Below, piece by piece: positions 1-64,000 of a stretch of DNA of 64,000 nt. The translations under genes were made by a program, and so were the position numbers. The notes beneath the pieces were generated by a model that saw nothing but the letters and a program-made list of their open reading frames with translations, ran no database searches and was not told the origin of the DNA. Every line of letters begins with the position of its first letter. Within the stretch, counting starts at the first letter, position 1. Location of the stretch: the NCBI GenBank assembly GCA_000004985.1, contig GG738846.1. One strand, 5' to 3'. The stretch is from Naegleria gruberi. Taxonomy: Eukaryota.

Positions 1-1718
1 GCTCTTTTAATCAAGTGATTTGCATAGATAAACGCATTAGAATCCTCAGAGGCAACAAAGTTTGCAATGAGCATACTTGATGTCAATAGTAAATTAACAT
101 CTGTAAAACTTTTTTGAGAAGCAGCACCCTTAACAAACAGCATGGCTAAATTGAAATCACCATGCTTTTGTTCGTTGCGTTGAACATTTCTTGCCTTTGT
201 CATGGCAAATCGAATGAAAATGTTAACACTTCTAAATCGACGTTCTTCTTCGATAACTGAAGCTAAATTATTGACAAATAATGTTGGATCACCCTCTTTG
301 GATATCTTCCAATTATTTACATCATCAATACCAAGGTACACTGAAAATAAATGCTTTACGCTTCTATAGACAAGTCTGGTATATATTTCCATAGTTACAC
401 AACCCAAAACAAATAATAAAATAGCAAAGCCAAATGATGCACCAGCCAATGATACTCCAAATATATTGTCATCTAAGTAATTGATTGGTAAGGTAGTCAG
501 TATTAAAGTTGAAATGGAAAATCCAAGTTTTGCAAATGTAAATCCAGACCATAAACTATTTTCCCATCTATTGAAAAAAGGAAGGGACCTAAATAAAACA
601 ACAATATACAATAAACTAACTAGAATAGATATAATTGGAACTATATAACTGTACATGCTCGGAATTAAATTTGAAATTATCCAATAAAGTTGATTTGTAA
701 ATGCAATTACCATTACAAATATCGAATTATCCATTGAACCAAATGAGCCTTCCTTTGGACTGAATTCTATTAACATTAATAATCCCATTTGAGTAATTAC
801 AAATTGTACAATTAATCCAATCGAAGAAAATACAATCATTACTGTATTCAGTACGCTTGTACACGATTCTTCTCTGTATCTTACAAGGTGTTGTGTCATG
901 TAATCGCAATTAATAAATGATGTTAGTATATGGGTTATGGGTACTGCTACTACTGTTATTATTATTGTAAGTATTCTTACAAATTGCAGTAATTTCTTTG
1001 TGTGTCTGCTTCCTGTTTTTGTAAATCTATATACTATATAAAGTAATACTCCATTTGATAATAGTAATATAATAAAGAAACTAGCAATTACAACAATACC
1101 AACATATGGTACCTTTTCCATTAACCAAGTTCTCATGAATCCAAATACTAGCATAATCCACCAACCATAATCACCCCATTGATATGATTTAATATCCTCA
1201 TATGGTACAGATAAACTTGAGGAAGTAAGCATGATAAATGTGTAAAAGAGCATGTAAAATATATTTGTTTTAGAAAAGACTCTTCTCAGCTTACCAGAGA
1301 GAGTACGTTGTTGAGCAATGGACCAGGGCTGATTCTTTTCATTCACCCTCTTGGCTGTATTCATCAAGCTTTGTTGCTGTATTCCAACCAGAAATGTTAC
1401 TATATTCTCTTCAAATGCTTTAAATGATTCTGAGGATAGAATTGAAGACCGTGTTGTGGTTGCTGTCCTTGCAGTTCCAGTGTCGGACCCACCTGAACGA
1501 TTACTCATCGTTAAACTTTGTGGACCGTGTGAGAAGTGTCCTTCAATAATCGAATTGGATTCACTTGTATTACTATTATGAAAACTAGGTAGTGGATCTT
1601 CAGTGCTAGCCCTCAATGGATTTACAGTCTGATTTAAATTTGTTAAGGGTACGATGGCTGAACTTTTCCTTGTTCTACCAATAGCACCGACTGCTCCAAG
1701 GGTTGGAAGTGTCGACAT
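1..1718 (-). CDS. Partial CDS: multi-pass membrane protein of unknown family. The ATG is at 1718 and the gene runs off the window start, so the 3' end is missing.
   Basis: The minus-strand ATG (plus-strand 'cat' at 1716-1718) opens a long frame read by eye (MSTLPTLGAVGAIGRTRKSS...). It has many hydrophobic segments (LFYTFIMLTSSSL, IVVIASFFIILLLSNGVLLYIV, ILTIIITVVAVPI). It is absent from the ORF track because it has no stop inside the window. I did not verify continuity codon by codon. Confidence 0.45.
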   Translation of the reverse strand, partial: MSTLPTLGAVGAIGRTRKSSAIVPLTNLNQTVNPLRASTEDPLPSFHNSNTSESNSIIEGHFSHGPQSLTMSNRSGGSDTGTARTATTTRSSILSSESFKAFEENIVTFLVGIQQQSLMNTAKRVNEKNQPWSIAQQRTLSGKLRRVFSKTNIFYMLFYTFIMLTSSSLSVPYEDIKSYQWGDYGWWIMLVFGFMRTWLMEKVPYVGIVVIASFFIILLLSNGVLLYIVYRFTKTGSRHTKKLLQFVRILTIIITVVAVPITHILTSFINCDYMTQHLVRYREESCTSVLNTVMIVFSSIGLIVQFVITQMGLLMLIEFSPKEGSFGSMDNSIFVMVIAFTNQLYWIISNLIPSMYSYIVPIISILVSLLYIVVLFRSLPFFNRWENSLWSGFTFAKLGFSISTLILTTLPINYLDDNIFGVSLAGASFGFAILLFVLGCVTMEIYTRLVYRSVKHLFSVYLGIDDVNNWKISKEGDPTLFVNNLASVIEEERRFRSVNIFIRFAMTKARNVQRNEQKHGDFNLAMLFVKGAASQKSFTDVNLLLTSSMLIANFVASEDSNAFIYANHLIKR

Positions 1719-2636
1719 GTTGATGCTACTGTTACTACTAGCTTAGATAATAATAAGAATTATATATGATGATGACTATATGATGACGTTGCAAAAAACC
1801 TAAAGTTGTGAGATAAACCTGTATATGTTGTGTACTCTCTCCTAGATGTTTGTACTATATTTCTTAGGTTTTTTGATGCTTAATTGATGCAATGATTAAG
1901 CAACTAGCAGATCCTGATGATTAAATAATATTACTGTTATTGTGTGATAGTTAATAGTGCTCGGCTCGCAACGATGAAGGGTCTATTGATGTTGTAGAGT
2001 CTTTTAAGGCCAACACATTAAGGCGAGTGTATTGTGGAGGGTCTTTTCAGAGAGACGTTTTAGGTTGGTGAGTAACTTTTTTTGGGTGGGAAAAACAAAT
2101 GACCGTAAATTGGCCTGTAACGATTTGGCTATTAGCGCGAAGGTGAAAAAGCAGCTTGTGTTTTGACTTGACTGGCCTCAGATGAATTTGACTTGTATTG
2201 AACTTATTAAAAGAACTACCAATAACCAAATAACAAGTTGACAAGTTGTAGGTTTCTCTATCTCTATATCAAGTGAGAGCTAATTCAATGGTGATAAATT
2301 GTAAATGTTATTACATTGCTGAATTCAAATATCATTCACACATAATGTCCTTTCGAAAATATTAATACGCTCCAAGTATAGTTTGTTAGTTTTTCTCCTC
2401 GTCGTCGTTTGGTTCATGAAAGTTCTATATTTTGTGACTGTTGGCTACGGGCTCTTTTTTGTACATTTCAAAATTTAGATGCTCTGCGAATTGGCTCATT
2501 TCATAGCAAGTAATATTGACAAATTAAATTTAAAAACAACTTGGTGAAACAATGAAGAGTTCAAAAAGTTGGTGCTGGTGGTTTGACAACATTTTTTATG
2601 ATTTATTGACAGCAAGGTTGATCGAAGTTACTGAAG

Positions 2637-3223
2637 TTATTGCTGACTGTCAAGAGCTTCAAGTTTTGCAATGTTGAGTGGAATCTTTTCTCCTGACAAC
2701 CACATGGCATAGATGGTGTGAGCTTGTACATGATTGGTGTCGTTTTCAAAGACTGGATGCAACAGAACAGGTCTTGGTCTTCCACCAAAGCCGGACAAGT
2801 TATTTCCACACTGCACAATACTCCAATTATAAACTTGAATGAAATACTTGTCAACAAGTTCCTTTCCAACAATATCACTTTCATCATTTGTAGAATTAAA
2901 TTATTATTATTGAAATTAATGTGATGAAACAAACATTTCAAAGAATGGGAGTGTATGAGGTCCGATTATTTGTTTCCATGCTGCAACAAATTATATTACA
3001 TCACCAACATTGTTAAACAAACAACATACCAACAATTCGGAGAGAAGGCCATCGAAGTTTTGCACTCTCCATCATTTCATCAATAATCTTTTCATCGACT
3101 GAATCTGACGGTAAATAGTAATAGTGGAAACTGATCAGTTAATAAATTGATTAATAGAAAATTCATAGAAAGAACTTACTGATAACCAATGATTGAATTT
3201 TCATCAAGTTTAACAATAGGCAT
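2637..3223 (-). CDS. Small four-exon gene encoding a 143-aa protein of unknown function (MPIVKLDENSIIGYHFHYYYLPSDSVDEK...CGNNLSGFGGRPRPVLLHPVFENDTNHVQAHTIYAMWLSGEKIPLNIAKLEALDSQQ).
   Basis: Exons are 3223-3180, 3130-3030, 2980-2935 and 2877-2637. Intron 1 (3131-3179) runs GTAAGT...AG. Intron 2 (2981-3029) runs GTATGT...CAG. Intron 3 (2878-2934) is a 57-nt GTTTGT...AAAG intron that removes four in-frame TAA codons. Phases are consistent: 44+101+46+238 nt gives 143 codons. No family recognised. Confidence 0.5.
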
Positions 3224-3406
3224 TCTCTCGGAGTTTCAAATAGATTTTTCTTTTGTGAATTGAAAATCATCTTGCCTTTCCATCAATTTAATTCATCCTC
3301 TTCTTATTTGTCTCTTCTTAAATTTAAATAAAATCTCTTAATAAAAACTTCAAGAGTCTCAAACGCTGCTGGGAATGATTCTAAAACCACAACAAGAAGA
3401 AAAAAA

Positions 3407-4285
3407 ATGAGTTCTACTAAGGTTCAAGTACCTCTCACTGATGAGAGCGAGGAAGATGATGTATTTGACTATGAGGTTGGTGATGACGATGACGAGTATA
3501 GTGATGAGGAGGATCATAAAGCAACCTCATCTTCCTTATTACATGCAACGAATAGTAATCCATTTGCCCCAATGCAAGCTTATAAACAATTACTCGGAAG
3601 TGATGTTGAAACAATACGAGCCTTTTTGGAAAACAAATCAAAGAACAAGTACTTTTATATAACGGTAAAGATGGGAGAAAAGAAGGGAAAATTGCGAGTA
3701 AGAATGGGCAGAGAAATTAACAGTTTTGATTTTGAAGATGCTATCGAGTTAACATTGGAGCAACAAACATATATCAGTTTTACTGGAATGGAAAATAAGA
3801 GAACAGGAGAGGTGTTTCCAATGATAGAACATCCAGTTATTCCTGGAACCACCTTACTGGAAAAAAAGTATGTCAGCAAGATGAAGGATGGAGAGGAATA
3901 CTTTTTATTAACAAGGGATATCAGAGATGATGCAGCTAATTTACTTACTCGTGAACAATTGGAGAGTATTAGAGAAAAATTCAACAAGATTGATGAGAAT
4001 AGAACTGGTTTTATATCTCACGATGAAATTAGGAAATATTTTGCAAAACATAGAGACCAAAAGATTTCCAGTTATATAGAATTTGCCAATGAAAAGATTA
4101 GAAAAGAACCTAAGAAGGAAGATTACCATCAACAACAACTTCAAAAGAGAATTAACATGGCAAAGAAACAATACCAAAAGAATGTAGACTATTTCCTCTC
4201 CATTGATATTAACGGAGATGGTTCAATCAGTTTTGAAGAATTTAGAAATAACGAAGTCAAATCTTACATTACTCAAAATAAATAA
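3407..4285 (+). CDS. EF-hand calcium-binding protein with an acidic (D/E-rich) N-terminus
   Basis: Intact 292-codon ORF with an ATG at 3407. The C-terminal half holds canonical EF-hand loops (DENRTGFISHDE, DINGDGSISFEE). The N-terminus is acidic (DESEEDDVFDYEVGDDDDEYSDEED). Confidence 0.75.
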   Translation: MSSTKVQVPLTDESEEDDVFDYEVGDDDDEYSDEEDHKATSSSLLHATNSNPFAPMQAYKQLLGSDVETIRAFLENKSKNKYFYITVKMGEKKGKLRVRMGREINSFDFEDAIELTLEQQTYISFTGMENKRTGEVFPMIEHPVIPGTTLLEKKYVSKMKDGEEYFLLTRDIRDDAANLLTREQLESIREKFNKIDENRTGFISHDEIRKYFAKHRDQKISSYIEFANEKIRKEPKKEDYHQQQLQKRINMAKKQYQKNVDYFLSIDINGDGSISFEEFRNNEVKSYITQNK

Positions 4286-4333
4286 TTATCTTTCAAAGAT
4301 GAAAACTGGAAATATATTTCAACAATTCACTGA

Positions 4334-7300
4334 ATGCTGTTTTTACAAAACATAATATTACGAAACAAACGAAAAAAAATGCTTTCACACCTGTCTCCAC
4401 ATGATGATGACTTAATTTCCGAGTCAAGTGATCATCATGATGGATCATCCAATAATAATAATAATAGGATGGAAAAGGTAGAGATGGCAATTATTTCCGA
4501 TTTGATTGAACATTTCAATCAGAGAATTTTCAATAGTACAATAACAGAGAAGGAACAATCGGAAGAACAATCCCTTCTTAAAAACGAATTGATGAAAATT
4601 GTACAATCGGAATCATTTCCTGCTCTTACAATGAAATTCTTGAGTTTAATTAAAATATTGAATAGGCCAAGTCTAAAAAGAATTGCTATTGAATTTATTC
4701 CCAAGATTTGTGGAAGCTCCGAGGAGGAAAATTCCAAAATTATTGAAGTATTGGATGGAATATTCAAGAGTGAGAATGCATTGACAAGGATTGTGATTTC
4801 AACCTTGTACAAGTTGGAAAATTTAAAAGATTCACAACAGGAGAAGGTTTTATTCATTGCACAAAATGCATTGGAATCGGTTGAGGAGGAGGATTTGGAT
4901 GATATTGTCAAGATCATGTTGAAGAATGTGACGAAAAAGAATAGTAGTGAAATTGTAAAGTACATTCGAGAAAAATTGGCCAATGATGACGTGGCCATTG
5001 TTAGGATTAGCTCTGAATTATTGGCAGACACATTTTCAACGACGCCATCTCTTGCTAATTATTTCCTAAAATCTTTAAAAGCAGAACAAGAGGAATTTTC
5101 TAAATTTGATGTTTTAATTTTAATGGTATTACTATCAACTAGGCACAGAGATAGAAATTCAACCTTTACAATATTTAAGAATGCATTTCAAAACAAACCA
5201 CAAAGAATGATTAATATTTCAACAATTTTGGATACCTTGAGTGCTGTTGGAAGTCTTTTGGATGATTGTAAATATGTAGACAGGATTTACAACTCGATAT
5301 ATATATTTATTATTTATTTATTATCAAATAGTGAGTTGTTTACAGATGAGAAGGGTGTACCATGGGTTTATAGTATTTTCATTCACTCGTTCAAGAGTTT
5401 CAAACCACTGAGAAGCAAATTTTTAACATCACTCTTGGCATTGTTTCAGTACAATGATTCCAAGTCGAATATTGCTGCGGAAATTTTGATAGGTTTATGT
5501 GATTTTGAGCAGAATGAAGAAGAGGATGAGGAATTTTCTGCCAGTCTGTGTAAACAAATTGCCTTGAATCATTTATCGATAATTAAGGATTCTCTGGCAC
5601 ATGCTGTTTCATATTCTAGTAGGTTTCACATTACAATGACTTTATATAATGATTATTACCAATAATTAATAGTAAGATGTCAACATTCACTTTGTTATTC
5701 TTTGGCCAAGTGCTCAATTCACGATCCAAAAACATTCGAGTACTTGATGATATTTATTAGAAAGCAAATTTTCAGTGGACAAGATAAGAAATCCCAACTA
5801 GGCCTTATTATTTCAATGCACCTAATTCATGAAACACACTACATGATCAGTTCAGACATTGACAGATTTGTTTTTTCACTATTTAACACGAAAAATTTTG
5901 ACGAAAATTCAATTCATATTTTAGATTTATTTATTTATAATTTTGATATTTTACTCAATATGGGGTTCGCTTCAAGAATGAAAGCAATCATTGTACAGTT
6001 ATTGAAAAATTTGGCAATTATTGACACGTTCCCAGAAATTTCACAACAAAGTAATTTTGAATTCAGAAAATTCTGCTCCATCAATACTCTTACACTTACC
6101 TCACTTCGAGCATTATCCATGCTAGTCAAGTGCTACATTCTCTGCCATGAAAATGATCAGGTAAGTTTGTTTGTTATGGATTCTTCTAAAAGAATTGAAT
6201 TAATAATAGTATCCTCTAAGCATGGCACTAATGCAAATTGGAGCAAAAGGAATTTCTAAAGAAGAATTAATGTGTATATATTCTATTGGTTATGTTTTAT
6301 ATGATCATGTTATTGAGAAGAATGTTTTGATAGAAAATCTTGACAAGGAAGACCAAGATTCTATGGTTGACTATACCGAGTATTTGCTACAGTTGAGAAT
6401 TGATATTGTAACATCTGAATCCATCAATGATACATTACACGCTTTGGATTTGGATGCATTTTTCAAATTATTCCCTCTCAGTGTGGAAATCATTTCACTC
6501 TTTATCAGAAAATACAAACACGAATATGACGAAGTATCCATGAAGAAGGAACGAGAGGCATTCAAATGCCTTTGGTCAGATTTTGATTTCATGTTGAAGC
6601 ATTTACTATTATTCAAATCGGATGAGGAAGAATCAGAGAGTCATAAATCAAATGCTAAGGGAAAGGGCGTATTTGCTCCAGATTTCAAAATTCTCTCACC
6701 CAAAAGAGTACTATTATTTGGTTCATTGTTGGAGGGAAGAAAGTCACCGAGCTCCATTTTCCAATTCATTTCTCTCACCAAGAAGGTCATTGGTGCTCTG
6801 GTGAAAAAGAGTTTCAAATATACTACTCTCTTGGCAGAGAAGAAATCAGAGATGAAAGTGAATCAAGACACTCAAAGTTTAGAAGGAAAAGACAAGGTTG
6901 ACCATTTGGTAATATGTCTATCGTATATTTATTGCTCACTTTCGAATGTGTTTTTTGTGACAAGAAACATTGATGAGGATGCATTCGAAGAGTTGATTTC
7001 TTCCTTTAAGAAGAATGACACTTCCATTCCAATTAATGTAATTTATCTTGTTCGATTGATTTTAAAACAAATTGAGGATGCTTCTTACTTTATTCATGCT
7101 TTCCAATTGAATCTTTTATTGGTATCCATTTGCCAAGGAAAGGAACTGCAAAAGATTATTGGCTATGTAGGTCTAGAATTATTGACACGAGTCTTTAGTT
7201 CTACATCTCAATCATCTACAATTGAAAAGATAGCCATGGAAGCTTATGTTTTCAAAGAATTACCATTCCATCACTTATTACACCACAGAGAAATTGCAAG

Positions 7301-8485
7301 AAAACGAAAAAATCCAAACATATCCAAGTACCTTAACCAAGCAACTCTTCTGTTTGCTCTCACCTATTTACCAGCAGAGGAAGGGAGAGATTTGTGTGAT
7401 TTTTTCGTATTGGCTCTTGATGATTTCCTTCATGCAATGAAAGAGGAGCAAGACGTTCACGTTCAACATCATCCCTTGAGTATTCTGGATGAGAATAGTT
7501 TTCACTACTTTTTACAAATATTTACCAAGATTTTTGAGATGGCCATTATCAATGCTCCTTGTGTGCCAGTCGATAATGGAGGAAATAGAAACTTTATCAG
7601 AATTGAAGATCCTTTGGATAACATGAGGAAAGTAATTTTGATTTACATGTCATTTCAGGAGAGTGAATTTCTTAGAAAGAACAGAAAGGATAGGTTAGTA
7701 GTAATTATTCAATTTTTATTTACCTTTGTTAATTACTTATTTACGTTTTACAATATATATTCAATCTATATAGTGGAGAAGTATTGGCTCAGTCATGTTT
7801 ATCAGTGGCACCTATTATTCAATCAAAATTGGATGAATGTTTAAGGTATATTACAGATAGGGCAGATGAAATCGATTTTGAAATGGTGAGATCAGACTAT
7901 TTCTCATTGTTTGATAGGGTGAAGTGTTTTTGTGATGCTTGTTTTGCCCTGTGTGATGAGCAGAAGAAATTTTCAGATCCGGACTCAAAAACAGATGGAA
8001 AATTGAGACAAGAAATGTTAAAACTATTCCAGAAACAATATGATTTGGAAGTTTTTTTGAGAGATTTGTGTGAAAAGAATCATTTCGAATACTTTAATGG
8101 AAATCAAGTTGCCAATGACGCTTTCAAAGTTTGGAATTGTACACCACGATATAGAAAATCTTTGGAAGAAAAAGTTGACGAGATGAATACTAATAATATT
8201 TGGGCTGAATTATTTACGCAAGATTTTGATATTGGATCACTTTGGGAAAACCCACCAACAGAAACCTTCTTTGATAGCTACATTTTGTTTGCCAATGAGT
8301 TGGCCAACTTTGTTGTTGAGGCAGATGACTTGGAGGAAGATATCTTCTCCTCTGACGAAGAAGAGGAGCAAGAAGGCGCCTCAATTTCTATTGATGAAGC
8401 TCGTAATAGATTACAAAAACGAAAAACAATTGAGGAACCAACATCAGAACCTCACATTCTTCAGCCAAGAAAAAAGCAAAAATAA
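4334..8485 (+). CDS. Four-exon gene for a roughly 1320-aa alpha-helical solenoid-like protein with an acidic C-terminal tail and a terminal basic patch. Function unknown; a FANCD2/FANCI-like identity is only speculative.
   Basis: The track splits it into four ORFs (4334-5665, 5702-6259, 6222-7844, 7784-8485). The first two share a frame and are separated by a single TAA at 5663-5665, which a 54-nt intron (5619-5672, GTAGGT...AATAG) removes. Intron 6161-6209 is GTAAGT...TAG and joins in phase 0. Intron 7694-7773 is GTTAGT...TAG and joins in phase 2. Exon lengths are 1285, 488, 1484 and 712 nt, totalling 3969 nt or 1323 codons. The tail is ...EADDLEEDIFSSDEEEEQEGAS...KRKTIEEP...RKKQK. Confidence 0.6.
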
Positions 8486-8508
8486 TGTATTGATAAAAAA
8501 CTAAGAGT

Positions 8509-10323
8509 TTAAAATTTGAACTTCTTTTGTGAAGAAGGTTTGTCGTTTCTCTTTCTCTTCTTGTCATCCTCATTGTTTGGTTGTTGATGGGAAGAAGTAG
8601 GAGGTAACATGTTGTTAGAGGCATAACTCCTTGATGAACCCATCATATCTCGTGATCCAATTGCTTGGTCTTTCTCTTCTAATACTCTATATAATAACTT
8701 AGGGTCATCTGATTTCTTGTTGGCAACATCTTTCCTCAGGTTGACCACTTCAGGCACTCTTTGTGAACTTGTTTGATGACTGTCCATTGGTTTTGGTGTG
8801 GTCAACCCACTGACAACAATAACGGATTCATCTTCATCCTCTTCTTCCTTAGTTTGTGCCATTTCCTCATCCGAACTATCACCACCTTCTCTTATTTCTT
8901 CAGTTTCCTCTTTTTCTTCCTCCTCTTCCTCAATAGTATCATCAATGATGTCTTCGCCCCACAATTTGACATTCTTCTCTTCCGCTTTTCTATCATCATC
9001 ATTTGCATTAGCTCCAAAAAATTTGTTATAGAGTGGTCTGTTCATGTGGTCGACAGGCAAACGACCCCAACCACCTGGATGGTAACCATAACTAGCACCT
9101 TCAGGTATAGGAGCATTGAGACCTGGTATTCTGAGATTGGAATACGAAGGGGGTGGACCATGTTCTTGCATTTTAATCAACCAAGGAGGTGGTGCATTTA
9201 CTGGCATACCCAAGGCAAGTCTCAGTCTTTCAGAGAGTGGCTTACCAGCCTTATACTTATTAATGTACTTTCTTCTCTGCTCATACTCCTTTCCTTCATA
9301 GTACAAGTCACCATGGATGGCCAAATTATCTGGTTTGGTTTGATGTTTGTAAAAAGCATCTCTCAAAACTTGATAATCAATATCCATTTTTCCTAGTTTT
9401 GGTCTCACTCTTTCTCTCATCTTTTGCTTAATGGATTTCTCATTTTCCTTTTCTTCATAAGCTTCTCTCATCTTTTGAATGCCTGTCTTGGCAATAAATT
9501 CTGGAAGCTTGAAAGGTGGCTTTACAAATCCTCTCTTTCCCTGCAAGTACTTTCTTTTTTGAGACCAGTGAGCTGGAACTGGAACAGTATTTCTATATGA
9601 TTTGAGCAAAACAAGGAATTTAGGATCTTTGGCTGTAATGTCATGAACTTCCACAACATCAGGTCTCTTGGCCAGTTGCTTCAATTGTGAAATTGTGAAA
9701 ACATATCTACGTTTCTTCTTTTTCTTCAACTTGTTTTTCTTCTTACCCTTCTTGTTGGCAATTAAAGATGCTTGATCATAATCCAATTCCTCTCCATCCT
9801 CCTCTTCTTCATCATCGTCATATTGTTCCTCATCACTACTAGTCAATTCGAATAGATCCTTTTCCTTCTTTTCTGGCTTTTCTTCCTCCTCTTCCTTTTG
9901 TTCTGTGTTTAAATCTTCCACACTTCCGAACTTGTCAAATATTCTTTTAAATTCATCAAGGATAGAACTATTTGCCTTCTTTTCAATATCTTGAATGACA
10001 TCTTTTTGTATATATTCTACATTGTTTACACTTGTCGGATCGGTAGATGATTCCGATTTTATATTTGTTGTTGTTGTTGTATTATTATTTTGAATATTAG
10101 TGGATGAATTTGTTGTTACATATAACTTTTCGAAAGGCTTCAAACCTGCTGGGAGAATAATCTTTTTCTTCTTTCTCTTTCTATTTCTCTTCTTTTTTCC
10201 ATTGGTTGTAGAAGAGGAATTTATTGTTGTTTGAGTGGCACTACTATCACCATCATTGATCGAATCGTCTTGTTCGCCTTCATCCGATAGAGGCATCATC
10301 ATGTCTTCATCCTTTAGAGACAT
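8509..10323 (-). CDS. SF3B2: Splicing factor 3B subunit 2 (SF3b145/SAP145/Cus1 family)
   Basis: Intact 604-aa ORF. It carries the PSP/proline-rich SF3B2 signature ...PPPWLIKMQEHGPPPSYSNLRIPGLNAPIPEGASYGYHPGGWG... It has acidic and K/R-rich low-complexity flanks typical of SF3B2. Confidence 0.8.
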   Translation of the reverse strand: MSLKDEDMMMPLSDEGEQDDSINDGDSSATQTTINSSSTTNGKKKRNRKRKKKKIILPAGLKPFEKLYVTTNSSTNIQNNNTTTTTNIKSESSTDPTSVNNVEYIQKDVIQDIEKKANSSILDEFKRIFDKFGSVEDLNTEQKEEEEEKPEKKEKDLFELTSSDEEQYDDDEEEEDGEELDYDQASLIANKKGKKKNKLKKKKKRRYVFTISQLKQLAKRPDVVEVHDITAKDPKFLVLLKSYRNTVPVPAHWSQKRKYLQGKRGFVKPPFKLPEFIAKTGIQKMREAYEEKENEKSIKQKMRERVRPKLGKMDIDYQVLRDAFYKHQTKPDNLAIHGDLYYEGKEYEQRRKYINKYKAGKPLSERLRLALGMPVNAPPPWLIKMQEHGPPPSYSNLRIPGLNAPIPEGASYGYHPGGWGRLPVDHMNRPLYNKFFGANANDDDRKAEEKNVKLWGEDIIDDTIEEEEEEKEETEEIREGGDSSDEEMAQTKEEEDEDESVIVVSGLTTPKPMDSHQTSSQRVPEVVNLRKDVANKKSDDPKLLYRVLEEKDQAIGSRDMMGSSRSYASNNMLPPTSSHQQPNNEDDKKRKRNDKPSSQKKFKF

Positions 10324-10480
10324 TTTTTAATAATAAAATAAATTTATTATTTATTTAAATATTGAACATGAAGTTAATTTTATCAAGTTGATTAAATTAT
10401 ATTTGTATTATTACAAAGTCAACTGGAACAGATCTTTTAGTTGATCACCAAAACATACTGTCCTTTTATTAATGATACAA

Positions 10481-11809
10481 TTAAAGATATTTAATATTTT
10501 CTTCTTCTTTTTGCTTGCTTCTTCTTAACCATTCTTTGGATGGTGAAATGAGATCTATTTGAGGTGTTTGTCTATGACTGCTCTTAGATGCACTCTTCTT
10601 AGTTGGGCTTGCTTGAGCGGCTTCAGCATCTTGAATGCAATCTAAAATGCTTACACTTGTCTTACTGGAAAATAGTCCTTGTGGAGGTGCTGAGAAGGTT
10701 GAATTCACTGAATTATTTAGTTCTGGTGTTGTAAATTGAGTTAGTAATTCCTCATCCTCATTAAATTCCAAAGTTCCATCGTCCAAGATCATTGTTGGCT
10801 CCCTACTTTGATCCATAGAAGAATTGAAATAGTTGGTCTTCTTATTGGCTTGATCGTTCGTGACTGGCTTTTGCAAAGATTTGATCTTGATACCATCCTT
10901 TGAACCAAATGAAAATTCCTTAGGTATGGTTATTTGATTTTTCCATTTAGTTCCGGTTTGGAATACCTTATCCACATCACTCTTCTTTTCTCTTGCTATT
11001 TTTTGTCTATGAAGGAATTCGTCATATCCTAGAGGATCTCTGTTTTCCTTAGGAGAACTGATTTTCAATCTTTGTGTATTTGGAGAAAATGTACATCCTT
11101 CCAATTCTCTTTCATCAACTTCTCGTTTACCTTTAATAATCTTTTGCTTTCTTCTTATTTCCCAAATAGCAGCTCTGTCACTTACTGTTTTCCCTTTAAG
11201 ATTAAACTTGTTCACTGTTTTGGAAACATTTGGAGAAAATGTACATCCTTCCAGTTCCTTTTCCATGAATTCCTTCTTCTTTTCTTCAATCTTTTGCTGT
11301 TTTTTAGAGGTTTTTTTGTACAATTCATTAATTCTTTGCTCGAAGGAATCAAACTTGTTCTTTCCTGAATCAATTTCTACAGACTTCTTATTAAGTGCTG
11401 GTCTAAATGTATATTGAACATCTTCTACTCTAGGAGAAGTTGGTTTTTGCATAAATAAACGCTCCTTGGAAGTATGGGGAAGTCTAGAGGCAATTTCCAA
11501 TGAAACGACATTCAATTCTGGTTTATGTGTAAGATCCTTATTGTATGCTTCCAATAGTTCTTGTGTATTTCTGTCATAACTTCTTACACTTTGAGGAGGT
11601 TGGTAATAAAAGTTCTCTGAATAATCATCAAAATCCTCATCCATCTCTCCGTCGCTGGCCATGCTTTCAGAAGTATTCATCTTCTTTTTAGCCTTAATAT
11701 AATTTACAAGTCTTAGAGTCCTAGGATTTATCTTTGATCTATATAATTTATATATGCAACCGCCACCATCATTCTTGTTAATAAACTTAACGGTCATAAA
11801 TAAATACAT
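10481..11809 (-). CDS. Hypothetical protein containing an internal tandem duplication with the repeated motif ELEGCTFSPN
   Basis: 442-aa ORF with an ATG at 11809; the real start may be the internal MNTSESMASDGE. Two modules of about 147 nt repeat on the DNA ('ttggagaaaatgtacatccttcca' near 11083 and 11228). Each encodes ...RE(L)EGCTFSPN... Confidence 0.5.
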   Translation of the reverse strand: MYLFMTVKFINKNDGGGCIYKLYRSKINPRTLRLVNYIKAKKKMNTSESMASDGEMDEDFDDYSENFYYQPPQSVRSYDRNTQELLEAYNKDLTHKPELNVVSLEIASRLPHTSKERLFMQKPTSPRVEDVQYTFRPALNKKSVEIDSGKNKFDSFEQRINELYKKTSKKQQKIEEKKKEFMEKELEGCTFSPNVSKTVNKFNLKGKTVSDRAAIWEIRRKQKIIKGKREVDERELEGCTFSPNTQRLKISSPKENRDPLGYDEFLHRQKIAREKKSDVDKVFQTGTKWKNQITIPKEFSFGSKDGIKIKSLQKPVTNDQANKKTNYFNSSMDQSREPTMILDDGTLEFNEDEELLTQFTTPELNNSVNSTFSAPPQGLFSSKTSVSILDCIQDAEAAQASPTKKSASKSSHRQTPQIDLISPSKEWLRRSKQKEEENIKYL

Positions 11810-12188
11810 ACAGTGATGACGATTCTTCCTCCATCTTAGTTTTGCTTATTTTTTTAATGATGATGATGAGGACGATTTGTTATTTACAGTAACGTTTTTT
11901 CAATAAAAGCAGCGATGGGTTGTGGATTTCAGTGCTTTTGTGAAATACTTTTTATTTCAATATTCTTTCATTACTTCTTGGCCACAGTTCCTTTCAATGA
12001 CTGGTTCAGATGTGAATATTTCAGATGCCAATATGATGTTCTTGCTTGTGTTCAAACCATAAAAACATTCTTGTTCCAATAAAAACTAGAAAGCAATAAT
12101 AAAAATAAATCAAAAAAATTCTCAAACCCTCTTCTCTGCAACTTTTCTCTTCTCATTGATCAACAATAAAAATTCATGAGTTTTGAAG

Positions 12189-15100
12189 ATGAATATAAAA
12201 CACATTTGCTTCACAGCATTTAGCACGGAAGAAAGGGTAAGTAGTGATTTTTATTTAATGTATGATGATGATTTTGTTGATAGAAAGAATTATCGGAAAA
12301 GGCAATAAATCTGGGGCTTATTGTGGATACTAATTTCGAAATATATACCGAAGTATTGATTGCTCATAGAATCGGAACAGATAAATACAGGCTAGCAGCA
12401 GAAAAAAAGATACCAATCTTGAAGAAGGAGTGGTTGTTAGCCTGTGAAACAGAAGGAGAATTGGTGAGCATTGAAAAGTACAAACTTCCTTGTCTTTATA
12501 ACTGTACAATTTCTGTCACAGGATTCAAGGAAAAGGAGAGAAGCCAAATCAAAAATTTATGCGAGCAGAACGGAGCCTCCTATTCATCAAGTCTCACAAC
12601 AGGCTATACCCATTTAATTTGTTTGGTATGTTGTAAATAATAATATTGAGATTTTTCTAATCATCACAATAGAAGGGAGGTAGTGAAAAATTCCATTTTG
12701 CACTTTCGAATAATATTACCGTAGTGGGTATTGATTGGATTAAAAAGTCTGTAAAGGCAGGTTATGCTTTGGATGAAGCTGATTTTATTCTAAGCACCAT
12801 TTCAGAGGAAGAGAAACAACAATGTCTTGAAATTGCAAACAAGTAAGTAATATTTAATACCCAAACAATTTATCATATCAGATTCAAGCAGCAAATAGGA
12901 TTGGAAATGGAGGAGGTTGTAAAACCCTCAGTAAAACACTCAATTCTTCAAACTCAAGGAATGAAGTTGGATACATCAAGCACAGAATCATTCTCTCTGA
13001 GCTCACAATTTTCATCTGAGGATGTTCAACTTTCGCTCTTTAATGGATTAGTTTTCTATCTTGTTGGATTTCCTACAGACCTAGTAACTAGTGTGAGAAA
13101 ATTAATTAGAAAGTATGGTGGAAATGCCACTTTTACAACAAACAGTTTGAATTATATAATAGCTAACGACAATACACCACCTGAAACCATCAAAAATCTC
13201 AAAGAGAAACTCAATTATGATCCTCCAGTTGTTTCATACAAGTGGTTCCTTAATTGTATAGAGAGTATGCAAGTTTTACCTATTGAGGAGAAAAATGAAC
13301 AAAATGAAAAAATATCCTCAAGTACATTCGATGACAATAATATTGATATTGATATCAGCGAAGAGGATTTAGCTGATGCAATCCAATCTCAAACTTGTAT
13401 TACAAATGAGATGACACATGAAAAGAATGAAAAGCTTCTCTTTTCTAGCCTTTTGTTCAAGCTTGCTGACAATTTATTGTCACAAAAACAAATTGCTAAA
13501 TCTATAATTGAAAGGAATGGTGGAAAATTTGTGAATTTAGGACTAGATTATGATTTTATAATATATCCAGAGTCTTGCAAAACCCCTCGTGAAACTAACC
13601 CAAAAATAAGAACACTAAAATGGCTAAAAGACTCGGATGCTGAAAAAACTGTAAAGACTGCAGAGGAGTGTCTACTTTATGTGCCTACCTTCAGATTGGC
13701 TCTTGATAAAATCAAAACTGAAAATGAAAGGCTCCTCATTGTAATTTCCGGATACCCTGATCAAAAGCAGATATTACAATCTATTATTGAGGCTCTGGGT
13801 GGTTCCACTTCCAAGACTATGAGAAAAACTGCAGACATTCTGGTTTGTGAAAAGAAATCTGACAAGTCGGATTTTGCCATCAAACACCAGATACCAGTTG
13901 TTAATGAGAAATGGCTGTTTGATAGCTATAAGGCTGGATACTTCCTTTCTCCCACAGATTTTATTTTCAATCCTAACTCTACAAATTCTAACATCACACC
14001 CAATATTTCTGTGAAAACCAGCATCACAACCACCAACACTACAGACAAAAATATTAATAAGGATACCTCGACTAGCACCACACCGACAGAAAAAAAATCA
14101 ACCAATCTTCCTGTATTTGAAAAGACTGAAAAGGCAGATAAAGAGGATCAGATAACACCAACAAAGACTATAATACTCGATGAAAATGCACGAGATTCCA
14201 ATTCTCCTCATAGTACTACCAATATCCAACCCCCAACTATGCCAGCTCCTCCCACTCCTACCACTGTAATACCTGTTGATACTGCAGCTTTAACTAATTT
14301 CAAAAGCAAATTGCTCGATAAACTACCAAAGAGGAAGGATACCACTACAAAGGCAATAGAATTTTCTGAACAATCAAACGTACATTTTATTCCAAAAAAG
14401 AATTTGGAAAATCTGACATTTTTCAATTCTCAAAACACTTCAGAATCCAATAGTCTCTCACACTATGGAGGCACCTCTGAAGCAGAAAATGAATACAATG
14501 AAAAGGTAAAGAATGATAGAAATAGAACTATTCCAGATTTTGCTATGAGTCTTGGGACATTTGCTGAAACCCAAGTTATTGATCACGACAATGAGGTTCA
14601 AAAAATCAAATGGAAACAATCGAATGCAGAGAAACGTCACTTTTTACTTTCTTCATTAGCCGAAAAGCAAAAAAAGGAGGTCACAAAATACATCCAAGCC
14701 TTGGATGGAGTAATAGATGAATTGTACATACCCAATGTGACAACACATTTTATTGCTGGCTCAGCAGTTCAAACTGAGAAATTTCTATGTAGTGTAGCTG
14801 CAGGTATTTGGATTCTTTGCCCAAAATATGTTGAAGATAGTTACCAACAGCAATACTGGATACAAGAGGATGACTATCAATGGATCCATAAGCAAGCCGA
14901 TATTAAGTCAGATCAACAGGATGCTATCAGGTATCTCATAACTGCCCAAAAAATTAGGGATAACAAGACTAAGCCATTTTCAGGAATGTCAGTCTTTTTC
15001 GTTCAGAACACAAACCCTTCATTTGTTAGAATTATTACTGCAGGAGGTGGGGTGATACTCCCTTCCATAACTGATCCACGTCTCACTCATATTTTCGTAA

Positions 15101-15270
15101 AGGAGGCAAGTGACACTGAAGATATGAAAAAAGCATATCCCAATACTTTTGTGACCTATGAAGAGCAAATTAGCGGTTTTCTAATGACTGATGAAAAGAA
15201 AACTTCTAGAGAAACATCAAGTGAAGAAAGTGAAAAGAAGAAGAGGAAAGTAATAAAGAAAAGCAAATAA
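12189..15270 (+). CDS. TopBP1/Dpb11/Cut5-like multi-BRCT DNA replication and checkpoint protein, in a four-exon model
   Basis: Exons are 12189-12236, 12284-12625, 12673-12843 and 12889-15270. Introns are 12237-12283 (GTAAGT...TAG), 12626-12672 (GTATGT...TAG) and 12844-12888 (GTAAGT...AAG). Exons 1-3 encode two BRCT folds (ICFTAFSTEER..., LPCLYNCTISVTGFKEKERSQIKNLCEQNGASYSSSLTTGYTHLICL/KGG...). The large exon holds more BRCT-like units (LFNGLVFYLVGFP..., ERLLIVISGYPDQKQILQSIIEALGG..., HFIAGSAVQTEKFLCSVAAGIWILCPKYV...). Alternative: exons 1-3 form a separate small gene ending shortly after 12843. Confidence 0.6.
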
Positions 15271-15494
15271 TTTGTTTTCAATGTTTGTTAACATTTTTGT
15301 AATCTGTATGTTGTCTCTAACCAATCTGAATCATCACAATCATATAATTTAGTCTTTTTAGTCTTTTTGTTTACCAGGTTATGTAATTTACACATCCATC
15401 GTTCCTTACTCTTGTACTGTTTTTCGAATCCTTTATAAGGAAACTTTGTTAAAATACCTATTTAACCACATCAATGATTTCAAAAATCATTTTT

Positions 15495-15980
15495 TCAATA
15501 AAATACCAAATTATTTGACATTTCAATTATGTATTGATTACTAAATTTTACTCTACCTTTAAAATCATTAGAGCATTGTTTACAAGGAAACAAATCAGCA
15601 GTCATATAAACCCATTTCAATAATTTATCTTGATCCAAATCTTTATAATTCTGTACAAAAGCATGGAAAACATTCCAAACATGAGGTCCAATCATTTCTC
15701 TCGTTAGTGTTCCCTTATTTTCCTCTATATTACATTGTGTATTCAATGATGACGATTCCAATCTAGCAAAATACTCTTTCAAAAACAATTCCTCCTCTTC
15801 CTCCGATAAATAAACAGGAACAATCGATGACTTGTTATATTGTACATTAAATAAAACAAAAATAAATATCGTTGATAGAATTAGAATGATGAAAAATAAA
15901 TATTTTTGATGATGATGTTGATATTTGAATGGTGATCCCGATCCCGAAAGTACTGGCAGTGTTGTTGTTGAGGGGATCAT
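15495..15980 (-). CDS. Erv1/ALR-family FAD-linked sulfhydryl oxidase with an N-terminal membrane anchor (Erv2-like)
   Basis: 161-aa ORF. An N-terminal TM (YLFFIILILSTIFIFVLF) precedes the Erv/ALR core (...HVWNVFHAFVQNY...LFPCKQCSNDF...), including the CxxC redox pair. Confidence 0.65.
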   Translation of the reverse strand: MIPSTTTLPVLSGSGSPFKYQHHHQKYLFFIILILSTIFIFVLFNVQYNKSSIVPVYLSEEEEELFLKEYFARLESSSLNTQCNIEENKGTLTREMIGPHVWNVFHAFVQNYKDLDQDKLLKWVYMTADLFPCKQCSNDFKGRVKFSNQYIIEMSNNLVFY

Positions 15981-16167
15981 TTTTTTTGAAATTGTAAAGA
16001 TTTTGTATTACTCCTCGTTTGGTGATTTTTTTAATTACCTGAAATAATGTGTTAAATGTCAAAGGTAGCCGTCAGGTTTAAAGGTAGTTCTCCACAAACT
16101 AAAAATTATTAATTTCGCTCAAAATTTATCTAATTACCCGCGAATTGGTAATAAATTGAAAAAAAAA

Positions 16168-19100
16168 ATGTTGGCAAGAAAATTGTTTGGAAAATGCACA
16201 ACAAATAATCGCCATCTCGTATTAAAATCATCGCAATATGCCACAAAATTCTACTCCACAAGTGGTGCTGAAAAAAATTTAGTTGCAAATATTGAGAGTT
16301 GTATAAGAAATATTAATAATCATTATCGGAGTAAGAAAGAAAAAGAATTTAATAACGGTTTGCTGGATTTGAAGCAATTTTGCTCCCAATTAAATGATGC
16401 AACGGAAAGGAAACTAAATGAAAAATCGTGGAATTTTTTGATTCAACAATTTTGTAGAAACGAAGCCTTTAGTGATGAAGCTACATTTTGGTTCAGAAGA
16501 GTTATGAAAGAGAAGAAATTAGCCACTCCAAATTCATTCACTTTGACTGCGATATTAAAATCATTCTCTACTATTGGTGAATTAGATATGTGTGAAGAAA
16601 TTCTACAAGAATTAGAAAGTCAAGGACTATGCAACGTTTTCTCATACATATACTACACAAAAGCTTGTCTTCAAAATGGAAACACTGAGAAGGCTTTCAG
16701 TGTTATTGGACGTATGGAGAGTAAACAAATTGAACCAAGTTTTGGAATATACATTCCTCTTCTAAAGGAAGCAACTAACCAAAATAATGTGGAAGTTGGA
16801 TTGAAACTTTATGATATGATCAAAAAAAGTAACTTGGCAAGTTTTCAATTATCATCTTGTATCGCCACTTTTGCTTTGAAGGTGAACCGACCAGATATTG
16901 CAATCGAAGAATACGAAAAGATTAAACAGAGTGAATTGATGAATGTTATAACTTGGACATGTTTAATTCAAGCATACATTCAACAAAATGATACTGAGAA
17001 AGCAATAGATACGCTTATTGACATGAAAAAACATGGTATATACCCAGATTCTGCAACATTCACAATTTTATTGAGTGCATGTGCAAATTCTAATATGTAT
17101 GAAGAAGGAGTTAAAATTCATGAACTTGCAAAACAAACACTCAAAGATTTCACAATTGGATTATCAAACACAATTATTAATTTTTACACAAAATGTGGTT
17201 ATTCAAATATTGCCATAGAAGAATGTGAAAAATTGAAACAGAACGGATTGATGAATGTTGTAACTTGGACATGTTTAATTCAAGCATACATTCAACAAAA
17301 TGACATTGAGAAAGCAATAGATATGATTATTGACATGAAAAAGCATGGTATTTACCCAGATTCTGCAACATTCACAATTTTATTGAGTGCATGTGCAAAT
17401 TCTAATATGTATGAAGAAGGAGTTAAAATTCATGAACTTGCAAAACAAACACTCAAAGATTTTCAATTAGACTATCAACAGCAACTATTAATTTTTACAC
17501 TAAATGTGGTTATTCAAATATTGCCATAGAAGAATGTGAAAAATTGAAACAGAAAGGATTGATGAATGTTATAACTTGGACATGTTTAATTCAAGCATAC
17601 ATTCAACAAAATGATATTGAGAAAGCAATGAATACGATTATTGACATGAAAAACAGTGGTGTTATACCTAGATTCAACAACATTCACAATTTTATTGAGT
17701 GCATGTGCAAATTCTAATATGTATGAAGAAGGAGTTAAAATTCATGAACTTGCAAAACAAACACTCAAAGATTTCACAATTGAATTATCAAACACAATTA
17801 TTAATTTTTACACAAAATGTGGTTATTCAAATATTGCAATCGAAGAATACGAAAAGATTAAACAGAGTGAATTGATGAATGTTATAACTTGGACATGTTT
17901 AATTCAAGCATACATTCAACAAAATGATATTGAGAAAGCAATAGATACGCTTATTGACATGAAAAAACATGGTATATACCCAGATTCTGCAACATTCACA
18001 ATTTTATTGAGTGCATGTGCAAATTCTAATATGTATGAAGAAGGAGTTAAAATTCATGAACTTGCAAAACAAACACTCAAAGATTTCACAATTGAATTAT
18101 CCAACACAACTATTAATTTTTACACTAAATGTGGTTATTCAAATATTGCCATTGAAGAATGTGAAAAATTGAAACAGAACGGATTGATGAATGTTGTAAC
18201 TTGGACATGTTTAATTCAAGCATACATTCAACAAAATGACATTGAGAAAGCAATAGATATGATTATTGACATGAAAAAGCATGGTATATACCCAGATTCT
18301 GCAACATTCACAATTTTATTGAGTGCATGTGCAAAATCTAATATGTATGAAGAAGGAGTTAAAATTCATGAACTTGCAAAACAAACACTCAAAATATTTT
18401 CTTTAGAGCTATCGACAGCGACTATTAATTTTTATACTAAATGTGGTTATTCAAATATTGCCATTGAAGAATGTGAAAAATTGAAACAGAAAGGATTGAT
18501 GAATGTTATAACTTGGACATGTTTAATTCAAGCATACATTCAACAAAATGACGTTGAGAAAGCACTGAATACGATTACTAATATGAAAAACAGTGGTGTT
18601 GTACCTAACTCAACAACATTCACAATTTTATTGAGTGCATGTGCAAATTCTAATATGTATGAAGAAGGAGTTAAAATTCATGAACTTGCAAAACAAACTC
18701 TCAAAGTTTTCACAATTGAATTATCGCAACACAATTATTAATTTTTACACAAAATGTGGTTATCCAAATATTGCAATCGAAGAATATGAAAAGATTAAAC
18801 AGAGTGAATTGATGAATGTTATAACTTGGACATGTTTAATTCAAGCATACATTCAACAAAATGACATTGATAAAGCAATAGATACGCTTATTGACATGAA
18901 AAAACATGGTATATACCCAGATTCTGCAACATTCACAATTTTATTGAGTGAATGTGCAAATTCTAATATGTATGAAGAAGGAGTTAAAATTCATGAACTT
19001 GCAAAACAAACTCTCAAAGATTTCACAATTGAATTATCAAACACAATTATTAATTTTTACACTAAATGTGGTTATTCAAATATTGCCATAGAAGAATGTG

Positions 19101-21364
19101 AAAAATTGAAACAGAAAGGATTGATGAATGTTGTAACTTGGACATGTTTAATTCAAGCATACATTCAACAAAATGACATTGAGAAAGCAATAGATATGAT
19201 TATTGACATGAAAAAGAGTGGTGTTTACCTAGATTCAACAACATTCACAATTTTATTGAGTGCATGTGCAAATTCTAATATGTATGAAGAAGGAGTTAAA
19301 ATTCATGAACTTGCAAAACAAACTCTCAAAGATTTCACATTTGAACTATCAGACACAATTATTAATTTTTACACAAAATGTGGTTATTCAAATATCGCCA
19401 TTGAAGAATGTGAAAAACTGAAACATAACGGATTGATGAATGTTGTAACTTGGAACTGTTTAATTCAAGCATACATTCAACAAAATGACATTGAGAAAGC
19501 AATAGATATGATTATTGACATGAAAAAGCATGGTGTTGTACCTAATTCAACAACATTCACAATTTTATTGAGTGCATGCGCAAATTCTAATATGTATGAA
19601 GAAGGAGTTAAAATTCATGAACTTGCAAAACAAACACTCAAAGTATTTTCTTTAGAGCTATCGACAGCGACTATTAATTTTTATACTAAATGTGGTTATT
19701 CAAATATCGCTATTGAGGAATGTGAAAAACTGAAACAGAAAGGATTGATGAATGTTGTAACTTGGACATGTTTAATTCAAGCATACATTCAACAAAATGA
19801 TATTGAGAAAGCAATGAATACGATTATTAATATGAAAAAGAGTGGTGTTGTACCTAATTCAACAACATTCACAATTTTATTGAGTGCATGTGCAAATTCT
19901 AATATGTATGAAGAAGGAGTTAAAATTCATGAACTTGCAAAACAAACACTCAAAGATTTCACAATTGAATTATCAAACACAATTATTAATTTTTACACAA
20001 AATGTGGTTATTCAAATATTGCCATAGAAGAATGTGAAAAATTGAAACAGAACGGATTGATGAATGTTGTAACTTGGAACTGTTTAATTCAAGCATACAT
20101 TCAACAAAATGATATGTCAAACACCCACACTCCATCAGATGCAGAATATGGGTTGAATAAGGCATTTAGAGTCTATCAGGAAATGAAACAAAAAAACTTT
20201 GAACCTAACAGTTATACCTTCAGCATTTTAATGGCAGCGTGTGGAGAATATGTAGCTTCAAACATTGGAATTCAAATAATTGAGGATATAAAACAAAACA
20301 ACATGGATATCTATGAAGAGGTTATTTCTGGTATGGTTTATTTTTACTCTAGAGTTGGCCAAAAAGAAACTGCACAACAATTATTTGATAATCTTGTTAG
20401 AAAGAAGGATGAATCAAAAGAACCACTTTCTATCGTCACTTATACTAATATGCTTTCTTGTTATGCACAACACGGTAAAGGATATGAAGCTCAAAAACTG
20501 TTCGATGAAATTGTTGAAAAGAAAGTCAAAATTGATGAAATAACTCTAATAGTATTATTGAATGCATATTCACATTGTGGAATGGTTGAAGAAGCAATTC
20601 AATTATATAATGATATGAAACCAAAACATAATTTTAATCCAACCCTCTCTATTGATTGCGTTATGATTGATGTGTTTTCTCGTGCAGGAAGATTTGAGGA
20701 AGCAGAAAAACTAATAGGTAGTCGCAATGATATTGGTTTGTGGGGCGCATTGATGGGAGGATGTAGAAAATTCAATAAGATTGAACTTGGTGAAAAAGTA
20801 TTTAACAAAATGACAACAATTGATGAAAAACTAACCTCACCCTATATATTATTATCCCATATCTACACATATCATGGATTAAACGAAAAAGCTAACAAAT
20901 TGCAAAAATTGATGCGAAAAAGAGGTATAAAAAAATTGCCTGGTATTGTGTATCATGAAGAAAATGGCATTGTATTTAGATTTATTTCTGGATCTGACGA
21001 CCACAAAGAGGACTCTCAAATGTTTGCACAAATTGAGAGAATGAGAGATGAAATATTTCGTAAAATTATTAAGGCTGGATATAGACCAGATACAAGATGG
21101 GTTACCAGAACCGAATCATTGTCAGAGGAGGAAAAAGTTAATTTGCTTTATCGACATGCTGAAAAAACAGCCATTGCTCACGCCTTTGTTTTGAATCCAA
21201 ATAGAAAGAAAATAGTATTAACAAAAAATCTGAGAGTTTGCAATGATTGCCATTCGGCTACTACGTACATTTCAAAAGTGATGGATGTTGAAATTATTGT
21301 AAGAGATGCCAATAGGTATCATCATTTCAAAGATGGAAAATGTAGTTGTGGTGGTTATTGGTAA
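16168..21364 (+). CDS. PLS-class pentatricopeptide repeat protein with C-terminal E and DYW (cytidine deaminase) domains. It is a putative mitochondrial C-to-U RNA editing factor. The reading frame as assembled is broken by three 1-nt indels, so it is either a pseudogene or an assembly error.
   Basis: The ATG at 16168 starts a presequence-like N-terminus (MLARKLFGKCTTNNRHLVLKSSQYATKFYSTSG). The C-terminus is a DYW domain: HAEKTAIAHAFVLN...NLRVCNDCHSATTYISKVMDVEIIVRDANRYHHFKDGKCSCGGYW, with the HxE and CxxCH zinc-binding motifs. The body is about ten tandem 104-aa P-L-S triplets. Frame breaks sit near 17480 (-1), 17670 (+1) and 18725 (+1) and split the gene into track ORFs 16156-17529, 17656-18741 and 18635-21364. 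Confidence 0.8.
16892..20110 (+). repeat. Tandem array of about 10.3 copies of a 312-bp coding repeat, each one PPR P-L-S triplet, roughly 90% or more identical, arranged in a higher-order A-B-B' pattern
   Basis: The unit anchor 'caaatattgc' recurs at 17204, 17515, 17828, 18140, 18452, 18765, 19077, 19389, 19701 and 20013. The first unit starts near 16892 with a diverged left flank (gatattgcaatcgaag). Spacings are 312 nt, except 311 and 313 where the single-nucleotide indels lie. Units alternate between type A (IAIEEYEKIKQSELMNVITW...IDTLIDMKKHGIYPDSAT) and type B (IAIEECEKLKQ(N/K)GLMNVVTW...IDMIIDMKK...). Confidence 0.85.
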
Positions 21365-21480
21365 ATTTGTTCCAAATACACAACATGATACAAATTATTA
21401 AACTAATTTTGATAAATTCCAATTTTGGTGATCTTCACACACTTACAACTAATAATCATAAATGTGTGGCATTCAGATAG

Positions 21481-21555
21481 AATATTAGAAACAATAATAA
21501 ACAATACCAATAATGAATTCGAAACAACAATTGGTTTATTATTGTTTCTAATATT
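21481..21555. repeat. Perfect 22-bp inverted repeat (hairpin) with a 31-nt loop in the PPR/TMEM144 intergenic region
   Basis: The left arm at 21481-21502 (aatattagaaacaataataaac) is the exact reverse complement of the right arm at 21534-21555 (gtttattattgtttctaatatt). It lies 117 nt downstream of the PPR-DYW stop and about 400 nt upstream of the next gene. Confidence 0.85.
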
Positions 21556-21962
21556 CTTGCCTTTGTTTCGTCTTGGCAAATGTCTTGTTGAAAAACTAAA
21601 CTGTAAAGACAGTTATATCCATCAACTTCACAAAATGACAAACTTCCCACAATAGGAAATTTGTCCTCCTTTGCTCTTCATACTATTTTAGACTCTTCAA
21701 AACATCATTCACACTTTACAAAACCTGAAGGTTAGGCATCTAACCACAACATTTTAATTATTGATAAATATCAATAATCAATTACCAAGGACAAATCCAC
21801 TCGCAACAATTCGCACCTCACATGCAATAATAATCCACTCACTCTTTCACATTTTATGAAACAAGCGCACACGCTCACAAAAAAGTTGCCAAGATTTTCA
21901 AAAAAAAACAAATCACGCATTGCAAACTCATTGTTTTGTTTCTGTTTGGAGAAGAGAAGAAA

Positions 21963-23312
21963 ATGGTTTTAAATTCATCAACGTTAAACAGGATGAGTAG
22001 TACAATCTCGAGGAGGTTGATCGTTTGTGGTGCTGCTACCATCATGATTTTGTGCGTAATTTTGAGTGGTGTTACTTCTGCTACTACAAGTAATAGCAAT
22101 AATAACAAAATTTCGGAATCAACACTGATTACTACAACAGCAACTAGTAGTGACAATGACTCATCATCAACCACCACAACAACAATATTGGGTTATGTTG
22201 GATCATTGATTGCCATTCTCTTCTATGGAAGTAACTATGTAGTCACAAAGAAATATCCAACAGGAGATGGTGTTGCCTTTTCCTGGTTAATGTCTAATGG
22301 TATTTTCTTTGTTGGATTCATATCATTGGCTCTCACAACTGATAACAAGTTGATTTTTGTTCCGACTGGATTGTTGAGTGGAAGTATTTGGGCCACTGGT
22401 AATTTACTTGTCATTCCAATTATTAAATGTGTTGGGCTGGGTTTAGGATTTTTATTGTGGAGTGGTGCTAACTTGATTGGTGGATATTGTGTTGGTAAAT
22501 TGGGATTGTTTGGTGTTGAGAAGGAGGTGATTGATAGTTTGGGAGGTAATATTATGAACATTTTTGGTTTAGTTTGTGGTATTATCAGTTTATTATTATT
22601 CTTCTTTATTAAACCCCCACAGGAAAAGAAGAAGAATGATGATGAAACACCTCAAACTGAAGAAAATACAACTGAAGCTGCCACTGAGGGTACTTCATTG
22701 TTAAATAATGAAAATGAACCTCAACAAAATCTCAATGATGAAAAGTCAATCAATGATGACATTGTCGTTCAAGATGTTAGCAAGTTTAAAGCTTTTATGA
22801 ACAAGTTGAAAAAGATTTCTCAACATCCAGCATTTGTCAGATTATTAGGTATTGGTATGGCCATTACTGCAGGTTGTTTGTATGCTGTCAATTTGACTCC
22901 TTTCAAATTGTGGGTCCAACATGAAATTTACATTCACAACAAATCTCCAGGTCCTATTGATTTTGCCTTCTCTCATTTCAGTGGAATTTATTTATTGAAC
23001 TCGGCTGTATTTTTGATTTACATTTTAATCAAAAAGAATCAACCAGAAATTTATCCAAACATGATTATGAGTAGTATTATTAGTGGCGCCATGTGGGGTA
23101 TTGCTACTATTGGTTTATTGTACAGTTCTTCTTACTTGGGCTTTACTGTTGGTTATCCACTTGTTGCTATTGGACCATCTTTGGTTTCTACTTTCTGGAA
23201 CGTTTGTGTTTTTAGAGAAATTACTGGTGTTAGAAATTTGATCATCTTATCGTGCTCTTTGTTATTTGCTCTTATTGGTGTCATTTTGTTGGCTGTTAGT
23301 AAGATTATTTAA
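21963..23312 (+). CDS. TMEM144-family multi-pass membrane protein (putative sugar-transport-related 10-TM family)
   Basis: The track ORF begins at TTG 21936; the first ATG is 21963. Comparison with human TMEM144 recalled from memory shows collinear conserved blocks. [23 protein letters not shown] matches [47 protein letters not shown] matches [41 protein letters not shown] matches FAHFSGIFL. The C-terminus is ...LLAVSKII. Confidence 0.7.
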   Translation: [449 protein letters not shown]

Positions 23313-23349
23313 ATAATATTTTTGTACAATGTTTATTATAATAATTATT

Positions 23350-24573
23350 TCAATGATCGTTGGATTCTGAGCTATCCGAATCAACCTCAGCTGAGGTTGG
23401 CATGGTTGGCTCAGTAACTTGTGGAAGGAGAACAGTGGTAGTAGTAGTGGTGGTAGCATACAAGCCAGGAAAACCTGGTACTGGAGTTGGATTGAAAATT
23501 GGAGGAGGAATGAGAACATGGTTTTGAGTATCAGCATTTGATTCTTCGTTTGGAAGAGGGATTGGCTGTTGCTGAGCTAGATGAATTTCCTCTTGAACTG
23601 GAGGTCTATTAAGTCTAACATAGGTCACAGCATCAGAATCGGCATGTAATTCTACTTGTTGAGATTTAATAGGAATTTGCTTTTCTACAATTCCCTCTGG
23701 TCTCATATTCATTTCATCTTGTTTTGGTGGATCAATGGTGTTCAATACTCGATTGTCTCGTTCTTGGCGAACATGAACATGATTGGCAATTGGCGTCCGT
23801 TGTTGATGGTGTCTATTGAGTTCAATGAGAGTTTTGGCTTCCATTTCCATTTGCTCAGAGACTATTCTTGCCCTGTCTCTCATTCTCTTAACCATTCCCC
23901 AAAAACATGCTGAAGCCATTACTAGAAGAATTAGCAATCCACAAATGATTAGAATTGGGAAAATGACCGATTCAAAATCTCCATAATCTACATAATCTAA
24001 AACTTCATAATGGAATATTATTCGACTCTCCATTCCAGGAGGTAATTGACTTTCCACAACTATAAAAAAGAGGGGCCTAGGATAGTAAGGTGAATAAGTG
24101 TATATTACACTCGTTTCATATTCTCCTTCATAATTAATGTTTGCAACTAGAGGGAACCTCCTCACATCATCTTCCGAAACTGATGGATCACTGCTCAATA
24201 CCACTCTAAAGTTCTCTTTTGTTAGGTTGGAAGGGAAAGGAATGGTGACTCCAAACCTCAGTTCTCTATCACTTGTTGCAGTTCCATTGATTTGAACAAT
24301 ATACAGTTTCTGCCCTGTCCCTCGCACAATAACAGGGTTTCCATTAATTATGCCTTCAGGTACCAATTTAATATTTCTAGATGATGGTTGTTGTAGATTT
24401 CTAAAATCTAGTGAGAATGAATAAGCATTTTGAGGAAGTATGTACAATAATATTATTATAAAGGTAATGAAAATTAGAAAGTTATTATATCGTGATGTTT
24501 CATCTTTCCGCCTCATCAGATTAATATTGAATGGCGGTGATGATGAGGGAGATGAATTTAATTGAGGCGACAT
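23350..24573 (-). CDS. Type I / signal-anchor single-pass membrane glycoprotein of unknown family, with a long proline-rich cytoplasmic tail
   Basis: 407-aa ORF. It has an N-terminal hydrophobic anchor (FLIFITFIIILLYIL), a luminal domain with NxT sites, a single TM (VIFPILIICGLLILLVMASACFW) followed by a basic stop-transfer (GMVKRMRDRAR), and a tail with PP-rich motifs. Confidence 0.5.
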   Translation of the reverse strand: MSPQLNSSPSSSPPFNINLMRRKDETSRYNNFLIFITFIIILLYILPQNAYSFSLDFRNLQQPSSRNIKLVPEGIINGNPVIVRGTGQKLYIVQINGTATSDRELRFGVTIPFPSNLTKENFRVVLSSDPSVSEDDVRRFPLVANINYEGEYETSVIYTYSPYYPRPLFFIVVESQLPPGMESRIIFHYEVLDYVDYGDFESVIFPILIICGLLILLVMASACFWGMVKRMRDRARIVSEQMEMEAKTLIELNRHHQQRTPIANHVHVRQERDNRVLNTIDPPKQDEMNMRPEGIVEKQIPIKSQQVELHADSDAVTYVRLNRPPVQEEIHLAQQQPIPLPNEESNADTQNHVLIPPPIFNPTPVPGFPGLYATTTTTTTVLLPQVTEPTMPTSAEVDSDSSESNDH

Positions 24574-25095
24574 CCTAATGTGTCTGTTTCTATTTTACTA
24601 CTACCACCACTAATTAGAAATGAAGAATAATGCCAGAGAATTTAATTCTCTCTCTCGCTACCAAATGTCTCGCACAAATCAATTCTCTAAGAAATGTGAG
24701 GGCAGACCTTATTGTTACTTGTCGTCGACGATGTTTTTTTTGAATAGTTTTTTTAACCAACATTACCGTGTTGTTTTTTAAACCTTTCCAAGGCACACTT
24801 TATATTGAGAAGAGCGAACTTGTTCATCTCCATCATTAAATCATCATCTGGAAGTAGCTTTATTGCCAATTGAATGGTTAAGGATTTTGATTCTAATTGA
24901 AATTCCTCTGAAACCTCTTTGGAACCTTAGCCCAACAAAAATGCAAAACTTGCCGAGAAAGATTGAACTCTCCAGAGAGTGGTCTTGGCTTTTCTCATCC
25001 TCAATTTTAGTGAATAACAAACTCAACATTAATTCTGTTTTATCAGCATCATTCAATCAATCAAGAAGAATCCTTGTTGGTATTAAGGAATTGAT

Positions 25096-26079
25096 TTATT
25101 TGTTGGCAAAAATAGGTCTCTTAATGCAGCAATGACGGCGACCTTTCCTATTCATAATAATGATGAAAAAGATTATTATAGAAATGGAAACTGTGAAAAT
25201 GATACCTAACGAAATGGTAGAGGTTACAACGGCAGCAATTATAATACCACTGGTGGTTGACATTGAACCAGAATCAACTGGTGTAGGGGTTGGGTTGTCT
25301 GTAATTTCACGATTGAGATTCAAGTCAATTACTGTAAATCTTGTGAGATGATTGGTTTTACAAGTGATTGTAAATGTTTGTGAAGAGGAGGAAATTAGAG
25401 TTTGAAGACCATCGAATTGCCACGTTTGTTTTTGCTCATTGTAATAGGCACATGAATAATTAGAGTTTGTTTCCACCATAGAGATATTCTCAAACACTAT
25501 TCGAATGGGTGTTTCTAATCCAATTACTGAAATCTGACTTGTATCCAACTTCTCAAATGAAAATGTCAAAATTCCACTCACAAATTTTGAATTTTCCTGG
25601 AATGAACTCTTCATCATAACACTATCATTTCCAAAGAAACCTTTCTTCTCCAAGTACTTTTCCAGATTATTTGGTAAAACAACAGAGCCCTTATTCTTTA
25701 CATTAATTTTCTTTGAATTCAGTTCTGAAACAAGGGACTTACTGAGAGCAATATCAGTGTCATTCTGAATGGAACAATCTGAACCAATCCATCCCATCCC
25801 ACATTGACAAGTATTTGGTTTGATACAAATTCCGTTTGCTGAACAAGAGTTTGGATTTTTGTTTGAATATCCAAAACATGAATAAGTTTTGCACTGTAAA
25901 TCTGAATAACCAGATAGACAAATACATGAGTTTGCTGAGGAACAAATTCCATTTCCATTACAAACATTCGGATTAGATGAATCCAAGCCGTAACATTGGA
26001 AAGTTTCTTGTTGAACAGCTGTTTCAAGCATTGTGATCCACAACAAGAGAAGAGTTGCACCGATCATTGAAAGTTTCAT
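25096..26079 (-). CDS. Secreted/type I membrane protein with tandem EGF-like cysteine-rich modules, a GPS-like motif (C...W...C...HLTRF) and one C-terminal TM
   Basis: It has a signal peptide (MKLSMIGATLLLLWITMLETA). Three EGF/tenascin-like repeats follow (CNGNGICSSANSCICLSGYSDLQC, CSANGICIKPNTCQCGMGWIGSDC). The GPS-like motif ...SCAYYNEQKQTWQFDG...TFTITCKTNHLTRFTVIDL sits about 45 aa before the TM (IIIAAVVTSTISLGIIFTVSISIIIFFIII). A basic tail follows. Confidence 0.6.
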   Translation of the reverse strand: MKLSMIGATLLLLWITMLETAVQQETFQCYGLDSSNPNVCNGNGICSSANSCICLSGYSDLQCKTYSCFGYSNKNPNSCSANGICIKPNTCQCGMGWIGSDCSIQNDTDIALSKSLVSELNSKKINVKNKGSVVLPNNLEKYLEKKGFFGNDSVMMKSSFQENSKFVSGILTFSFEKLDTSQISVIGLETPIRIVFENISMVETNSNYSCAYYNEQKQTWQFDGLQTLISSSSQTFTITCKTNHLTRFTVIDLNLNREITDNPTPTPVDSGSMSTTSGIIIAAVVTSTISLGIIFTVSISIIIFFIIIMNRKGRRHCCIKRPIFANK

Positions 26080-26758
26080 TTTGAATTGTTTTTTTTTAAT
26101 GTAACTTGAATTGGATTGAGATTTTGAGCTAGAGATGAAGAGAAGATAAAGGTTTCTTATAAATGTTCCTTCCTTTTATGGATCTTTTGACACAAAAACA
26201 ATCAAGTGTTCACTGAAAAAGTATTTAGTATGAATTTCTTGTTTACAATTTACTTTTGAATGAGTTATATTGATATTATAAAGTGGATTTATTGGTTTGA
26301 ATAAGGTTAATAGCTTTTTAAGTATGTTCTAAATAGTAATAATTATTATTGAAAGGTGCTTTCTGAGCTTTTAATTGCTTGATAATAAATAATTAAATAA
26401 TTCATTGAACTGTTTTAATTTTCAATCTTACTACATGAAAAGATCCTTTCTTTCATTAAATCATGCAAATATCAAACATAGAAGATTTTTTTGAACCTCC
26501 GTGTAGCTAAATGAGAGAAATCAAAATGCATTTTGCATGATTCACGTGAATGTATGTATTTTAATCATCAGAATTTATTGCATAGAGTTTTGTGATTTAT
26601 AGCTAACAGAACAAGTTATTCAATAACCCAAAATATCAACTTCCAGGAACTTTTCCTTCCATACCCAATAACAATAAAACAAGTAAGAGAAGTAAATAAT
26701 TCATCATCCTGCATTTCATGTGGTGGTATCATCATCACCATAAAAAACAATACAAAAA

Positions 26759-27613
26759 ATGCCACAACTTCACTCTGCTAACTTTCCTGTTACCGAAGAC
26801 GGACGTACTTACCATCTTGACTTGGCAAAAGGTATGATTGCCAATCGTATCATCACCGTTGGTGATATTGCTCGTGCTGAAAAATATGCAGGATTTTTGG
26901 ATAAGGATTCCATTACTCTTCGTCATCAATCTGCTAGAGGATTTTATACAATTACTGGTAAATATAAAGGAAAGGACGTTTCAATTGTTGGTATTGGTAT
27001 GGGTTTTCCAATGATGGATTTCTTGGTTAGAGAAGCATTATATTGTTTTGAAAGTGGATCAACAGTTGCCATGTTGAGACTTGGTACATGTGGTACTCCA
27101 GATATCAGTGTTCAAACTGGTGATTATGTTATTACTGAAGACTCTATTTCCGTTATTCGTAATCCAGATTATTTTACTTTGAAAGAAGAAAACCAAAGTA
27201 CTGAAGGTGTTAAACCATACTTGCTCTCTTTGCCAGTTAAATCTAACAAGGACTTCCAAGATGCTTTGGATAATGCATTCACACAATTAGATCTTCCACA
27301 TCATCGTGGTAGAAATGCAATGGGTGATTCATTCTACAGTTCACAAGGTAGACACGACGATAAATTTGATGATGAAAATGATCATATTGAAGGTAAATTA
27401 CAAGAACTTGGAGTCAAGTCAATTGAAATGGAATCATTCCAATTGTTGGATTTGGCTAGATGTACAAAAACTGTCAAAGTTAAAGCCTGTGCTGCAACAC
27501 TTGTATTGGCTCAACGTGTTACAAATGTATTTATTGATGTAAATTTGAAAAATACTAGAGAAGAAATGATGGGCAGAGCTGGCCTTGAAGCTATTATTAA
27601 TGTCGAATTGTAA
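26759..27613 (+). CDS. PNP/UDP family-1 nucleoside phosphorylase (uridine phosphorylase-like)
   Basis: 284-aa ORF. It has the family motifs ...ITVGDIARAE..., ...VSIVGIGMGFPMMDF..., ...AMLRLGTCG... and ...IEMESFQLLDLA..., collinear with uridine phosphorylases. Confidence 0.7.
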   Translation: MPQLHSANFPVTEDGRTYHLDLAKGMIANRIITVGDIARAEKYAGFLDKDSITLRHQSARGFYTITGKYKGKDVSIVGIGMGFPMMDFLVREALYCFESGSTVAMLRLGTCGTPDISVQTGDYVITEDSISVIRNPDYFTLKEENQSTEGVKPYLLSLPVKSNKDFQDALDNAFTQLDLPHHRGRNAMGDSFYSSQGRHDDKFDDENDHIEGKLQELGVKSIEMESFQLLDLARCTKTVKVKACAATLVLAQRVTNVFIDVNLKNTREEMMGRAGLEAIINVEL

Positions 27614-27776
27614 ATTCTTTTTGTTCCAATGTAAAATAAATGTTAATAACAGAAGGATATTATTTCATTTTGTGTGAAGGTTTTTTAGATATTATTTATC
27701 TTTAATGTTAAATAATAATAATTGATTAACAAATTAATGGCTAGATAATTGAAAAATATATTTATAATTGTACAAT

Positions 27777-28460
27777 TCATCGGAATGCATACTTTTTCTT
27801 CTTATTTTCTTTTTCTCGGTTTCTTCTATAGGCCTCTCGTAAATGTCTTGGTTCTATTGGATCAGAGGGATCATCTCCCCATTCCTTCTGTATCGTCTTG
27901 GATAATTCTACTAATTCGCCAACATAGACCTTGGCAATACCTGCAATTGTAATTTCCACATTCTTATTGGTTGACGGAGTTGATGTTGAATTATTGATTA
28001 ATCTCTTCATTACTGGTTTAAATGTACTTCTAGTGAAATTTTCATATCGATCATATTGTGGATGGTCAGGTCGTGATAATTTACTAATAATTTTCTCCCT
28101 CTTTTCTGCCTCTCTCTTTTCCCTAATTTTACGTTGTTTCTTCTTGATTTTTACACTCGAGGAGTGAGGATTCATATGGTACATGTCGTCATTTTGATCA
28201 ATATCTTGTATTGGTTTTATAATTGCTCCAGCAATTTCGTCATCATCATCGGTATCACTTGCTGTATCACTTCCCGATTCGGGTTCATAATCATTCTCAT
28301 CATCTTCATATTGTCCATTTCCACTATATCCGATATTTGTATAATCATCATCCAATTGATCGTTATTTATAGATGAAGAACCACCTTGATAATACAAAGA
28401 AGAAGAAGATGCAGTTGTTCCCAAATCATGAGCAGAAAACGATGATGGAAGGGAAAACAT
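27777..28460 (-). CDS. TAF11: TFIID subunit TAF11 (histone-fold)
   Basis: The C-terminal histone-fold block ...NVEITIAGIAKVYVGELVELSKTIQKEWGDDPSDPIEPRHLREAYRR... matches the TAF11 signature I(A/S)GISKVFVGEVVEEA...W...PLQPKHLREAVRR. The N-terminus is acidic low-complexity. Confidence 0.7.
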   Translation of the reverse strand: MFSLPSSFSAHDLGTTASSSSLYYQGGSSSINNDQLDDDYTNIGYSGNGQYEDDENDYEPESGSDTASDTDDDDEIAGAIIKPIQDIDQNDDMYHMNPHSSSVKIKKKQRKIREKREAEKREKIISKLSRPDHPQYDRYENFTRSTFKPVMKRLINNSTSTPSTNKNVEITIAGIAKVYVGELVELSKTIQKEWGDDPSDPIEPRHLREAYRRNREKENKKKKYAFR

Positions 28461-28898
28461 TTTGTATTTTTTTTCTATTTTTAATTCATTTTAAAATTTT
28501 TGGATTATTTTGAATAATATAAAATATTTAATAATTTTGAATAACTAATTCAGATGGGTTTGTAATATTGATAATGAAGGTCCAAAGGTTGTGATGCGTG
28601 CAAATTGATAACAAATTGTTTTACCAAGCAAATATATCCATCCCTCCAAAAAAAACTCAAAATAAGGCGCTAAAAAGTTCATGCACATCAATAGCACCCA
28701 AGGTACATCAGAAAAAAATTACCTCAACTCGAGCTTACATCATCAAACAATATCCTTTTAAAACAAAAATTATCGTAATCATATGATATTAACCATTATT
28801 CAATAATCTATCTATTCTTTTCCTCCAATTCAAATAATACAACAAACCTTTTCCCGCCACCTCAATCACACACAACCGTTTTCTGCTTAATTTAAAAA

Positions 28899-29663
28899 AT
28901 GTCTCATCGCCAGCTTACATTGGATTTGGATAGTTTGGTCGAGGAGATTGAGGATTTACTCACCGATAGACCAAGTTCCCAAGGAGCAATACACAAATCA
29001 CCCAACCAAAAAAATAAGGATTTGGCTGCATCATCTCGATCGTCATCAGTGCCAAGGAGTGGATCAGCAAGAAATAAGAATAATGTTTTTGCAAATACTA
29101 CTGCATTTGCTAATCATAACAATAGCACACCTTCTCCGGCCAGTAAGAAGAGTGCAATGTTTAAAAAACAATTCTCTCATAATGATTTGGAACTTGATGA
29201 TTTCATGAATGAGTTGATAGAGGACTCACCCACTTCTCCCATAATCAAGAGGAAAAATTCAATACCCAAAAACGCATCAGTTGGAGCATTTACAACCTCT
29301 TCTCCTGTTAGCAGTCTAACATCACCAAGAGTGAGTAAAAAGTGTTCAACCACCTATCTCTCCAATAGACATGACTCTTTCGGCATTAATACATTTCTTA
29401 CACCAAAGAGATGTAGTGATCTTCGATGCATGAAATGCGACTTTAAGGTTATTAATTTTGATGGAAAAAAGTGGAAGGAAGATGTCAATTATCTCTTTTT
29501 CAGAAACAATTATCCAGAAACTGTAAAGAAAGGTTTTGAGGAAAAAGAATTCCCTGATCACACTTCCTATTGTTGCCAATGTAGTTGGATCACTGTTTCT
29601 GATAGAACAAGCGCTAAAAATCTAACCTCTTTGAACTGGTATTGTGGTGGACATAAGAATTAG
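28899..29663 (+). CDS. C8orf37/CFAP418-family ciliary protein
   Basis: The N-terminus MSHRQLTLDLDSLVEEIEDLL resembles human C8orf37 MAEDLDELLDEVES. The C-terminal cysteine-rich domain ...DLRCMKCDFKVINFDGKKWKEDVNYLFFRNNYPE...YCCQCSWITVSD...LNWYCGGHKN matches the recalled human ...LRCIACDFLVVSYDD..DYLFFRNNMPE...YACQCSWRT...LRWVCGKH. Confidence 0.6.
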   Translation: MSHRQLTLDLDSLVEEIEDLLTDRPSSQGAIHKSPNQKNKDLAASSRSSSVPRSGSARNKNNVFANTTAFANHNNSTPSPASKKSAMFKKQFSHNDLELDDFMNELIEDSPTSPIIKRKNSIPKNASVGAFTTSSPVSSLTSPRVSKKCSTTYLSNRHDSFGINTFLTPKRCSDLRCMKCDFKVINFDGKKWKEDVNYLFFRNNYPETVKKGFEEKEFPDHTSYCCQCSWITVSDRTSAKNLTSLNWYCGGHKN

Positions 29664-30058
29664 GAAGTGAATCTTCAAGAGGAATGATTTATTCCTCAAA
29701 TGGTGTTGCAGCAATAATAGATGGATGTCTTTCTAGGCACTCCTGAAAAAAAAAGAAATCAAATAGAGCTTTTGTTTCAATACACATTTTGTAAACGAGA
29801 ATATGAATATTATTAAATAAATTTATGAATCTTTCACAGGTTTATTTTTAACTGTTTAATATATATACAACAAGCAAATTTGGAAAATTTAATGTCTAAT
29901 TTGGATCATTCAAAACATTGATCGTTATGAACATTTTGTTAACCGTTTCAAAAAACACAGAACAACATCATCTCTCTTGTACCTAATTCCTTCAAGGAGT
30001 AACACCATTCACAGAAGAATCAACTTAGCTAGGCAATCAACATTGTAAGGGAATAGAG

Positions 30059-32489
30059 ATGAACCTTAATCGACCTCGTTCATCCACCCTCAATAGATTT
30101 GCAAATGTTAGATCTTACTCAAGTCTATCAAACTATCAACAATCACAAGAACAACAGCAACAACTCGATAATGAAGTTGCAAACATTAACTTCTCCTCCA
30201 GTTATTCCAACTTTCAACAGCAACACGATCGAGTGAGCAATTTATTTTCATCACACCCGATGAATATTAATGCGCATCGATCTAGTTCTAGTAACGGTCA
30301 TCATCATCAAAATAGTAATAATAATAATAATAATTATTACACCAATAGCAATAATGGAATATCATCACCTCATAATCAAACCCTTCCCATCTCTTCACTC
30401 TCCTCAGCCAATCAATATAATAATTATTCGTCCAACCTTAATAATAATCCAAGACCCATGACTGCATCCTCCTTTGGAAATTATTCTACCAACCACAATC
30501 TGTACAGCAGTAACAACAATAAATAATAATACTAATAACACTCATGGGAGTGCTGTAAATAATGAATCTCGTGATAATGTTCAATATGGACCGAATTTAG
30601 GAAGAAGAAAGAGTATATCCAATATTGGTGGAATAGGAGGCCTTAATATAAGAAGATCACAAACACCTCAACCCTCTTCGACACCCTCAGTGATCTATCA
30701 ACCTGCAACTTTTCAATTGTATCCTCCACAGGTACAACCAACAATGTCCATAACAAACATTCCATCTCATTCAAAGGCAATGGAAATGCTGGTGAAACCA
30801 CTCCCTTTATCCATGGCTACAGTTGTGGAGAATGTTGTGGTTCGTGTGCCAACTGCTAGAAGAAAGAAGGAGAAACCTCCAAAATCATCAGCAAACACTC
30901 CAAAGACTAATGAGAGTGTTTCATCATCGGTTGATCCCCCAATTGTGGGAAATGGCATTCGACAAACCTATCAATCCTCTTCCTTTCCAACCAGTTACAA
31001 TAATACTTCCACTAATTCTTCATCACCACTGCCAACAAACCAAAATTCCACCACTAGACCATCAAGTTCTTCCTATGCAAATAGAAAGACGGTTGACAGA
31101 CCTCTTAAACCCTATTCATCAAGTGGAAATTTACTAATGAATAGACCTAGGTCATCAACACCAACCATGAAAAAGTCAACCTCACTGAATAAGATTCCAC
31201 CAAGAGATCATCTTCATAGGAATTTAACAAAATCACCCTCAACGCCATCTTTGTTTGGAAATTCTTCATCATCAGGAAATTCTAAAAGTTCAAGTAATGG
31301 AAAGAAGAAAACTCCACAGCTAGGAATTGTTGCAAACTCAAACTCTTCATTTCAAAAAGTAGAAAAAGGAATTAACAACAAACAGAAACAGGAAGTCCCA
31401 TCACCCACCAATAAGGTTCCTAAATTACTGAAAAGCATTGCTGATCTCAAAGCTCGGCAGCAGGCAAAGATTGAAATCCTCACTTTGGAAGATTACATGC
31501 TCGATAGTCCTTCAAGAACTCTCAATAAGATCTATGAGGAACTACCACCACCTAAACACAAACTAATGGCCATTCTGATGGATATCAATATACGATATAG
31601 TACTACAGTGACCAGTACAAGTCATCCCAACTATGAATTTTATACCAATGACAGGGAGGTTTATACCACACTCAAAGAAAGGCAGGCCTTCCTTGTGGAG
31701 ACAAGATATGGAAAATCACTGAGTCCAGTAGATGAGTGTGGTATTCAATTTGAAGGTGCCTATTTTGGAAGATATAGTTTCGTGTTTAATATTGATACTA
31801 ATTATTTTGGATATCATTCATGGACACTCATTATGAGAGTTTATTTGGATAGCGAATCAACAACTCTGTGTGTATTTGGAGAAAAGTACTGTTGGTTCAC
31901 TATCGATATTAACAATATCAAGATGAACAATCAGGAATTTCATCGAACAATTGGTGGAATGAAACTCAATGAGTGGAATGAAATTTTCATCTCTCTCAAC
32001 ATGTTACAGCAATTGCCACCTTCTCCATCTTCAGTTGTTGGTAAACCTGCTTCAAACCCATCATCTCCTTCTTCTTCTGGTGCTGCTAGCTCTGCTAATA
32101 TTAACACTACCAATGGTGGAAGACAAATTCTTGTTTGGGCCAATGGCATCAATACAGTTATTCCACTTGACTCTGAGACAAAACTCAAAGTTAAACCAGG
32201 AGAAAACAAATCTCTCAATTTTATTAATATGCTGAATGGAAGAGCATTCAGAGGTTCATTGTCTAGTATAATACTATTGAATAAGGCCAGTGAATCGATG
32301 GAAGATTTGATAAGGAGTGGCAAATCCTTTTTGAAAAATCATCAAAAGCCAACTGAAAAGCCAAATCTTATCAAGATGACTCAATCGCCTCAAAACTCAC
32401 CCCAGAACCAGAAACATTTTCACAATGCTAATTTCCAACAAGAAATTCCTCCGAATGAGGGTGAAGAAGATGCACTGGTCTTTGCTTAA
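30059..32489 (+). CDS. Low-complexity (N/S/T/Q-rich) protein with a globular C-terminal domain of unknown family. The reading frame is shifted near 30470-30526.
   Basis: The track gives two overlapping ORFs (30059-30526 and 30474-32489) in different frames. The join lies in an AAT/ACA-rich low-complexity run, so it is an indel or a cryptic intron. C-terminal domain: ...DREVYTTLKERQAFLVETRYGKSL...YCWFTIDINNIKMNNQEFHRTIGGMKLNEWNEIFISLN... Confidence 0.4.
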
Positions 32490-32685
32490 CTAATTCAAAA
32501 CGGTTAATTATTAATACACCAGATGCTCATTTAATGTACTACAGGAGAATAAGGCATTTTTTACCATTTGAATGTGAAGAATCCATCAGTTAGGTCATAA
32601 CCTCTCGGCAAAAGGGAATGCAATGAAAGCTCAATGATTCGAAATTGTTGCTGTGATATTCACTCCGAATCTCCACACAAACAAA

Positions 32686-33545
32686 ATGTTAACAACCACC
32701 ACAACCATCGCAACCACTACACAACAACAAGAAGGCGAGAAAACCTACATTATCAAACCTCTCACTGAGGAATACGTTCAACAGGCTGCTGTTTTGGCTG
32801 CAACCTGTATTGCCAATGATGAACCATTGTGCTCAACATCGGGATTAACACCACCAGAAATGTTCTACTTTTGTGAATATTATGCAAGGATTGCAGCTAG
32901 AGATAATTTGGGAGTGGTTGCAGTTGATAAGAAATCCAAGTAAGTTTTTCATTGTTTTCATCTCTCCTTGAGTGTTGCTTTTTAAATTGAATTTCACCTT
33001 AATGATGATGAATGTGATTGTTTTTATATAGTATGGTAATTGCTGCAATTATTTGTGAGGATTATGTGAAGGGTACTCTTGAGGGTTGTCCAGAAATTAT
33101 AGAACACTACTTTGGAGAGGGAAAGGGAGGATTCCAAAATGTTCTCAATTTATTAGACATTCTCCATGAAGATTATTGGAAGGGAAGAGATGAGGAAAAG
33201 AAAGCCCTCTTCCAACCAGAGAATATAGGACAAATTCTTCACATTTACATTGGTATTGCTTATCCATTTGCTAGAAGAGGAGGAGTTTCTTCTGAATTGA
33301 CTAAATATTTATTGAGAAATGTGAGAGAAAGAGGGTACAAGATGGCATTCACTGAAAGTACATCTGCCTTCTCTCAGGGATTGAGAAGAAAGTTTGGATT
33401 TGAAACTAAAACAAGTGTTACCTATTCTGATCCTACAATTCAAGAACGATTCCCATTCACAAAATCAGTTCCAGAACCTCACAAGACCTGTAACTTTATG
33501 TGGAATACAGATTTAAATAATACTGCCATGTTAAATAATGAATAA
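32686..33545 (+). CDS. GNAT-family N-acetyltransferase, two exons
   Basis: Exon 1 is 32686-32939, intron 32940-33031 (GTAAGT...TATAG), exon 2 33032-33545; the phase-2 junction is in frame. The acetyl-CoA-binding region is ...IGIAYPFARRGGVSSELTKYLLRNVRERGYKMAFTESTS... Confidence 0.6.
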
Positions 33546-33618
33546 CATGAATTTTCAATTCTACTATAAATTAAACAAGTTTTTCAATTAAATTTGATTT
33601 AAACCAAAACTCTTATTC

Positions 33619-35454
33619 TTAATATTTATTCAAATAGAATGAACAAGGAGATGAAGAATCAAACCATCCATCGCCATTTGCACACGTTCCATCGAAATGA
33701 TTGGCCTTAACTCTATAAAAGTTTGAGCTGTAATCATTGACAAAATCTTGAGCTGGAATTGTATTCTTACAACTGTAAAGTGGAACGACACCATCATTGT
33801 AATGAGTTGCTAAGAATGTTGAACCAACAATCTTCAATCCAATAGAAATACCTGACATTGGATGAACACCAAGCTTACTAACTCCACACATGTATCCCTT
33901 TACATACTGTTCAACAATTGGTTTAATTTGAGGCAACAAGTTACATTCAGTGGATAATGAATAGAGAGCTTCACTTGGTGTACCTGGTTTTTCACACAAA
34001 CCAAAATGAGTAACCAACTTGTCAATACCCAACTTGTGATTACAGAGAGCAGATCCAGCATTGGCAACAGAAGTTCCTTGAATAGGACCCATAATATTGT
34101 ACCATGATGTAGTTTCCTTATCGATTGAACAGTATCCATTCATGATTGCTCCAGCAAGCATCATATTTCCCATAGAGTGAGCGAAAATGATGGTATTCTT
34201 AATGACATTGTCCTTTGAATCACCCAAAATGATATTACAAACAGATTGTTGCAATTCAGTATTGATCCAACCTCTGTAATTTGTTTCTTCTCTCATGAAA
34301 ACTCTTTCAGAACATTGTGGAGTGTAATTGTCAATCTTACCCCAATATTCACCATCTCTGAAATGACTAGAGTGGAAAACTGGAGCTCCACTGAATTCCA
34401 TATTGGTACCATAACCATGAATAAAGACACATCTCTTCTTTGGAAGTTCAGCAACACTTCTTGCAGTGTTGTTTGTGTTCATGGTGGTGGATTGACTTTT
34501 ACATTTGGAACCTTGCAACCATGGTAAAATGCATGCATGTGAGTTGGATTGGAAAAAGTAGGCTCTTGTTGGATCTGCATTCATTTTCAAGGTGCTTCTC
34601 TTTTGTGGTTTTTCGTCTTCATCTAATTGCTCAATTAAGGCAGCATTGACTTTCTTTTTTGGGAATTTATGAGATTCATTTTGGAATTGTTCAATTGACT
34701 TTTGGAAATTAGAATTTGTGAATGTTTTAACAGTTACAATAAATTCTCTACCAACAATATGTTTGAGTGAAGAAATTTCTCTTCCATTCTTTACCAAACA
34801 AAGTAAAAAGTATTGTTCATGGAAATAGGTTACAACAATGTCAGAATCTTTACAAATTCCATCCATGACATTATCATAAATTTGATACTGATTACCACCC
34901 ACCACTTGTTGATTATAAAAGTAGGCATTATTCTCATAAGCTTGATTCAACATTTGATGGAATGGAATTTTGAAATTGGCAAATTGTTTCAATCTTTCAA
35001 CTTTTTCATCAGTGACAGGTTTACAATTTCTACCACATGCAGATTGTTCTTCACTATTGTAATGTTCCATTTGAGAATCGAAATAGTGAGTCAAATTGGC
35101 AGTAGAATGCACTTGACTTGTTTTGGAATAGATGTGATATGGAGAACGTTTATCACCTTCATTTCTTCTAATAAAGCCATGAATGGTAATATCCATCATT
35201 GAATCAACTCTTGATCGAACATGCAATTTGAAATTGGAAATGTTTGGAATGTTAAGCCAATTACCACTCAACTTGACAAATTCACCACCAACACCAACAG
35301 TTGCTGCTGCTGCTTGTTTGTTCTCTCCCACTTTGGAATGCAATGTTAAACTCTCAACTACATGTTGCATATTTACAATAAGAACATTAAGAACAAACAA
35401 TAGTGCTACTGCGAGGAACAGTGCGCCATTCATCTTGTTCTTCTTCTGAAGCAT
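33619..35454 (-). CDS. Secreted alpha/beta-hydrolase (lipase/esterase-like) with signal peptide
   Basis: 611-aa ORF. The signal peptide is MNGALFLAVALLFVLNVLIV. The nucleophile elbow ...IIFAHSMGNMMLAGAI... is an SxG pentapeptide in an alpha/beta-hydrolase context. It is Cys-rich with NxT sites. Confidence 0.55.
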   Translation of the reverse strand: MLQKKNKMNGALFLAVALLFVLNVLIVNMQHVVESLTLHSKVGENKQAAAATVGVGGEFVKLSGNWLNIPNISNFKLHVRSRVDSMMDITIHGFIRRNEGDKRSPYHIYSKTSQVHSTANLTHYFDSQMEHYNSEEQSACGRNCKPVTDEKVERLKQFANFKIPFHQMLNQAYENNAYFYNQQVVGGNQYQIYDNVMDGICKDSDIVVTYFHEQYFLLCLVKNGREISSLKHIVGREFIVTVKTFTNSNFQKSIEQFQNESHKFPKKKVNAALIEQLDEDEKPQKRSTLKMNADPTRAYFFQSNSHACILPWLQGSKCKSQSTTMNTNNTARSVAELPKKRCVFIHGYGTNMEFSGAPVFHSSHFRDGEYWGKIDNYTPQCSERVFMREETNYRGWINTELQQSVCNIILGDSKDNVIKNTIIFAHSMGNMMLAGAIMNGYCSIDKETTSWYNIMGPIQGTSVANAGSALCNHKLGIDKLVTHFGLCEKPGTPSEALYSLSTECNLLPQIKPIVEQYVKGYMCGVSKLGVHPMSGISIGLKIVGSTFLATHYNDGVVPLYSCKNTIPAQDFVNDYSSNFYRVKANHFDGTCANGDGWFDSSSPCSFYLNKY

Positions 35455-35879
35455 TATGATTGTGTGTGAATTCGTTTTTTTTGTCTCGATATATTCCCAC
35501 TAGTTCCTTTAATATATTGCTCAAATAAGGATCCTGCTGTGCAAATCGGGGACGTAACGTTGTGAGAGTCTCACTTTGTGAAACCTCATCATCAATATCA
35601 AGCATTCATTGTTATCCTCACAGGCTTGTGTGAAACAAACGGCAACGGTTCAAAATTCTGAGGACGAAAGGACAAACCTGAAATCCCTTCCTTAGTATGA
35701 GGAGTCTTATTAAGGTCTTGTGTGAAGATTTTTTGGAAAGCTCAGAATTTTCCGTAAATTTTGAAAGGTGTATTTGAATGAATTTAAGAGCGTAGATATA
35801 ATGTTAATTACAAAAATTTATAATGTTAATTACTATTATATAGTTTAATAGTTTACAAATTATTAAATATTATTACCTA

Positions 35880-38021
35880 TTAAACAAGTCTTGTTTTTTC
35901 AGTTGTGTTCTTTTCAATAGTAGTGGAGTTGGCGCTGGCAGATGGAGAATTTTCTGATGAAATTTCATCAAATCGTACATAACGATTGACAACTCCTGCA
36001 GCAATAGTATCTCCATAAATATTAACAGTAGTTCTGGCACGATCCAAAAACCAATCTACCGATAAAATTAATCCAACAGATTCTAAGATCAAGCTTAATA
36101 TTGTAAACACATTGAAAAAACAAACCTTTTGGTAATCCAACAGATTCAATCACGAGAATGAGAGTGACAAGTCCAGCTTCAGGAATACCAGCAGCACCAA
36201 TCGAGGCCAAAGTGGCTGTGATTGCAACAATGATCATTTGTCCAATACTCAATTCAATACCAAGGGCCTGAGCAATAAAAATACAAGCAACGGCCTCATA
36301 AGATGCTGTACCGTCCATGTTTACACTTTTCAAAGGGTTTTGTAAATAATCCCTGACTAAATACTTACGTGCTTCCAAGTGGCAACACAAATGATGCCAC
36401 CTCCCTTTGAATGTTTCCTCTCTCTTCACAACATTTCATTGTTAAAGGAAGAGTTGCACTGGAACTAGCTGTGCCCATCTATTATTATTCATTGTGATAT
36501 TACAGTTAGAGATATATATTTAGGATATTGAAAGCTCAAAACTTACACCAGTTAAAAGGGCTGGAAAAACTGCCAATAAATGTTTCAAAATATTCCTTCT
36601 CACCAAAATCGTGTACAAGAAAGTAAGCGTAACAAACGAGTGGAATGCCAATCCAGAGAATACAGTAGCAATATAGAGAGCTAATTGAGACATGGCCTGT
36701 AACAAATCCTTCTCCTTCACACATCTCCAAATAATTAAAAACATAATACCAATAGGAGCATAACAAATGATAATGCTCACCATTTTCAAAATTATAACAT
36801 TGAGTGAGTTGAAAATCTTGATTATTGGTTTTGCTGGCTCACCAACTGCTAACATAACTAGAGCAAAGAAAATGGAGAACACAATCAATCCTAAAACATT
36901 GACACTTCCACCAACAGTATTGGATGCTGCATCAATAAGATTATTTGGAACAAAGCTTTCAATAATTGAAATAATTTGATGATAAGAACTCTTATCTCCA
37001 CCAGTTGAATTATTAGTTCCATTGATACTAGTATCCATAAGCATATTGGTTGCGAAAACACCCATCACACCTCCAATTGGATACATTTCACCTTGTAAAT
37101 TGATACTTGGTTGATTATTAAAGTAGAGAGTTGATTGAGTTGTTTCATTATTTTGATTAATATTAATCTTTCCAGGTTGAATCAAATTGACCATCACCAA
37201 TCCTGTAACAACTGCAATAAACGTTGTCATTAAATAAAAACTCAAAGTTAAACAGGCCATCTTCATCAGTGCAGAGTGTTTCTTCTTTTGTACTTGAGCA
37301 TAATTATCATTCATAGTTCCATTATTATTATTATTAGTACTACCACTAACAATTGGTTCAGTATTAGAATCTTGAGAATTATCAATGGATTGTCTTGAAT
37401 TGGCTGGTGGTGTATCATTTTCCTTAATGGTATCGACAATGGATGTAATAGATGTGACCATACTGGACACAATCAATGGAACAATCAAACAATTCAAAGC
37501 TCTCAAAAACAATTCACCAGGTAATTTCAAAAAATCAATTGTCATTTGTGAAATTTCAATGGTAGGATTCGAGCCATGAGCCGAAACATTCAAACTAATT
37601 CCAATAATCAATCCCAACACAACACCAATCAATGTCAATATCAACATTAAATTATGTATTATCCAATTCCACAACATTCTCAAAAACCTAACAAATTTCG
37701 ACTTGTCTTGAACCTCTAATTGTCCATCCAAACCCAATTCTTCTCCATCATCATTACTTCCATTATTATTATCGTATGACCATCATTTTCCACTGCTATT
37801 GGATCAACAGTCGGGTGAGCATTCAACATGGAAAAGGATGTCAATTCCTGAGCAGTTTCATCATCCTCCATTACATCATGTTGATGTGTTCTTCTTCTCC
37901 TATTATTATTATGATTGTCCATCATCATCGTGGTATTATTATTATGTGAGGCTGATCCACCACCAATACCGGAAAGATGATCCTCTCCATCCTGACTCTC
38001 CAGAGCACCATACATTGTCAT
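35880..38021 (-). CDS. SLC1-family (EAAT-type dicarboxylate/amino-acid:cation symporter) transporter, multi-exon; the 5' end is unresolved
   Basis: 3' exons are 36547-(at least)37737, 36478-36369, 36325-36126 and 36082-35880. Introns are 36479-36546 (GTAAGT...ATAG), 36326-36368 (GTAAGT...AAAG) and 36083-36125 (GTTTGT...CTTAG). The spliced protein ...[55 protein letters not shown]...[55 protein letters not shown] is collinear with human EAAT (...ATLPITFKCLEEN...VLPVGATINMDGTALYEA...[42 protein letters not shown]). An upstream ATG ORF (38021-37716) lies in another frame; the 5' end is unresolved (short cryptic intron, indel in an AAT run, or upstream exon). Confidence 0.7.
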
Positions 38022-38494
38022 TGCTTTTTGTTGGGAACCACAAAGATGATGAATTTTGCTTTTTTGCTTTTTTGCTAAAGTGGTGTTTTTGAGATTCTTT
38101 TTTCAGATTTTAATTGTAAACTAGAGATTTTTAATTTATTTTGGATGACAATCTTAGTAGTAATGTAAAACAATGTTTAATTGAGGTAGATAATAAGATA
38201 ATAATATATTGAATATTAACAATTGGAGAGAAATGTTTGAAGATTAGCGGAATTGTGAAAATTGAAAATTGAAACTGAATCAAATTGGTAATTGCACATC
38301 TAGTACAAACAGTTGATATCAAGATTTAAAAAAATGACTGAACTTTATGAACATGTGAAGAGGGAATTGTTACAAATCAAACATTGGCCGATGATTCGCC
38401 ACTTTCTTCATGTAATTTAAAATTTGTTAACATTTCCAATACACAAGAATATTTCAAAGCACATTCATTGTTTATAAGTATTCGATCGGAATAT

Positions 38495-39439
38495 ATGAGA
38501 AAGTTTCTGAAAAGATTCAGATTGGATGAAAAATTGAATGAAATTGTATTGGATGAGGATTTATTTCAATCAATTTGTGCATATATTGAAACTTTGTATA
38601 GTTTTGAAAAATGGAAAGAGTTGGAAGATGATTTCGAGCTGTTGGAGAGAGTGAAACAATTGGTGGGCGAAGATTTGATTCAAGAAACCATGAATCAATA
38701 CCAGTATGATCAGGATTGTGCCTCAATATTTGAAAGTGTTCAGAAACTCAATTCTATTACTAGCAAAAGACAGAGTTTTTTTACAAGACCTCCTGTAAAT
38801 GAGTCATTTGCTAAGAATTCGTGGGATCTTACCGTAATTGTACAAGATCCAACGAATGGAGAGGAGAAAACATTTTTTCTGCACAAGTTATTTATGAAAA
38901 GATGTCCATATTTCTCTACAGTACTCAGTTCTGGAATGATTGAAAGCCAAACCAATGAGTTGACTTTTAATTCGATATCTATTGCGGCTTTTGAGAAGGT
39001 GTTGGAATATTGCTATACTAATGCATTTATTCCAACTCTGGAAACTTGCATTGAAATTTATGTATTTTCTGGCTTTATTGAACTCTCTGCATTGAGAGAA
39101 TTGGCCTTCAAATATGTCAAAACAAAGATTGGAATTAGAGGAAATGAGCAATTGGCAACTGAATTATTAATGATACCAGATTTTAGAGATGATCCAAATG
39201 TGAAATTGGCATGCTTAAATGCAATTAAAAAAAATGTGAAAAAAATGGTCTTCCCTGAGAATGCATTATTGGTTTCCCTCAATTTACTTCCAACAGATTT
39301 CAAAGATCAAATTTTAATGCATAGATTGGGCTCTCTTTTAGCCGATCAATACGATCTTATTAAGGATAAATATCATGATATTCCTTTACAAGTTAGAGAG
39401 ACTATTCAACAACAAATGAAACTCAAGTTAAGAAAATAA
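38495..39439 (+). CDS. BTB/POZ-domain protein
   Basis: The track ORF starts at TTG 38384; the first in-frame ATG is 38495 (MRKFLKRF...). BTB core: ...DLTVIVQDPTNGEEKTFFLHKLFMKRCPYFSTVLSSGMIESQTNELTFNSISIAAFEKVLEYCYTNAFIP... A 5' exon is possible. Confidence 0.55.
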   Translation: MRKFLKRFRLDEKLNEIVLDEDLFQSICAYIETLYSFEKWKELEDDFELLERVKQLVGEDLIQETMNQYQYDQDCASIFESVQKLNSITSKRQSFFTRPPVNESFAKNSWDLTVIVQDPTNGEEKTFFLHKLFMKRCPYFSTVLSSGMIESQTNELTFNSISIAAFEKVLEYCYTNAFIPTLETCIEIYVFSGFIELSALRELAFKYVKTKIGIRGNEQLATELLMIPDFRDDPNVKLACLNAIKKNVKKMVFPENALLVSLNLLPTDFKDQILMHRLGSLLADQYDLIKDKYHDIPLQVRETIQQQMKLKLRK

Positions 39440-39447
39440 AATATCAT

Positions 39448-41703
39448 TTAAACTTTCAAACTTTCAGTCAATTTCTTTCTAAATGATTCAACATCAAGCA
39501 TGTCTCGTGTAATTTCTGCTTTTTGTTCTGCTGAAAGTTTTGTACTCTCGGCTATAAAATCCAACAATTGCTGATATAGAGAGACTAATTGTTCGATGAT
39601 TGGTTCTAATAACTTGGTGGTTGTCTTGTCTTCATTCAGATAGAGCTTCATTAGTTCCTTAATATAGGTTAGTTTGGTGGTCATTTCCTCATTCATTTCG
39701 CTCTTGATATTGGAAATTTCTTTCATTATTTCACTAGTTTCTTGTGAGTCCTTATTGATGTTATTCTTCTTGATAAAGTTCATACAAGAATCAGCAACAT
39801 GCTTTACAGTGTTGAGGATGAAATTCTCACAAGCGAGCTTGAGTTGCTTTTCAAGATCTCTCTTCGAATCAGTGCTATTAACAACCAACCTTGGTCTTGT
39901 TTGACTGAGTAAATCAAAAATAAGACTGGTGACACTGAAACTTGCTTGTCCCTTCAAAAATCTTGAAATGCCCTCATACAAATGGGAAAAATCGAGTGTA
40001 GTCTGTGTTTTGGTAAAACTAACATTAAAGTAGCTCAATTCTTGTAAAAGAGTTAAAAAGTGGCTAATTAAAAATAGGGACCCATTCAATGCATCTGTCT
40101 TGTCAGAAATCTTCTTACTGGCATCAATGAATGACATGGAGCAAATAGTGACAGCCTCCTGTGCCATTCCCTCAAAAACTACCACATCCAATGCACTAAA
40201 AAGTTTACTCAACAATGCAACAGTCCACCCAAGAGTTGGATAGTGAATGTCTAGTTGTTTCCTTGCAGTTTCTGAGGAGGAAGGATCATTCTGTGCTTTG
40301 AGCTTGTTTGGATAATCAATATCTTCTGGATGTGGAACATATCTCGCAATTTCATTCGTAATAAATAATGAAGTTCTATAGATTAATCTCTCTTGAATGT
40401 CTTGAATCATAGCGTGTACCATATGTTCAATGGCTTGACTAGGTTTTCCCTTGTTTTGCACACGCTCGACAAGAATGTCACTTCTCAAAATATCAATTAA
40501 AGAACACAAAGTATCTATTCTATTCTCTTCAATGATCAACTCTCTTACTCTTTCATAAAGAATATTGGTAACACCCTTCATAAAGTGAGAAAATTTGTTT
40601 CCAATCTGACGATTATCTTTAGAAAGTGAAAATAATTGTTGGAAGAGTTGGGTTTCTTGGGAGCATATTTGAATCATGTATTCACATGATGATCTGATAA
40701 ATTTAGTCTTGAAAGTCTTTTCATTCTCACTTTGCTTGGCTTGATTGAGTAGGAGAGTAATTCTTCTTTCTATTGAAAGACCCAACAATACTCCTCTCTG
40801 TTGAATGAAAATATCAAACAGATCCGTGATAAAAACTGAAGACTCTCTTCTTCCTCCTCGTTTCTCTAACTCTCTAATAAGAGCTTTCAGTGGATCAACA
40901 GCAACCTTAAAGTCAATGTACAAGTGGGTCATCTCCTGAATGGAATCATCAATAGAGTTGAGAGATTTTAATTTTACAAATTGTGCGTCTGTGGTTGCCT
41001 TTATCTTTGATCCGATCGTGTCTCTCAAGTGAGCCAGCGATTTGGAGAGAAGATATTTGTGCTTGGTGAGGAAGGTCTTGGCTTCCTTGTATTCCAAATT
41101 AGCTGAAAGGAAATTAATAGAATCATCCAATTTTCCAATAGTTTTGATAAATGTTTCACCATTAACATCTAAAAATCCACTGGATGTTAATTGTTGATTC
41201 AAGAAATCCATATCATCAAAGTGTAACAATCTATTTTCCAATTCCTTGCTAAACTTTTCCAATTGTTCCGTTTCCTTGACAAGTGTTTCACAATCGTGAT
41301 GTAATCGACTGGTTTTTTGTGAGACTAATTGATATTGTTCTTGTAAATCATCGGAGAGTGCCAAAGTATTATTACTGGCCACAATCAACGAATGACTCAA
41401 CTCTTGATAGTGTCTCAATTTTGTTAAATAATCTTCATAGGGTTTATCCACTTGTTGATCAAAGTCATGTTGATAGAGAAAATCACCAGAATTCCAAACA
41501 GAAAAATCGACAAGACTACTTTGCTGATCATCTGCTGCTGATGATGAAGAAGATGGTGGCTTATCCATTGTTGAATAATCGTGATTAAATTCCTGATGAA
41601 TTTCTTCTAACAATAATTCCTCCTCTCTCGATAGGAGTGTATTCTTCTCCCATTCCGATATGATAACACTCATAGGTTTGGTGCTTGATGTGGTGGTGGA
41701 CAT
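39448..41703 (-). CDS. COG3: Conserved oligomeric Golgi complex subunit 3 (COG3/Sec34)
   Basis: 751-aa ORF. It is collinear with human COG3 recalled from memory. ...QQRGVLLGLSIERR... matches DQRELLLGPSIA. ...IQDIQERLIYRTSLFITNEIARYVPHPEDIDYPNKL matches [36 protein letters not shown]. ...TLGWTVALLSKLFSALDVVVFEGMAQEAVTICSMSFIDASKKISDKTDALNGSLFLISHFLTLLQ matches [69 protein letters not shown]. Confidence 0.7.
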   Translation of the reverse strand: MSTTTSSTKPMSVIISEWEKNTLLSREEELLLEEIHQEFNHDYSTMDKPPSSSSSAADDQQSSLVDFSVWNSGDFLYQHDFDQQVDKPYEDYLTKLRHYQELSHSLIVASNNTLALSDDLQEQYQLVSQKTSRLHHDCETLVKETEQLEKFSKELENRLLHFDDMDFLNQQLTSSGFLDVNGETFIKTIGKLDDSINFLSANLEYKEAKTFLTKHKYLLSKSLAHLRDTIGSKIKATTDAQFVKLKSLNSIDDSIQEMTHLYIDFKVAVDPLKALIRELEKRGGRRESSVFITDLFDIFIQQRGVLLGLSIERRITLLLNQAKQSENEKTFKTKFIRSSCEYMIQICSQETQLFQQLFSLSKDNRQIGNKFSHFMKGVTNILYERVRELIIEENRIDTLCSLIDILRSDILVERVQNKGKPSQAIEHMVHAMIQDIQERLIYRTSLFITNEIARYVPHPEDIDYPNKLKAQNDPSSSETARKQLDIHYPTLGWTVALLSKLFSALDVVVFEGMAQEAVTICSMSFIDASKKISDKTDALNGSLFLISHFLTLLQELSYFNVSFTKTQTTLDFSHLYEGISRFLKGQASFSVTSLIFDLLSQTRPRLVVNSTDSKRDLEKQLKLACENFILNTVKHVADSCMNFIKKNNINKDSQETSEIMKEISNIKSEMNEEMTTKLTYIKELMKLYLNEDKTTTKLLEPIIEQLVSLYQQLLDFIAESTKLSAEQKAEITRDMLDVESFRKKLTESLKV

Positions 41704-42223
41704 TTTTTTGTAATCAATAAAAATAATTATTTAATATAACAATAAATTAAATATTGAATATTATTAAACAATCAAACTACAAATATGGTGGATAAAAAAC
41801 CTTAAATATGAATTGTTTCCTCTCTACTGTAAAAAACAGTAAAAAAGCCTGAGTAAGTAATCGTTGAAAAGACCACATAATATGAAGTGTCCTCAAGCCA
41901 CCTTATGCATTACACATCTTACATTGTTCAACAATGTTATTTATACAAAGTATCACTTTACATTGTTGCATTACCATTCCTCGAACCTCTTCTTTTTTGT
42001 TCATAGGAGTCATGAAGTGGTGACCCATTCATGGATTCATTACCTTATACCTCCTTTTTCAAGTGTGATCGTATTGAGGTGAGCATTACTGTTGATTCAA
42101 AGTCGAATGGATTGGTTCGTTCGTTCCAATGGTTTGGAGAGTTTGAGCGCTTTGCCAAGGCCTGGATGGAATATTTTCAAACTCAACACACTTTAGGAGA
42201 CGGTCTCCAAACACACTTAAAAA

Positions 42224-45200
42224 ATGTTTCTCACCAAGCTAAGGAGGGGTGGAAGTAAGGATGAAGCAACATCGCCCTTAGGATCATCTTCACCTTCCTC
42301 TGCTGCTACCTCTTCTAGTAACAATGTTGGTGTAGTGTCCTTTCTGAATAGAACGTTGGGGAGATCAACTAGTAATAAGGACATTGGCGTGGTTGGTAGT
42401 ACTAGCCCAGTTGAAAATTCCTCACCATTAACACTTCAAAGGAGAAAGCCAACAGGTTCTCCTAATGGAGGAGGTGTATCGAGTGCTACTTTTACCTCAA
42501 CACCCAAAAGAACAAATTCTACCAATGATAGAACCTATTCAATGGACGATTCAATAACAACCACTCACGAATTGGTTGAAGATGGTGAGGATAAGAGAAA
42601 GATTCTTGATGAAGAGGAAAAGGAAAGGCTTAAAATTCAACAAGCCCAACAAATGTTTAATTCTCTGATGCAACAATCCGTATACAAACAAATCATGGAA
42701 GAAGATAGATATGTAAGTGTTTTCAACTGTTATTTAAACAAACTGAATATTAAAAAATGTAAAGACGAGCGATCAACGAGCCCTTCACTTGTCGGATTCA
42801 CAAATTCAAGAGGAAATTGATTTGTTAATTGGAAAAGATTGGGAATCAAAAAAAGGAAAACAAGAATGTGAATTGTTTAGAAAGAATATGAGCTTGTGAG
42901 TTTTGATATGCTTTTTTATTCAATAACAATGATCCTCAATTATTATTTTATAATAATCATGATGATGCTATGTAATTATAGAGCAAGATTATTTCGAGAA
43001 AAACAAACAACTCAATCAGTTCTACCTCCTATCTATGCAACATCAGATCCACCACCTTCAAAATTCAAAGGCTCATTCATGTGTAAAGTAAATTTACATT
43101 TCAAAGATGATTCCGATCCTACCTTGAAACGTATGGTAAAAACTGTACATTGCAATGGTGAAATGTCTGCAGATGATTTTGCTGAATTCTTTATTAACAA
43201 GTTAAATTCAGCCTATTTAACAAAACGAAGGAAGGAAGAGTGGTTTTTTAAAGCCACTGGAGCTGCCGAGTACATGTATGGAGATACTAGAATGATTGAT
43301 TTTGAGCACATTAGAAACTGTATAAACAAAGAAATACCTATAGAACTAACATTGATGGATAAAGAAACCATTGAGAAGGAATCAGATCCAATGGATGTCC
43401 ACCTTAAAAATATAGAGTATGACCTTACAAAGCAATCGAGTTTTGAATCTATTGATAGTGATGAGTTACATTTTTGTGGAGATAATTGGAATTCAATGAA
43501 GGGAATCAGTCTATGGGATTTGCATCACAGAAAGTTTAAGATAAAAATAATAGGAGCAGATAACGTTATTCCAAATATATTCCACAAGAACTCTTCCACA
43601 ATTTCTTTCAAGCCACAGGAGACCTCAACATATGTTATGATAGATTTATATCATGGAGGTTTATTATTGGCCAGAAATTTCACCAACTCAGTAGCATATT
43701 CTAGATATTTGAGATGGAATGAAAACATTGAATTTCCTCTCAGAATATCAGATTTACCTAGAGAAACCAAGATTTGTATTACTATTTTTGTAAAACCATA
43801 CAAGAAGGAAGAAACTCCTTCGAAAGGAAACAATTTCAAAAAGCACGTACCATTGGCCTATGTCAATTACAAGATCTTTGATTATAATGAAAAATTCTTG
43901 AATGGACTTAGATCTTTGAGAATGTGGCCAAATGAGGCTCACGAACCATCCAATGCCTGTGTTGAAAATGTTGGACTAGGAGCACTGGCTGACGATGACG
44001 CGCCTTGTGTTTTCACATACTATATAGAAGAATTTGTGAAACCTGTATATTTCCCAACTAATTGCATTCCTGGGGAATTATTTTTCAATTCCTATGTTGA
44101 ATATGAAAAGAGTCAAAGGGAAATATACAAGGCAATTCCAGAGGATCAATTGATGGAGTATTTAGAACAAGTTTTATCGGAGAGTCCCCTTAAACTTCCA
44201 ACAGATGAAGAAAAATGGAGATTGTGGGAAGCCAGAGAGATTTTGAAAAAAAATCCAAAAGCCCTACCAAAAGTAATGTTGAGTGTTCCTTGGCAATACC
44301 CATATGCTGTCTATCTGGCCCATTCAATAATACCTAAATGGAAAGAGCCAGAAACCTTGGATGCAATCGAGTTGCTTGATTTTAATTACAGTAGCGAACA
44401 TGTGAGAAGATATGCATTGAAATTGTTGGATAAGCTACCAGATAATACGTTTGCTGATTTTGTATTACAATTAGTACAAACTCTCAAGTATGAATTATAT
44501 CACGATTCTCCACTCTCTAGGTATTTGCTAAAGAGAGGCTTGAGAAGCACTCACATTATTGGACATATTTTATTTTGGCACTTGAAGGCAGAAATGCACG
44601 TGCCTTACATTAGAGAACGATATGGTATAATATTGGAAGAATATTTGAGAAATTGTGGAGGTCACAGAAGAGAGCTATTGAAACAAAGTGGTATTGTAGG
44701 TCAATTGTACTCAATTGCAATGAAAGTTAAGGAGGCCAAATCTGAAGACCATTTGAAGGTACTAAGAGAAGAGCTATCCAAGCTAAGACATCCTCCAAAA
44801 TTTACTCTTCCACTCAGTCCAAAGATGGAAGTCAAAGGTGTATTGGTTGATAAGTGTAAGGTTATGGATTCCAAAAAGTTACCGCTTTGGCTTGTTTTTG
44901 AAAATGCTGATGAAACAGCAGCTCCTGTATTTGTAATGTTCAAAGCTGGTGATGATATCAGACAAGATTTGCTTACACTTCAAATGCTCAAGATTATGGA
45001 CAAGTTGTGGAAACATGAAGGCCTCGATCTACACATGCAACCATATGGTTGTGTATGTTTGGGTGATATGATTGGTATGATTGAGATTGTTCTCAACAGT
45101 ACTACCATTGCAAAGATTACTGGTAAAGCTTTGCATGCCTTCTCTGATGAACCAATATACAATTGGCTAAAGTTGCACAACACAACAGATAATGAATGGA

Positions 45201-45712
45201 TTACAGCTGTGAATAACTTTGCCCTTTCAAGTGCAGGCTATTGTGTTGCAACGTATGTGCTTGGTATTGGTGATAGACACAATGATAATATCATGGTAAC
45301 AAAGAAAGGAGACTTATTCCACATTGATTTTGGTCACTTTTTGGGTAACTACAAGAGTTTCCTATTATATAAAAGAGAAACAGCACCATTCGTATTCACT
45401 ACAATGTATGCCTATGTGATGGGAGGTGAAGGAAGTACAAAGTATATTGAATTTTCAGAGAATTGTTGTGCGGCTTACAATATTATCAGACAGCACGGAA
45501 AGTTACTCATTAACTTGTTTTTACTAATGCTTGCAACAGGTATTCCAGAATTGAGATCTTCAAATGATGTAAAATGGATTGAAAATTGTTTAAAGTTGAA
45601 AGGAACAGACGAAGAAGGTTCTGCTCACTTTAGAGAACAATTAAAGAAGAGTCTCAGCAATACCAAGACAAATATCAACAATGCACTCCATATTATTGCC
45701 CACCAAAAGTAA
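42224..45712 (+). CDS. Class I phosphatidylinositol 3-kinase catalytic subunit (RBD, C2, helical, kinase domains) with a low-complexity N-terminal extension; three exons
   Basis: Exons are 42224-42712, 42765-42895 and 42982-45712. Intron 42713-42764 is GTAAGT...AAAG. Intron 42896-42981 is GTGAGT...TATAG and joins in phase 2 (TT+A). Total is 3351 nt, 1116 aa. RBD-like: ...FMCKVNLHFKDDSDPTLKRMVKTVHCNGEMSADDF... Kinase: ...GDDIRQDLLTLQMLKIMDKLW..., ...LGIGDRHNDNIMVTKKGDLFHIDFGHFLGN... Confidence 0.75.
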
Positions 45713-46040
45713 TGTAAATATTAATGTGGCATTCATTAGAATAATAAAATAATTTATTGTTATGATTGACATTACATTCATAAATTGAATTGCGCACATA
45801 CGAAGTAATCTTAAATTGAAATCCACTCGGACTAAACATAAAGTATTTTTAGCACCCATTCTTCTATTTATATTAAAAACAAGACTTCCCAACTGCCAAT
45901 TTTAGCAAGTCTATTAAAAGAATTCATATTCAGTTTCAACTCAATCTTGAAAATGAAAGCAAGTGAATGAATATAAAACTGATCCCTGCAATCCTTTGAA
46001 TTCAAAACAAAAACAAACAAGCAAACTCAACAACGCAAAC

Positions 46041-47678
46041 ATGAAAAATCCAATTAAGATTACAATTGAAAGTTTAACACTTTCATTTGGAAAGAAGAGT
46101 CTATTCGACGAATTGGATTTCTCACTCTCAAGAGGTGATAAAGTGACCCTAGTGGGTGAGAACGGATGTGGCAAAACCACATTTCTTCGTCTATTGAATA
46201 GTACGCAACAACAAAATTCGAATTCTGAATTATTCGAATATACAGGATTGATTGAAATAGAGGGAAAGATTGGTTTCTTACCTCAACATTTTGAAGATAT
46301 CACCAATCCTAATGAACCAACAATTATCACTATGCTCAAATTCTTCCCTGACTCTGATATTCAACAATTTCTAGATCAACCTTTACAACCACTTTCTGAG
46401 GAATGGTACAATGAATTGAATTCTCTTATTGGAGATGAAATTTATCAACAGACAAAACTTCTAGGATTGAATAACGATTTATTGGAGCAAGAATTTGAAA
46501 GTTTGAGCGGTGGAGAGAAAACCAAGTCAATTCTGTGTGCATTAAGTATTGTGAAACCTGACATTTTATTATTGGATGAACCAACGAATCATCTTGATGT
46601 TCAGGGAATTGAATGGCTGGAGAATTTCTTAATGGAATATGATGGAGCAGTCGTGATGGTTACTCACGACAGAACTTTGATTAATTCAGTTTCTAATAGA
46701 ATTTCAGAACTTTCACCTCATACGAAAAAGTTTGTCCACTTTAGAGGTGGCTATGAAAACTATCTTGCTCAGGAGGAAAAGAAACGTCAGAGAGCCATTC
46801 AAGAACGTGAATTCCAAGAAAAGGAATTGAAAAATCTGAAACAAAAGTCAATTCAAATGGCCTCTTCAATGAAAGCCAGAAAATTGAGAGATCCCAAAAA
46901 TAGGGATAAAATCAGTTACAATAATCAGGAAGAAAGAGTTCACAAAGGTACTTCCAAGGCGTTTAATCAAATTACGAGAAAGCAAGAGTACTTGCTCGAG
47001 AACAGAATAGATTTAATTCAAGAACGAAACAAAATTTCATTCGAATTTGATGAAAATTCTGTTTCATCCTCGTTGTGCATTGAAGTTTCTGATTTGACTA
47101 AATCCTTTGCTCACAAACCACTTTTCCAAAATGTTTCGTTTACTCTAGTGAGTGGTGATCGATTGATTATTCAAGGTCCAAATGGTTCTGGCAAGACAAC
47201 CTTAATGAATATTCTGATGGGATTGACAGAATCTGACAGTGGCACTGTTACTATCAGTAAGCATGCCAAGATTGGATATTTGGATCAGGAACAAGAAAAT
47301 CTGATACTTGACAAGTCAGCAATTGAATTATTGATGGAAGATTCTAGCATTCAAGCAACAAAACAAAAGATTATCAGTGAATTGTGTAATCTTGGAGTTT
47401 ATACTTGGCATGACTTGAATTCACCATTGAAATCATTGAGTATTGGATGTAGAAGAAAGGTACAATTGTGTAAAATAATCATGCAAAAATGCTCAATTTT
47501 GGTATTGGATGAATTGACTAATCATATTGATTTTCCTAGCTTGGAAGTGATTGAGGAAGCATTGATGAATTTCCCTGGAATTATCATTGCAACTTCACAC
47601 GATAGATATTTCACAGACAAAATTGCAACCGATATTATCAATCTTGAAGATTACTCAGAGTTCAACAATGATAAATAG
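46041..47678 (+). CDS. ABC-F family ATPase (two tandem ABC nucleotide-binding domains, no TMs)
   Basis: The ATG at 46041 (MKNPIKITIESLTLSFGKK...) lies downstream of the track's non-ATG start. NBD1 has a Walker A (GENGCGKTT) and ABC signature (LSGGEKTK). NBD2 has a Walker A (GPNGSGKTT). Walker B motifs are LLLDEPTNHLD and LVLDELTNHID. Confidence 0.75.
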   Translation: MKNPIKITIESLTLSFGKKSLFDELDFSLSRGDKVTLVGENGCGKTTFLRLLNSTQQQNSNSELFEYTGLIEIEGKIGFLPQHFEDITNPNEPTIITMLKFFPDSDIQQFLDQPLQPLSEEWYNELNSLIGDEIYQQTKLLGLNNDLLEQEFESLSGGEKTKSILCALSIVKPDILLLDEPTNHLDVQGIEWLENFLMEYDGAVVMVTHDRTLINSVSNRISELSPHTKKFVHFRGGYENYLAQEEKKRQRAIQEREFQEKELKNLKQKSIQMASSMKARKLRDPKNRDKISYNNQEERVHKGTSKAFNQITRKQEYLLENRIDLIQERNKISFEFDENSVSSSLCIEVSDLTKSFAHKPLFQNVSFTLVSGDRLIIQGPNGSGKTTLMNILMGLTESDSGTVTISKHAKIGYLDQEQENLILDKSAIELLMEDSSIQATKQKIISELCNLGVYTWHDLNSPLKSLSIGCRRKVQLCKIIMQKCSILVLDELTNHIDFPSLEVIEEALMNFPGIIIATSHDRYFTDKIATDIINLEDYSEFNNDK

Positions 47679-47755
47679 ATTTTCATTGAATAAATTTAAG
47701 ACTTTTCTGAGTTCGGTTTATGATTTTCTTAATTAAACTAAAGAAATTTCAAAAT

Positions 47756-50290
47756 TTATTGAACTAATTTAGAGTGATACTTGTTCATGTACATGGATAA
47801 AGCCCAGATTGGGAAGATATTTCTATAGTTTGTATAGGTAATCATACAATTGTGATTGAAAACACCAGAAATGGATTCTTGTGGGAAGTCACCATTTGGT
47901 AATTGTTTTCTCATCAAACAATAGATACCCTTTTCAATAACCTTAAGATTTGGATAATTTGAAGTCATCAAGGCGAGTAAAGACCAAGCAGTACTGATAA
48001 CACGTGAAGTTTCAGCATGTGAATAACGGTGAGTCACACATGAAAGATAACTTTCTCCCCAACCACCATCTTCCATTTGTTTGGCAACAATGAAATCACA
48101 TCCACGCTTCAAAGCTTGTGAATTACCATAGTTGAGTGTTGGATCAGCACTGACAATGGCAGTAGTGGCAAACCATGTACCATAACAGAAACAGACAGCC
48201 CAACCACCATACCAACCACCTTCTTCCATTTGTTTTCCTTCAATTACTTTGATAGCATGTTTGATACTATCATCAATCATTGGAACGTATGGAGATTGTG
48301 GGAAGTGTTTCTTGAATTGCAACAAGGCAGTAATACAGGCACTTGTACATTCAGTGTGTGGATAGTCAATCATAATTTCACCATACAAAGCAGCAGGATT
48401 GATAATTTCAATCCATGAGTGTGTACGAGACAATTCATAAGTTGCCCAACCACCATTTGTACCACCATTGAACATGGACAAAATGACACGGACAGCATCT
48501 GTTAATCTTTCTTCACTGAGAATTAATTCATCACTAGTTAATGGATTCATTTCATTCTTTCCATAGTATTCTTGTAATTGTGTCTTGAGTTTTTCAATGT
48601 TTTGTAAATTGGATTCAGAGCTATTGGTTTGAGTTCCCTTAATATTGAACAAATCGTACAAGGTCAAAACAGCCTTCAAACCTTCAGCAGTACAGTCAGA
48701 AATTGGCCAACCGTGATCACGTGTAGAGAATGGCCAACCACCCTTAGATTGATGTCTATAATATTCCATTCTATTTGGAACGTCTTCCTTGACTTGAGTG
48801 AAATTGATAAAGTTGTAAGCATTCAAAAGCGAATTCAAATGCTCATTCTTAAATGATCCTTGACATGAAATTTGATTATCTTGGTTCTTGAATCTCTTGT
48901 AATATTCACAAATAGCTTGAGAAGCAAAAGCAGTATCCCACAATTGAGAACCATTATAACCTTGGAATTTCATACCATCATCAGATAACCACAAATAGTC
49001 ATAAACTCTATCTAAATGTTTGTTGAAAAGTTCACTATCTGATCCGTCACTGAAAAATACTGATAACATGTTCAATACCTTATTGACAGGACCAATACAG
49101 ATATGATTGGTGACACTATCTTCATATTTGATATGTTCAATACACTTCTTCAATGAAGCATTTCTCAAGAATGAGAAATTAATATACTTTTCATAAACAG
49201 TCAAAACACTAGCAAATTTAGAATAGAGTTGAGTGAATGGATGGTAATTGTCACGTGGATTAACATATGATCTATACTTTGACCAAGGTTGATTTTGATA
49301 ACTTGTCTTGGAGACTTGATCGTATAATTCATTTCTCAATTGTGAAATAATTGGATCAGTTTCAGCATTGGCATAAACCTTCTTGATACCATACAAGTAT
49401 GCCATTGGTAAATAAACAACACGACAATGGCACCACCATTTACCTGGTTGAATATATGGGAACCAATCAGGTAATAACCATAATTCACATGGAATTGGAT
49501 CAATACAATCCCAATCCATCAAACCCAAACAACATAAATATAATTTAGCCCATTGTGGTGCTCCCAAAGCACCGTTAGCAGGTTCCTTACTAAGGAATTC
49601 CAATGTTAATTTCATGCATGAATGATCTGGACTAACACCCAACAATCTCAATGCAACATAATTCAAAACTGTACCAAAAATGGTTGAGTGACCTTCAATA
49701 TGAAGTCCATAACCTCCATCTTGATTTTGTTTAGACAAGATGTATCTAACAATTTCATATTCAAATGGTTTAGGTAATCTCTTTTGACAAATATATAACA
49801 CAATCACAATACCAGGTAATAAAAACATTGGACCACCATAATCTCCGGCCCAATGTCCATCTTGTGTTTGAACACTAGAATAGAAATCAATAGCTTTCAA
49901 TATACTAGCATCAACTTGATGTTCATCTAAATTAATTATATAATTATTACTCTTATTAAAGATGTATTTTAATTTGTCATCATTATCGGCATTAGTAGTT
50001 GCTTGGTCATCATCATTGGTGGAACTAATATTACTTGATGTTGTACCCACAACAAGAGGATGATTATTAATATAAGTGATTGGATCTTCAAAATTTGAAG
50101 GCTTGTTTAACAAGTGTTTATCAACATTTGATTGTTCTTCTCCCGATTGTTTTAATAAAGATTGTGGGAATGGAATCCAACGTTGACGACCTTCTTTGAC
50201 GACTAATCTCCATTCTATTGGACCGGATTGGGAATAGTCATAGGAATCGAATTTAAATTCCTCCAATAATTTGTTAAGATTGATTGACAT
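47756..50290 (-). CDS. Oxidosqualene cyclase, most consistent with cycloartenol synthase
   Basis: 844-aa ORF. Repeated QW motifs (QNQDGGYG, QMEDGGWGE, QLPNGDFPQ) and the catalytic ...DHGWPISDCTAEGLKAV... (DCTAE) mark an oxidosqualene cyclase. Relative to the catalytic Asp it has His at -6 and Ile at -2. These correspond to A. thaliana CAS1 His477/Ile481; lanosterol synthases carry Cys/Gln and Val there. Confidence 0.8.
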   Translation of the reverse strand: MSINLNKLLEEFKFDSYDYSQSGPIEWRLVVKEGRQRWIPFPQSLLKQSGEEQSNVDKHLLNKPSNFEDPITYINNHPLVVGTTSSNISSTNDDDQATTNADNDDKLKYIFNKSNNYIINLDEHQVDASILKAIDFYSSVQTQDGHWAGDYGGPMFLLPGIVIVLYICQKRLPKPFEYEIVRYILSKQNQDGGYGLHIEGHSTIFGTVLNYVALRLLGVSPDHSCMKLTLEFLSKEPANGALGAPQWAKLYLCCLGLMDWDCIDPIPCELWLLPDWFPYIQPGKWWCHCRVVYLPMAYLYGIKKVYANAETDPIISQLRNELYDQVSKTSYQNQPWSKYRSYVNPRDNYHPFTQLYSKFASVLTVYEKYINFSFLRNASLKKCIEHIKYEDSVTNHICIGPVNKVLNMLSVFFSDGSDSELFNKHLDRVYDYLWLSDDGMKFQGYNGSQLWDTAFASQAICEYYKRFKNQDNQISCQGSFKNEHLNSLLNAYNFINFTQVKEDVPNRMEYYRHQSKGGWPFSTRDHGWPISDCTAEGLKAVLTLYDLFNIKGTQTNSSESNLQNIEKLKTQLQEYYGKNEMNPLTSDELILSEERLTDAVRVILSMFNGGTNGGWATYELSRTHSWIEIINPAALYGEIMIDYPHTECTSACITALLQFKKHFPQSPYVPMIDDSIKHAIKVIEGKQMEEGGWYGGWAVCFCYGTWFATTAIVSADPTLNYGNSQALKRGCDFIVAKQMEDGGWGESYLSCVTHRYSHAETSRVISTAWSLLALMTSNYPNLKVIEKGIYCLMRKQLPNGDFPQESISGVFNHNCMITYTNYRNIFPIWALSMYMNKYHSKLVQ

Positions 50291-50733
50291 TTTTTTTCTC
50301 TGTGTTTTTTGAAAATGTTAGACCGGTCAGCGAATTTAACACAAATGGCGAATGTGAGGAAGATAGTGGTTCGCTAGATGTTGTCCGCGCTGTAGTTTTG
50401 TAAAGATATTAAAAATTATTTTCAAACATAATTAATTGAAGGGATTTATGATTTTTGTGTTAATATTTTGTTGCTTCGGAAATGTAATCAAAGATGTCCT
50501 CCTCAAGTTTATTAAAAATCGCCATATGGCAAATGAGGTGGCATTTTTAACCATCACAATAATCCCATCATTTGCTCGTAGTGGATTTCAGTACTATCGA
50601 TTAAAAAGTAGTATTAACAATAAAATTAAAGAGCTAGAGCCGTATGTTCAGTATAACACCCTTATTAATTACTGTTTATTTTAGGGGGCCCGTTTTTAGA
50701 ATTATACAATTAGTACTATAGTAGTTGATGAAA

Positions 50734-51303
50734 TTAGAGTTCGTGCTTCTTGGCCTTGTTCAATTCATTCCAGAAAAGCATCTTAAAGTCAGAAGCTTGT
50801 GGACCATAAGGGTAACAGAATCTGAAGAGTGGGTTAATAGTAGCTTGAGAATCAGAACCATTCTTAATGCTGAGGAATGGATGTGGGTTGGATCTACCGA
50901 GAGTAGTTTGTGAATCGAAGAAAGTGTACCAGAACAAACTGAAGAAACAAGCAAAGAAGCCCATAGCGACTGGGACGGAGATAATGATACCACCCAAGAA
51001 GTTAGAGTACCACAATGGTTCACCTTCTCTGAATTCGAATGGCTTCATGTCTAATTTGTGTCCAGTTGTAGCATAGATACCAGAGACTTGATCAAAGAAA
51101 CCTGGAGTCTTGTGTTGCTTGTGGAGATTTCTGGTGGTTGGGGCAATCATGATCTTAGCATTTGGGTGTTTCTTGATCAAAGTAGCGAGTTGTCTCATGG
51201 CTGAAACGGTAAAAAATTAATGCAAATTGAACAAATATTTACAACTAAGCGAAAACATTGTTCAAGTGAGATGCTTACCTGGAACGATAGTCTTGTTGTT
51301 CAT
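50734..51303 (-). CDS. Small (163-aa) single-TM protein with strongly GC3-biased codon usage, which implies high expression; possibly a mitochondrial membrane-complex accessory subunit. Two exons.
   Basis: Exon 1 is 51303-51279 (ATGAACAACAAGACTATCGTTCCAG), intron 51201-51278 (GTAAGC...TTTCAG), exon 2 51200-50734. Protein: MNNKTIVPAMRQLATLIKKHPNAKIMIAPTTRNLHKQHKTPGFFDQ...WYSNFLGGIIISVPVAMGFFACFFSLFWYTFFD...KHEL. Codons are overwhelmingly C/G-ending (ATC, TTC, AAG, CTC, GGT, ACC), unlike the AT3-rich neighbours. Confidence 0.65.
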
Positions 51304-52017
51304 TTTTTTTGTTATGTTATGCTGGAAATGTAGGCAACAACTTTTGTCCAAATTTATACCTACAATCCAGTTAACCTCGATTACAAAAATACGCCTACAA
51401 ACCTGCTATTTCACCTGTTTTGTAGCCGATGTTAAGTGTCACATTATTTCTAGTAATTTTAAAACCATCAAAACGAAGTTTTAAAAAAAACTAATTTTGT
51501 CGTTACAGTATCGATAATGAATTTGACCAGAAAAGTTTCCATCGAAAAGATGACTCAATTTTACATAATACAACAAGGATGATAGCTAATGATACGATCA
51601 AACAGTTTCTTTTTAATCAATAGAGATACAATTGTAGAATTTGTAAGAATTACCAATTAGAATCTCTCTTCAATACTTTTCAATTACAGTTAGTGTTGAA
51701 ATTTGTCTTTGAATGGCTCAGATCCATCGATACTAATTATTTAAGGAGTTTTCAATGATATTTTGCCGCTCCTATTGAAGAAAACCCTCAATTTTGGATA
51801 GTATATTAGAAGTTCTGTTCCAACATTGTGAAATTAGTTTGCAGTTATCACTCTATATAATTGTTGTAACTTTACAAAAAACTATTATTGGAGAGATGGT
51901 GAACTTTGTGTGCAGAGAATGAAATAAATAATTTCCCACCCCTTTCATTTTTATTAAAACAACAAAAAAAACAAATCAAACAATTATTAATATAATAATC
52001 TAAAACAATCGATTAGA

Positions 52018-53079
52018 ATGTCCACAACTACTAATAATAACAATACTACTCTTACTGGAAAATTGATAATGAGAAAAAACAAGGAAAAGATTGAAAAGGT
52101 TTTCCAATTAATTAATTTCGGAGACTTGAATGAATCTGTTAGAGAATTTGTTCAAGATTTGCCATCTGCTACTAGTTCTGATGAAGTGCTATTGTCCACT
52201 TTCAAGATCAAGGCTATTGTTCCATCTTCTGAGAAGAGAAAAACAGTTTATGTAATTAATGATGAAAATGATTTTTCTGAAATGATGAAATTAATTCAAG
52301 AAATTCCACAAGATAAACCAATTCTTTTCAGAGTAATGAAGAAGAAATTGAATCATGAAAAGAAGGAAAGAAAGGAAAAGAAAGAAAGAAAGGTCAAGCT
52401 TCAATTGACTGAAGAACAATCCCAAAGTCTTTCCGAAAAGAAGCAACAAGTTGAATTATTGAAAGATGAAATTAAGATGAAGAAGGAACAAATCATGACT
52501 ATCAAATTTGAAATGAAATCTTTAAGAAAGTCATTCCATCCTGCCAATGTTAGCATTGACCCAAATGTTCCATCTACTATTAAGTCGTCTCCAAACAAGG
52601 AAGAAAGACTTAAACTCAAACTTGAAAAGAAGGAAGAAAAGAAAGCATTTAAATTGGAAAAGAAGTTACTCAAAGCTCAATACAAGCTTGAAAAGATTGC
52701 ATTGAAGAAGCAAAGAAAGCAACAAGAAAATGCTTCTACTCAACCAGAATCTGTTTCAACTGTCACAACTGGTAGTGAACCAACTGCTCCAATTAACGTA
52801 CCTGTTGTTGAACCAGTAATTGATACTGTACCACCAGTTCAACAAGTAAGAACTGAACCAATTTCCAACAATGCTGAGATTGTCACACCAACTGTTGATG
52901 AAAAGCTCTTGTTGAAGCTCCAAAAGAAGGAACAAAAGCATGCTTGGAAAATGGAAAAGAAACTTGAAAAGCAAATGATCAAAGCTCAAAGAAAATTGGA
53001 AAAACAAGCTCAAAAGCAAGAGAGAAAGGAAAGAAAATTGTTGGAAAAGCAACAAGTTGCCACTCCTTCTCAAAATTAA
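52018..53079 (+). CDS. Lys/Glu-rich coiled-coil protein with an internal repeat
   Basis: 353-aa ORF with an ATG at 52018. It has KLEKKEEKKAFKLEKKLLKAQYKLEK and KLQKKEQKHAWKMEKKLEKQMIKAQRKLEK repeats, and a globular N-terminal region. Confidence 0.5.
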   Translation: MSTTTNNNNTTLTGKLIMRKNKEKIEKVFQLINFGDLNESVREFVQDLPSATSSDEVLLSTFKIKAIVPSSEKRKTVYVINDENDFSEMMKLIQEIPQDKPILFRVMKKKLNHEKKERKEKKERKVKLQLTEEQSQSLSEKKQQVELLKDEIKMKKEQIMTIKFEMKSLRKSFHPANVSIDPNVPSTIKSSPNKEERLKLKLEKKEEKKAFKLEKKLLKAQYKLEKIALKKQRKQQENASTQPESVSTVTTGSEPTAPINVPVVEPVIDTVPPVQQVRTEPISNNAEIVTPTVDEKLLLKLQKKEQKHAWKMEKKLEKQMIKAQRKLEKQAQKQERKERKLLEKQQVATPSQN

Positions 53080-53689
53080 TATTAGTTTAGAATAATTTTA
53101 GCAACTATCATCAGAGAACTATTCATCAATCCCAATTTCTCCCTCCACATTTGTTGTGTAGTGTCTGAGAGAATGAATTGAAATAGATTTTACTGAGATA
53201 GTTTAATTGCACCAGTCAATCATGATATAGCTGGATTTAAGGATCATGAAACCAATCTAAACAAAACCACTTGTAAATAACAAATAAATAACTCTTTAGA
53301 AAACCTTTGAGAACCTTCTCCACTGATTTCCATCAAAATTTAATTGACAGAGTATCGAGCTCAGCTGGTCATCAACTTATTTCCTATCATGAATTCATCA
53401 GCCACACCAATACAGCTCACCTTCCAAGAAATGATCTAGCTCTCCTCATCCACACTCTTAAGAGCAAGCAAATAAATTTGCAACGCACGTTTAAATGTTC
53501 TTCTAATCTTCACAAGTTAAAAATAAAATAGTAATCGAAATCGAAACAAATCGTGATGGGAAGTCACGAATTTGCACAAATCTATTTTCACATGTGAAAA
53601 CATTTTCAAGCTATTTAAACTCTCAGTATTCTCAACTCTCTATCTTCCAACACAAAAAAAACAATACAACCCTAACACACTCTAACAAA

Positions 53690-54658
53690 ATGCAAACAAC
53701 TCAACTCACTTTCGATCAAAGTAAATCCTCAATTCTCGTCTCTTTAGATAAGAAGAAATCTGATCAACATTGTAAACTTCTTTTGGAACAACTTGTTGGA
53801 AAGTTTCAATTCAGAAATAACAAATATACCTTCAGTGGATCATATGATCTTGCACAGTGGTTGGTTCTCTCTTTTGATTCAATGGTTAAGGAAGATGAAA
53901 AGTTTTTCACAGAGATTGTCATTCCAATAGTTGCATACATTTCAATTGTGGATGATGCTTGTGATGAGAAGATTACTGACATGTCTATTGCAGAGATGAA
54001 AGAACATTGTAAGATATTTAGAGGAGAAACAGTTCATGCTTCTCACTCTGCTCTCAAGATGGGACAATTTGTGTACAATCTAATCAGGGAAGAAAGATTC
54101 GAATGTATTAGAAGAAAGGTTTTGGAATTCCTGGTGACTGGAACTAATCTAATTGAAAAGGCAAAAAATAATAATGGACCAATCACTGAAGAAATATTGG
54201 CTAACTTTTTAGAGGAAAGAAGAATTGACTCCATGGCCTCTCTTTTCTTTACTATCAACAATATCTTTAACAAGATTCCATTAGAAATTGAAAGATGCGA
54301 TAATGTGCTCATTCAATATAATCACATGGCATGTGATACGATAAGTTTATTGAATGATGTTGCCTCCATTGCAAAAGATACCCAAAAGAAACTTGTCAAC
54401 AATTATGTAATATTGAATAAGGGAATGAAAGAGAACTTATCGTACAGTGAATTGAAACAACTCCCAATTGAAGCATTTGAATCTTCCGTGAATGAAGTTT
54501 TAGAATTAATCAATGCTAATTTGTTTCAAATGCAAACTATCAAATCCTCCAATCCATCCTTCTCCACACAATTCGGTTCAATCGATGAGGTCATGAAGGG
54601 ATACTGTAATTACAATCTGCAATTACAATATCAATTTTTTCTTTTGATAATATCTTAA
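53690..54658 (+). CDS. Candidate microbial-type class I terpene synthase (TPS-like), about 322 aa
   Basis: The track ORF starts at GTG 53594; the first ATG is 53690 (MQTTQLTFDQ...). An Asp-rich metal-binding motif IVDDACDE (DDxxD/E) sits near residue 88. An NSE/DTE-like triad LLNDVASIAKD ((N/D)DxxSxxx(E/D)) sits near residue 222. An Arg pair (ERRID) lies 46 residues upstream of it, the usual position of the pyrophosphate-sensor Arg. The length is typical of bacterial, fungal and social-amoeba TPS. No clear RY dimer is seen. Confidence 0.45.
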   Translation: MQTTQLTFDQSKSSILVSLDKKKSDQHCKLLLEQLVGKFQFRNNKYTFSGSYDLAQWLVLSFDSMVKEDEKFFTEIVIPIVAYISIVDDACDEKITDMSIAEMKEHCKIFRGETVHASHSALKMGQFVYNLIREERFECIRRKVLEFLVTGTNLIEKAKNNNGPITEEILANFLEERRIDSMASLFFTINNIFNKIPLEIERCDNVLIQYNHMACDTISLLNDVASIAKDTQKKLVNNYVILNKGMKENLSYSELKQLPIEAFESSVNEVLELINANLFQMQTIKSSNPSFSTQFGSIDEVMKGYCNYNLQLQYQFFLLIIS

Positions 54659-54802
54659 TGATTGACTTAATATCTCTTTCAAGAACAAAATATATCAAAA
54701 AAACTATTTCTACATGTCAATTTCTTTGAAGCGTTTTGCAAATTAAAGAAAAAATTAGATAGAAAAAGCTTGAATCTTTTTTGAGAAATTCAATCAAAAA
54801 AA

Positions 54803-56350
54803 ATGAAAAAAAGTCTTGCTCTCATTCGTCGTGCCGCTCTCTCCTCTCAAAAACAACAAGTTTCTGCCTTTAGAGGTGTCGGTGCCACACACATTCCTTG
54901 TTTGACCCAACAAGTGAGAGTAATGAATAATATTTATCAACAATCACGTTTCTTTTCTCAACATCAAATATTCTCCGAAGCAGAGCAGAAACAAGAAACT
55001 CCATCAGCAACAACACCAGCTGCTGAGGGACATCACTTATTAATTGATTTGGATGCTATTCGTTCAACACCAACTGAAGAGAGTTATCTTGAACATGTTA
55101 GCAAGATTATTCAGGATGGAAATAGTTTAATTCAAAAATTGGAAGGTTCTGCTAGTAAATTTAATATGAAAGGAGATGTAGGTGTTGTTGAAATTGAATT
55201 ATTCTCTTATAATATATTATTCTATTTTGTGTAATTCTAGGAAACACCATTGACCAAGATTGCCGGTCATTCAATTCCAAAGGAAATCTGGGATATTGTT
55301 AATGCTCTCCTTCAAAGAACATTTTTATATGTTCACATCTTTTCAAATGTTGAGAATGCAAAGAGTGACTTGGAAAAGTTAAAAACCATGTATGAAAGAT
55401 TAAATTTGATTGTCATTGTCAATAGTCAACATGATGCCAAGAAGGAAAATGATGAAACTGAAACTGAATATGAAATGGTTCAACGTTTACAACACACTAT
55501 CAAGTTGATTGAAAAGGAAAATGAAGTTTATGAAATTACAAATACTCTCATGGATTTACAAAGACGTAGTATGGAAATTGTTCAACCTACTGAATTTGAA
55601 CCATCAAGCAATCCTTTGGAAAATCAAATTTTGGAAGAAGCTTACAAAAAGCAAGACGCATCTTTGGAAAATCCAGGAATTGAAGAAATTAGAATCAAGG
55701 TTTTGGAATTATTGGAACGTCGTTATCATATTTATACCGAGTTTGGAAATGCTAAGGAGGCCCACACTGATTTGTGTAATGCTATTGAACTTTTGGAAGA
55801 AGACATTTTAAAGTTGGAACAAATTGAAGGAGTTGATCCTGAAAGATTGGAAAAGAGAAAATTATGGGTTGCTCGTCTCCTTGTTGATCGTGCTGAATTG
55901 TACTTTACCTTCTTGCACTCACTCTACCAAGGACCTCAAATTGAGGAATCTCTCGACAAGTCATTGACTCAAAAACAAAGAGCTGAAATTGTTCTCGAAG
56001 ATATTCACAGTAAGATTACTCAATTGGCCGATATGCTTGGTATTGAAGATGAAGATTTGAAGAATCCATCTCAATCAGCCTCCAAGAATGTTTCCATTGT
56101 AAAGGCAACCAAATATCAAGTTGAAGCTGACAATAGAATGAAGAGTGATCTCCAAGGTGCCATCAAACATGATCCAAAGATTTCTGAACATCACACCTCC
56201 TTCGCTACCATCCAAGATTTCATGAAAGAAATTGGAGATAAGAGAAAGAGAGCTGGTTTCATTTTGAGATTTATCATCATCTTCTTTATCATTTTTACTG
56301 TGGGTAATATTGTTTACATGAAGAGTAAGTCTGATTCTGAAAAGAAATAA
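54803..56350 (+). CDS. Protein with a mitochondrial presequence, a helical repeat region and a C-terminal tail anchor; two exons
   Basis: Exon 1 is 54803-55177, intron 55178-55240 (GTAGGT...TCTAG, phase 0), exon 2 55241-56350. The N-terminus MKKSLALIRRAALSSQKQQVSAFRGVGATH is presequence-like. The C-terminus is ...RKRAGFILRFIIIFFIIFTVGNIVYMKSKSDSEKK (TM plus basic tail). Confidence 0.55.
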
Positions 56351-56433
56351 ATTTAAGCTTTTTCTCTAAATTTTAAAAGATAAAATCAATTTTAAATTTT
56401 CATAAATCGAAAAAAGTTTAAAATTCAAAAAAA

Positions 56434-58482
56434 ATGAAAAAACTCAAATCATCAGCCAAAGAATTATCATCATCGGAGGATAAAAGTGATGAATGGAAAA
56501 AACTATTCAAAGAATTGGATGATTTATTACTGGGAGGAATAACAGATCAAATTAATAATTTATGTTCATATTTTCGGAATGAAATTGTTAAACATTTATC
56601 AATTAATGATGATAACAATGATTTGATTCGTGATTTTGGAGATGAATCAACATTTGATATTTCTACAATGAGTGTAAATCAGATAAGAGAAAAATTTGGA
56701 GATAAATCGAGTATTGATTTACCAGAACAAATGCAACAATTACTTGTTGAATACACCTTGTTGCCAGTTTGTAGAATTCCAGTGGATCCTAAACCTTCAT
56801 CCAAGTTTAGTCTTTCTTTCATTAATGAAGTTCTTTTCAAGCAATTTCAATTGAATACTGTATTTTCGGAAAATGTGAATCATTTGTTTTCTACAATTAT
56901 AATACCTTTATTAACAGATGGGGATTTTACAAATGAGGAATATCAGAAAAAACTAGGGAAAAAGATTGACGAATTGAAGAGTGAAAAAAAGAAACAATTT
57001 ATAGAGTTTTTAAATTCTTACTTTGCTTCATTGGTATTCTTTTGTCAATTTGAGTTATTGAAACAGTTGAGCGAGTGGCTGTTTCTATTTTCTAATAGTA
57101 TCAAATTGTGGATCATTAAGAGTTTTTTTACCAAGTTTTTGACAACTTCACAGAGTAAATGTCAACCTTTACGAGAACTAGCCCAGAAAGTTCTCTCCAA
57201 ACATCAAAGTTTAATCATTAAGGAGGAAGGCCACTATGTAAAACACAATGTAAATAATCACTTCTTGACTGATCAAATCACAGAGGAGGATGCTGAATCC
57301 CTGGTGAAACCTCCAACAACCAAGGCTCAAGTGGCCTCTCAACTCGTACTCAAATTATTGGATATGAGTCTCAATGAATACTCTCAGGAGGAAAGAAAGA
57401 AATCAGAATGCCTTAGGCACTGCATTGAAATTTTAAAGTATGGAAATCTTCACTCCATCATGGATGATTCTTCAACAAGTGATGAGAAGAGCAAATCCAT
57501 TCCTATCTCAAAATCACTGAGAGGATACTCAATTCTAATATCAAGTGAGTATGGACAGGAAATGATGGAAAAGCTATGGCCAATGCTTTATGGATTCATT
57601 GAGAATTACACTTCAGAACTGGAAAAACCAACAAGAATTTCACACCAAATAGGTCTGCAACTTTTATCACTCTTTGATTTGGTATATCCATCTATTGAGA
57701 AGAGTCAAGTAGCCAACTACTTTTACCTCAACGACTGTTTTTTACCACTCACTATGAAATTACTAAAAGTACTCAATTCTAGATTTGAAACAGATTCAAG
57801 CCAATCTGTAACTATGGAAATCAAGTTAGCCAATAGAGCTTTACGAGTATTTGTCAAGCATTCGACCAAAACGAGTAATAATCTGGATGCTGTTCAATTC
57901 TTTCAAGTTATTCAAGAACCAAGTCATTGCAGCAAGTTGAAAATTAAGAAATTCATTACGGATATTTCAGATGGACTTGTATTCGAATCCCTGCTTCATC
58001 CTTCTAAATACTTGCTACGAGATAGTATGTCCTCACAGAAAACAGAAGAGTTGTACAAGTCTTTGGAGAAAACATTGTTGGTTTGGTCCAATTTCTTCCT
58101 CTATCTTTATAATGCATGTTGTCTGGAGAGAACACCAGAGAGGAAAATATTGGACCCATTCGAAGATGAAGATCAACAAGAGCAACAGAATGAAGTAAGT
58201 GAGGCCACTCGAAAATATCGTCATGTGGACAAGCTCAATATTATTTTCACTCAACTTGTGGAATGTGCTTGCATGTTCGATTACAATCACTTTGTTCACA
58301 AATCACTTTCTGATTCACCAATCGGTAAATTTGCTCACCTTGCAAAGAAGGCCGAAAGTTTGAATGAACTAGTGAGAGCCATTCTCGTTGTCATTTTACA
58401 GAAACCATTCATTGTGGATGGTATTTTGAGTAGAGAGAATTTAAATGTCATTTCAGAAAGACTTGGAATTACCTCAGAGTAA
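56434..58482 (+). CDS. Hypothetical 682-aa helical protein
   Basis: Intact ORF with an ATG at 56434. No recognisable motif. Confidence 0.45.
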   Translation: MKKLKSSAKELSSSEDKSDEWKKLFKELDDLLLGGITDQINNLCSYFRNEIVKHLSINDDNNDLIRDFGDESTFDISTMSVNQIREKFGDKSSIDLPEQMQQLLVEYTLLPVCRIPVDPKPSSKFSLSFINEVLFKQFQLNTVFSENVNHLFSTIIIPLLTDGDFTNEEYQKKLGKKIDELKSEKKKQFIEFLNSYFASLVFFCQFELLKQLSEWLFLFSNSIKLWIIKSFFTKFLTTSQSKCQPLRELAQKVLSKHQSLIIKEEGHYVKHNVNNHFLTDQITEEDAESLVKPPTTKAQVASQLVLKLLDMSLNEYSQEERKKSECLRHCIEILKYGNLHSIMDDSSTSDEKSKSIPISKSLRGYSILISSEYGQEMMEKLWPMLYGFIENYTSELEKPTRISHQIGLQLLSLFDLVYPSIEKSQVANYFYLNDCFLPLTMKLLKVLNSRFETDSSQSVTMEIKLANRALRVFVKHSTKTSNNLDAVQFFQVIQEPSHCSKLKIKKFITDISDGLVFESLLHPSKYLLRDSMSSQKTEELYKSLEKTLLVWSNFFLYLYNACCLERTPERKILDPFEDEDQQEQQNEVSEATRKYRHVDKLNIIFTQLVECACMFDYNHFVHKSLSDSPIGKFAHLAKKAESLNELVRAILVVILQKPFIVDGILSRENLNVISERLGITSE

Positions 58483-58582
58483 ATTATAGGATTTTCAAAA
58501 AGAAGATGGAGAAAGATAATTTGAATAGAGATAACATTTCTTTTGTTGAGAAATACACGTATTTATTTCATCAACTTAATTT

Positions 58583-59445
58583 TTATTGATCTTTTAGATC
58601 AGTGACAATTCCAATAAATTTGTACTTTTCGTGATCATCATAAAACTTGACCCAATCTTCAATACTTTGCATTTGTTCTTGTGTGAAATCCGAATATTTA
58701 GATTGAACACTTGTGCATTCCTCCTTTTCTTCATCAAAGCAACTTTTTAAAAATGTATCCATAAATCTATTGAAATATTACATACCCTGTTACAAATGAT
58801 CTTGTACCATCTCTACCAGCAAAGAAGTGATAACCTCCTTCCATTCCATAATAACTTTTACCTTCACTAAGTTTCGGATATTGATAAAATAATTATTGAA
58901 ATAATCATTATTTAGAGAATTGATGAGATAGACAATTAATAAGAGAGCTCACAAATATATACAAACCTAACATCATAAACTCTTCCTTTAATTGCCAACA
59001 AGAGTGGCAAACTTTCATCCTTTCCATTATAATGTTTCAACTCTTCTTGTGTAAATTTGAAATAATCCTTAGCATGACTTCCTCCACTACTCTTGTATGG
59101 TAACTTGTATGTAGTAAAATCAACTTTAAATTCACTAGGAACAGATAGCACTGAAGAAGAAGCCTCTTTCTTCCCGTGGAATGTAGCCAAATACCACTTG
59201 ACAAATTTTTGTTTAAATTCCTGATTATTCTTATATTGATAGATAAAGTACAATGTCCAGAATATGGCACTATAAATTAGAAAGTACATAATTAAACGTG
59301 GAATTGAAGTTTGTTTCCTTGATGATTCAAATTCTTTAGAGTTTGATCTTCCTTCATGTTGTTGTTGTTCATGATCCGATGCTGCTGATGTATTATCATC
59401 ATGAACTTTTGGAACATCAGAATTGATCGTCTTGTTATTGATCAT
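58583..59445 (-). CDS. Membrane-associated progesterone-receptor (MAPR)/cytochrome b5-like steroid-binding domain protein, three exons
   Basis: Exons are 59445-58967, 58866-58786 and 58742-58583. Introns are 58867-58966 (GTTTGT...CTTAG) and 58743-58785 (GTATGT...AAAAG). An N-terminal TM (IMYFLIYSAIFWTLYFIY) precedes ...FTQEELKHYNGKDESLPLLLAIKGRVYDV/SEGKSYYGMEGGYHFFAGRDGTRSFVTG/GCFDEE...IEDWVKFYDDHEKYKFIGIV..., collinear with PGRMC1/neudesin (FTPEEL..G....[44 protein letters not shown]...W...KY..VG.L). Confidence 0.7.
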
Positions 59446-59513
59446 TTTTTTTTAATAAATTATTAAATATTTAAATAATATTATTTAATGGATAATAATT
59501 ATTGTAAAAAAAA

Positions 59514-60730
59514 ATGAGTTTATTGTGGACGTTCATGTTGCAACCCATGTTGGTGATTGGTAGTGCTCTATCAGTGGTTCACTTACTTCACTACTTGTTT
59601 ATTCAAAGAAAAAAGATGAAACATTCAATGGAAGGAAAAACTGTTTTAATTACTGGAGGATCGACTGGTATTGGATTAGGTAGGTGTTTGTAATGGTGTT
59701 GAATCATTCCGATCATGATGATTATTTTGAATATTATATTTAATAATAATATTATTATAATATTGTATTTATAACATTAATTGTATTTATTGTATTTAAT
59801 AATGATGATGAAATTTTAAAATAATATATAGGTATTGGTATTGAATGTTTAAAACAAAAGGCTAAAACATTGATTATTGTTGCAAGAAATCAAGAAAAAT
59901 TGGAACAAGCAAAGAAGGAATTACAAGAATATTGTAAAGGAAAGCAAGAAGTTATTATTCATTCATGTGATGTTGGTGATGAGGATCAAGTTGACAAGAT
60001 GATTGAACATTTATATTCAAGTGCTATTGAAAATGTTGATTATTTATTTATTAACCAAGGATTGTCAATTCCAGGATATATTCTCTCACAAAAGATGGAG
60101 GATTTCAAATATCAAATGAATTTGAATTATTTCAGTCATGTCATGCTTTCAAAGAAATTTATTCCTAAAATGATGGATTTGGAAGCTGCTAGTGGTGGAG
60201 CATTTGATAGACATGTCATTTTCGTTGGATCAGCATGTTCAATTGCATCATTTGTTGGATATGGATCTTATTCACCAACCAAGTATGCTATTAAGGGTTA
60301 TGCTGAAGCTCTTCGTAATGAATTATTGGGAACTAATATTAGAGTTCACTTGGCTTTACCTGTTGATACAGATACTGAAGGATTCAAGAAGGAAAATGAA
60401 ACAAAACCAAAGGAATGTGCAATCTTGTCAAGTCTCTCTGGATTACAAACCTATATTGAATCAGGTTCAATGCTTGTAAAGAATTTATTGAAATCTTCCA
60501 TTCAATTCTATGTCATTTCCTCATTCGACACCTACCTTCAAATTGTTGGAGCTACTCTTGGTGTAGGACCATGTGTAAATAGATTCAACTATCCAATGAT
60601 TGATATGTTCACATCAAGTTTATTCATTCCTTCTGTCATTTTGAGAAGTATTGCCTATTATTTCGATCATGTAAGTGAAAAGGCTGCACACACTCATAGA
60701 AATGAAATTTTCAAACAATTACAAAAATAA
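59514..60730 (+). CDS. KDSR: 3-ketodihydrosphingosine reductase (KDSR/Tsc10, SDR family), two exons
   Basis: Exon 1 is 59514-59679, intron 59680-59831 (GTAGGT...TATAG, phase 1), exon 2 59832-60730. The N-terminal TM precedes ...[45 protein letters not shown]... The region ...VIFVGSACSIASFVGYGSYSPTKYAIKGYAEALRNELLGTNIRVHLALPVDTDTEGFKKENETKP... matches human KDSR ...[65 protein letters not shown]... Confidence 0.8.
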
Positions 60731-60884
60731 CAACTCCCATTATTTATCAATAGTTTATATAATATCTATACGAAACCATACTGAACATTTTACAAAGTGT
60801 TGCTGTATCAATATTGAGATACCTATTGGTGTTGCTGATTACAATTTTCCATTACAATCAAGGTTCACCAAAGTAACAAAAAAA

Positions 60885-61817
60885 ATGTCACAACACGAAC
60901 ACTACAACCACACACTAATTTTCAATGAAAATAATCATCATTCAATGTGGCCAAATCAATTTGATCCGACACTGAAAAGTAAATTCATTGAAAAGATGCA
61001 AAAACCAAAAATTACGAATTTTTCATACAAGTTTGAAATTTTGCAAAAGTTTGGTCCCATTCTAACCCAACAATTTGAAATGTGCTATTCAAAGAATTTA
61101 ATGATAGCAAGGACCATGCTTTCGAATGCATCTCTTCTCTTTTTCGATATGAATACAAAGGAATTGCTTCAATCAGTGCCATTGAAATTAAATCCAGAAT
61201 TAGATAAGTTTATTTTGGAGGAAAGAAGAGACGGCTCTTGTTATATCTATGCAATATTGAGAGATTATTCAGTGGCTTGCTATGATTTGGATGAAATTAT
61301 GAAATTGCAGAAGTTTGGAAATCCAAAATGGAGGGTCGAATCGATGGGAACTGAAATTGATATTTCCATTAAGCATTCAATTCTATTTGTGATTCATCCA
61401 TTCAGAGAGGAAGTAACACTGTTGCGAGTAGAGGATGGAAGTGTTCTTGCTAGACATCCTTGTTTGTGGGGAAAGAATGAGTCAAAAGTTTTCAAATTCT
61501 GTGATGATGAGAATTCAACACTGTTTCACACTCTGGGGAATGAAGGAGTTATTGAAGGATTGAAATTTAATAAGGATTTCTCTCAAATAATTGAGAAATT
61601 CAAGATACCATATCATGATTGGTTGGTCAGTTGTATTGTTTTTGAGGAACAGACAGGAAATATGATTGCTTTGGGAAATCAATTAACTATATTTGATAAT
61701 AAGCTTAATATTTTACATGAGTTTTCAAATGTAGGAGGAAATCACATGAGATTTGATAGAAAACAGGGACATGTATTAATATGTGGAAGTCCCTCACATA
61801 TTATTGTCTACAAATGA
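60885..61817 (+). CDS. Hypothetical 310-aa protein
   Basis: The track ORF (60675-61817) begins with a non-ATG start inside the KDSR 3' end. The first in-frame ATG is 60885 (MSQHEHYNHTLIF...). No family recognised. Confidence 0.45.
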   Translation: MSQHEHYNHTLIFNENNHHSMWPNQFDPTLKSKFIEKMQKPKITNFSYKFEILQKFGPILTQQFEMCYSKNLMIARTMLSNASLLFFDMNTKELLQSVPLKLNPELDKFILEERRDGSCYIYAILRDYSVACYDLDEIMKLQKFGNPKWRVESMGTEIDISIKHSILFVIHPFREEVTLLRVEDGSVLARHPCLWGKNESKVFKFCDDENSTLFHTLGNEGVIEGLKFNKDFSQIIEKFKIPYHDWLVSCIVFEEQTGNMIALGNQLTIFDNKLNILHEFSNVGGNHMRFDRKQGHVLICGSPSHIIVYK

Positions 61818-62179
61818 TCTATATCTCATGAGGTGCCTAAAATAATATTTGAGTGAAACTTTTATTGGATTGGAATTTGCTGGATATTGTGTTTGACCTG
61901 ACCACACTTTGTATTTTCAGGTGTGTTTAGTACAACAGTACTTTACTCTGTTTATTTTAATGAAAATCAAAATTAAGCTTTGGTCAAGTTTTTAAATGGC
62001 CCTTAATATTGGAATAACAACCATGGATACAATTTACATCAACAGGTTTTGATACAATTTACTAGTTTCGGTACTGATATATAGCACTCTCACTAACTGA
62101 TGTGGTATGATCGATGTAATCAAAATAGGAAGAGATGGTTTAGAAACTTGTTTTACAGAGATAAGTTCCAAAATAAAAA

Positions 62180-63310
62180 ATGGCAGCTGACAATAACAAT
62201 GAAACCTACACAAAAGAACAATTAATAACATCTAGTGTTGGCCTAACAACTAATTCTATCGGGTTTATAATATTTCTAATCATATCACTCTTCATGCTAA
62301 CTGTTTTCATAATGAATTACAAAAAAATGGTGTACAATAAGAAATTACTATATTTAGTCGTTTTGCTAGTGTTGGCATTGCAAGAATGCTTTCAACTCTC
62401 AGTGGTGAGCACAACTTTATCAATACTGTTCAATTCTGGAGTGATTTTTCCTTGTATTAGTTTTAGTTCAGAGTTGTCACTTTTTTTCTTGACCATTGTA
62501 ATGTACACCAATTGTCAGAGCGTAATTACAAAGATTTTGTATGAATTGTATTTCAACAAAGCACATGAGTGGATGAGAATGAATGCAAATAACCAAAAAG
62601 CAGCACTTGGGGTCAAATGGTCCAGTATTTCCATTCTTGCAATACTCAATTTGACATTTATATTACTTGTTCCCTTTTTGTTTGCTTTGGTGTTTTTTAT
62701 TTTTGATTCAGAAAAGAAATTGACGATATCTGAACATGCCTTCAAGATTGTTTCAGCTGTTTCTAATGTGTTTTTAGTAACTTTCCTAGTGAGCACTTGT
62801 ATTGCAACCTTTTTTTTCACATTCCTTAATATGGTAATTGTTGTCTTGCTGATTAGGAAATTAATTTTAAATCAAAGGTTTCCAGTTACAGAGCAAAGAA
62901 GAAAGGGCTGCAGAAATTTACTAATACTTTCATTTGGTCAACTCTACGTTGCACTTCTCAATGTTCTAGTTCTAATACTTGCTTTTTTAGGAGTAGTTGT
63001 GTATTTCCCATTGTTTCATGTTAGTTTGATCATTCAAAAGGTTGCCATGTTGTGTTTTTGTGTTGTTGTTACGTTTTCATTTGGTCCATTAGATCATATC
63101 ATTCTAGAATTCAGAAATAGCTCACAACAAGTGGCAAATGTTGAAATAATTCAAAAAAGAGATGAAATATCCCAACAAGTGGCTTCCAATTATTCAGAAA
63201 TTGTCAGAAAGGAGGAATTCAGGGAGGAAGAATCAACTCCAACAACCAATAGTGAAATACCAATAATGGTTGACGCTGTTGAGATTTTCACAGAAATTCC
63301 ACTTGATTGA
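62180..63310 (+). CDS. Seven-pass (GPCR-like) membrane protein of unknown family
   Basis: 376-aa ORF. It has an N-terminal NxT site (NNNETYT), about seven hydrophobic helices and a hydrophilic acidic C-terminal tail. Confidence 0.5.
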   Translation: MAADNNNETYTKEQLITSSVGLTTNSIGFIIFLIISLFMLTVFIMNYKKMVYNKKLLYLVVLLVLALQECFQLSVVSTTLSILFNSGVIFPCISFSSELSLFFLTIVMYTNCQSVITKILYELYFNKAHEWMRMNANNQKAALGVKWSSISILAILNLTFILLVPFLFALVFFIFDSEKKLTISEHAFKIVSAVSNVFLVTFLVSTCIATFFFTFLNMVIVVLLIRKLILNQRFPVTEQRRKGCRNLLILSFGQLYVALLNVLVLILAFLGVVVYFPLFHVSLIIQKVAMLCFCVVVTFSFGPLDHIILEFRNSSQQVANVEIIQKRDEISQQVASNYSEIVRKEEFREEESTPTTNSEIPIMVDAVEIFTEIPLD

Positions 63311-63824
63311 ACTTTAAGTTCCATTTCCATTGTGCAAAGATAATTCATCTTCATTTGATGTGGTAGTAGATCTCTCCAATTACAAGTATTGATGTTCATC
63401 TGTTCCCTTAATATTTAAATATAATAAAAAAATGCAACGATTTAATCGCTTTATGGATCATTTAATGATGTCCTCTGATAGTAGAGCAACCTCTGATGAT
63501 ATTGATATTAAATTGGATAAGATTATTGTTGGAGGGCAAACGGTTGTTCCCGTTAAAGATGATGATCAAGTCAATAAATCAAATCATCACTCAGTGCAGA
63601 ATGATCGTTCGGATCCGATAATACATGAAGATTTGAATAGCAATGAAACATTATTTGTTAAACCAAAAAATCATTGAGACAATGGTTTTTGCCTATAGTA
63701 TTCTCGAGTTGTAAAAAGAACGTGCTTATTAATTATCAAAATACTAATTTTTTCTAAATTAGTATTTAGAATAAATTGTTTTAAAAATTCATAGCGATCT
63801 AATTGGCGCAACTAATTTTAATAA

Positions 63825-64000
63825 TTAACAATTATTCATAATAAGACTCAATTCACCATCATCTTCCCATGATAATCCTAAACTTCCCTTGTGAACTTCT
63901 GAAATGTGATCAGATTTTAAGTGGAAGGATACTTTAATTCCATAACTAGTATTAGAGTTCAAATGTTGTTTGAATAGATTGGAATGAATGGACCTAGAAA
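63825..64000 (-). CDS. Partial CDS: the C-terminal 58 codons of a gene whose 5' end lies beyond the window end
   Basis: An open minus-strand frame runs from the window edge to a TAA at 63825-63827 (...SYGIKVSFHLKSDHISEVHKGSLGLSWEDDGELSLIMNNC*). Confidence 0.4.
   Translation of the reverse strand, partial: SRSIHSNLFKQHLNSNTSYGIKVSFHLKSDHISEVHKGSLGLSWEDDGELSLIMNNC

What the first reader, a model, noticed from the sequence alone, without database searches (positions are those of the whole stretch)
16168..21364. PPR-DYW RNA-editing factor built from about ten near-identical tandem P-L-S triplets
PLS-class PPR proteins follow a one-repeat-per-nucleotide recognition code, so their repeats normally differ from one another. 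Here about 3.2 kb of the gene is a tandem array of 312-bp units, each one 104-aa P-L-S triplet. The units are roughly 90% or more identical at the DNA level. They are arranged in a higher-order A-B-B' pattern (EEYEKIKQSEL / EECEKLKQNGL / EECEKLKQKGL). A diverged N-terminal region with a mitochondrial-type presequence precedes the array, and unique PPR motifs plus E and DYW domains follow it. This implies very recent amplification or concerted evolution by gene conversion. It also predicts an RNA target with a periodic sequence, or an editing factor whose specificity is evolving fast. A DYW editing factor of any kind is restricted to land plants and a few protist lineages including heteroloboseans. 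Caveat: an array like this is prone to assembly collapse or expansion.
Basis: partly seen in the sequence, partly recalled or inferred. Interest (0 to 1): 0.85.

Follow-up and report, generated by a model that had tools for sequence, protein, structure and literature searches.

The report
Naegleria PPR-DYW gene with amplified repeats
This is one of the already-catalogued plant-type RNA-editing-factor (PPR-DYW) genes of the amoeba Naegleria gruberi, unusual in that its RNA-binding part is ten very similar 104-residue modules, but in the reference sequence it is broken by three one-base frameshifts and is annotated as two separate proteins.

Summary
The repeat is real. There is one 312-bp tandem array at 16895-20112, with 10.3 copies and 91% matches. 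Each unit encodes a P-L-S triplet of PPR motifs. Unique PPR motifs and E1, E2 and DYW deaminase domains follow it, with all zinc ligands present. The window is Naegleria gruberi nuclear DNA.

The public annotation therefore splits the locus into NAEGRDRAFT_45423 and NAEGRDRAFT_45424. Correcting the three indels gives one 1731-aa ORF with no stop codon.

The units are mosaics. Scaffold segments are homogenised even at synonymous sites. The short segments carrying RNA-contact residues (positions 2, 5 and last) stay diverse. Overall dN/dS between units is 0.31, so the array evolved as coding sequence. All three frameshifts lie in these diversity hot spots. That fits either a merged-haplotype or misassembly consensus error, or recombination between units. 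I cannot tell which.

The predicted RNA target is quasi-periodic (G/A-N-Y/A).

DYW-type PPR genes in Naegleria have been known since 2010. Paralogues and Sphagnum proteins show the same tendency to a lesser degree. This is a modestly interesting extreme case of a known kind.

The parts
16168..21364 (+). Whole locus. After removing three 1-bp indels it reads as a single 1731-aa ORF with no in-frame stop.
   Evidence: 100% identical to N. gruberi XP_002682649.1 and XP_002682650.1.
16168..16272 (+). Putative mitochondrial presequence (MLARKLFGKCTTNNRHLVLKSSQYATKFYSTSG...).
   Evidence: 5 K/R and 0 D/E in the first 20 aa; 6 K/R and 1 D/E in the first 35 aa. This is an inference from composition; no predictor was run.
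16273..16944 (+). Diverged N-terminal region with degenerate PPR motifs. It includes one diverged P-L-S triplet (U0) that ends in ...EEYEKIKQSELMN.
   Evidence: P0002 begins with a homologous diverged triplet.
16945..20065 (+). Ten tandem 312-bp units, each one 104-aa P(35)-L(35)-S(34) triplet. Unit starts are 16945, 17257, 17568, 17881, 18193, 18505, 18818, 19130, 19442 and 19754.
   Evidence: TRF array 16895-20112; unit register; identity matrix; alignment to designer PPR 4wn4, PLS9-PPR 5iww and synthetic PPR-DYW 9kfx.
16903..18775 (+). Two copies of a 936-bp (three-unit) higher-order repeat, 96.4% identical. A third, more diverged copy lies at 18776-19711 (92-93%).
17458..17470 (+). Frameshift 1: one base missing (GATTTT^CAATTAGA), at codon L35 of unit 2.
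   Evidence: Unit length is 311 bp; alignment; position mapped.
17658..17675 (+). Frameshift 2: one extra base (GGTGTTATACCTAGATTC), at codons P33-P35 of unit 3. The sequence reads as the left half of a VVPN-type unit joined to the right half of a VYLD-type unit.
   Evidence: Unit length is 313 bp; alignment.
18720..18734 (+). Frameshift 3: one extra base (ATTATCGCAACACAA), at codons S4/S5 of unit 6. It causes a stop at 18739-18741.
20066..20737 (+). Unique C-terminal PPR motifs: P with a 13-aa insert (20066-20209), L (20210-20314), S (20315-20431), P2 (20432-20536), L2 (20537-20644), S2 (20645-20737).
20738..20935 (+). E1 (20738-20839) and E2 (20840-20935) motifs.
   Evidence: Pfam E_motif, E=1.2e-13. 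Aligns with E1/E2 of synthetic PPR-DYW 9kfx. Coordinates.
20936..21361 (+). DYW cytidine-deaminase domain. It has a PG box (LPGIVYHEENGIVFRF), HAE (21155-21163), CNDCH (21239-21253), HHF...CSC and a terminal GYW.
   Evidence: Pfam DYW_deaminase, E=1.2e-37. PDB matches 9kfx (3.2e-61), 7o4e (1.8e-28) and 7w86 (2.2e-25), with residue-level alignment. Coordinates.
17348..17671 (+). The 'intron' (GT...AG, 324 nt) in the public gene model NAEGRDRAFT_45423. It removes about one unit and so bypasses frameshifts 1 and 2. It is most likely a gene-prediction device and not a real intron.
   Evidence: Mapping of P0004 onto the window.

Best explanation
The locus is a nuclear gene of Naegleria gruberi for a PLS-class PPR protein carrying E1, E2 and a DYW cytidine deaminase. 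That makes it a member of the plant-type C-to-U RNA-editing-factor family already described in this amoeba.

How it would work (inferred from what is known of the family):
- An N-terminal presequence sends the protein to the mitochondrion.
- About 41 PPR motifs form a superhelix that reads single-stranded RNA one nucleotide per motif, through residues 5 and last.
- The DYW domain deaminates a cytidine a few nucleotides 3' of the bound stretch.

How the array arose (shown by the sequence):
- The PPR tract was built by tandem duplication of a 312-bp P-L-S module, including a three-module 936-bp duplication.
- It then underwent patchy concerted evolution. Gene conversion or unequal exchange homogenised the scaffold segments (P helix a and the L core) even at synonymous sites, and shuffled segments between units.
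- The short segments bearing the RNA-contact residues stayed diverse.
- The whole array remained under purifying selection.

The three one-base frameshifts in the reference sequence sit exactly in those diverse segments. I judge them somewhat more likely to be consensus errors from merging reads of different units or haplotypes than real lesions. On that reading the gene is intact in the organism, or was until very recently. The two public models, 45423 and 45424, are halves of one gene.
For: Identity:
- 100% match to N. gruberi XP_002682650.1 and XP_002682649.1 on a 1.0-Mb scaffold.
- Pfam finds PPR_2 at 1e-107, E_motif at 1.2e-13 and DYW_deaminase at 1.2e-37.
- E1-E2-DYW aligns end to end with the solved synthetic PPR-DYW 9kfx (3.2e-61). 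HxE, CxxCH and HH...CxC are all conserved.
- Each unit aligns to three consecutive 35-aa designer PPR repeats, which fixes the positions of residues 5 and last.

Array:
-.

Selection:
- Mean dN/dS between units is 0.31.
- Segment S8-S23 has pS 0.30 but pN 0.005.
- There are no stop codons in 1731 corrected codons.

Concerted evolution and mosaicism:
- 22 of 45 unit pairs are significant in a permutation test of runs of shared polymorphic sites.
- pS is 0.06-0.07 in P1-16 and L1-32, against 0.21-0.46 elsewhere.
- Units within a gene are more alike than units between paralogues: 87% within this gene, 65% within P0002, 74% within P0005, and 46-54% between genes.

Contact residues:
- 7 of the 9 positions 2/5/last vary between units, against 25 of the other 95 columns (Fisher p=0.0034).

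Frameshifts:
- All three lie in the top 11% most diverse positions of the unit, p about 0.0014.
- Frameshift 2 is the join expected when two unit types that differ by compensating indels are merged.
- Other genes in the window have long uninterrupted ORFs.
Against: - There is no independent sequence of this locus. Neither protein search found another assembly, transcript or Logan contig. Exact look-ups failed. The frameshifts therefore cannot be shown to be errors.
- In-vivo recombination between units would leave the same signature as a chimeric consensus.
- N. gruberi has about 11 DYW genes but only two verified editing sites. A redundant copy could well be decaying.
- The predicted target has G at every third position for most of 30 nt. 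That is an unlikely sequence in a mitochondrial genome that is 75-78% A+T.
- Expression, mitochondrial import, RNA binding and editing are all untested.
Confidence: 0.5

Rival explanations
1. The frameshifts are real and the locus is a recently inactivated PPR-DYW pseudogene or a gene broken in two. It would yield at most a presequence-bearing PPR fragment without deaminase, and a DYW fragment without targeting signal. The tandem array made it prone to recombination-generated indels.
For: - There are three indels within 1.3 kb of a Sanger-based assembly whose other genes are intact.
- N. gruberi has an excess of DYW genes (about 11) over known editing sites (2).
- The indels lie at junctions between unit types, where in-vivo exchange between units that differ by compensating indels would also create frameshifts.
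- The predicted G-rich periodic target is implausible in an AT-rich mitochondrial genome.
Against: - No stop codon has accumulated in 1731 codons.
- dN/dS is 0.23-0.39 even for the youngest unit pairs 1/4/7. Any inactivation must therefore be very recent.
- Locating all three indels in polymorphic hot spots (p about 0.0014) is what consensus-calling over mixed reads would also produce.
Confidence: 0.35
2. The array as assembled is substantially wrong: the copy number, order or mosaic pattern of the units is an assembly artefact (collapse, expansion or chimeric joining). The true gene has fewer or differently arranged units.
For: - 312-bp units at 84-98% identity are hard to assemble.
- The units look mosaic and frameshifts sit at type junctions.
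- The paralogue pair P0002/P0003 is 100% identical at both ends. Inside the PLS array the pair differs by a 146-aa gap and 4-5% mismatches, and P0003 sits on a 7,960-bp contig. Arrays of this family therefore did cause assembly or haplotype problems.
Against: - Units differ enough (mean 9%; the 936-bp blocks differ by 3.6%) for 700-800-nt Sanger reads to be placed. This is an inference.
- Several units have private substitutions, for example AGA (Arg) in unit 2, GAA in unit 7 and CAT in unit 8.
- The array has unique flanks on both sides within a 1.0-Mb scaffold.
Confidence: 0.15
3. The protein is intact but is not a site-specific editing factor. A very long, quasi-periodic PPR tract would bind RNA with low sequence specificity, for example coding RNA with purine-N-pyrimidine periodicity. 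It would act in RNA stabilisation, cleavage or processing, with the DYW domain serving another role.
For: - The code residues give a period-3 pattern G/A-N-Y/A over 30 nt.
- Published discussion notes that surplus heterolobosean DYW proteins may have roles other than editing.
Against: - All catalytic and zinc-binding residues of the deaminase are conserved, and the E1/E2 linker is canonical.
- Contact residues do differ between units at 7 of 9 code positions. This argues for a specific target, not a generic one.
Confidence: 0.1

Closest known systems
DYW-type PPR proteins of Naegleria gruberi (Knoop & Ruedinger 2010, FEBS Lett; Ruedinger et al. 2011, RNA; cited through PMC4202320)
   Same: Same organism and same family. 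It shares the PLS tract + E + DYW architecture. The paralogues P0002/P0003, P0005, P0006 and P0150 are 41-56% identical. They also have PLS triplets that resemble each other more within a gene than between genes.
   Different: This gene has the highest inter-triplet identity (87% aa mean, against 65% in P0002 and 74% in P0005) and the longest array. It carries three frameshifts and is split into two models in the public annotation. I could not read the 2010/2011 papers, so I cannot say whether they comment on this gene's array.
Land-plant PLS-E-DYW organellar editing factors (e.g. Arabidopsis OTP86 DYW domain 7o4e, DYW1 7w86; moss PPR56, PMC10482289)
   Same: The order of motifs is the same: P-L-S ... 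P2-L2-S2-E1-E2-DYW. The deaminase signatures HxE and CxxCH and the second metal site are the same. T/N at position 5 and D/N at the last position match the plant code.
   Different: The S motif is 34 aa instead of about 31. The PG box is degenerate (PGIVYHEENGIVFRF). The terminal tripeptide is GYW. Repeats are 76-97% identical to each other, whereas the median self-identity among 120 homologues is 28%.
Synthetic / designer PLS-DYW proteins built from consensus triplets (PDB 9kfx/9kfy; PLS9-PPR 5iww)
   Same: A run of near-identical P-L-S triplets differs mainly at code residues and is followed by P2-L2-S2-E1-E2-DYW. The best PDB match of the C-terminal half is 9kfx, 3.2e-61.
   Different: This one is natural, not designed. 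It has ten triplets, whereas the designed proteins are much shorter (612 and 347 residues). The scaffold also varies at 25 non-code columns.
Sphagnum PPR-DYW proteins with highly similar PLS triplets (clusters of P0010 and P0058; KAH8948869.1, KAH8945214.1 etc.)
   Same: Natural PLS-DYW proteins whose successive triplets are 69-78% identical at a lag of 101 aa.
   Different: They are plant proteins with a 101-aa triplet. They have lower inter-unit identity and shorter arrays. They are only 30% identical to this protein.

Membership tests
PPR proteins, PLS class | Tandem ~35-aa helix-turn-helix PPR motifs recognised by PPR profile models. | tested here: met
   Pfam PPR_2 scores 5.5e-49, 5.3e-58 and 9.7e-108 on the three ORF pieces, and PPR scores 1.9e-76. 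Units align to designer PPR structures 4wn4, 6een and 5i9f.
PPR proteins, PLS class | Regular alternation of P, L and S motif variants (plant norm 35 / 35-36 / 31-32 aa) with their signature residues. | tested here: met
   Each 104-aa unit is P 35 (VVTWxCLIQAY...PD/N) + L 35 (sxTFTILLSAC...EEGxxIH) + S 34 (xELSxTxINFYTKCG...). It aligns in one stretch to PLS9-PPR 5iww and to the PLS part of 9kfx. The S motif is 3 aa longer than the plant norm. Plant motif lengths are from established knowledge (Cheng et al. 2016), not checked here.
PPR proteins, PLS class | Specificity residues at positions 5 and last drawn from the known code (T/N/S at 5; D/N/S at last). | tested here: met
   P motifs: TD x7, TN x2, NN x1. 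S motifs: NN x6, TN x3, DN x1. The register was fixed by alignment to cPPR 4wn4.
PPR proteins, PLS class | Sequence-specific binding of single-stranded RNA. | not testable with these tools
   This needs EMSA/RIP. The N. gruberi mitochondrial genome (AF288092) could not be fetched for a code search.
DYW-type cytidine deaminase editing factors | E1/E2 motifs between the PPR tract and the deaminase. | tested here: met
   Pfam E_motif at 1.2e-13. Residue-by-residue alignment with E1/E2 of 9kfx.
DYW-type cytidine deaminase editing factors | DYW deaminase domain with the catalytic zinc signature HxE...CxxC(H). | tested here: met
   PF14432 at 1.2e-37 over profile positions 1-93 of 93. HAE and CNDCH align with HSE and CGDCH of 9kfx and 7o4e.
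DYW-type cytidine deaminase editing factors | Second metal site (two His plus C-terminal CxC) and a C-terminal aromatic tripeptide (D/G-Y/F-W). | tested here: met
   ...RYHHFKDGKCSCGGYW aligns with ...RFHHFKDGVCSCGDYW. The feature is as defined in PMC3239186. The tripeptide is GYW, not DYW.
DYW-type cytidine deaminase editing factors | PG box (PGxSWIEvxgxxHxF) at the E2/DYW border. | tested here: inconclusive
   LPGIVYHEENGIVFRF keeps PG and the final F, but lacks the W and the H. The motif is as given in PMC4202320.
DYW-type cytidine deaminase editing factors | One continuous ORF joining targeting signal, PPR tract and deaminase. | tested here: not met
   As assembled, three 1-bp indels split the ORF. 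It is continuous only after correction. Whether the indels are real is unresolved.
DYW-type cytidine deaminase editing factors | Demonstrated C-to-U editing of an organellar transcript. | not testable with these tools
   Two sites are known in N. gruberi mitochondria. No factor has been assigned to them, to my knowledge.
N. gruberi DYW-type PPR gene family (published 2010) | Encoded in the N. gruberi nuclear genome and carrying a DYW domain. | tested here: met
   P0001 = XP_002682650.1 / NAEGRDRAFT_45424, 100% identical.
N. gruberi DYW-type PPR gene family (published 2010) | Listed among the 10-11 genes of the original survey. | not tested
   The original papers are not held. No held paper mentions the accessions.

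The most novel reading that the evidence does not exclude
The gene is intact in vivo and shows a natural cassette mode of PPR evolution. Gene conversion keeps the structural scaffold of ten P-L-S modules nearly identical. The few-codon segments holding the RNA-contact residues (P32-35, L33-S7) are kept diverse and are reshuffled among modules. An editing factor's specificity can then be re-programmed quickly, much as in human-designed PLS-DYW editors. Its target would be a roughly 40-nt quasi-periodic (G/A-N-Y/A)n element in a mitochondrial transcript.
Probability: 0.15. Interest if true: 0.6.

Novelty: already known. Interest (0 to 1): 0.3.

Why it matters
This gene's array is the most self-similar among the 120 homologues compared here.

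If the gene is intact, it shows that tandem module duplication plus patchy gene conversion can build a roughly 41-motif RNA-binding tract, with variation concentrated at the code positions. That bears on how PPR specificity evolves. It is also relevant to designers of programmable PPR-DYW RNA editors, who use the same architecture.

It is a concrete candidate for one of the two known Naegleria editing sites or for an undiscovered one.

On the practical side, two public protein entries (XP_002682649.1 and XP_002682650.1) are fragments of one locus and should be merged or flagged.

The presence of a DYW editing factor in a heterolobosean is not new.

Tried and rejected
Things that led nowhere:
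1. Fetching DNA for the paralogues P0002/P0003 and other copies of P0001 by exact protein look-up. Nothing is on record, so paralogue comparisons are at protein level only.
2. Reading Ruedinger et al. 2011 (PMC3222119) and Schallenberg-Ruedinger et al. 2013 (PMC3858438). Neither is held. Knoop & Ruedinger 2010 has no PMC id in the reference list I saw.
3. Searching the paper library for the locus tags and accessions. There were zero hits. The Acrasis supplements had none either.
4. Looking for an orthologue in other Naegleria species using the unique C-terminal 432 aa. Only N. gruberi paralogues (49-50%), an unnamed ENA protein (44%) and plants appeared. I do not take this as proof of absence.
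5. Looking for independent reads or transcripts (Logan/ENA) of this gene. None were among the hits.

Ideas considered and rejected:
- A different helical-repeat family (TPR or similar). TPR hits are far weaker than PPR hits and fall below the curated cut-offs as single stretches.
- Real introns bridging the frameshifts. One-base shifts cannot be introns. The 324-nt GT..AG 'intron' of model 45423 removes a whole in-phase unit and looks like a predictor's workaround.
- Programmed ribosomal frameshifting. There would have to be three sites of both signs, and nothing supports it.
- A purely recent burst of duplication. This is contradicted by dS up to 0.47 and by pS 0.30 in S8-S23.

The code-position enrichment is only marginal if position 2 is left out (4 of 6, p=0.07).

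Full report
WHAT IS THERE

The window is nuclear DNA of Naegleria gruberi. The C-terminal ORF is 100% identical to 'predicted protein [Naegleria gruberi]' on a 1,001,995-bp scaffold. That protein is XP_002682650.1 / EFC49906.1 / NAEGRDRAFT_45424. The upstream part is XP_002682649.1 / NAEGRDRAFT_45423.

Tandem Repeats Finder reports one array at 16895-20112, with period 312, 10.3 copies, 91% matches and score 5168. It is the only tandem repeat scoring at least 80 in the 64 kb. No other ORF in the window matches a profile built from the units.

The neighbours are ordinary nuclear genes: a BRCT-domain protein, an Erv1/Alr-like protein and a TMEM144-family transporter. The window is densely packed with long uninterrupted ORFs.

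THE READING FRAME

The locus is not one ORF as assembled. Frame 0 is open from 16156 to 17527. Frame 2 is open across 17433-17715. Frame 0 is open again from 17647 to 18739. Frame 1 is open from 18632 to 21362.

Unit lengths measured from a conserved anchor are 312, 311, 313, 312, 312, 313, 312, 312, 312 and 312. Aligning the units pins the cause on three single-base indels:
- one base missing near 17463;
- one extra base near 17664;
- one extra base near 18726.

Removing them gives a single ORF from the ATG at 16168 to the stop at 21362-21364. It is 1731 codons long and has no internal stop.

The public annotation handles the problem with two truncated models. Model 45423 consists of 16168-17347 joined to 17672-18741. 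Its predicted GT..AG 'intron' of 324 nt removes about one unit and so skips the first two frameshifts. The model ends at the stop created by the third. Model 45424 starts at an internal Met at 18896.

DOMAIN ARCHITECTURE

Pfam gives PPR_2 up to 1e-107, PPR at 2e-76, E_motif at 1.2e-13 and DYW_deaminase at 1.2e-37, covering the whole profile.

The last 208 residues align end to end with the solved synthetic PPR-DYW protein 9kfx (3.2e-61). They also align with the DYW domains of OTP86 (7o4e) and DYW1 (7w86). Conserved features are HxE (HAE), CxxCH (CNDCH) and the second metal site HH...CSC. The terminal tripeptide is GYW. The PG box is degenerate (LPGIVYHEENGIVFRF). The definitions of these features are from PMC3239186 and PMC4202320.

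Three units align to designer PPR proteins (4wn4, 3.3e-66) as nine consecutive 35-residue repeats. They also align in one stretch to PLS9-PPR (5iww) and to 9kfx. This confirms three PPR motifs per unit and fixes the register of positions 5 and last.

Each 104-aa unit is P (35) + L (35) + S (34), with the signature residues of plant P1, L1 and S1 motifs. The S motif is three residues longer than usual.

Upstream lie a basic, acid-free N-terminus (5 K/R and 0 D/E in 20 aa) and a diverged P-L-S triplet. The N-terminus is a plausible mitochondrial presequence, but this is only inferred.

Downstream come, in order:
- P with a 13-aa insert;
- L and S;
- P2, L2 and S2;
- E1 and E2;
- DYW.

I count about 41 PPR-like motifs in all.

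HOW SIMILAR ARE THE UNITS, AND IS THAT UNUSUAL?

DNA identity between the ten units is 83.7-98.1%, with a mean of about 91%. Units 1, 4 and 7 are 97-98% identical.

The 936-bp blocks 16903-17838 and 17839-18775 are 96.4% identical. The third block is 92-93% identical to them.

I measured self-identity at the triplet lag for 120 homologues. The median is 0.28 and the 90th percentile is 0.50. This gene reaches 0.89. The next highest are Sphagnum PPR-DYW proteins (0.78 and 0.69) and the N. gruberi paralogue P0002 (0.75). The hit list is biased towards repeat-rich proteins because the query itself is repetitive.

At protein level, units are 87% identical within this gene, 65% within P0002 and 74% within P0005. 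Between genes they are only 46-54% identical. Within-gene homogeneity is thus a property of the whole N. gruberi family, and this gene is its extreme.

EVOLUTIONARY SIGNATURES

Selection. Nei-Gojobori dN/dS between units averages 0.31. dS ranges from 0.05 (units 1/4/7) to 0.47.

Heterogeneity along the unit. Synonymous diversity is very uneven:
- pS is 0.07 in P1-16 and 0.06 in L1-32.
- pS is 0.21 in P17-35, 0.46 in L33-S7, 0.30 in S8-23 and 0.22 in S24-34.
- S8-23 (INFYTKCGYSNIAIEE) has pN 0.005 against pS 0.30. This means long-standing, strong purifying selection.

The low synonymous diversity of the P helix a and the L core points to homogenisation by gene conversion, not just protein-level constraint.

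Mosaicism. I permuted the order of the 68 polymorphic columns. In 22 of 45 unit pairs the longest run of shared states is significant at p<0.05, and several pairs have p<=0.0005.

Segment types also occur in all four combinations: IYPD or VVPN at the end of P, with LSNTI or LSTAT at the start of S. The units are recombinant mosaics.

The picture is old duplicates, a more recent three-unit duplication, and patchy concerted evolution. It is not a single very recent burst.

RNA-CONTACT RESIDUES

32 of 104 amino-acid columns vary between units. Of the nine positions 2, 5 and last in the three motifs, seven vary, against 25 of the other 95 columns (Fisher p=0.0034). With positions 5 and last only, four of six vary (p=0.07).

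I applied the established PPR code (TD=G, TN=A, NN=C/U; Barkan 2012, Yagi 2013 and Takenaka 2013, from my own knowledge). The results are:
- P motifs read G,G,G,G,G,A,G,G,Y,A.
- S motifs read Y,A,Y,Y,A,Y,Y,?,A,Y.
- L motifs (TT/TS) are undefined.

The predicted target is quasi-periodic, (G/A-n-Y/A)x10, but it is not a perfect repeat. Naegleria mitochondrial genomes are 74.8-77.8% A+T, so a stretch with G at every third position would be rare there. I could not obtain the mitochondrial sequence to test this.

THE FRAMESHIFTS

In unit coordinates the three indels fall at codon L35 (unit 2), P33 (unit 3) and S4/S5 (unit 6). These are the very segments that differ most between unit types. All three lie in the top 11% of a 9-nt smoothed diversity profile, so the chance that all three fall there is about 0.0014.

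Frameshift 2 is instructive:
- VVPN-type units read GGTGTTGTACCTA-ATTC.
- The VYLD-type unit 8 reads GGTG-TTTACCTAGATTC.
- Unit 3 reads GGTGTTATACCTAGATTC, which carries both 'extra' bases.

This is what results when two unit types that differ by compensating indels are joined between the indels. The join could happen in the cell, by conversion or crossing-over. It could also happen in the computer, by consensus over reads from two units or haplotypes.

The paralogue pair P0002/P0003 shows that such arrays did trouble the assembly or differ between haplotypes. The two are 100% identical over the first 294 and last 155 residues. Inside the array they are 95-96% identical with a 146-aa gap. P0003 sits on a 7,960-bp contig.

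Against long-standing decay: there is no stop codon in 1731 codons, and dN/dS is 0.23-0.39 even between the youngest units.

I therefore put roughly 50% on an intact (or only just damaged) gene with consensus errors. I put 35% on real, recent pseudogenisation. I put 15% on more serious misassembly of the array, which overlaps the first possibility and is not a separate slice of the total. No independent sequence of the locus was found.

COMPARISON WITH WHAT IS KNOWN

[quoted passage not shown] Two mitochondrial C-to-U sites were verified in 2011. The surplus of factors over sites has been discussed, and so has horizontal transfer from plants (PMC4202320; PMC3239186). This gene carries a DYW domain and is in the public protein set, so it belongs to that known family.

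I could not read the original papers. No held paper cites the accessions. I cannot say whether the unusual array, or the fact that 45423 and 45424 are one locus, has been pointed out before.

Architecturally the protein is a canonical PLS-E1-E2-DYW factor. What stands out is the length of the array and the near-identity of its modules. This makes it resemble the synthetic PLS-DYW editors built from consensus triplets (9kfx, 5iww).

VERDICT

The array and domains are real. The single continuous ORF is not.

PPR-DYW identity, concerted evolution and a quasi-periodic code all hold. Recency and uniqueness are overstated, and the frameshifts and prior knowledge were missed.

Novelty: already known as a kind and as a gene family. 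The patchy homogenisation, with diversity retained at code positions, is a modestly interesting detail.

Interest: 0.3.

Noticed in passing
Proteins P0002 (1231 aa, 395-kb scaffold) and P0003 (1041 aa, 7,960-bp contig) of N. gruberi; not in the window: These are the closest paralogues. They are 100% identical to each other over the first 294 and last 155 residues. Inside their PLS array they are 95-96% identical with a 146-aa gap, and a 34-aa gap lies in E1/E2. This suggests an unmerged haplotype or very recent duplicate whose array differs in unit number, or gene-model or assembly artefacts like those at this locus.
   Followed up: partly
window 21479-21502 and 21534-21557: A perfect 24-nt inverted repeat (AGAATATTAGAAACAATAATAAAC / GTTTATTATTGTTTCTAATATTCT) with a 31-nt spacer starts 115 nt downstream of the PPR-DYW stop codon, in the 570-bp spacer before the next gene. 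Its function is unknown. It could be a hairpin at the 3' end of the transcript or the remnant of a small mobile element.
   Followed up: no
window 12901-15270 (+), 15495-15980 (-), 21936-23312 (+): The flanking genes are unrelated to RNA editing. They are a multi-BRCT-domain protein (PF00533, 1.4e-32), a small Erv1/Alr-like sulfhydryl oxidase candidate (PF04777, 3e-06, just above the cut-off) and a TMEM144-family transporter (PF07857, 9.4e-77).
   Followed up: partly
window 59870-60730 and 60675-61817 (+): Two long ORFs on the same strand overlap by about 55 nt in different frames. This could be a short intron, or another frameshift in the assembly. If it is a frameshift, it would bear on the base-level accuracy of this scaffold.
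   Followed up: no
Homologue lists: No protein named as Naegleria fowleri or N. lovaniensis appeared among the best 120 hits of either search. The nearest non-gruberi relatives were unnamed ENA/JGI proteins (P0024 37%, P0151 44%). A large set of nearly identical 545-aa DYW proteins from Logan/ENA assemblies (33% identity) comes from an unidentified, frequently sequenced organism.
   Followed up: no
window 17257-17567 (unit 2), around 17475-17490: Relative to the other LSTAT-type units (5 and 9), unit 2 has TCAACAGCAACT where they have TCGACAGCGACT. These are two CpG-to-CpA changes within 12 nt, next to frameshift 1.
   Followed up: no

What the first reader, a model, noticed from the sequence alone, without database searches (positions are those of the whole stretch)
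17440..18760. Three single-nucleotide frame breaks inside the PPR repeat array, spaced with the repeat period
Alignment against sibling units shows a 1-nt deletion near 17480 ('gattttcaattagactatcaacagcaactatt' versus 'gatttcacaattgaattatcaaacacaattatt'). It shows a 1-nt insertion near 17670 ('gttatacctagattcaacaac' versus 'gttgtacctaactcaacaac'). It shows a 1-nt insertion near 18725 ('ttatcgcaacacaatt' versus 'ttatcaaacacaatt'). The first two compensate each other but leave an in-frame TAG at 17527; the third leaves a net +1. As assembled, the mitochondrial presequence and first repeats are disconnected from the intact E/DYW-bearing ORF that starts at 18635. Either these are sequencing or assembly errors in a near-identical array, or the locus is a decaying paralogue, or translation starts internally. 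Each outcome changes how the gene should be annotated.
Basis: seen in the sequence. Interest (0 to 1): 0.55.

Follow-up and report, generated by a model that had tools for sequence, protein, structure and literature searches.

The report
Frame breaks in Naegleria PPR-DYW gene
An unannotated Naegleria gruberi gene for a giant mitochondrial RNA-editing-type (PPR-DYW) protein is cut into four reading-frame pieces by three one-base length changes, which look more like consensus errors from merging slightly different repeat copies than like ordinary gene decay, though only raw reads can settle it.

Summary
The window is Naegleria gruberi NEG-M nuclear DNA, from the only assembly of the species, a Sanger draft.

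All three one-base frame breaks exist:
- a missing base at 17471/17472;
- an extra base at 17671;
- an extra base at 18726/18727.

Repairing just these three restores one 1,731-codon ORF (16168-21364) with no stop. It has a presequence-like N-terminus, ten near-identical 312-bp P-L-S triplet units, an E motif and a complete DYW deaminase. No public protein record covers the locus.

The breaks are not randomly placed.
- All three lie in the two short hypervariable patches that distinguish unit subtypes (P about 0.001-0.009).
- Each lies at a subtype-discriminating column: one such column is lost, and two carry both alternative bases side by side.
- The patch around the first break is a fine A-type/B-type mosaic (P = 0.007).

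This argues against random read errors and against ordinary decay. It points to mixing of repeat subtypes.

| Explanation | My estimate |
|---|---|
| Mixing in silico: merged haplotypes or mis-piled reads | about 0.5 |
| Real, recent lesions in the genome | about 0.38 |

Introns and programmed frameshifting find no support. Raw reads or cDNA are needed. Interest is modest.

The parts
16168..21364 (+). Conceptual full-length gene: 1,731 codons plus stop, after adding one base at 17471/72 and removing 17671 and 18727
   Evidence: 5,196 nt, a multiple of 3, with a single terminal stop; all four frame pieces hit Pfam PPR families.
16168..16269 (+). Presequence-like N-terminus (MLARKLFGKCTTNNRHLVLKSSQYATKFYSTSGA)
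   Evidence: 34 aa with 6 K/R, 0 D/E and 8 S/T. The composition fits a mitochondrial presequence, but no targeting predictor was run.
16894..20112 (+). Tandem array of ten 312-bp units (U0-U9) plus a partial eleventh. Each unit is one P-L-S triplet (35+35+34 aa). Higher-order 936-bp structure: U0~U3~U6, U1~U4~U8, U2~U5~U9, with U7 a hybrid.
17471..17472 (+). Lesion 1: one base missing in unit U1 (GA^CTA, siblings GAGCTA). Shifts frame 1 to frame 0.
   Evidence: The lost column is an A/G subtype-discriminating column, and the surrounding 30 nt are an A-type/B-type mosaic.
17527..17529 (+). TAG that ends the first ORF (16168-17529, 453 aa from the first ATG) when the sequence is read as assembled
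17472..17670 (+). 66-codon stretch whose true PPR frame is frame 0, lying between lesions 1 and 2
   Evidence: protein 2: PPR_2 E = 1.2e-10.
17671..17671 (+). Lesion 2: extra base in unit U2 (CCTA[G]ATTC), inside the codon for the last residue of the P motif (N/D specificity position). The alternative placement is an extra A at 17664.
   Evidence: The string CCTAGATTCAACAAC recurs in frame in U7 at 19228.
17672..18726 (+). 351-codon stretch in frame 1 (rest of U2, U3, U4, most of U5)
   Evidence: protein 3.
18726..18727 (+). Lesion 3: extra base in unit U5 (TATC[GC]AAC), one codon before position 5 of the S motif. Leaves a net +1.
18659..21364 (+). Longest ATG-initiated ORF as assembled (901 aa). 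Its first 23 codons (MKKELKFMNLQNKLSKFSQLNYR) are out-of-frame repeat sequence, and the PPR frame resumes at 18728.
20771..20947 (+). E motif
   Evidence: PF20431, E = 8.3e-14, residues 682-740 of the piece starting at 18728.
21077..21361 (+). DYW cytidine-deaminase domain, complete (HAE ... CNDCH ... CSCGGYW)
   Evidence: PF14432, E = 1.1e-37, profile positions 1-93 of 93. Sequence.

Best explanation
**What the locus is**
The locus is one gene for a 1,731-residue PLS-class PPR protein with E and DYW deaminase domains. This is the protein type that directs C-to-U RNA editing in mitochondria. Its RNA-binding tract was enlarged by tandem amplification of a 312-bp P-L-S triplet.

**What the breaks most likely are**
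The three one-base frame breaks are most likely errors of the draft Sanger consensus, not features of the genome. I infer the following chain.
- N. gruberi is a heterozygous diploid and the array units are 91-98% alike. Reads carrying different subtype versions of the two short hypervariable patches were therefore stacked at U1, U2 and U5.
- In those patches an aligner opens compensating gap pairs.
- A column-by-column consensus then kept both alternative bases (lesions 2 and 3) or neither (lesion 1). At lesion 1 it also produced a fine A-type/B-type mosaic.

**Shown versus inferred**
- Shown: the anatomy of the gene, the exact lesions, and their non-random placement at subtype-discriminating columns.
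- Inferred: that the mixing happened in the assembler rather than in the cell.
For: - **Intact apart from three bases.** Three single-base corrections restore a 5,196-nt ORF with no other stop or indel. It has a presequence-like start and a full E motif plus DYW domain.
- **Constraint in the corrected frame.** Differences between homologous units, including the broken ones, show pN/pS of 0.16-0.6. The two 936-bp copies U0-2 and U3-5 differ by 14 synonymous and 17 non-synonymous changes, a ratio of about 0.29.
- **Placement in the variable patches.** All three lesions fall in the two hypervariable patches, defined from the seven intact units only. P(all three) is 0.0006-0.009 within the array and about 3e-4 over the CDS.
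- **Placement at discriminating columns.** At lesion 1 an A/G column is lost. At lesion 2 the type-2 A and the type-1/U7 G are both present. At lesion 3 the B-type G and the U3 C are both present.
- **Fine mosaic at lesion 1.** Six of U1's seven differences from U4 at discriminating positions equal the A-type base (P = 0.007), with 7 source switches in 30 nt. The in-frame hybrid U7 is instead one clean tract.
- **Aligners gap exactly there.** A standard aligner places compensating gap pairs in these patches when different subtypes are aligned.
- **No sign of decay in the broken units.** They carry no excess of private substitutions (1-5 per unit throughout).
- **Assembly context.** The assembly is an unfinished Sanger draft, and Naegleria is described as mainly a heterozygous diploid, with heterozygosity reported for N. 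gruberi (PMC9928731).
Against: - No read-level data could be examined, so the in-silico step is an inference.
- The 64-kb window has no gaps, and the array is assembled into ten distinct, coherently diverged units. This argues against gross mis-piling.
- The two most similar 936-bp copies still differ by 3.3%.
- A bias towards keeping a base over a gap explains the two insertions but not the deletion at lesion 1.
- Private substitutions in the disconnected units U0-U5 are 12 non-synonymous to 2 synonymous. This fits neutrality and is unlikely under omega = 0.29 (P = 0.017). U6-U9 show 6:4. The direct contrast is not significant (Fisher P = 0.19).
- Natural indels are frequent in N. gruberi non-coding DNA. 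Another strain differs from the window by 17 gaps and 36 mismatches over 3.5 kb. Three real indels would therefore need few accompanying substitutions.
- Related PLS-DYW loci in environmental short-read contigs also carry frame breaks.
Confidence: 0.5

Rival explanations
1. The three length changes are real and recent, so a formerly single giant gene has just been broken.
- As assembled, translation from the first AUG stops at TAG 17527. This yields a 453-aa PPR fragment without a deaminase.
- The upstream six units then decay.
- The E/DYW part is either dead as well (a young pseudogene) or survives as a 901-aa product from an internal start at 18659.
- The lesions would have arisen in vivo, through patchy gene conversion or heteroduplex repair between unit subtypes.
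For: - The lesions are in non-homopolymer context, inside a gap-free and well-resolved array.
- Private substitutions upstream of lesion 3 look unconstrained (12N:2S, P = 0.017 against omega 0.29), whereas those downstream are 6N:4S.
- All three lesions lie upstream of the intact DYW-bearing ORF.
- The natural ratio of indels to substitutions is high between N. gruberi strains. About 5.7% of substitutions would create a stop. The absence of further lesions is therefore compatible with very recent inactivation.
- Frame-broken relatives exist in independent assemblies: L001, L002, and L003 = L004.
- N. gruberi is reported to have 11 DYW genes but only two known editing sites (PMC4202320), so redundancy is plausible.
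Against: - Random mutation does not explain why all three lesions lie in the hypervariable patches and at discriminating columns.
- No known repair mechanism keeps both mismatched bases.
- In-register gene conversion between subtypes gives in-frame hybrids, as U7 shows.
- The 7-switch mosaic at lesion 1 is unlike a conversion tract.
- The upstream/downstream contrast in N:S is not significant (P = 0.19).
- An internal start lacks the canonical presequence and has no unique promoter, because the sequence upstream of it is repeat.
Confidence: 0.38
2. The breaks are ordinary random base-calling errors in a thinly covered part of the draft, unrelated to repeat subtypes.
For: - The assembly is a Sanger draft.
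- The ORF is otherwise perfect.
Against: - Random errors would be spread uniformly. P that all three hit the patches is 0.0006-0.009.
- The extra bases equal known alternative alleles.
- No excess of private substitutions surrounds lesions 2 and 3.
- Three such errors within 1.3 kb is far above a normal consensus error rate (my own knowledge of Sanger drafts).
Confidence: 0.05
3. The breaks are bypassed biologically, through short introns, programmed ribosomal frameshifting, or insertion/deletion editing of the mRNA. The full protein would then be made from the sequence as assembled.
For: The only support is that the corrected frame is perfectly conserved.
Against: - No GTAAGT, GTGAGT or GTATGT occurs anywhere in 16168-21364.
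- The 52 GT..AG intervals that could bridge lesion 3 are what chance gives, and each would delete part of a PPR unit.
- No X XXY YYZ heptamer lies near lesion 1.
- The three sites have three unrelated sequence contexts and need shifts in both directions.
- To my knowledge, no nuclear indel editing is known in Naegleria.
Confidence: 0.02

Closest known systems
DYW-type PLS-class PPR proteins: plant organellar C-to-U RNA editing factors and their Naegleria gruberi homologues (Knoop and Rudinger 2010, as cited in PMC4202320)
   Same: - It has P-L-S triplet motifs, an E motif, and a complete DYW deaminase with HxE and CxxCH.
- The best database relatives of the C-terminal 419 aa are two N. gruberi predicted proteins at 50% identity, followed by plant DYW proteins at 33-40%.
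   Different: - The tract is ten near-identical copies of one triplet, arranged in a 936-bp higher-order repeat. This gives about 40 motifs and 1,731 aa, far longer and more uniform than usual editing factors.
- The reading frame is broken as assembled.
- No protein record exists for it.
Consensus (frameshift) errors at tandem repeats and heterozygous sites in draft shotgun assemblies
   Same: - The length changes are confined to a near-identical array.
- They sit at columns where copies differ, with both alternative bases retained or dropped.
- The ORF is otherwise perfect.
   Different: This is not demonstrated, because no reads were available. The array is otherwise resolved into distinct units without gaps.
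Young unitary pseudogenes in birth-and-death PPR families (for example restorer-of-fertility-like PPR clusters in plants, from my own knowledge)
   Same: - There are disabling one-base indels.
- Variation is concentrated at RNA-recognition positions.
- There is evidence of recombination between copies.
- Frame-broken relatives occur in environmental contigs.
   Different: - Here the recombining copies are intragenic units, not separate genes.
- There are no nonsense substitutions or larger lesions.
- Lesion placement is too specific for random decay.

Membership tests
DYW-type PLS-class PPR protein | Tandem PPR motifs arranged as P, L and S variants | tested here: met
   Pfam PPR, PPR_2 and PPR_3 hit all four frame pieces. 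Each 104-aa unit parses as 35+35+34 aa (my parse).
DYW-type PLS-class PPR protein | E motif following the PPR tract | tested here: met
   PF20431, E = 8.3e-14, window 20771-20947.
DYW-type PLS-class PPR protein | C-terminal DYW deaminase domain with the zinc-binding HxE and CxxC signatures | tested here: met
   PF14432, E = 1.1e-37, profile positions 1-93 of 93. HAE, CNDCH and a terminal GYW are present.
DYW-type PLS-class PPR protein | One uninterrupted ORF joining the targeting peptide, PPR tract and DYW domain | tested here: not met
   As assembled there are four frame pieces. The feature is met only after three one-base corrections.
DYW-type PLS-class PPR protein | Organelle targeting and C-to-U editing activity | not testable with these tools
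   Only the N-terminal composition (K/R-rich, no acidic residues) speaks for targeting. No activity data exist.
Assembly or consensus artefact | Raw reads disagree with the consensus at the sites | not testable with these tools
   No trace or read data were available. No independent copy was found in the protein database or in JGI metagenomes.
Assembly or consensus artefact | Errors confined to repeat positions where copies or haplotypes differ | tested here: met
Pseudogene | Disabling lesions in the deposited sequence | tested here: met
   Three frameshifts and a premature TAG at 17527.
Pseudogene | Relaxed selective constraint | tested here: inconclusive
   Older differences show pN/pS of about 0.16-0.6. 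Private changes upstream are 12N:2S against 6N:4S downstream, Fisher P = 0.19.
Programmed ribosomal frameshift site | Slippery heptamer or a conserved shift-prone motif at the break | tested here: not met
   No X XXY YYZ motif occurs in 17401-17530. The three sites have unrelated contexts.
Spliceosomal intron bridging the break | GT..AG with a recognisable 5' splice consensus that restores a sensible protein | tested here: not met
   No GTAAGT, GTGAGT or GTATGT occurs in the locus. The consensus for Naegleria introns was assumed, not verified.

The most novel reading that the evidence does not exclude
The breaks are real and the locus works as a two-part system. The untranslated upstream P-L-S units would act as a silent cassette store. 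Gene conversion from that store would rewrite the RNA-recognition residues (position 5 and the last position) of the expressed 901-aa DYW gene downstream, re-targeting an editing factor much as silent cassettes drive antigenic variation.

What hints at it:
- Four of the six code positions vary between units.
- Hybrid units exist (U7, U1).

Nothing tests it.
Probability: 0.03. Interest if true: 0.7.

Novelty: new member of a known kind. Interest (0 to 1): 0.3.

Why it matters
- **Gene count against editing sites.** N. gruberi is the reference non-plant organism for plant-type RNA editing. It is reported to have 11 DYW genes and only two known editing sites. Whether this locus counts as a working gene, a truncated one or a pseudogene changes that ledger, and it is absent from the public protein set.
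- **A practical warning.** Frameshifts inside near-identical intragenic repeats of a heterozygous draft genome should not be read as pseudogenes, or silently repaired, without reads.
- **If the gene is intact.** A natural protein built from ten almost identical P-L-S triplets that differ mainly at RNA-recognition positions would be a useful case for how PPR tracts grow and re-target.

Tried and rejected
**Searches for an independent copy of the locus (all empty)**
- Exact look-ups of window ORFs, including ORF-A and three ATG variants of the DYW ORF, were not in the collection.
- A homology search with the C-terminal 419 aa gave a best hit of 50% identity.
- A homology search with four intact units gave a best hit of 38% identity.
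- A protein-pattern scan and a 32-mer scan of JGI metagenome contigs both returned nothing.
- N. gruberi scaffolds themselves are not retrievable through the look-up of encoding contigs, so paralogous loci could not be inspected.

**Literature**
- Knoop and Rudinger 2010, Rudinger 2011, Schallenberg-Rudinger 2013 and Knoop 2011 are not held.
- The supplements of PMC4202320 list no accessions.

**Internal control**
- There is no other tandem repeat in the window.
- No clear frameshift showed up in the other window ORFs I scanned against Pfam.

**Explanations rejected**
- Introns and programmed frameshifting.
- Random decay and random read error.
- Simple mis-piling between the two most similar 936-bp copies as the whole explanation. 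Neither U4 nor U5 carries the bases inserted in U2 and U5.

**Not used**
- I left the third database search (N-terminal 242 aa) unrun. Searches already show that no record reaches the array.
Full report
**Source of the window**

The window is nuclear DNA of Naegleria gruberi NEG-M.
- Four window ORFs are exact matches to GenBank predicted proteins of that strain on a 1,001,995-bp scaffold: EFC49917 at 56434-58479, EFC49902 at 3407-4282, EFC49908 at 26759-27610 and EFC49909 at 28899-29660.
- GC content is about 33% throughout, and the window has no N gaps.
- NEG-M is the only N. gruberi assembly. It is a Sanger draft (PMC9928731).
- That paper describes Naegleria as mainly a heterozygous diploid and cites heterozygosity found in N. 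gruberi.

Tandem Repeats Finder reports a single array, 16895-20112, with period 312 and 10.3 copies. It is the only tandem repeat in the window. Anchoring on a conserved 20-mer gives ten units of 312 nt, with three exceptions:

| Unit | Coordinates | Length |
|---|---|---|
| U1 | 17206-17516 | 311 |
| U2 | 17517-17829 | 313 |
| U5 | 18454-18766 | 313 |

The lesions are as follows:

| Lesion | Position | Change |
|---|---|---|
| 1 | between 17471 and 17472 | base missing: GA^CTA, where siblings U4/U8 have GAGCTA |
| 2 | 17671 | extra G in CCTA[G]ATTC relative to U5/U9; scored against U7, equally an extra A at 17664 |
| 3 | 18726/18727 | extra base in TATC[GC]AAC |

- Invariant flanking columns fix each lesion to within a few bases.
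- None of the three sites is a homopolymer.

- The lesions are not periodically spaced. Lesions 1 and 3 lie at nearly the same unit offset (265 and 272), four units apart. Lesion 2 is at offset 154.
- 18635 is a GTG. The first ATG of that ORF is 18659, and the true PPR frame resumes at 18728.

**What the locus is**

- Adding one base at lesion 1 and deleting one base each at lesions 2 and 3 gives a 5,196-nt ORF, 16168-21364. It encodes 1,731 residues with no internal stop.
- All four frame pieces hit the Pfam PPR families. The last piece also carries an E motif (E = 8e-14) and a full-length DYW deaminase (E = 1e-37, profile 1-93 of 93) with HAE, CNDCH and a terminal GYW.
- The first 34 residues have six K/R, no acidic residues and eight S/T. 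This fits a mitochondrial presequence, although no predictor was run.
- Each 104-residue unit is one P-L-S triplet.
- The array has a 936-bp higher order: U0~U3~U6, U1~U4~U8 and U2~U5~U9, with 6-23 mismatches per 312 nt within each group. U7 is a hybrid.
- No protein in the 5.8-billion-sequence collection is more than 50% identical to the C-terminal 419 residues or more than 38% identical to the array.
- The locus is therefore absent from the public N. gruberi protein set, and no orthologue or intact paralogue with this array is available.
- By homology the product would be a mitochondrial C-to-U editing-type factor. Two editing sites and 11 DYW genes are reported for N. gruberi (PMC4202320).

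**Age of the lesions**

- In the corrected frame, pN/pS between homologous units is 0.16-0.6, and this includes the broken units.
- The two 936-bp copies U0-2 and U3-5 differ by 14 synonymous and 17 non-synonymous changes, a ratio of about 0.29.
- The whole array was therefore translated in this frame while about 8% synonymous divergence accumulated. The breaks are either very recent or not real.
- Broken units carry no excess of private substitutions (1-5 per unit everywhere).

**Placement of the lesions**

- I defined variable columns from the seven intact units only.
- On that definition, all three lesions lie in the two short hypervariable patches, unit columns 137-159 and 252-280.
- The probability that three random positions all reach that local density is 0.0006-0.009 within the array, and about 3e-4 over the whole CDS.
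- These patches encode the last residue of the P motif (N/D) and the last residue of the L motif plus position 5 of the S motif. These are the RNA-recognition positions (my parse).

Each lesion also sits exactly at a subtype-discriminating column:
- At lesion 1 the A/G column is missing.
- At lesion 2 the resident type-2 A and the type-1/U7 G stand side by side.
- At lesion 3 the B-type G and the U3-type C stand side by side.

The 30 nt around lesion 1 form a fine mosaic.
- Of the seven discriminating positions where U1 differs from its sibling U4, six carry the A-type base (P = 0.007).
- There are seven source switches in those 30 nt.
- The in-frame hybrid U7, by contrast, is one clean type-1 tract inside type-2 flanks.

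A standard pairwise aligner places compensating gap pairs in exactly these patches whenever different subtypes are aligned.

**Interpretation**

Random base-calling errors and random mutational decay both predict uniform placement, so both are disfavoured. The lesions come from mixing of unit subtypes. The open question is where that mixing happened.

I favour the assembler, at about 0.5.
- Keeping both alleles, or neither, and switching source column by column is how a voting consensus behaves. This happens when two sequence versions (two haplotypes, or reads from sister units) are stacked and the aligner staggers them.
- In-register gene conversion yields in-frame hybrids such as U7.
- I know of no repair pathway that retains both mismatched bases.

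The in-vivo alternative stays close, at about 0.38.
- The array is gap-free and resolved into coherent units.
- A bias towards keeping a base over a gap does not explain the deletion at lesion 1.
- Private substitutions in the disconnected units U0-U5 are 12N:2S. This fits neutrality and is unlikely under omega 0.29 (P = 0.017). U6-U9 show 6N:4S, but the direct contrast is not significant (P = 0.19).
- A second N. gruberi strain in an ENA metagenome differs from this window by 17 gaps and 36 mismatches over 3.5 kb, mostly non-coding. Natural indels are therefore common.
- Only 5.7% of substitutions would create a stop, so a very young pseudogene could look like this.
- If the lesions are real, the first AUG yields a 453-residue PPR fragment. 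The DYW part could be made only from an internal start at 18659, whose 23-residue out-of-frame leader is basic but is not the canonical presequence.

**Other readings**

- No GTAAGT, GTGAGT or GTATGT occurs in the locus. The 52 GT..AG intervals able to bridge lesion 3 are what chance would give.
- No slippery heptamer lies near lesion 1.
- Recoding would require three different mechanisms at three unrelated contexts.

**Related loci**

- The nearest environmental relatives belong to the same PLS-DYW family. The organism is unknown.
- L001, L002 and L004 are MEGAHIT contigs of ENA sample ERZ27315067. L003 is a JGI metagenome contig.
- These relatives also show one-base or short frame breaks that separate upstream PPR units from the DYW part.
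- L001 and L002 have a base missing in an A-run.
- L003 and L004 are 100% identical over 1,631 nt across two records and carry a break in the N-terminal region.
- This shows that broken members of the family exist. Those breaks are in different contexts from the three here.

**Verdict**

It most likely reflects a consensus problem in an otherwise intact, unannotated giant PPR-DYW gene, with a recently broken gene as the close rival. Neither reading is unusual biology. Reads, clones or cDNA would settle it quickly.

Noticed in passing
window 16894-20112: The array is a higher-order repeat of three-unit blocks (936 bp). Amino-acid variation between units touches four of the six PPR code positions: P-motif position 5 (T/N) and last (D/N), L-motif last (T/S/Q), and S-motif position 5 (N/T/D). 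If read as a PPR code it predicts a periodic purine-x-pyrimidine/A target. Natural P-L-S triplets this uniform resemble designer PPR proteins.
   Followed up: partly
window 19079-19390 (unit U7; string at 19228-19242): U7 is an in-frame hybrid, a clean type-1 tract inside type-2 flanks, reading VYLDS instead of VVPNS or IYPDS. It shares the 15-mer CCTAGATTCAACAAC with the frame-broken U2.
   Followed up: yes
L001 1731-3820; L002 3-1774; L003 7089-8703 = L004 5385-6999: Environmental relatives of the same PLS-DYW family also have frame breaks between the upstream PPR part and the DYW part. In L001 and L002 one base is missing in an A-run. L001 also has a damaged HxE motif (ILYPEKMAM). L003 and L004 are identical in two records and lack any DYW domain. 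The source organism is unknown; an Ints3 gene and a reverse-transcriptase element lie nearby.
   Followed up: partly
L005 (window 3070-4941) and L006 (window 28069-29731): An ENA metagenome assembly (ERZ929261, run ERR1078381, PRJEB11402) holds contigs 95.6-99.5% identical to this window, meaning a second N. gruberi strain. Coding parts are almost identical (291 of 292 aa), while the promoter region at 3165-3394 is full of small indels. Its reads could test the PPR locus.
   Followed up: partly
window 15495-15980 (-): The 161-aa ORF next to the PPR gene matches only the first half of the Erv1/Alr sulfhydryl oxidase domain (profile positions 2-51 of 93). It is either split by an intron or truncated.
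   Followed up: no
window 3400-26800: GenBank protein numbers run from EFC49902 (3.4 kb) to EFC49908 (26.8 kb), leaving five models for at least nine long ORFs besides the PPR locus. Most long ORFs of the window are not exact matches to any database protein. Annotation here is sparse, or the models contain introns.
   Followed up: no
P0001 and P0002 (N. gruberi paralogues, not in the window): The two closest annotated N. gruberi DYW proteins start in the middle of a PPR motif (MSFYTKCG..., MKEYCSIQP...). Their gene models are probably truncated at the 5' end. Their loci might hide similar upstream units or breaks, but the genomic DNA could not be retrieved.
   Followed up: no
window 17075-19884, once per unit: Every unit contains the same 47-58-codon out-of-frame ORF (MHVQILICMKKELKFMNLQNK...). 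This is why the DYW ORF appears to start at 18635. It is a by-product of the repeat, not a gene.
   Followed up: yes

What the first reader, a model, noticed from the sequence alone, without database searches (positions are those of the whole stretch)
20900..21364. DYW-type cytidine deaminase domain ending in GYW with intact zinc-binding motifs
The C-terminus ...HAEKTAIAHAFVLNPNRKKIVLTKNLRVCNDCHSATTYISKVMDVEIIVRDANRYHHFKDGKCSCGGYW keeps the deaminase signature HxE...CxxCH and the C-terminal CSCxxYW. The final tripeptide is GYW rather than DYW. This supports catalytic competence for C-to-U editing and marks the locus as part of a plant-like organelle RNA editing system in an amoeboid eukaryote. 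In Naegleria-type organisms only about two mitochondrial editing sites are known, so each DYW protein is potentially site-specific.
Basis: partly seen in the sequence, partly recalled or inferred. Interest (0 to 1): 0.6.

Follow-up and report, generated by a model that had tools for sequence, protein, structure and literature searches.

The report
Unannotated, frameshift-separated Naegleria PPR-DYW gene end
The DYW cytidine-deaminase domain is real and has every catalytic residue, but it belongs to an already known family of plant-like RNA-editing factors in Naegleria gruberi, and in this assembly three single-base frameshifts cut it off from the start of its own gene.

Summary
Window 20900-21364 (+) translates exactly to the quoted peptide. 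It ends a 909-codon ORF (18635-21364) carrying PPR repeats, an E motif and a full-length Pfam DYW_deaminase match (E=1e-37). HAE, CNDCH, HHF and CSC are intact, and the AlphaFold model superposes on solved PPR-DYW structures.

The window is Naegleria gruberi NEG-M nuclear DNA. DYW-type PPR proteins (10-11) and two mitochondrial C-to-U sites were already reported there. GYW is a known minority ending in plants, and Naegleria paralogs end in NYW, DYW or GYW.

- The ORF is the 3' part of one 5.2-kb gene starting at ATG 16168. Its core is ten near-identical 312-bp P-L-S triplet units.
- Three 1-nt indels in that array (about 17463, 17664, 18727) put the N-terminal part out of frame with the DYW part.
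- The public model (XP_002682649, 749 aa) hides two indels in a 324-nt "intron" and stops at the third, so no protein in the databases searched contains this DYW domain.

Removing the indels gives a stop-free 1731-aa protein. The repeat units show purifying selection (pN/pS about 0.3). The indels are therefore either consensus errors or a very recent inactivation. The family is ordinary; the locus is mildly interesting.

The parts
16168..16269 (+). Start codon and presequence-like N-terminus (MLARKLFGKCTTNNRHLVLKSSQYATKFYSTSG...). This is the same start as public model XP_002682649.
   Evidence: The first 34 residues hold 6 K/R and no D/E, and there are in-frame stops upstream. Model P0126 starts here. 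No targeting predictor was available, so mitochondrial import is inferred.
16426..16944 (+). Five degenerate N-terminal PPR-like motifs (aa 87-259 of the frame-corrected protein).
   Evidence: Manual tiling of contiguous 32-36-aa motifs. Pfam PPR hits on ORF 16156-17526.
16895..20112 (+). Tandem array of 312-bp units, 10.3 copies, 91% matches. Each unit encodes one P-L-S triplet (35+35+34 aa). There is a 3-unit (936-bp) higher order: u1, u4 and u7 are 97-98% identical.
   Evidence: TRF, unit alignment, 936-bp spacing, identity matrix and pN/pS 0.35, block A versus block B 96.7%.
17455..17472 (+). Frameshift 1: a 1-nt deletion relative to the unit consensus (AAAGATTTT^CAATTAGAC), in unit 2. The original frame then hits a stop at 17527-17529.
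17658..17672 (+). Frameshift 2: a 1-nt insertion (GGTGTT[A]TACC, base 17664), in unit 3. It restores the original frame.
17348..17671 (+). The 324-nt GT-AG 'intron' of the public gene model. It consists entirely of repeat-unit coding sequence and removes frameshifts 1 and 2. It is most likely a modelling device and not a real intron.
   Evidence: Mapping of P0126 onto the window: exon 1 is 16168-17346/7 and exon 2 runs from 17671/2. Every unit carries the same GGTAT...CCAG|AT strings.
18721..18741 (+). Frameshift 3: a 1-nt insertion (TTATCG[C]AACAC, base 18727), in unit 6. The upstream frame stops at 18739-18741, which is where the public model ends (...ELSQHNY*).
18635..21364 (+). The longest uninterrupted ORF (909 codons; first in-frame ATG at 18659). 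It carries the last 4.5 repeat units, a diverged P-L-S, P2-L2-S2, E1, E2 and DYW. It is unannotated in the public protein set downstream of 18741.
20432..20737 (+). P2-L2-S2 motifs (20432-20536, 20537-20644, 20645-20737).
   Evidence: Motif tiling, coordinates, helical repeats at pLDDT above 90.
20738..20938 (+). E1 (20738-20839) and E2 (20840-20938) motifs.
   Evidence: Pfam E_motif PF20431 at E=1.2e-13, coordinates.
20939..21361 (+). DYW cytidine-deaminase domain (141 aa). It has a PG box (PGIVYHEENG), HAE at 21155-21163, CNDCH at 21239-21253, HHF, and CSCGGYW at 21341-21361. The stop is at 21362-21364.
   Evidence: Pfam PF14432 at E=1.2e-37, PDB hits, invariant columns retained, AF2 pLDDT 91.9 with Foldseek hits to 9kfx, 7o4f and 7w86, alignment with Naegleria paralogs.

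Best explanation
Window 16168-21364 (+) is one intronless nuclear gene of Naegleria gruberi NEG-M for a plant-type PLS-class PPR-E1-E2-DYW protein. The flagged segment is its C-terminal deaminase domain.

Inferred mechanism, by homology to plant and moss DYW editing factors: a basic N-terminal presequence takes the protein into the mitochondrion. The PPR tract has about 41 motifs, 30 of them from a recent tandem amplification of one P-L-S triplet. It binds single-stranded RNA one nucleotide per motif, through residues 5 and last of each motif. E1/E2 then position the DYW domain, whose zinc site (His and Glu of HAE, Cys-Cys of CNDCH) deaminates a cytidine just 3' of the bound stretch to uridine. 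A second zinc site (His of CxxCH and HHF, plus CSC) stabilises the fold.

Shown here: the domain architecture, the intact motifs, the fold, the repeat structure, and purifying selection on the repeats.

Not shown here: expression, import, the RNA target, and activity.

In the assembly, three single-base indels inside the repeat array break the frame. The public model (XP_002682649 / NAEGRDRAFT_45423) therefore stops at 18741 and lacks E/DYW. I judge it slightly more likely (about 55:45) that the indels are consensus artefacts of a Sanger assembly across 97%-identical repeat blocks, and that the real gene is an intact 1731-codon ORF. The alternative is that they are genuine and very recent inactivating mutations.
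For: Organism and locus: exact identity of three window ORFs to N. gruberi proteins on a 1,001,995-bp scaffold.

One gene: removing the 3 indels gives a 5196-nt ORF with no stop (1731 aa), and PPR motifs tile it contiguously from aa 87 to E2. The chance of 1731 open codons is about 5e-48.

Annotation: the public model P0126 shares the ATG at 16168, skips 17348-17671 and ends at 18741. No database protein is more than 68% identical to the DYW domain or more than 50% identical to the last 423 aa.

Domain: Pfam, PDB, alignment and structure results. The domain also carries Naegleria-clade signatures shared with N. gruberi paralogs: PGIVY, HAEK, NPNRKKI.

Selection: pooled pN/pS among units is 0.35. 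For the three youngest unit pairs it is 0.28, with synonymous changes in excess at binomial p=1e-4.

Artefact-compatible pattern: all three indels lie in the clusters of differences between units, and they look like fine-scale mosaics of two unit types.

Literature: 10-11 DYW-type PPR proteins and two C-to-U sites in N. gruberi (PMC4202320). DYW clade features are HxEK and a second metal site of two His plus CxC (PMC3239186).
Against: As assembled, there is no uninterrupted frame from the start codon to the DYW domain.

Two of the three indels are not simple homopolymer slips and combine a substitution with an indel. That is less typical of base-calling error.

Relatives in metagenomes also show damaged DYW genes: a -1 frameshift in a tandem PLS array in L006, and loss of HxE in P0242. 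Real decay of paralogs clearly occurs in this lineage.

Ten near-identical triplets predict a monotonous, 3-nt-periodic target (G-?-Y/A)n. That is odd for a site-specific editing factor in a 78% A+T mitochondrial genome.

No transcript, target or activity data could be consulted.
Confidence: 0.8

Rival explanations
1. Recently dead pseudogene. The three frameshifts are real, no full-length protein is made, and the intact DYW domain is a not-yet-eroded relic. It would be one of the surplus DYW paralogs in a genome with only two known editing sites.
For: There are three independent frame disruptions in the deposited sequence. The literature gives 10-11 DYW proteins against 2 sites. Related heterolobosean-like contigs show a frameshifted PLS array (L006) and a DYW ORF that has lost HxE and is split from its PPR ORF in two independent assemblies.
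Against: There are no nonsense codons in 1731 codons after the indels are removed. All catalytic and invariant residues are kept. pN/pS is about 0.28 even between the youngest repeat copies, so any inactivation must be very recent. All three indels lie in the part of the gene most prone to assembly error.
Confidence: 0.4
2. Two functional products. The locus is expressed as a 5' PPR-only protein (the annotated 749-aa model, or the ORF ending at 17529) plus a separate ~900-aa PPR-E-DYW protein translated from an internal ATG (18659). The two might work together, as DYW-less E-class PPRs work with DYW1-like proteins in plants.
For: ORF 18635-21364 has in-frame ATGs at its 5' end, and the first residues (MKKELKFMNLQNKLSKF...) are basic. 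Trans-acting DYW donors exist in plants: DYW1, PDB 7w86, appears among the hits.
Against: The ATG at 18659 lies in the out-of-frame stretch just 5' of frameshift 3, inside an otherwise regular repeat unit. There is no intergenic spacer, because the array runs straight across the junction. No promoter or transcript evidence is available. The arrangement is explained more simply by a 1-nt insertion in one gene.
Confidence: 0.08
3. The frame breaks are bridged by real introns, as the public model implies for 17348-17671, so the mature mRNA is in frame.
For: The public model uses a GT-AG junction that restores the frame across frameshifts 1 and 2.
Against: The 324-nt 'intron' is entirely repeat-unit coding sequence. 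The GT and AG strings recur at the same position in every unit, so any whole-unit skip looks spliceable. No such device was found for frameshift 3, where the model simply terminates. Each break is a single-base length difference from sister units.
Confidence: 0.04
4. Plant DNA contamination or a chance motif match, not a Naegleria gene.
For: After the Naegleria-clade hits, the best matches are land-plant PPR-DYW proteins at 33-40% identity.
Against: The gene is flanked on both sides by N. gruberi genes on the same contig. Its G+C content (0.29-0.32) matches the window. Its closest relatives are N. gruberi paralogs at 50-68% identity, sharing clade-specific residues. The Pfam E-value is 1e-37.
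Confidence: 0.01

Closest known systems
Naegleria gruberi DYW-type PPR proteins (Knoop & Rüdinger 2010; paralogs XP_002672651 / P0001, XP_002678365 / P0002, XP_002674667 / P0027, and the 132-aa model P0241)
   Same: Same organism and same PLS-E-DYW architecture. The DYW domain is 50-68% identical. Clade-specific features are shared: PGIVY in place of PGxSW, HAEK (shared with P0002 and P0241), NPNRKKI, and a non-aspartate third-from-last residue in several paralogs.
   Different: This copy's DYW domain is missing from the public protein set. It ends in GYW and has a 4-aa insertion (EDSQ) after the PG-box region. Frame-corrected, it is 1731 aa, against 132-662 aa for the annotated paralogs. It carries ten near-identical tandem P-L-S triplets and three frameshifts.
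Land-plant PLS-class PPR-DYW RNA editing factors (e.g. Physcomitrium PPR56/PPR65, Arabidopsis OTP86; structures 7o4e/7o4f, synthetic PPR-DYW 9kfx)
   Same: The (P-L-S)n-P2-L2-S2-E1-E2-DYW order is the same. HxE, CxxCH, HHF and CxC are all present. The predicted fold superposes on 9kfx (TMq 0.83 over 420 columns) and on DYW1 (TMt 0.89, rmsd 1.9 Å).
   Different: HAE replaces HSE (2 of 151 homologs have A). The PG box reads IVY, not xSW. The ending is GYW. The PPR tract is far longer and internally near-identical. The host is a heterolobosean, where no MORF/RIP-type helper is known (my own knowledge, not tested here). The editing target is unknown.
Designer / consensus PPR proteins (dPPR, cPPR, synthetic PLS arrays; PDB 5i9g, 5orm, 5iww)
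   Same: The array is built from many nearly identical repeat units, and differences fall at specificity positions among others. P-motif position 5 (T/N), P-motif last position (D/N) and S-motif position 5 (N/T/D) are among the variable columns. These proteins are the next-best structural neighbours.
   Different: This array is natural, made by tandem DNA amplification with a 936-bp higher order. It was not engineered. Enrichment of variation at code positions is not statistically established: 4 of 6 code columns are variable, against 33 of 104 overall.

Membership tests
PLS-class PPR-DYW organellar RNA editing factors | Tandem P, L and S type pentatricopeptide motifs in triplets | tested here: met
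   Pfam PPR_2 at E=1e-107 and PPR at E=2e-76. There are ten 104-aa units of 35+35+34 aa with P-, L- and S-like consensus, tiled without gaps.
PLS-class PPR-DYW organellar RNA editing factors | C-terminal P2-L2-S2-E1-E2 extension preceding the DYW domain | tested here: met
   Pfam E_motif PF20431 at E=1.2e-13. Motifs are placed at 20432-20938 and are helical at pLDDT above 90.
PLS-class PPR-DYW organellar RNA editing factors | DYW_deaminase domain above the Pfam gathering score, full length | tested here: met
   PF14432 scores 128.1 bits against a cutoff of 24, covering profile positions 1-93 of 93.
PLS-class PPR-DYW organellar RNA editing factors | Catalytic zinc site HxE(K)...CxxC(H) | tested here: met
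   HAEK and CNDCH are present. H355, E357, C383, C386 and H387 fall in invariant columns. The feature list is from PMC3239186. The x residue is A, as in 2 of 151 homologs.
PLS-class PPR-DYW organellar RNA editing factors | Second metal-binding cluster (two His plus C-terminal CxC) | tested here: met
   HHF (H410, H411), H387, C417 and C419 are all retained in invariant columns. Metal binding itself was not tested.
PLS-class PPR-DYW organellar RNA editing factors | PG box (PGxSWIExxGxxHxF) at the E2/DYW junction | tested here: inconclusive
   PG, the Glu, the Gly and the Phe are present, but SW is replaced by VY and the His by Phe (PGIVYHEENGIVFRF). N. gruberi paralogs have the same variant.
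PLS-class PPR-DYW organellar RNA editing factors | C-terminal tripeptide D-Y-W | tested here: not met
   The ending is G-Y-W. This is a recorded natural minority variant in plants, and the position varies among Naegleria paralogs (N, D or G). It is therefore a name-giving feature that does not exclude membership.
PLS-class PPR-DYW organellar RNA editing factors | Cytidine-deaminase fold with the DYW-specific insertion | tested here: met
   The AF2 model has pLDDT 91.9. Foldseek gives 9kfx at E=7e-26 and TMq 0.83, 7o4f/7o4e at TMt 0.73-0.78, and 7w86 at TMt 0.89.
PLS-class PPR-DYW organellar RNA editing factors | One continuous reading frame joining the targeting sequence, the PPR tract and the DYW domain | tested here: not met
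   Three 1-nt indels (about 17463, 17664 and 18727) interrupt the frame in the assembly. A continuous 1731-aa frame exists only after they are corrected.
PLS-class PPR-DYW organellar RNA editing factors | Organelle targeting | tested here: inconclusive
   The N-terminal 34 aa hold 6 K/R and no D/E. No targeting predictor or localisation data were available.
PLS-class PPR-DYW organellar RNA editing factors | A cognate C-to-U editing site matched by the PPR code, and demonstrated editing activity | not testable with these tools
   The N. gruberi mitochondrial genome and transcriptome are not in any accessible collection. Only a code-based footprint could be derived.

The most novel reading that the evidence does not exclude
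The gene is intact in vivo and encodes a natural 'designer-like' editing factor. It would be a ~1731-aa protein with ~41 PPR motifs, 30 of them created by recent tandem amplification of a single P-L-S triplet in 3-unit blocks. The copies are kept under purifying selection and are diversifying at specificity positions. The protein would bind a ~30-nt, 3-nt-periodic purine-rich RNA (roughly (G-A?-Y/A)n). That would show how new PPR specificities, or binding to repetitive RNA, arise by unit amplification outside plants, and it would add an unannotated member to the Naegleria editing machinery.
Probability: 0.15. Interest if true: 0.55.

Novelty: new member of a known kind. Interest (0 to 1): 0.3.

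Why it matters
DYW-type PPR editing factors outside land plants are rare. Naegleria gruberi is the reference case, and it carries a long-noted mismatch: 10-11 DYW proteins against only two known editing sites.

This locus adds three things:
- It corrects the public annotation. NAEGRDRAFT_45423 is the 5' part of a PPR-DYW gene, not a DYW-less PPR protein.
- It is a concrete candidate for either a decaying surplus paralog or an assembly-broken giant editing factor. A single amplicon or long read would decide between the two.
- It is a clear natural example of PLS-triplet amplification, which bears on how PPR arrays gain length and new specificity.

None of this changes what is known about the family's mechanism.

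Tried and rejected
- Orthologs, to test whether the frameshifts are conserved. The metagenome-contig scan with the C-terminal 423 aa returned only 29%-identical loci, L001-L003, so it was no help.
- Recovering the N. gruberi scaffold annotation through the look-up of encoding contigs with neighbouring proteins. They were not on record.
- Reading the primary papers to see whether this locus is among the published 10-11. Knoop & Rüdinger 2010, Rüdinger 2011, Schallenberg-Rüdinger 2013 and Knoop 2011 are not held. The supplement of PMC4202320 lists no accessions. A search for the accession and locus tag found no paper.
- A third protein search with the DYW domain alone, to count annotated N. gruberi DYW proteins. 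It returned only short proteins (105 candidates), so no count could be made. It did show again that nothing identical exists.
- A second DYW domain or other PPR genes in the window. None was found.
- The intron explanation for the frame breaks. Rejected, because each break is a single-base length difference from sister repeat units.
- The plant-contamination explanation. Rejected.
- Enrichment of repeat variation at PPR code positions. 4 of 6 code columns vary against 33 of 104 overall. This is suggestive but not significant, so it is not claimed.
Full report
**1. The observation**

It ends ...HAEKTAIAHAF...LRVCNDCHSATTYISK...RYHHFKDGKCSCGGYW*. It is the end of an ORF at 18635-21364 of 909 codons. 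The stop-codon frequency in this window is 0.061 per codon, so an open frame of that length has a chance probability near 1e-25.

Pfam gives the following on this ORF:
- DYW_deaminase (PF14432) at E=1.2e-37, 128 bits against a gathering score of 24, covering the whole profile.
- E_motif (PF20431) at E=1.2e-13.
- Very strong PPR matches.

Against solved structures the segment matches a synthetic PPR-DYW (9kfx, E=2.6e-42), the OTP86 DYW domain (7o4e) and DYW1 (7w86). In a 38-sequence alignment every invariant column is retained, including H355, E357, C383, C386, H387, H410, H411, C417, C419 and W423.

An AlphaFold2 model of the last 423 residues has mean pLDDT 91.9. Its best PDB match is the synthetic PPR-DYW/RNA complex (TMq 0.83 over 420 columns), followed by designer PPRs and the isolated DYW domains.

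The only correction is that 20900 lies inside the E2 motif. The DYW domain proper is 20939-21361.

**2. Where the window comes from**

Three ATG-initiated ORFs elsewhere in the window are identical to Naegleria gruberi NEG-M proteins EFC50111, EFC50115 and EFC49917. All three lie on one 1,001,995-bp scaffold. The neighbouring genes are ordinary nuclear genes: a BRCT protein upstream, TMEM144 downstream, then COG3, a PI3-kinase and an oxidosqualene-type cyclase further away. G+C content is uniform at about 0.29-0.37.

The 'amoeboid eukaryote' is therefore N. gruberi itself. This was the first non-plant organism reported to have DYW-type PPR proteins. The literature gives 10-11 such proteins and two verified mitochondrial C-to-U sites (Knoop & Rüdinger 2010 and Rüdinger et al. 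2011, as quoted in PMC4202320).

**3. What is really at the locus**

Upstream of the flagged segment lies a tandem array of 312-bp units spanning 16895-20112, with 10.3 copies at 91% matches. Each unit encodes 104 aa that parse as one P-L-S triplet of 35+35+34 residues. Units 1, 4 and 7 are 97-98% identical to each other, and the array has a 936-bp (3-unit) higher order. Blocks A and B are 96.7% identical over 936 bp.

Aligning the units shows three single-base length differences:
- A deletion in unit 2, after 17463.
- An insertion in unit 3, at base 17664.
- An insertion in unit 6, at base 18727.

These explain the frame pattern. An ORF runs from ATG 16168 to a stop at 17527-17529. A second ORF covers 17656-18741. 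The DYW-bearing ORF starts at 18635.

Adding one base and removing two gives a single 5196-nt ORF of 1731 codons with no internal stop. It begins with a basic, acid-free N-terminus: MLARKLFGKCTTNNRHLVLKSSQYATKFYSTSG, with 6 K/R and no D/E in 34 residues. It then continues through five degenerate PPR-like motifs, the ten near-identical triplets, one diverged triplet, P2-L2-S2, E1, E2 and DYW, tiled without gaps. Only one DYW domain and one PPR gene exist in the window.

**4. Annotation status**

The public model for this locus is XP_002682649.1 / EFC49905.1 / NAEGRDRAFT_45423, a 749-aa 'predicted protein'. It starts at the same ATG. It jumps over 17348-17671, a 324-nt GT-AG 'intron' made wholly of repeat-unit coding sequence that happens to contain frameshifts 1 and 2. 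It terminates at the stop created by frameshift 3, reading ...ELSQHNY*. It has no E or DYW Pfam domain.

Two searches of the 5.8-billion-cluster protein collection found nothing closer than N. gruberi paralogs. These are 50% identical over the last 423 aa (P0001, P0002) and 68% identical over the DYW domain (P0241). This DYW domain is therefore absent from the protein databases searched.

I could not determine whether it was nevertheless among the 10-11 published N. gruberi DYW proteins. The primary papers are not held. No paper in the library mentions the accession.

**5. Are the frameshifts real?**

Arguments for a functional gene, or a gene that was functional until very recently:
- No nonsense codon appears in 1731 codons.
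- All catalytic and invariant residues are intact.
- The repeats show purifying selection. Pooled pN/pS is 0.35. For the three youngest unit pairs pN/pS is 0.28, and synonymous changes are in excess at p=1e-4. Gene conversion between units could inflate this signal.

Arguments for consensus artefacts:
- All three indels lie inside the array.
- They fall within the clusters of differences between unit types.
- Locally they look like mosaics of two unit types. That is what a consensus built from reads of different, 97%-identical blocks or alleles would give.

Arguments for real mutations:
- Two of the three are not simple homopolymer slips.
- DYW genes in related environmental contigs are visibly damaged. 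L006 has 308-bp tandem PLS units with a -1 frameshift in an A-run. In L004/L005 the DYW ORF has lost HxE (it reads ...LYPEK...) and is split from its PPR ORF in two independent assemblies.

I put the odds at about 55:45 in favour of artefact. A single amplicon or a set of accurate long reads would settle the question.

**6. Mechanism**

This is inferred by homology to plant PPR-DYW factors. It was not tested here. The PPR tract binds RNA one base per motif, and E1/E2 position the DYW deaminase on a cytidine a few nucleotides 3' of the footprint. The zinc site formed by HAE and CNDCH catalyses C-to-U conversion. The second metal site (two His plus CxC) is a clade feature listed in PMC3239186 and is present here.

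Code residues (position 5 and last) in the repeat part:
- P motifs are mostly T/D (G), sometimes T/N (A) or N/N (Y).
- S motifs are N/N (Y) or T/N (A).
- L motifs are T/T or T/S, for which the code is uncertain.

This gives a 3-nt-periodic footprint of roughly (G-n-Y/A)n. It is a testable prediction, but it is an odd target for a site-specific factor in an A+T-rich mitochondrial genome. It is one reason to keep the pseudogene reading alive.

**7. The GYW and HAE details**

GYW is a minority ending already tabulated in plants: 2 of 93 in Arabidopsis, 3 of 82 in rice and 2 of 65 in sorghum (PMC5365158). It occurs in two plant-like hits here. In the Naegleria clade the third-from-last residue is N, D or G.

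HAE replaces HSE in only 2 of 151 homologs, both from the Naegleria clade. From my own knowledge, H/C-A-E is the usual signature in other cytidine and adenosine deaminases. Neither detail argues against catalysis, and neither is novel.

**8. Comparison and verdict**

The locus meets the architectural, motif and fold criteria of PLS-class PPR-DYW editing factors. It fails, in the assembly, the criterion of a continuous reading frame. It carries a known variant of the name-giving tripeptide. Targeting, target and activity are untested.

It is a member of a known family in the very organism where that family's non-plant occurrence was first described. What is new is limited to three points:
- The DYW half is missing from public annotation.
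- The gene is unusually long because of a recent tandem amplification of PLS triplets.
- Its functional status is ambiguous.

The finding is of modest interest (0.3). It is useful as an annotation correction and as a small case study of PPR array growth or paralog decay.

Noticed in passing
window 17348-17671: The public N. gruberi gene model (XP_002682649) contains a 324-nt GT-AG 'intron' made entirely of PPR repeat-unit coding sequence. The same GGTAT...CCAG|AT strings recur in every unit, so any whole-unit skip looks spliceable. This looks like a gene-modeller device to bypass two frameshifts.
   Followed up: yes
L006 1-641 (ENA ERZ27315067 k141_1309238): A related environmental DYW gene (P0003, 45% identical, ends GNYW, has HAE) also has near-identical tandem PLS units (period 308 bp, 81% matches). 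It has a -1 frameshift in an A-run (GGAAAGAAACTT against GGAAAAAACTT) that splits the array into two ORFs.
   Followed up: partly
L004 1770-3820 and L005 1112-3819: In another related environmental locus, seen in two independent assemblies (ENA and JGI), the DYW ORF (P0242) is separated from the PPR ORF by about 35 nt. It has lost the catalytic HxE (it reads LYPEKMAMAF) while keeping CNDCH and CSCGNYW. It is probably a degenerate paralog or an intron-containing gene.
   Followed up: partly
N. gruberi proteins P0241 (132 aa), P0002 (386 aa), P0001 (536 aa); not in the window: Other annotated N. gruberi DYW paralogs look truncated. P0241 is a DYW domain alone, and P0001 starts inside an S motif (MSFYTKCG...). 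Gene models of this family in the 2010 annotation may be systematically incomplete, and counts of DYW proteins based on them may be unreliable.
   Followed up: no
window 16895-20112, unit columns 5, 35, 70, 75: Among the ten repeat units, the variable amino-acid columns include four of the six PPR specificity positions: P5 (T/N), P-last (D/N), L-last (T/S) and S5 (N/T/D). This hints at diversification of the RNA code after amplification. It is not statistically significant (4 of 6 against 33 of 104 columns).
   Followed up: partly
L001-L003 (JGI metagenome contigs Ga0315914_1004672, Ga0315913_1017566, Ga0228711_1001634): Three environmental contigs encode the same PPR-DYW protein, 29% identical to the query over 407 residues. 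The organism is unknown. This could be another non-plant or plant-derived DYW source.
   Followed up: no
window 12901-15270 (+), 21936-23312 (+), 39448-41703 (-), 42896-45712 (+), 47756-50290 (-): The neighbouring genes are ordinary nuclear genes: a multi-BRCT protein, a TMEM144-family transporter, COG3, a class-I-like PI3-kinase and a squalene/oxidosqualene cyclase. None is related to RNA editing, so there is no clustering of editing factors.
   Followed up: partly

Follow-up and report, generated by a model that had tools for sequence, protein, structure and literature searches.

Does a gene of the amoeba Naegleria gruberi encode a surface receptor with the GPS autoproteolysis motif of adhesion G-protein-coupled receptors (GPCRs), and what would such a motif be doing in a protein with a single transmembrane (TM) helix? 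The locus in question lies on the minus strand of the 64-kb stretch of DNA that we analysed (the window), and the initial annotation, made from the letters alone, had read its product as an unusual, stripped-down receptor of EGF-GPS-1TM architecture. We recovered a minus-strand open reading frame (ORF) of 327 codons at exactly the position given there, 25096–26079, and found no in-frame start further upstream within the stop-to-stop frame. From N- to C-terminus, the 327-aa protein consists of a signal peptide, two EGF modules, a GAIN-B domain (subdomain B of the GAIN fold) that includes the GPS, a Ser/Thr/Pro stalk, one TM helix and a 19-aa tail. The features are:

25096–26079, minus strand: complete intron-less coding sequence, 327 codons plus TAA (ORF list and sequence)
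26017–26079, minus strand: signal peptide, approximately residues 1–21 (MKLSMIGATLLLLWITMLETA); hydrophobic N-terminus, modelled as an isolated helix of residues 3–23, with an inferred cleavage position
25891–25995, minus strand: EGF module 1, C29 C40 C46 C52 C54 C63; Pfam EGF_2, EGF_Teneurin and hEGF; all six Cys kept in the relative P0002
25774–25878, minus strand: EGF module 2, C68 C79 C85 C91 C93 C102; best stretches of EGF_2 and EGF_Teneurin at residues 76–104; all six Cys conserved
25321–25767, minus strand: β-sandwich of GAIN subdomain B type, residues ~105–253, with no helical subdomain A ahead of it
25327–25455, minus strand: GPS motif, residues 209–251, including C210, W220 and C240 (Pfam PF01825, 24.8 bits)
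25342–25350, minus strand: putative autoproteolytic triad H244-L245↓T246 (cat ctc aca), from the sequence, aligned to the HLT of ADGRL3
25255–25320, minus strand: Ser/Thr/Pro-rich juxtamembrane stalk, residues 254–275, by composition; pLDDT <50 for residues 261–275
25156–25254, minus strand: single TM helix, residues ~276–308; the one hydrophobic segment after the domain in a Kyte-Doolittle scan, and an AlphaFold2 helix at 276–316
25099–25155, minus strand: short basic cytoplasmic tail, residues 309–327 (NRKGRRHCCIKRPIFANK), from the sequence; no Pfam match

The layout differs in two respects from the one first proposed. Three EGF modules had been counted; the Pfam profiles EGF_2 (31.4 bits), EGF_Teneurin (31.1 bits) and EGF (24.9 bits) all score above their cut-offs over two stretches each, and the 12 cysteines (C29–C63 and C68–C102) make up two modules, with no third. 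The motif had also been placed about 45 residues before the membrane, and we find the HL↓T site 30 residues from the TM helix. The single TM helix itself stands, as the protein has one hydrophobic stretch at ~276–308. Since the positive charges come after this helix, the protein is predicted to have a type I topology. The stalk between domain and membrane is about 25 residues long, disordered in the structural model and poorly conserved across the family described below.

The GPS-like string quoted in the initial annotation is present at residues 210–253, and the recommended search with the GPS profile passed the Pfam threshold: PF01825 matches residues 209–251 over profile positions 2–45 of 45, at 24.8 bits against a curated gathering cut-off of 22.5 (E = 3.1e-5). 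With phmmer against the PDB, residues 130–254 align with the GAIN domain of ADGRL3 (latrophilin-3, 6vhh_B), HLT over HLT. A family profile finds only adhesion-GPCR GAIN chains in the PDB, the best being ADGRG6 (E = 4.5e-7); because this alignment covers profile positions 28–159, the match comprises most of subdomain B and not merely the 40-residue motif. AlphaFold2, run on a 21-sequence family alignment (A3), models residues 105–265 as a β-sandwich of 11–12 strands with one short helix (mean pLDDT 90.1, pTM 0.84). A fold search with the modelled domain also lists, further down, the autoproteolytic domains of ZU5 and Nup98, which are known remote relatives of GAIN, and Foldseek is concordant. 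The model thus has the twisted β-sandwich ending in the GPS strands by which subdomain B is defined (Arac 2012), and H244-L245-T246 aligns where the H-L↓T/S cleavage triad belongs, at the tip of the last β-turn. The lack of a GAIN-like fold had been named as an outcome that would count against the proposal, and the predicted fold is a GAIN-B-like sandwich. Concordance of the Pfam, PDB profile and fold searches rules out a chance match to the motif. We conclude that the β-sandwich of the 327-aa protein is homologous to GAIN subdomain B and contains the GPS motif.

The protein nevertheless departs from the canonical GAIN domain, and the GAIN part of the proposed architecture holds for subdomain B only. 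Subdomain A, an N-terminal bundle of two to six α-helices (Arac 2012), a range that spans the GAIN domains described, is not found. In the full-length model (pLDDT 78.8), the second EGF module extends to about residue 104 and the sandwich begins with a strand at residues 109–116; the interval between this module and the GPS is only ~105 residues, all part of the sandwich, and the sole helix of the modelled domain (139–145) lies inside it. Canonical GPS motifs also have two disulfides, in CL1 C801–C832 and C820–C834, and two tryptophans. Here, the annotation's count of two of the four canonical cysteines is correct: C210 and C240 match the C801–C832 partners, and the positions of C820 and C834 are taken by L225 and T242. 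The first conserved Trp is replaced by Y213, and the second is kept as W220. This Cys/Trp pattern is common to the whole Naegleria family; judged from the alignment, one entire disulfide is lost cleanly throughout it. A further difference concerns the strand that follows the cleavage site. In the family this strand (query residues 246–252 in alignment A3) reads T-S-F-A-V-I-D and is followed by a conserved N-x-K-K; the 327-aa protein has TRFTVID, without the N-x-KK motif. At +7 in this strand the family has Asp with hardly an exception, whereas the tethered agonists of adhesion GPCRs (TxFAVLM) have Met. Because Asp replaces the tethered-agonist Met, the pattern fits a last strand that would be structural and would not dock into a 7TM pocket.

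To define the family, we searched a profile of residues 105–265 and the P0002 equivalent exhaustively against 1.84 billion representative proteins, and obtained 54 matches at E ≤ 1e-3, 15 of them at E ≤ 1e-10. A homolog search with the 21-sequence profile A3 had returned only P0001, a near-identical copy of the query, and it was the exhaustive search of representatives that recovered the family. It comprises ~25 related clusters in N. gruberi, N. fowleri and N. lovaniensis, the three species to which all of the closer relatives with a source name belong, and UniProt already calls some of the N. lovaniensis proteins 'GAIN-B domain-containing protein'. By hydropathy scan, exactly one TM helix is predicted after the domain in each of the 23 closest relatives other than P0001 (P0002, P0006–P0024, P0026, P0027 and P0030). 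The family signature is C-x-T-x-H-L-T-S-F-A-V-I-D-x-N-x-K-K. The 21-sequence alignment shows no variation at C210, W220, C240, T242 or L245 and very little at H244, T246 or F248; its 14 best-conserved columns, out of 161, include those of H, L, T and F at an overall identity of 25–38%, and 25 of 27 family representatives retain H-L-T/S. The two degenerate triads, Y-S-L-E in P0015 (524 aa) and F-F-W-L-T in P0033 (455 aa), occur in domains that are otherwise kept; these proteins may be natural variants that do not cleave, or their gene models may be faulty. With its ~160-aa juxtamembrane domain, C-x-T-x-H-L-T-x-F, one TM helix and upstream EGF modules, the 327-aa protein is the smallest member of a Naegleria-genus single-pass family that shares this domain. 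P0002 (349 aa, 34% identity) matches its layout from signal peptide to tail, and the two form a separate small-protein subgroup (34% identity to each other and ~30% to the rest). The gene for P0002 lies at 5001–6050 of the 9036-bp contig L001 of Logan SRR25266757, with an RNase H ORF among its neighbours.

Most of the variety in the family lies outside the domain. Ectodomains of the relatives contain NHL repeats of the teneurin type and EGF modules in series. The proteins KAG2381920.1 of N. lovaniensis (itself named 'GAIN-B domain-containing protein' in UniProt) and EFC36400.1, EFC38228.1 and EFC47550.1 of N. gruberi share with the 327-aa protein the ~160-aa domain (E 1e-18 to 1e-8, 25–33% identity), the C-x-T-x-H-L-T-S-F-A-V-I-D part of the signature, the absence of the same two cysteines, the single TM helix and a short basic tail. 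The 327-aa protein differs from them in lacking an NHL propeller and in having no more than two EGF modules. In the long paralogs P0006, P0008, P0010 and P0012, teneurin-type NHL (PF25021) and teneurin EGF (PF25024) modules stand upstream of GAIN-B. Animal teneurins are ligands of the GAIN-bearing latrophilins; the presence of teneurin-type modules in the Naegleria paralogs is probably coincidental domain reuse. Three members, P0013 (N. fowleri CAG4715597.1, 2142 aa), P0030 (578 aa) and P0038 (N. lovaniensis KAG2386703.1, 1329 aa), have a protein kinase domain (Pkinase, E 1e-48 to 1e-51) on the cytoplasmic side of the single TM helix that follows GAIN-B. Their layout suggests 'GAIN-B receptor kinases', an architecture for which we found no description in the searchable literature. 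P0013 and P0038 also have helical-looking non-EGF sequence (~80–150 residues upstream of GAIN-B) directly before the sandwich, and some Naegleria GAIN domains may retain subdomain A, the EGF-linked ones being without it. Weaker matches to the profile include multi-TM proteins, a jakobid protein resembling the 'sperm receptor for egg jelly' and single-pass proteins of other eukaryotes.

How does the protein compare with systems already known to carry a GPS? Adhesion GPCRs (ADGRE5/CD97, ADGRG6, ADGRL1/3, BAI3; Arac et al. 2012) share with it the motif C...W...C-x-x-x-H-L↓T-x-F, and its last strand, T-x-F-x-V, comes close to the TxFAV core of their tethered agonists; the ADGRE (EGF-TM7) group likewise has EGF repeats N-terminal to the GPS domain. 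Unlike these receptors, the 327-aa protein has no subdomain A, a single disulfide of the C801–C832 type, a disordered ~25-residue stalk between domain and membrane and Asp instead of Met at +7. Nor does a class-B-type 7TM bundle directly follow the domain: the one segment at 276–308 is followed by 19 residues and a stop, and no 7tm domain is matched by Pfam. A single TM helix would be compatible with the PKD1/REJ family, which has 1–11 TM helices; in sea urchin, SpREJ1, SpREJ8 and SpREJ9 have a GPS immediately upstream of a single TM helix in a non-GPCR surface protein, and SpREJ1 has an EGF module as well. The jakobid REJ-like protein mentioned above (Andalucia godoyi, P0053) matches the family profile weakly. 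However, the REJ module expected upstream and the PLAT domain that follows TM1 in most PKD1/REJ members are missing from the 327-aa protein, for which Pfam gives no match to REJ, PKD or PLAT at E up to 10 and none to a C-type lectin. It is also ~5–10 times smaller than PKD1/REJ proteins, and PKD1-type GAIN domains differ in having about four subdomain-A helices and an extra β-sandwich insertion. With the defining features of both groups absent, membership of either is ruled out. The N. fowleri 7TM-RGS proteins, from the same genus, combine EGF-like repeats and a GPS in the ectodomain (Bosch et al. 2022, PMC9283941); by description they are set apart by seven TM helices and a cytoplasmic RGS box, against one TM helix and a 19-aa tail here. 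Given the Naegleria-wide family, the SpREJ1/8/9 precedent for GPS with one TM helix, the EGF- and GPS-bearing N. fowleri proteins and the GAIN-B names in UniProt, the protein is indeed stripped-down, but its architecture is not a one-off.

We consider that the locus is best explained as encoding a conserved type I EGF-EGF-GAIN-B-1TM protein that cleaves itself in cis and acts as a breakable link or shedding switch, and we give this reading a probability of roughly 60%. Self-cleavage at L245↓T246 is likely. The GAIN-B domain would cut its own chain between these residues during folding in the ER: the hydroxyl of T246, deprotonated by H244, would attack the carbonyl of L245, and an N-to-O acyl shift would be followed by hydrolysis, as in latrophilin. 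The products would be an N-terminal fragment (EGF-EGF-GAIN-B, residues ~22–245) and a C-terminal fragment (246–327), held together non-covalently through the last β-strand, T-R-F-T-V-I-D, buried in the sandwich. Their predicted masses are ~25 kDa, to which N-glycans would add (sequons at N106, N151, N198 and N207), and ~9 kDa. Since there is no 7TM bundle for this strand to activate, the likely output is a force- or ligand-dependent release of the EGF ectodomain, paralleling the MUC1 SEA module or a single-pass REJ protein and not an in-cis G-protein signal; such a release could also control kinase activity in the paralogs that have a kinase domain. For GAIN domains of adhesion GPCRs, dissociation at 10–20 pN has been reported. 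An adhesion or shedding function is what we infer from the architecture only. In MUC1, juxtamembrane self-cleavage of the SEA module in a type I protein produces two non-covalent chains that are separable under force. The 327-aa protein would resemble it in having a predicted self-cleaving module next to the membrane of a type I protein; the folds are unrelated (α/β for SEA, sandwich for GAIN-B) and the cleavage motifs differ (G↓SVVV and HL↓T).

The main argument for autoproteolysis is the conservation of H, L, T and F in an otherwise divergent family, which points to a retained cleavage function. The roles of H836, L837 and T838 in CL1 cleavage have been described (Arac 2012), and mutation of the CL1 cleavage site abolishes cleavage but does not prevent folding or surface transport. 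Because CL1 triad mutants still fold and traffic, conservation of the triad would reflect selection on catalysis. By equivalence to CL1, the retained Cys pair would also provide one intact disulfide adjoining the scissile turn. What counts most against autoproteolysis is that subdomain A and the second disulfide are missing, to which the Tyr in place of the first conserved Trp can be added.

These same departures favour an alternative that we regard as possible, if on the unlikely side: that the GAIN-B fold is real and catalytically silent, serving in a single chain as a rigid juxtamembrane spacer or ligand-binding module, as is the case for BAI3 and further GAIN domains that do not cleave. 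Among animals, some GAIN domains, those of cleavage-deficient adhesion GPCRs, stay uncleaved in spite of a canonical HL↓T/S triad. Removal of subdomain A from latrophilin-1 (CL1) abolishes its cleavage, both GAIN disulfides are said to hold the scissile turn and only one of the two is present here, and the loss of the triad in P0015 and P0033 indicates that the fold tolerates it. Against a silent domain, H-L-T/S persists in 25 of 27 divergent relatives even though uncleaved CL1 site mutants still fold and traffic. Naturally short variants of subdomain A, with two to three helices, do cleave, although the GAIN domains shown to cleave have at least two to three helices each.

It is improbable, in our view, that the single-pass protein is instead a partner or decoy of the Naegleria GPS-bearing 7TM-RGS receptors, signalling in trans, or in cis through another receptor. 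Such an arrangement has a parallel in Drosophila Cirl, for which a 1TM isoform is described that forms heterodimers with its 7TM counterpart. The EGF repeats and GPS motifs of the N. fowleri 7TM-RGS proteins (PMC9283941) would suit it, as would the 7TM proteins among the weak family-profile matches, for example P0054, the C-terminus of which looks RGS-box-like by eye. However, the single TM helix common to all 23 of the closest relatives and the Asp in place of the tethered-agonist Met argue against it, as does the absence from the 64-kb window of a 7TM gene, an RGS gene or a paralog; a search of all six-frame ORFs of ≥50 aa with the domain HMM detected no GAIN-B domain besides that of the gene itself.

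The remaining doubt concerns the gene. Similarity searches with the 327-aa product returned only two proteins, P0001 (99%), encoded on metagenome contig L002 and forming a one-member cluster, and P0002 (34%). Neither the 327-aa form nor a 323-aa form is present in a collection of 15 billion proteins. Since this collection contains both flanking ORFs, identical to the N. gruberi GenBank entries EFC49908.1 and EFC50113.1, the locus appears to be unannotated in the reference genome and missing from the reference proteome. The identity of both flanking products also places the window in the nuclear genome of N. gruberi. A non-functional locus, either a chance ORF or a decaying paralog, would explain that absence but is very improbable, given that one frame encodes a signal peptide, 12 correctly spaced EGF cysteines, an intact GAIN-B domain, a TM helix and a stop-transfer tail. 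The gene looks real and conserved because the L002 copy, from a second strain, departs from it at 11 synonymous and 4 non-synonymous positions and shows no indels, and because P0002 has the same architecture at 34% identity. We also ruled out that the ORF is an exon of a larger gene: it has an N-terminal signal peptide and a C-terminal stop-transfer tail, and its 5' flank extends to a divergently transcribed phosphorylase gene. The neighbours in the window are unrelated housekeeping genes (PPR/DYW proteins, TMEM144, PNP_UDP phosphorylase, TAFII28 and RMP). Among them, three consecutive plus-strand ORFs at 16156–21364 encode pentatricopeptide-repeat proteins, and the last (18635–21364) contains an E motif and ends in a DYW deaminase domain (PF14432, E 1e-37), the layout of plant-type RNA-editing factors. 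Plant-type PPR-DYW RNA-editing architecture has already been reported in Naegleria.

GAIN domains of protists were already described in 2012, for Dictyostelium and Tetrahymena. Reviews present GAIN as a fold of two subdomains that is restricted to adhesion GPCRs and PKD1-like proteins, and a recent survey of the field names PKD1-like proteins as the only family other than adhesion GPCRs known to have it. Our literature search, the limited coverage of which makes it no proof of absence, found no paper on a GAIN domain or GPCR proteolysis site in Naegleria, and none on a GAIN domain that lacks subdomain A. We could not find described a single-pass family, some members of which are receptor kinases, whose GAIN domain consists of subdomain B alone with one disulfide and of which the 327-aa protein is the minimal member. 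A bolder proposal, which we put forward as tentative and rather doubtful, is that a bare GAIN-B domain of ~150 residues with one disulfide is a self-sufficient autoproteolytic, force-breakable juxtamembrane switch of Naegleria single-pass receptors, including the kinases P0013, P0030 and P0038; dissociation of GAIN would then be ancient and independent of 7TM or polycystin scaffolds, and the 327-aa protein would be the smallest natural GAIN protein.

If the domain does not cleave, the finding would be one more lineage-specific use of a known fold. If the triad works on a bare subdomain B, the 327-aa protein would be an ideal minimal model, and the smallest natural object on which the requirements for GAIN autoproteolysis and mechanical dissociation could be tested. 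Should the family hold as one of bare subdomains B, it would support the idea that the GAIN-B module predates fusion to 7TM domains and works independently of it. For Naegleria, a discobid amoeba genus that includes the pathogen N. fowleri, it would also point to an undescribed receptor family, some members of which carry kinase domains.

Follow-up and report, generated by a model that had tools for sequence, protein, structure and literature searches.

A class I terpene synthase homologue of Naegleria gruberi whose coding sequence ends before the conserved C-terminal segment

NAEGRDRAFT_61874 of the heterolobosean amoeboflagellate Naegleria gruberi (Heterolobosea) is, by profile similarity and predicted structure, a homologue of the microbial-type class I terpene synthases (TPSs), and its coding sequence is cut short at the 3' end. 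The fold is kept in residues 1-306, as are three of the four signatures that bind diphosphate and Mg2+ (DDACD, Arg177 and N222/S226/D230). Homology to all relatives ends at nucleotide 54608/54609, after codon 306 (GYC), and the last of the four signatures, the RY pair, lies beyond this point in the family. The gene is probably a decaying recent duplicate, most likely catalytically dead or strongly impaired, with the function carried by intact paralogues. Positions are those of the window, the whole 64-kb stretch of DNA that was analysed, and the features are listed in Table 1.

The open reading frame runs from ATG 53690 to TAA 54656-54658, and its product is identical (100%, full length) to an annotated Naegleria gruberi "predicted protein" (EFC49915.1 / XP_002682659.1 / UniProt D2UZB1). 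An earlier note on this DNA, made from the letters alone, had proposed a 322-aa ORF from an amoeboid eukaryote; the recomputed ORF proved identical to XP_002682659.1, and the guess about the organism was correct. The 306 homologous codons contain neither an internal stop nor a frameshift. A longer reading from GTG 53594 was rejected, since it merely reflects the mechanical listing of ORFs.

Table 1. Features of NAEGRDRAFT_61874 and of its surroundings in the window
Feature	Position	Strand	Observation
PI3-kinase	42896-45709	+	
ABC ATPase	45963-47675	+	
Oxidosqualene cyclase, 844 aa	47759-50290	-	Pfam SQHop_cyclase N and C domains; human lanosterol synthase 1w6k, E 2e-180
Lys/Glu-rich low-complexity ORF, 353 aa	52018-53079	+	directly upstream of the TPS gene; sub-threshold DUF6474 only
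Annotated CDS NAEGRDRAFT_61874	53690..54658	+	322 aa and stop; class I terpene synthase homologue
Asp-rich metal-binding motif DDACD, residues 88-92	53951..53965	+	invariant in 8/8 clade sequences
R177-R178	54218..54223	+	R177 invariant in clade; pairs with Arg of T-muurolol synthase
NSE-type triad NDVASIAKD, residues 222-230 (N222, S226, D230)	54353..54379	+	clade alignment and solved enzymes
Last homologous codons G304 Y305 C306	54599..54608	+	nucleotide identity to contig L001; protein alignment
Non-homologous tail NYNLQLQYQFFLLIIS and stop	54608..54658	+	replaces about 63 ancestral codons with W...R[FY]xHxxH
Out-of-frame MSISLKRFAN and stop	54714..54746	+	three-frame translation; faintly like WCIISKRFQ of the paralogues
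Next gene downstream	54803-56350	+	starts 144 nt past the TPS stop
Short-chain dehydrogenase	59870-60727	+	

Family, fold and binding motifs

The Pfam family PF19086 (Terpene_syn_C_2) matched residues 81-242 with 33.6 bits (E 4.1e-8), above its curated gathering cut-off of 23.7 bits, and the same cut-off was passed by all six further clade proteins scanned. Neither an NCBIfam scan nor phmmer run directly against the PDB with NAEGRDRAFT_61874 returned anything meaningful. When the PDB was searched with a profile made from the alignment of eight clade sequences, every match at E<=1e-3 was a class I terpene cyclase, among them the presilphiperfolan-8-beta-ol synthase BcBOT2 (8h6q, E 2e-6), T-muurolol synthase (9hqi, E 3.7e-6), pentalenene synthase (1ps1, E 1.4e-5) and trichodiene synthase (E 7.7e-5).

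The AlphaFold (AF2) model computed with the 8-sequence alignment had a pLDDT of 80 and a pTM of 0.81, with a confident class I fold over residues ~50-312. With this model Foldseek gave 107 PDB chains at E<=1e-3 (TM up to 0.73/0.76). The best 50 of them were without exception class I terpene synthases of bacteria or fungi, and the all-alpha terpenoid cyclase fold of the alpha domain was recovered. The earlier note had suggested a profile-HMM search and a structure prediction as checks, holding that the lack of an HMM hit or an unrelated fold would speak against its assignment to the microbial-type class I TPSs. Both outcomes were favourable to the assignment and the family homology stands, but a working synthase cannot be assumed, given the loss of the tail.

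It could be argued that the motifs occur by chance, or that they mark another family with the isoprenoid fold such as the trans-prenyltransferases, since identity to solved cyclases is just 12-16% and an earlier model, built from three sequences and poor (pLDDT 57), listed two octaprenyl diphosphate synthase chains far down among its fold matches. That same poor model still matched class I cyclases, the leading matches of the good model (the 50 best among 107) were cyclases throughout, and the Pfam match lies above the curated cut-off while no prenyltransferase family was matched, polyprenyl_synt of Pfam giving nothing even at E<=10. In addition, the protein has a single DDxxD, and in place of a second one it has an NSE triad as its other metal site. 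We therefore consider that such an explanation can hardly be right.

The metal-binding motifs are those expected of a class I cyclase. The Asp-rich motif, corresponding to the Mg2+ A/C site, lies within IVDDACDE (residues 86-93), and in the residue-level profile alignment VDDACD of the clade pairs with MDDQCDE of T-muurolol synthase 9hqi. The second motif, the NSE/DTE type of the Mg2+ B site that is usually found ~140 residues past DDxxD, is aligned with NDVLSYRKD of BcBOT2, NDVLSYPKE of T-muurolol synthase and NDIASLEKE of pentalenene synthase; its residues N222, D223, S226 and K229 are invariant across the clade, and the distance from D88 to N222 is 134 residues. Both motifs had been located by the earlier note, at about residues 88 and 222 and with this spacing, and recomputation bore it out. 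The final Asp of the triad, which had been remarked upon as departing from the usual Glu, is real and unproblematic: six of the seven distinct clade proteins end the triad in Asp, as does BcBOT2, a solved and active fungal enzyme. An Arg pair had been placed 46 residues before the triad, a miscount by one residue, as R177 and R178 stand 45 and 44 residues upstream of N222. R177 is the candidate diphosphate-sensor Arg, by extension from bacterial TPSs in general, where this residue is found about 46 residues before the triad.

The relatives of NAEGRDRAFT_61874 are few. It has two close paralogues in N. gruberi, P0002 and P0003, which are 368 and 389 aa long and share 83% and 70% identity with it. 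A HMMER search of 1.84 billion representative proteins with a profile of these three sequences found five proteins at E<=1e-3, all from Naegleria and none from any other genus. Among them are NAEGRDRAFT_52878 and NAEGRDRAFT_54762 of N. gruberi, FDP41_010467 of N. fowleri (P0010, 865 aa) and C9374_013610 of N. lovaniensis (P0011, 891 aa), which share ~20-22% identity with NAEGRDRAFT_61874. Word-indexed searches with the single sequence and with the 3- and 8-sequence profiles likewise gave Naegleria proteins only. The sole match of a scan of metagenome loci (L002, 2998-3510) was rejected: the ORF lies antisense within a bacterial gene of the LysR type and spells VSVVDDACDQ by chance. On these similarities, the clade appears to be a small and very divergent family, confined to Naegleria in the databases searched. 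The paralogues and the distant members have [IV]VDDACD, the Arg at position 177 and an ND..S..K[DE] triad in common with NAEGRDRAFT_61874; unlike it, they keep G[YF]xxWCxxSxR[FY]xHxxH and a longer C-terminus.

In FDP41_010467 and C9374_013610 the TPS domain is fused to a hydrophobic C-terminal part of ~370 aa. This part has three His boxes (HTLLH, HKTHH and HAIHH) resembling those of membrane desaturases or hydroxylases, and the UniRef name of C9374_013610 is "Fatty acid desaturase domain-containing". For the N. fowleri protein, Pfam gave no match to this part. A fusion of a TPS with an oxygenase is possible in this pathogen.

The end of the gene

In the protein alignment NAEGRDRAFT_61874 tracks its paralogues through SIDEVMKGYC (residue 306) and then continues as NYNLQLQYQFFLLIIS up to the stop, whereas the paralogues continue as TWCIISKRFQxxNHLLPEYH and extend for 60-80 more residues. 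The element G[YF]xxWCxxSxR[FY]xHxxH is found at the break site in all of the other clade sequences (7/7), and the ancestor of NAEGRDRAFT_61874 is taken to have had the tail because these seven carry it. The W...R[FY] segment of the clade was aligned with GNLYWSFQTGRY of BcBOT2 and GSYDWHRSSGRY of pentalenene synthase. Its Trp and R[FY] correspond to W308 and to the RY motif R314-Y315 of pentalenene synthase, and R[FY] also pairs with the RY of BcBOT2. From the Asn of the triad to the Arg of the pair there are 91 residues in the seven other clade sequences, the paralogues included, against 95 in pentalenene synthase. The replacement tail of NAEGRDRAFT_61874 consists of 16 unrelated codons and a stop. 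It has no similarity to any homologue, contains no equivalent of the Arg or the Tyr of the pair, and is predicted at pLDDT < 50 (residues 314-322, AF2).

The dipeptide RY is absent from the entire 322-aa protein, and no equivalent pair is present in the region ~80-95 residues past the triad, where the C-terminal RY motif is expected. The earlier note had also seen no RY motif, and this absence is confirmed. The cause, which that note had not recognised, is that the gene end carrying the motif is gone, not mere divergence. Compared with BcBOT2 (8h6q), 9hqi and 1ps1, NAEGRDRAFT_61874 is alike in its ~320-aa all-helical alpha fold, its DDxxD, its sensor Arg and its triad, which ends in Asp as in BcBOT2; it differs in ending before the W...RY segment, so that the fourth diphosphate-binding signature is absent.

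Neither blastn nor tblastn found the missing tail in any other part of the 64-kb window, and there is no second copy of the post-breakpoint sequence within it. An intron does not restore the tail either. Every GT and every AG between 54590 and 54760 was listed, and no canonical GT..AG intron in this interval rescues the frame: donor 54606 with the sole acceptor 54683 gives a TAA stop, while donor 54590 with the same acceptor is in frame but excises the perfectly conserved VMKGYC codons. Two candidate relics of the tail were rejected. The out-of-frame MSISLKRFAN (Table 1) is not significant, with no tblastn match even at E 1000, and EKFNQKK has a tblastn E of 0.33 in a 600-nt search space, which is likewise not significant.

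The breakpoint was set against the protein alignments and one environmental contig only. This contig (L001, ENA ERZ929261, 1575 nt) encodes P0013, a 90%-cluster mate of NAEGRDRAFT_61874, and its product is full length (414 aa). The contig is 95% identical to the window over 53432-54608 and 97% identical over the upstream flank 53163-53306. Counted per 100 nt, identity stays at 91-100% up to 54608 and is at random level from 54609. About 125 nt of the window at 53307-53431 are mostly missing from the contig (19 nt shared), an indel polymorphism in the 5' flank.

The contig is a mosaic. Residues 1-240 of P0013 are of the window type (231/240 identical, against 201/239 to P0002), while from residue 241 to the end the protein is of the P0002 type, with 65/66 and 63/64 residues identical. 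At the codon-240 boundary the dS between window and contig rises from 0.029 to 0.31. The dN/dS against the contig is 0.31 overall, with few substitutions, and 0.55 for codons 1-240, where it rests on just 13 substitutions. The contig is either a gene-converted allele of another strain or a chimeric metagenome assembly. Because of this mosaic structure, L001 does not prove an intact allele of the NAEGRDRAFT_61874 locus.

These observations bear on the question of whether the truncation could be an artefact of the reference assembly or of the gene model, the real gene being full length. A contig 95% identical to the window does encode a full-length product, and the truncated product is on record from one contig only. 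However, the junction lies inside contiguous sequence, with the next gene normally spaced downstream, the lost segment occurs nowhere else in the window, and L001 may itself be chimeric, its 3' part being P0002-like. An artefact of this kind seems quite improbable to us. We favour a real loss at the locus, in which a rearrangement or deletion at nt 54608/54609 would have taken away the last ~63 codons, including the conserved Trp and R[FY] pair.

Genomic surroundings

No obvious terpenoid cluster was found among the neighbours of NAEGRDRAFT_61874 (Table 1), which also include unassigned ORFs downstream. The one exception is the oxidosqualene cyclase, a triterpene cyclase of class II encoded 3.4 kb upstream of this class I homologue. 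It is probably a cyclase of the sterol pathway, and its closeness to the TPS ORF may be coincidental. A short intron near 55180-55250 apparently divides the gene at 54803-56350 into two ORFs (54803-55234 and 55250-56350), neither of which has a Pfam match.

Catalytic capacity and significance

When trichodiene, pentalenene and selinadiene synthases are in their closed state, the Arg and Tyr of the RY motif form hydrogen bonds with the diphosphate, and mutating these residues makes the enzymes much less active. The W/RY residues of characterised enzymes help to close the active site. Mutation of the RY Arg in trichodiene synthase and in other class I cyclases severely lowers activity. Intact members of the Naegleria clade have the full set of four class I signatures. 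By analogy with the family, their DDxxD and NSE triad would hold three Mg2+ through which a prenyl diphosphate is bound, and they would ionise it with the aid of the sensor Arg and the RY pair before cyclising the carbocation. Since its Trp and R[FY] are missing, we infer that NAEGRDRAFT_61874 is likely inactive or badly impaired.

There is some room for a fully functional microbial-type sesquiterpene (or mono- or di-terpene) synthase, in which the 16-residue tail is tolerated or substitutes for the lost segment. The ORF is intact, the DDxxD, the sensor Arg and the NSE triad are all conserved, the class I fold is predicted with confidence over residues ~50-312, and dN/dS against L001 is below 1, from few substitutions. 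The missing Trp and R[FY] are, however, invariant in the seven other clade sequences, the new tail is poorly predicted and brings no substitute for the pair, and mutants of the RY Arg are severely weakened in class I cyclases; we thus regard full function as unlikely. Another possibility is that Naegleria has a private, divergent TPS clade in which the truncated copy still works without Trp and RY or has a non-catalytic role, and to this we give only a small chance. Loss of function in a recent duplicate remains the reading that we prefer. What the sequence displays is truncation and not decay itself, as the ORF is otherwise undamaged and its dN/dS is below 1.

Genes of this kind, and their presence in N. 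gruberi, are already known. For "another amoeba Naegleria gruberi", PMC6902781 used the TPS sequences of Chen et al. 2016 (PNAS 113:12132), and in its tree they group with the dictyostelid TPSs and PpolyTPS1/4, nearer to the fungal TPSs. The novelty implied by the earlier note was therefore overstated, as such sequences already stand in published TPS phylogenies. Dictyostelid and Physarum TPSs (Chen et al. 2016 PNAS; PMC6156593; PMC6902781) have been expressed and make sesquiterpenes and monoterpenes. The Naegleria genes are likewise microbial-type TPS genes in amoeboid protists; the products of the dictyostelid and Physarum enzymes are demonstrated, whereas the Naegleria clade is known here from sequence and model. 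To judge from the profile search, the relationship between the two groups is remote, because no protein from outside Naegleria was obtained at E<=1e-3. In the literature searched we found no biochemical assay of any Naegleria TPS and no mention of the NAEGRDRAFT_61874 accessions, and the truncation of this copy appears to have gone unremarked.

NAEGRDRAFT_61874 adds little as a new gene, since both GenBank and UniProt already list the protein and its TPS Pfam domain is precomputed there. With its RY-bearing C-terminus missing, it is unfit to be taken unchecked for expression or into counts of functional TPSs. Any terpene synthase function in N. gruberi would then lie with P0002 and P0003, which are intact and are better expression targets than this copy. 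The fusion of a TPS with a membrane domain in the pathogen N. fowleri may merit a separate look.
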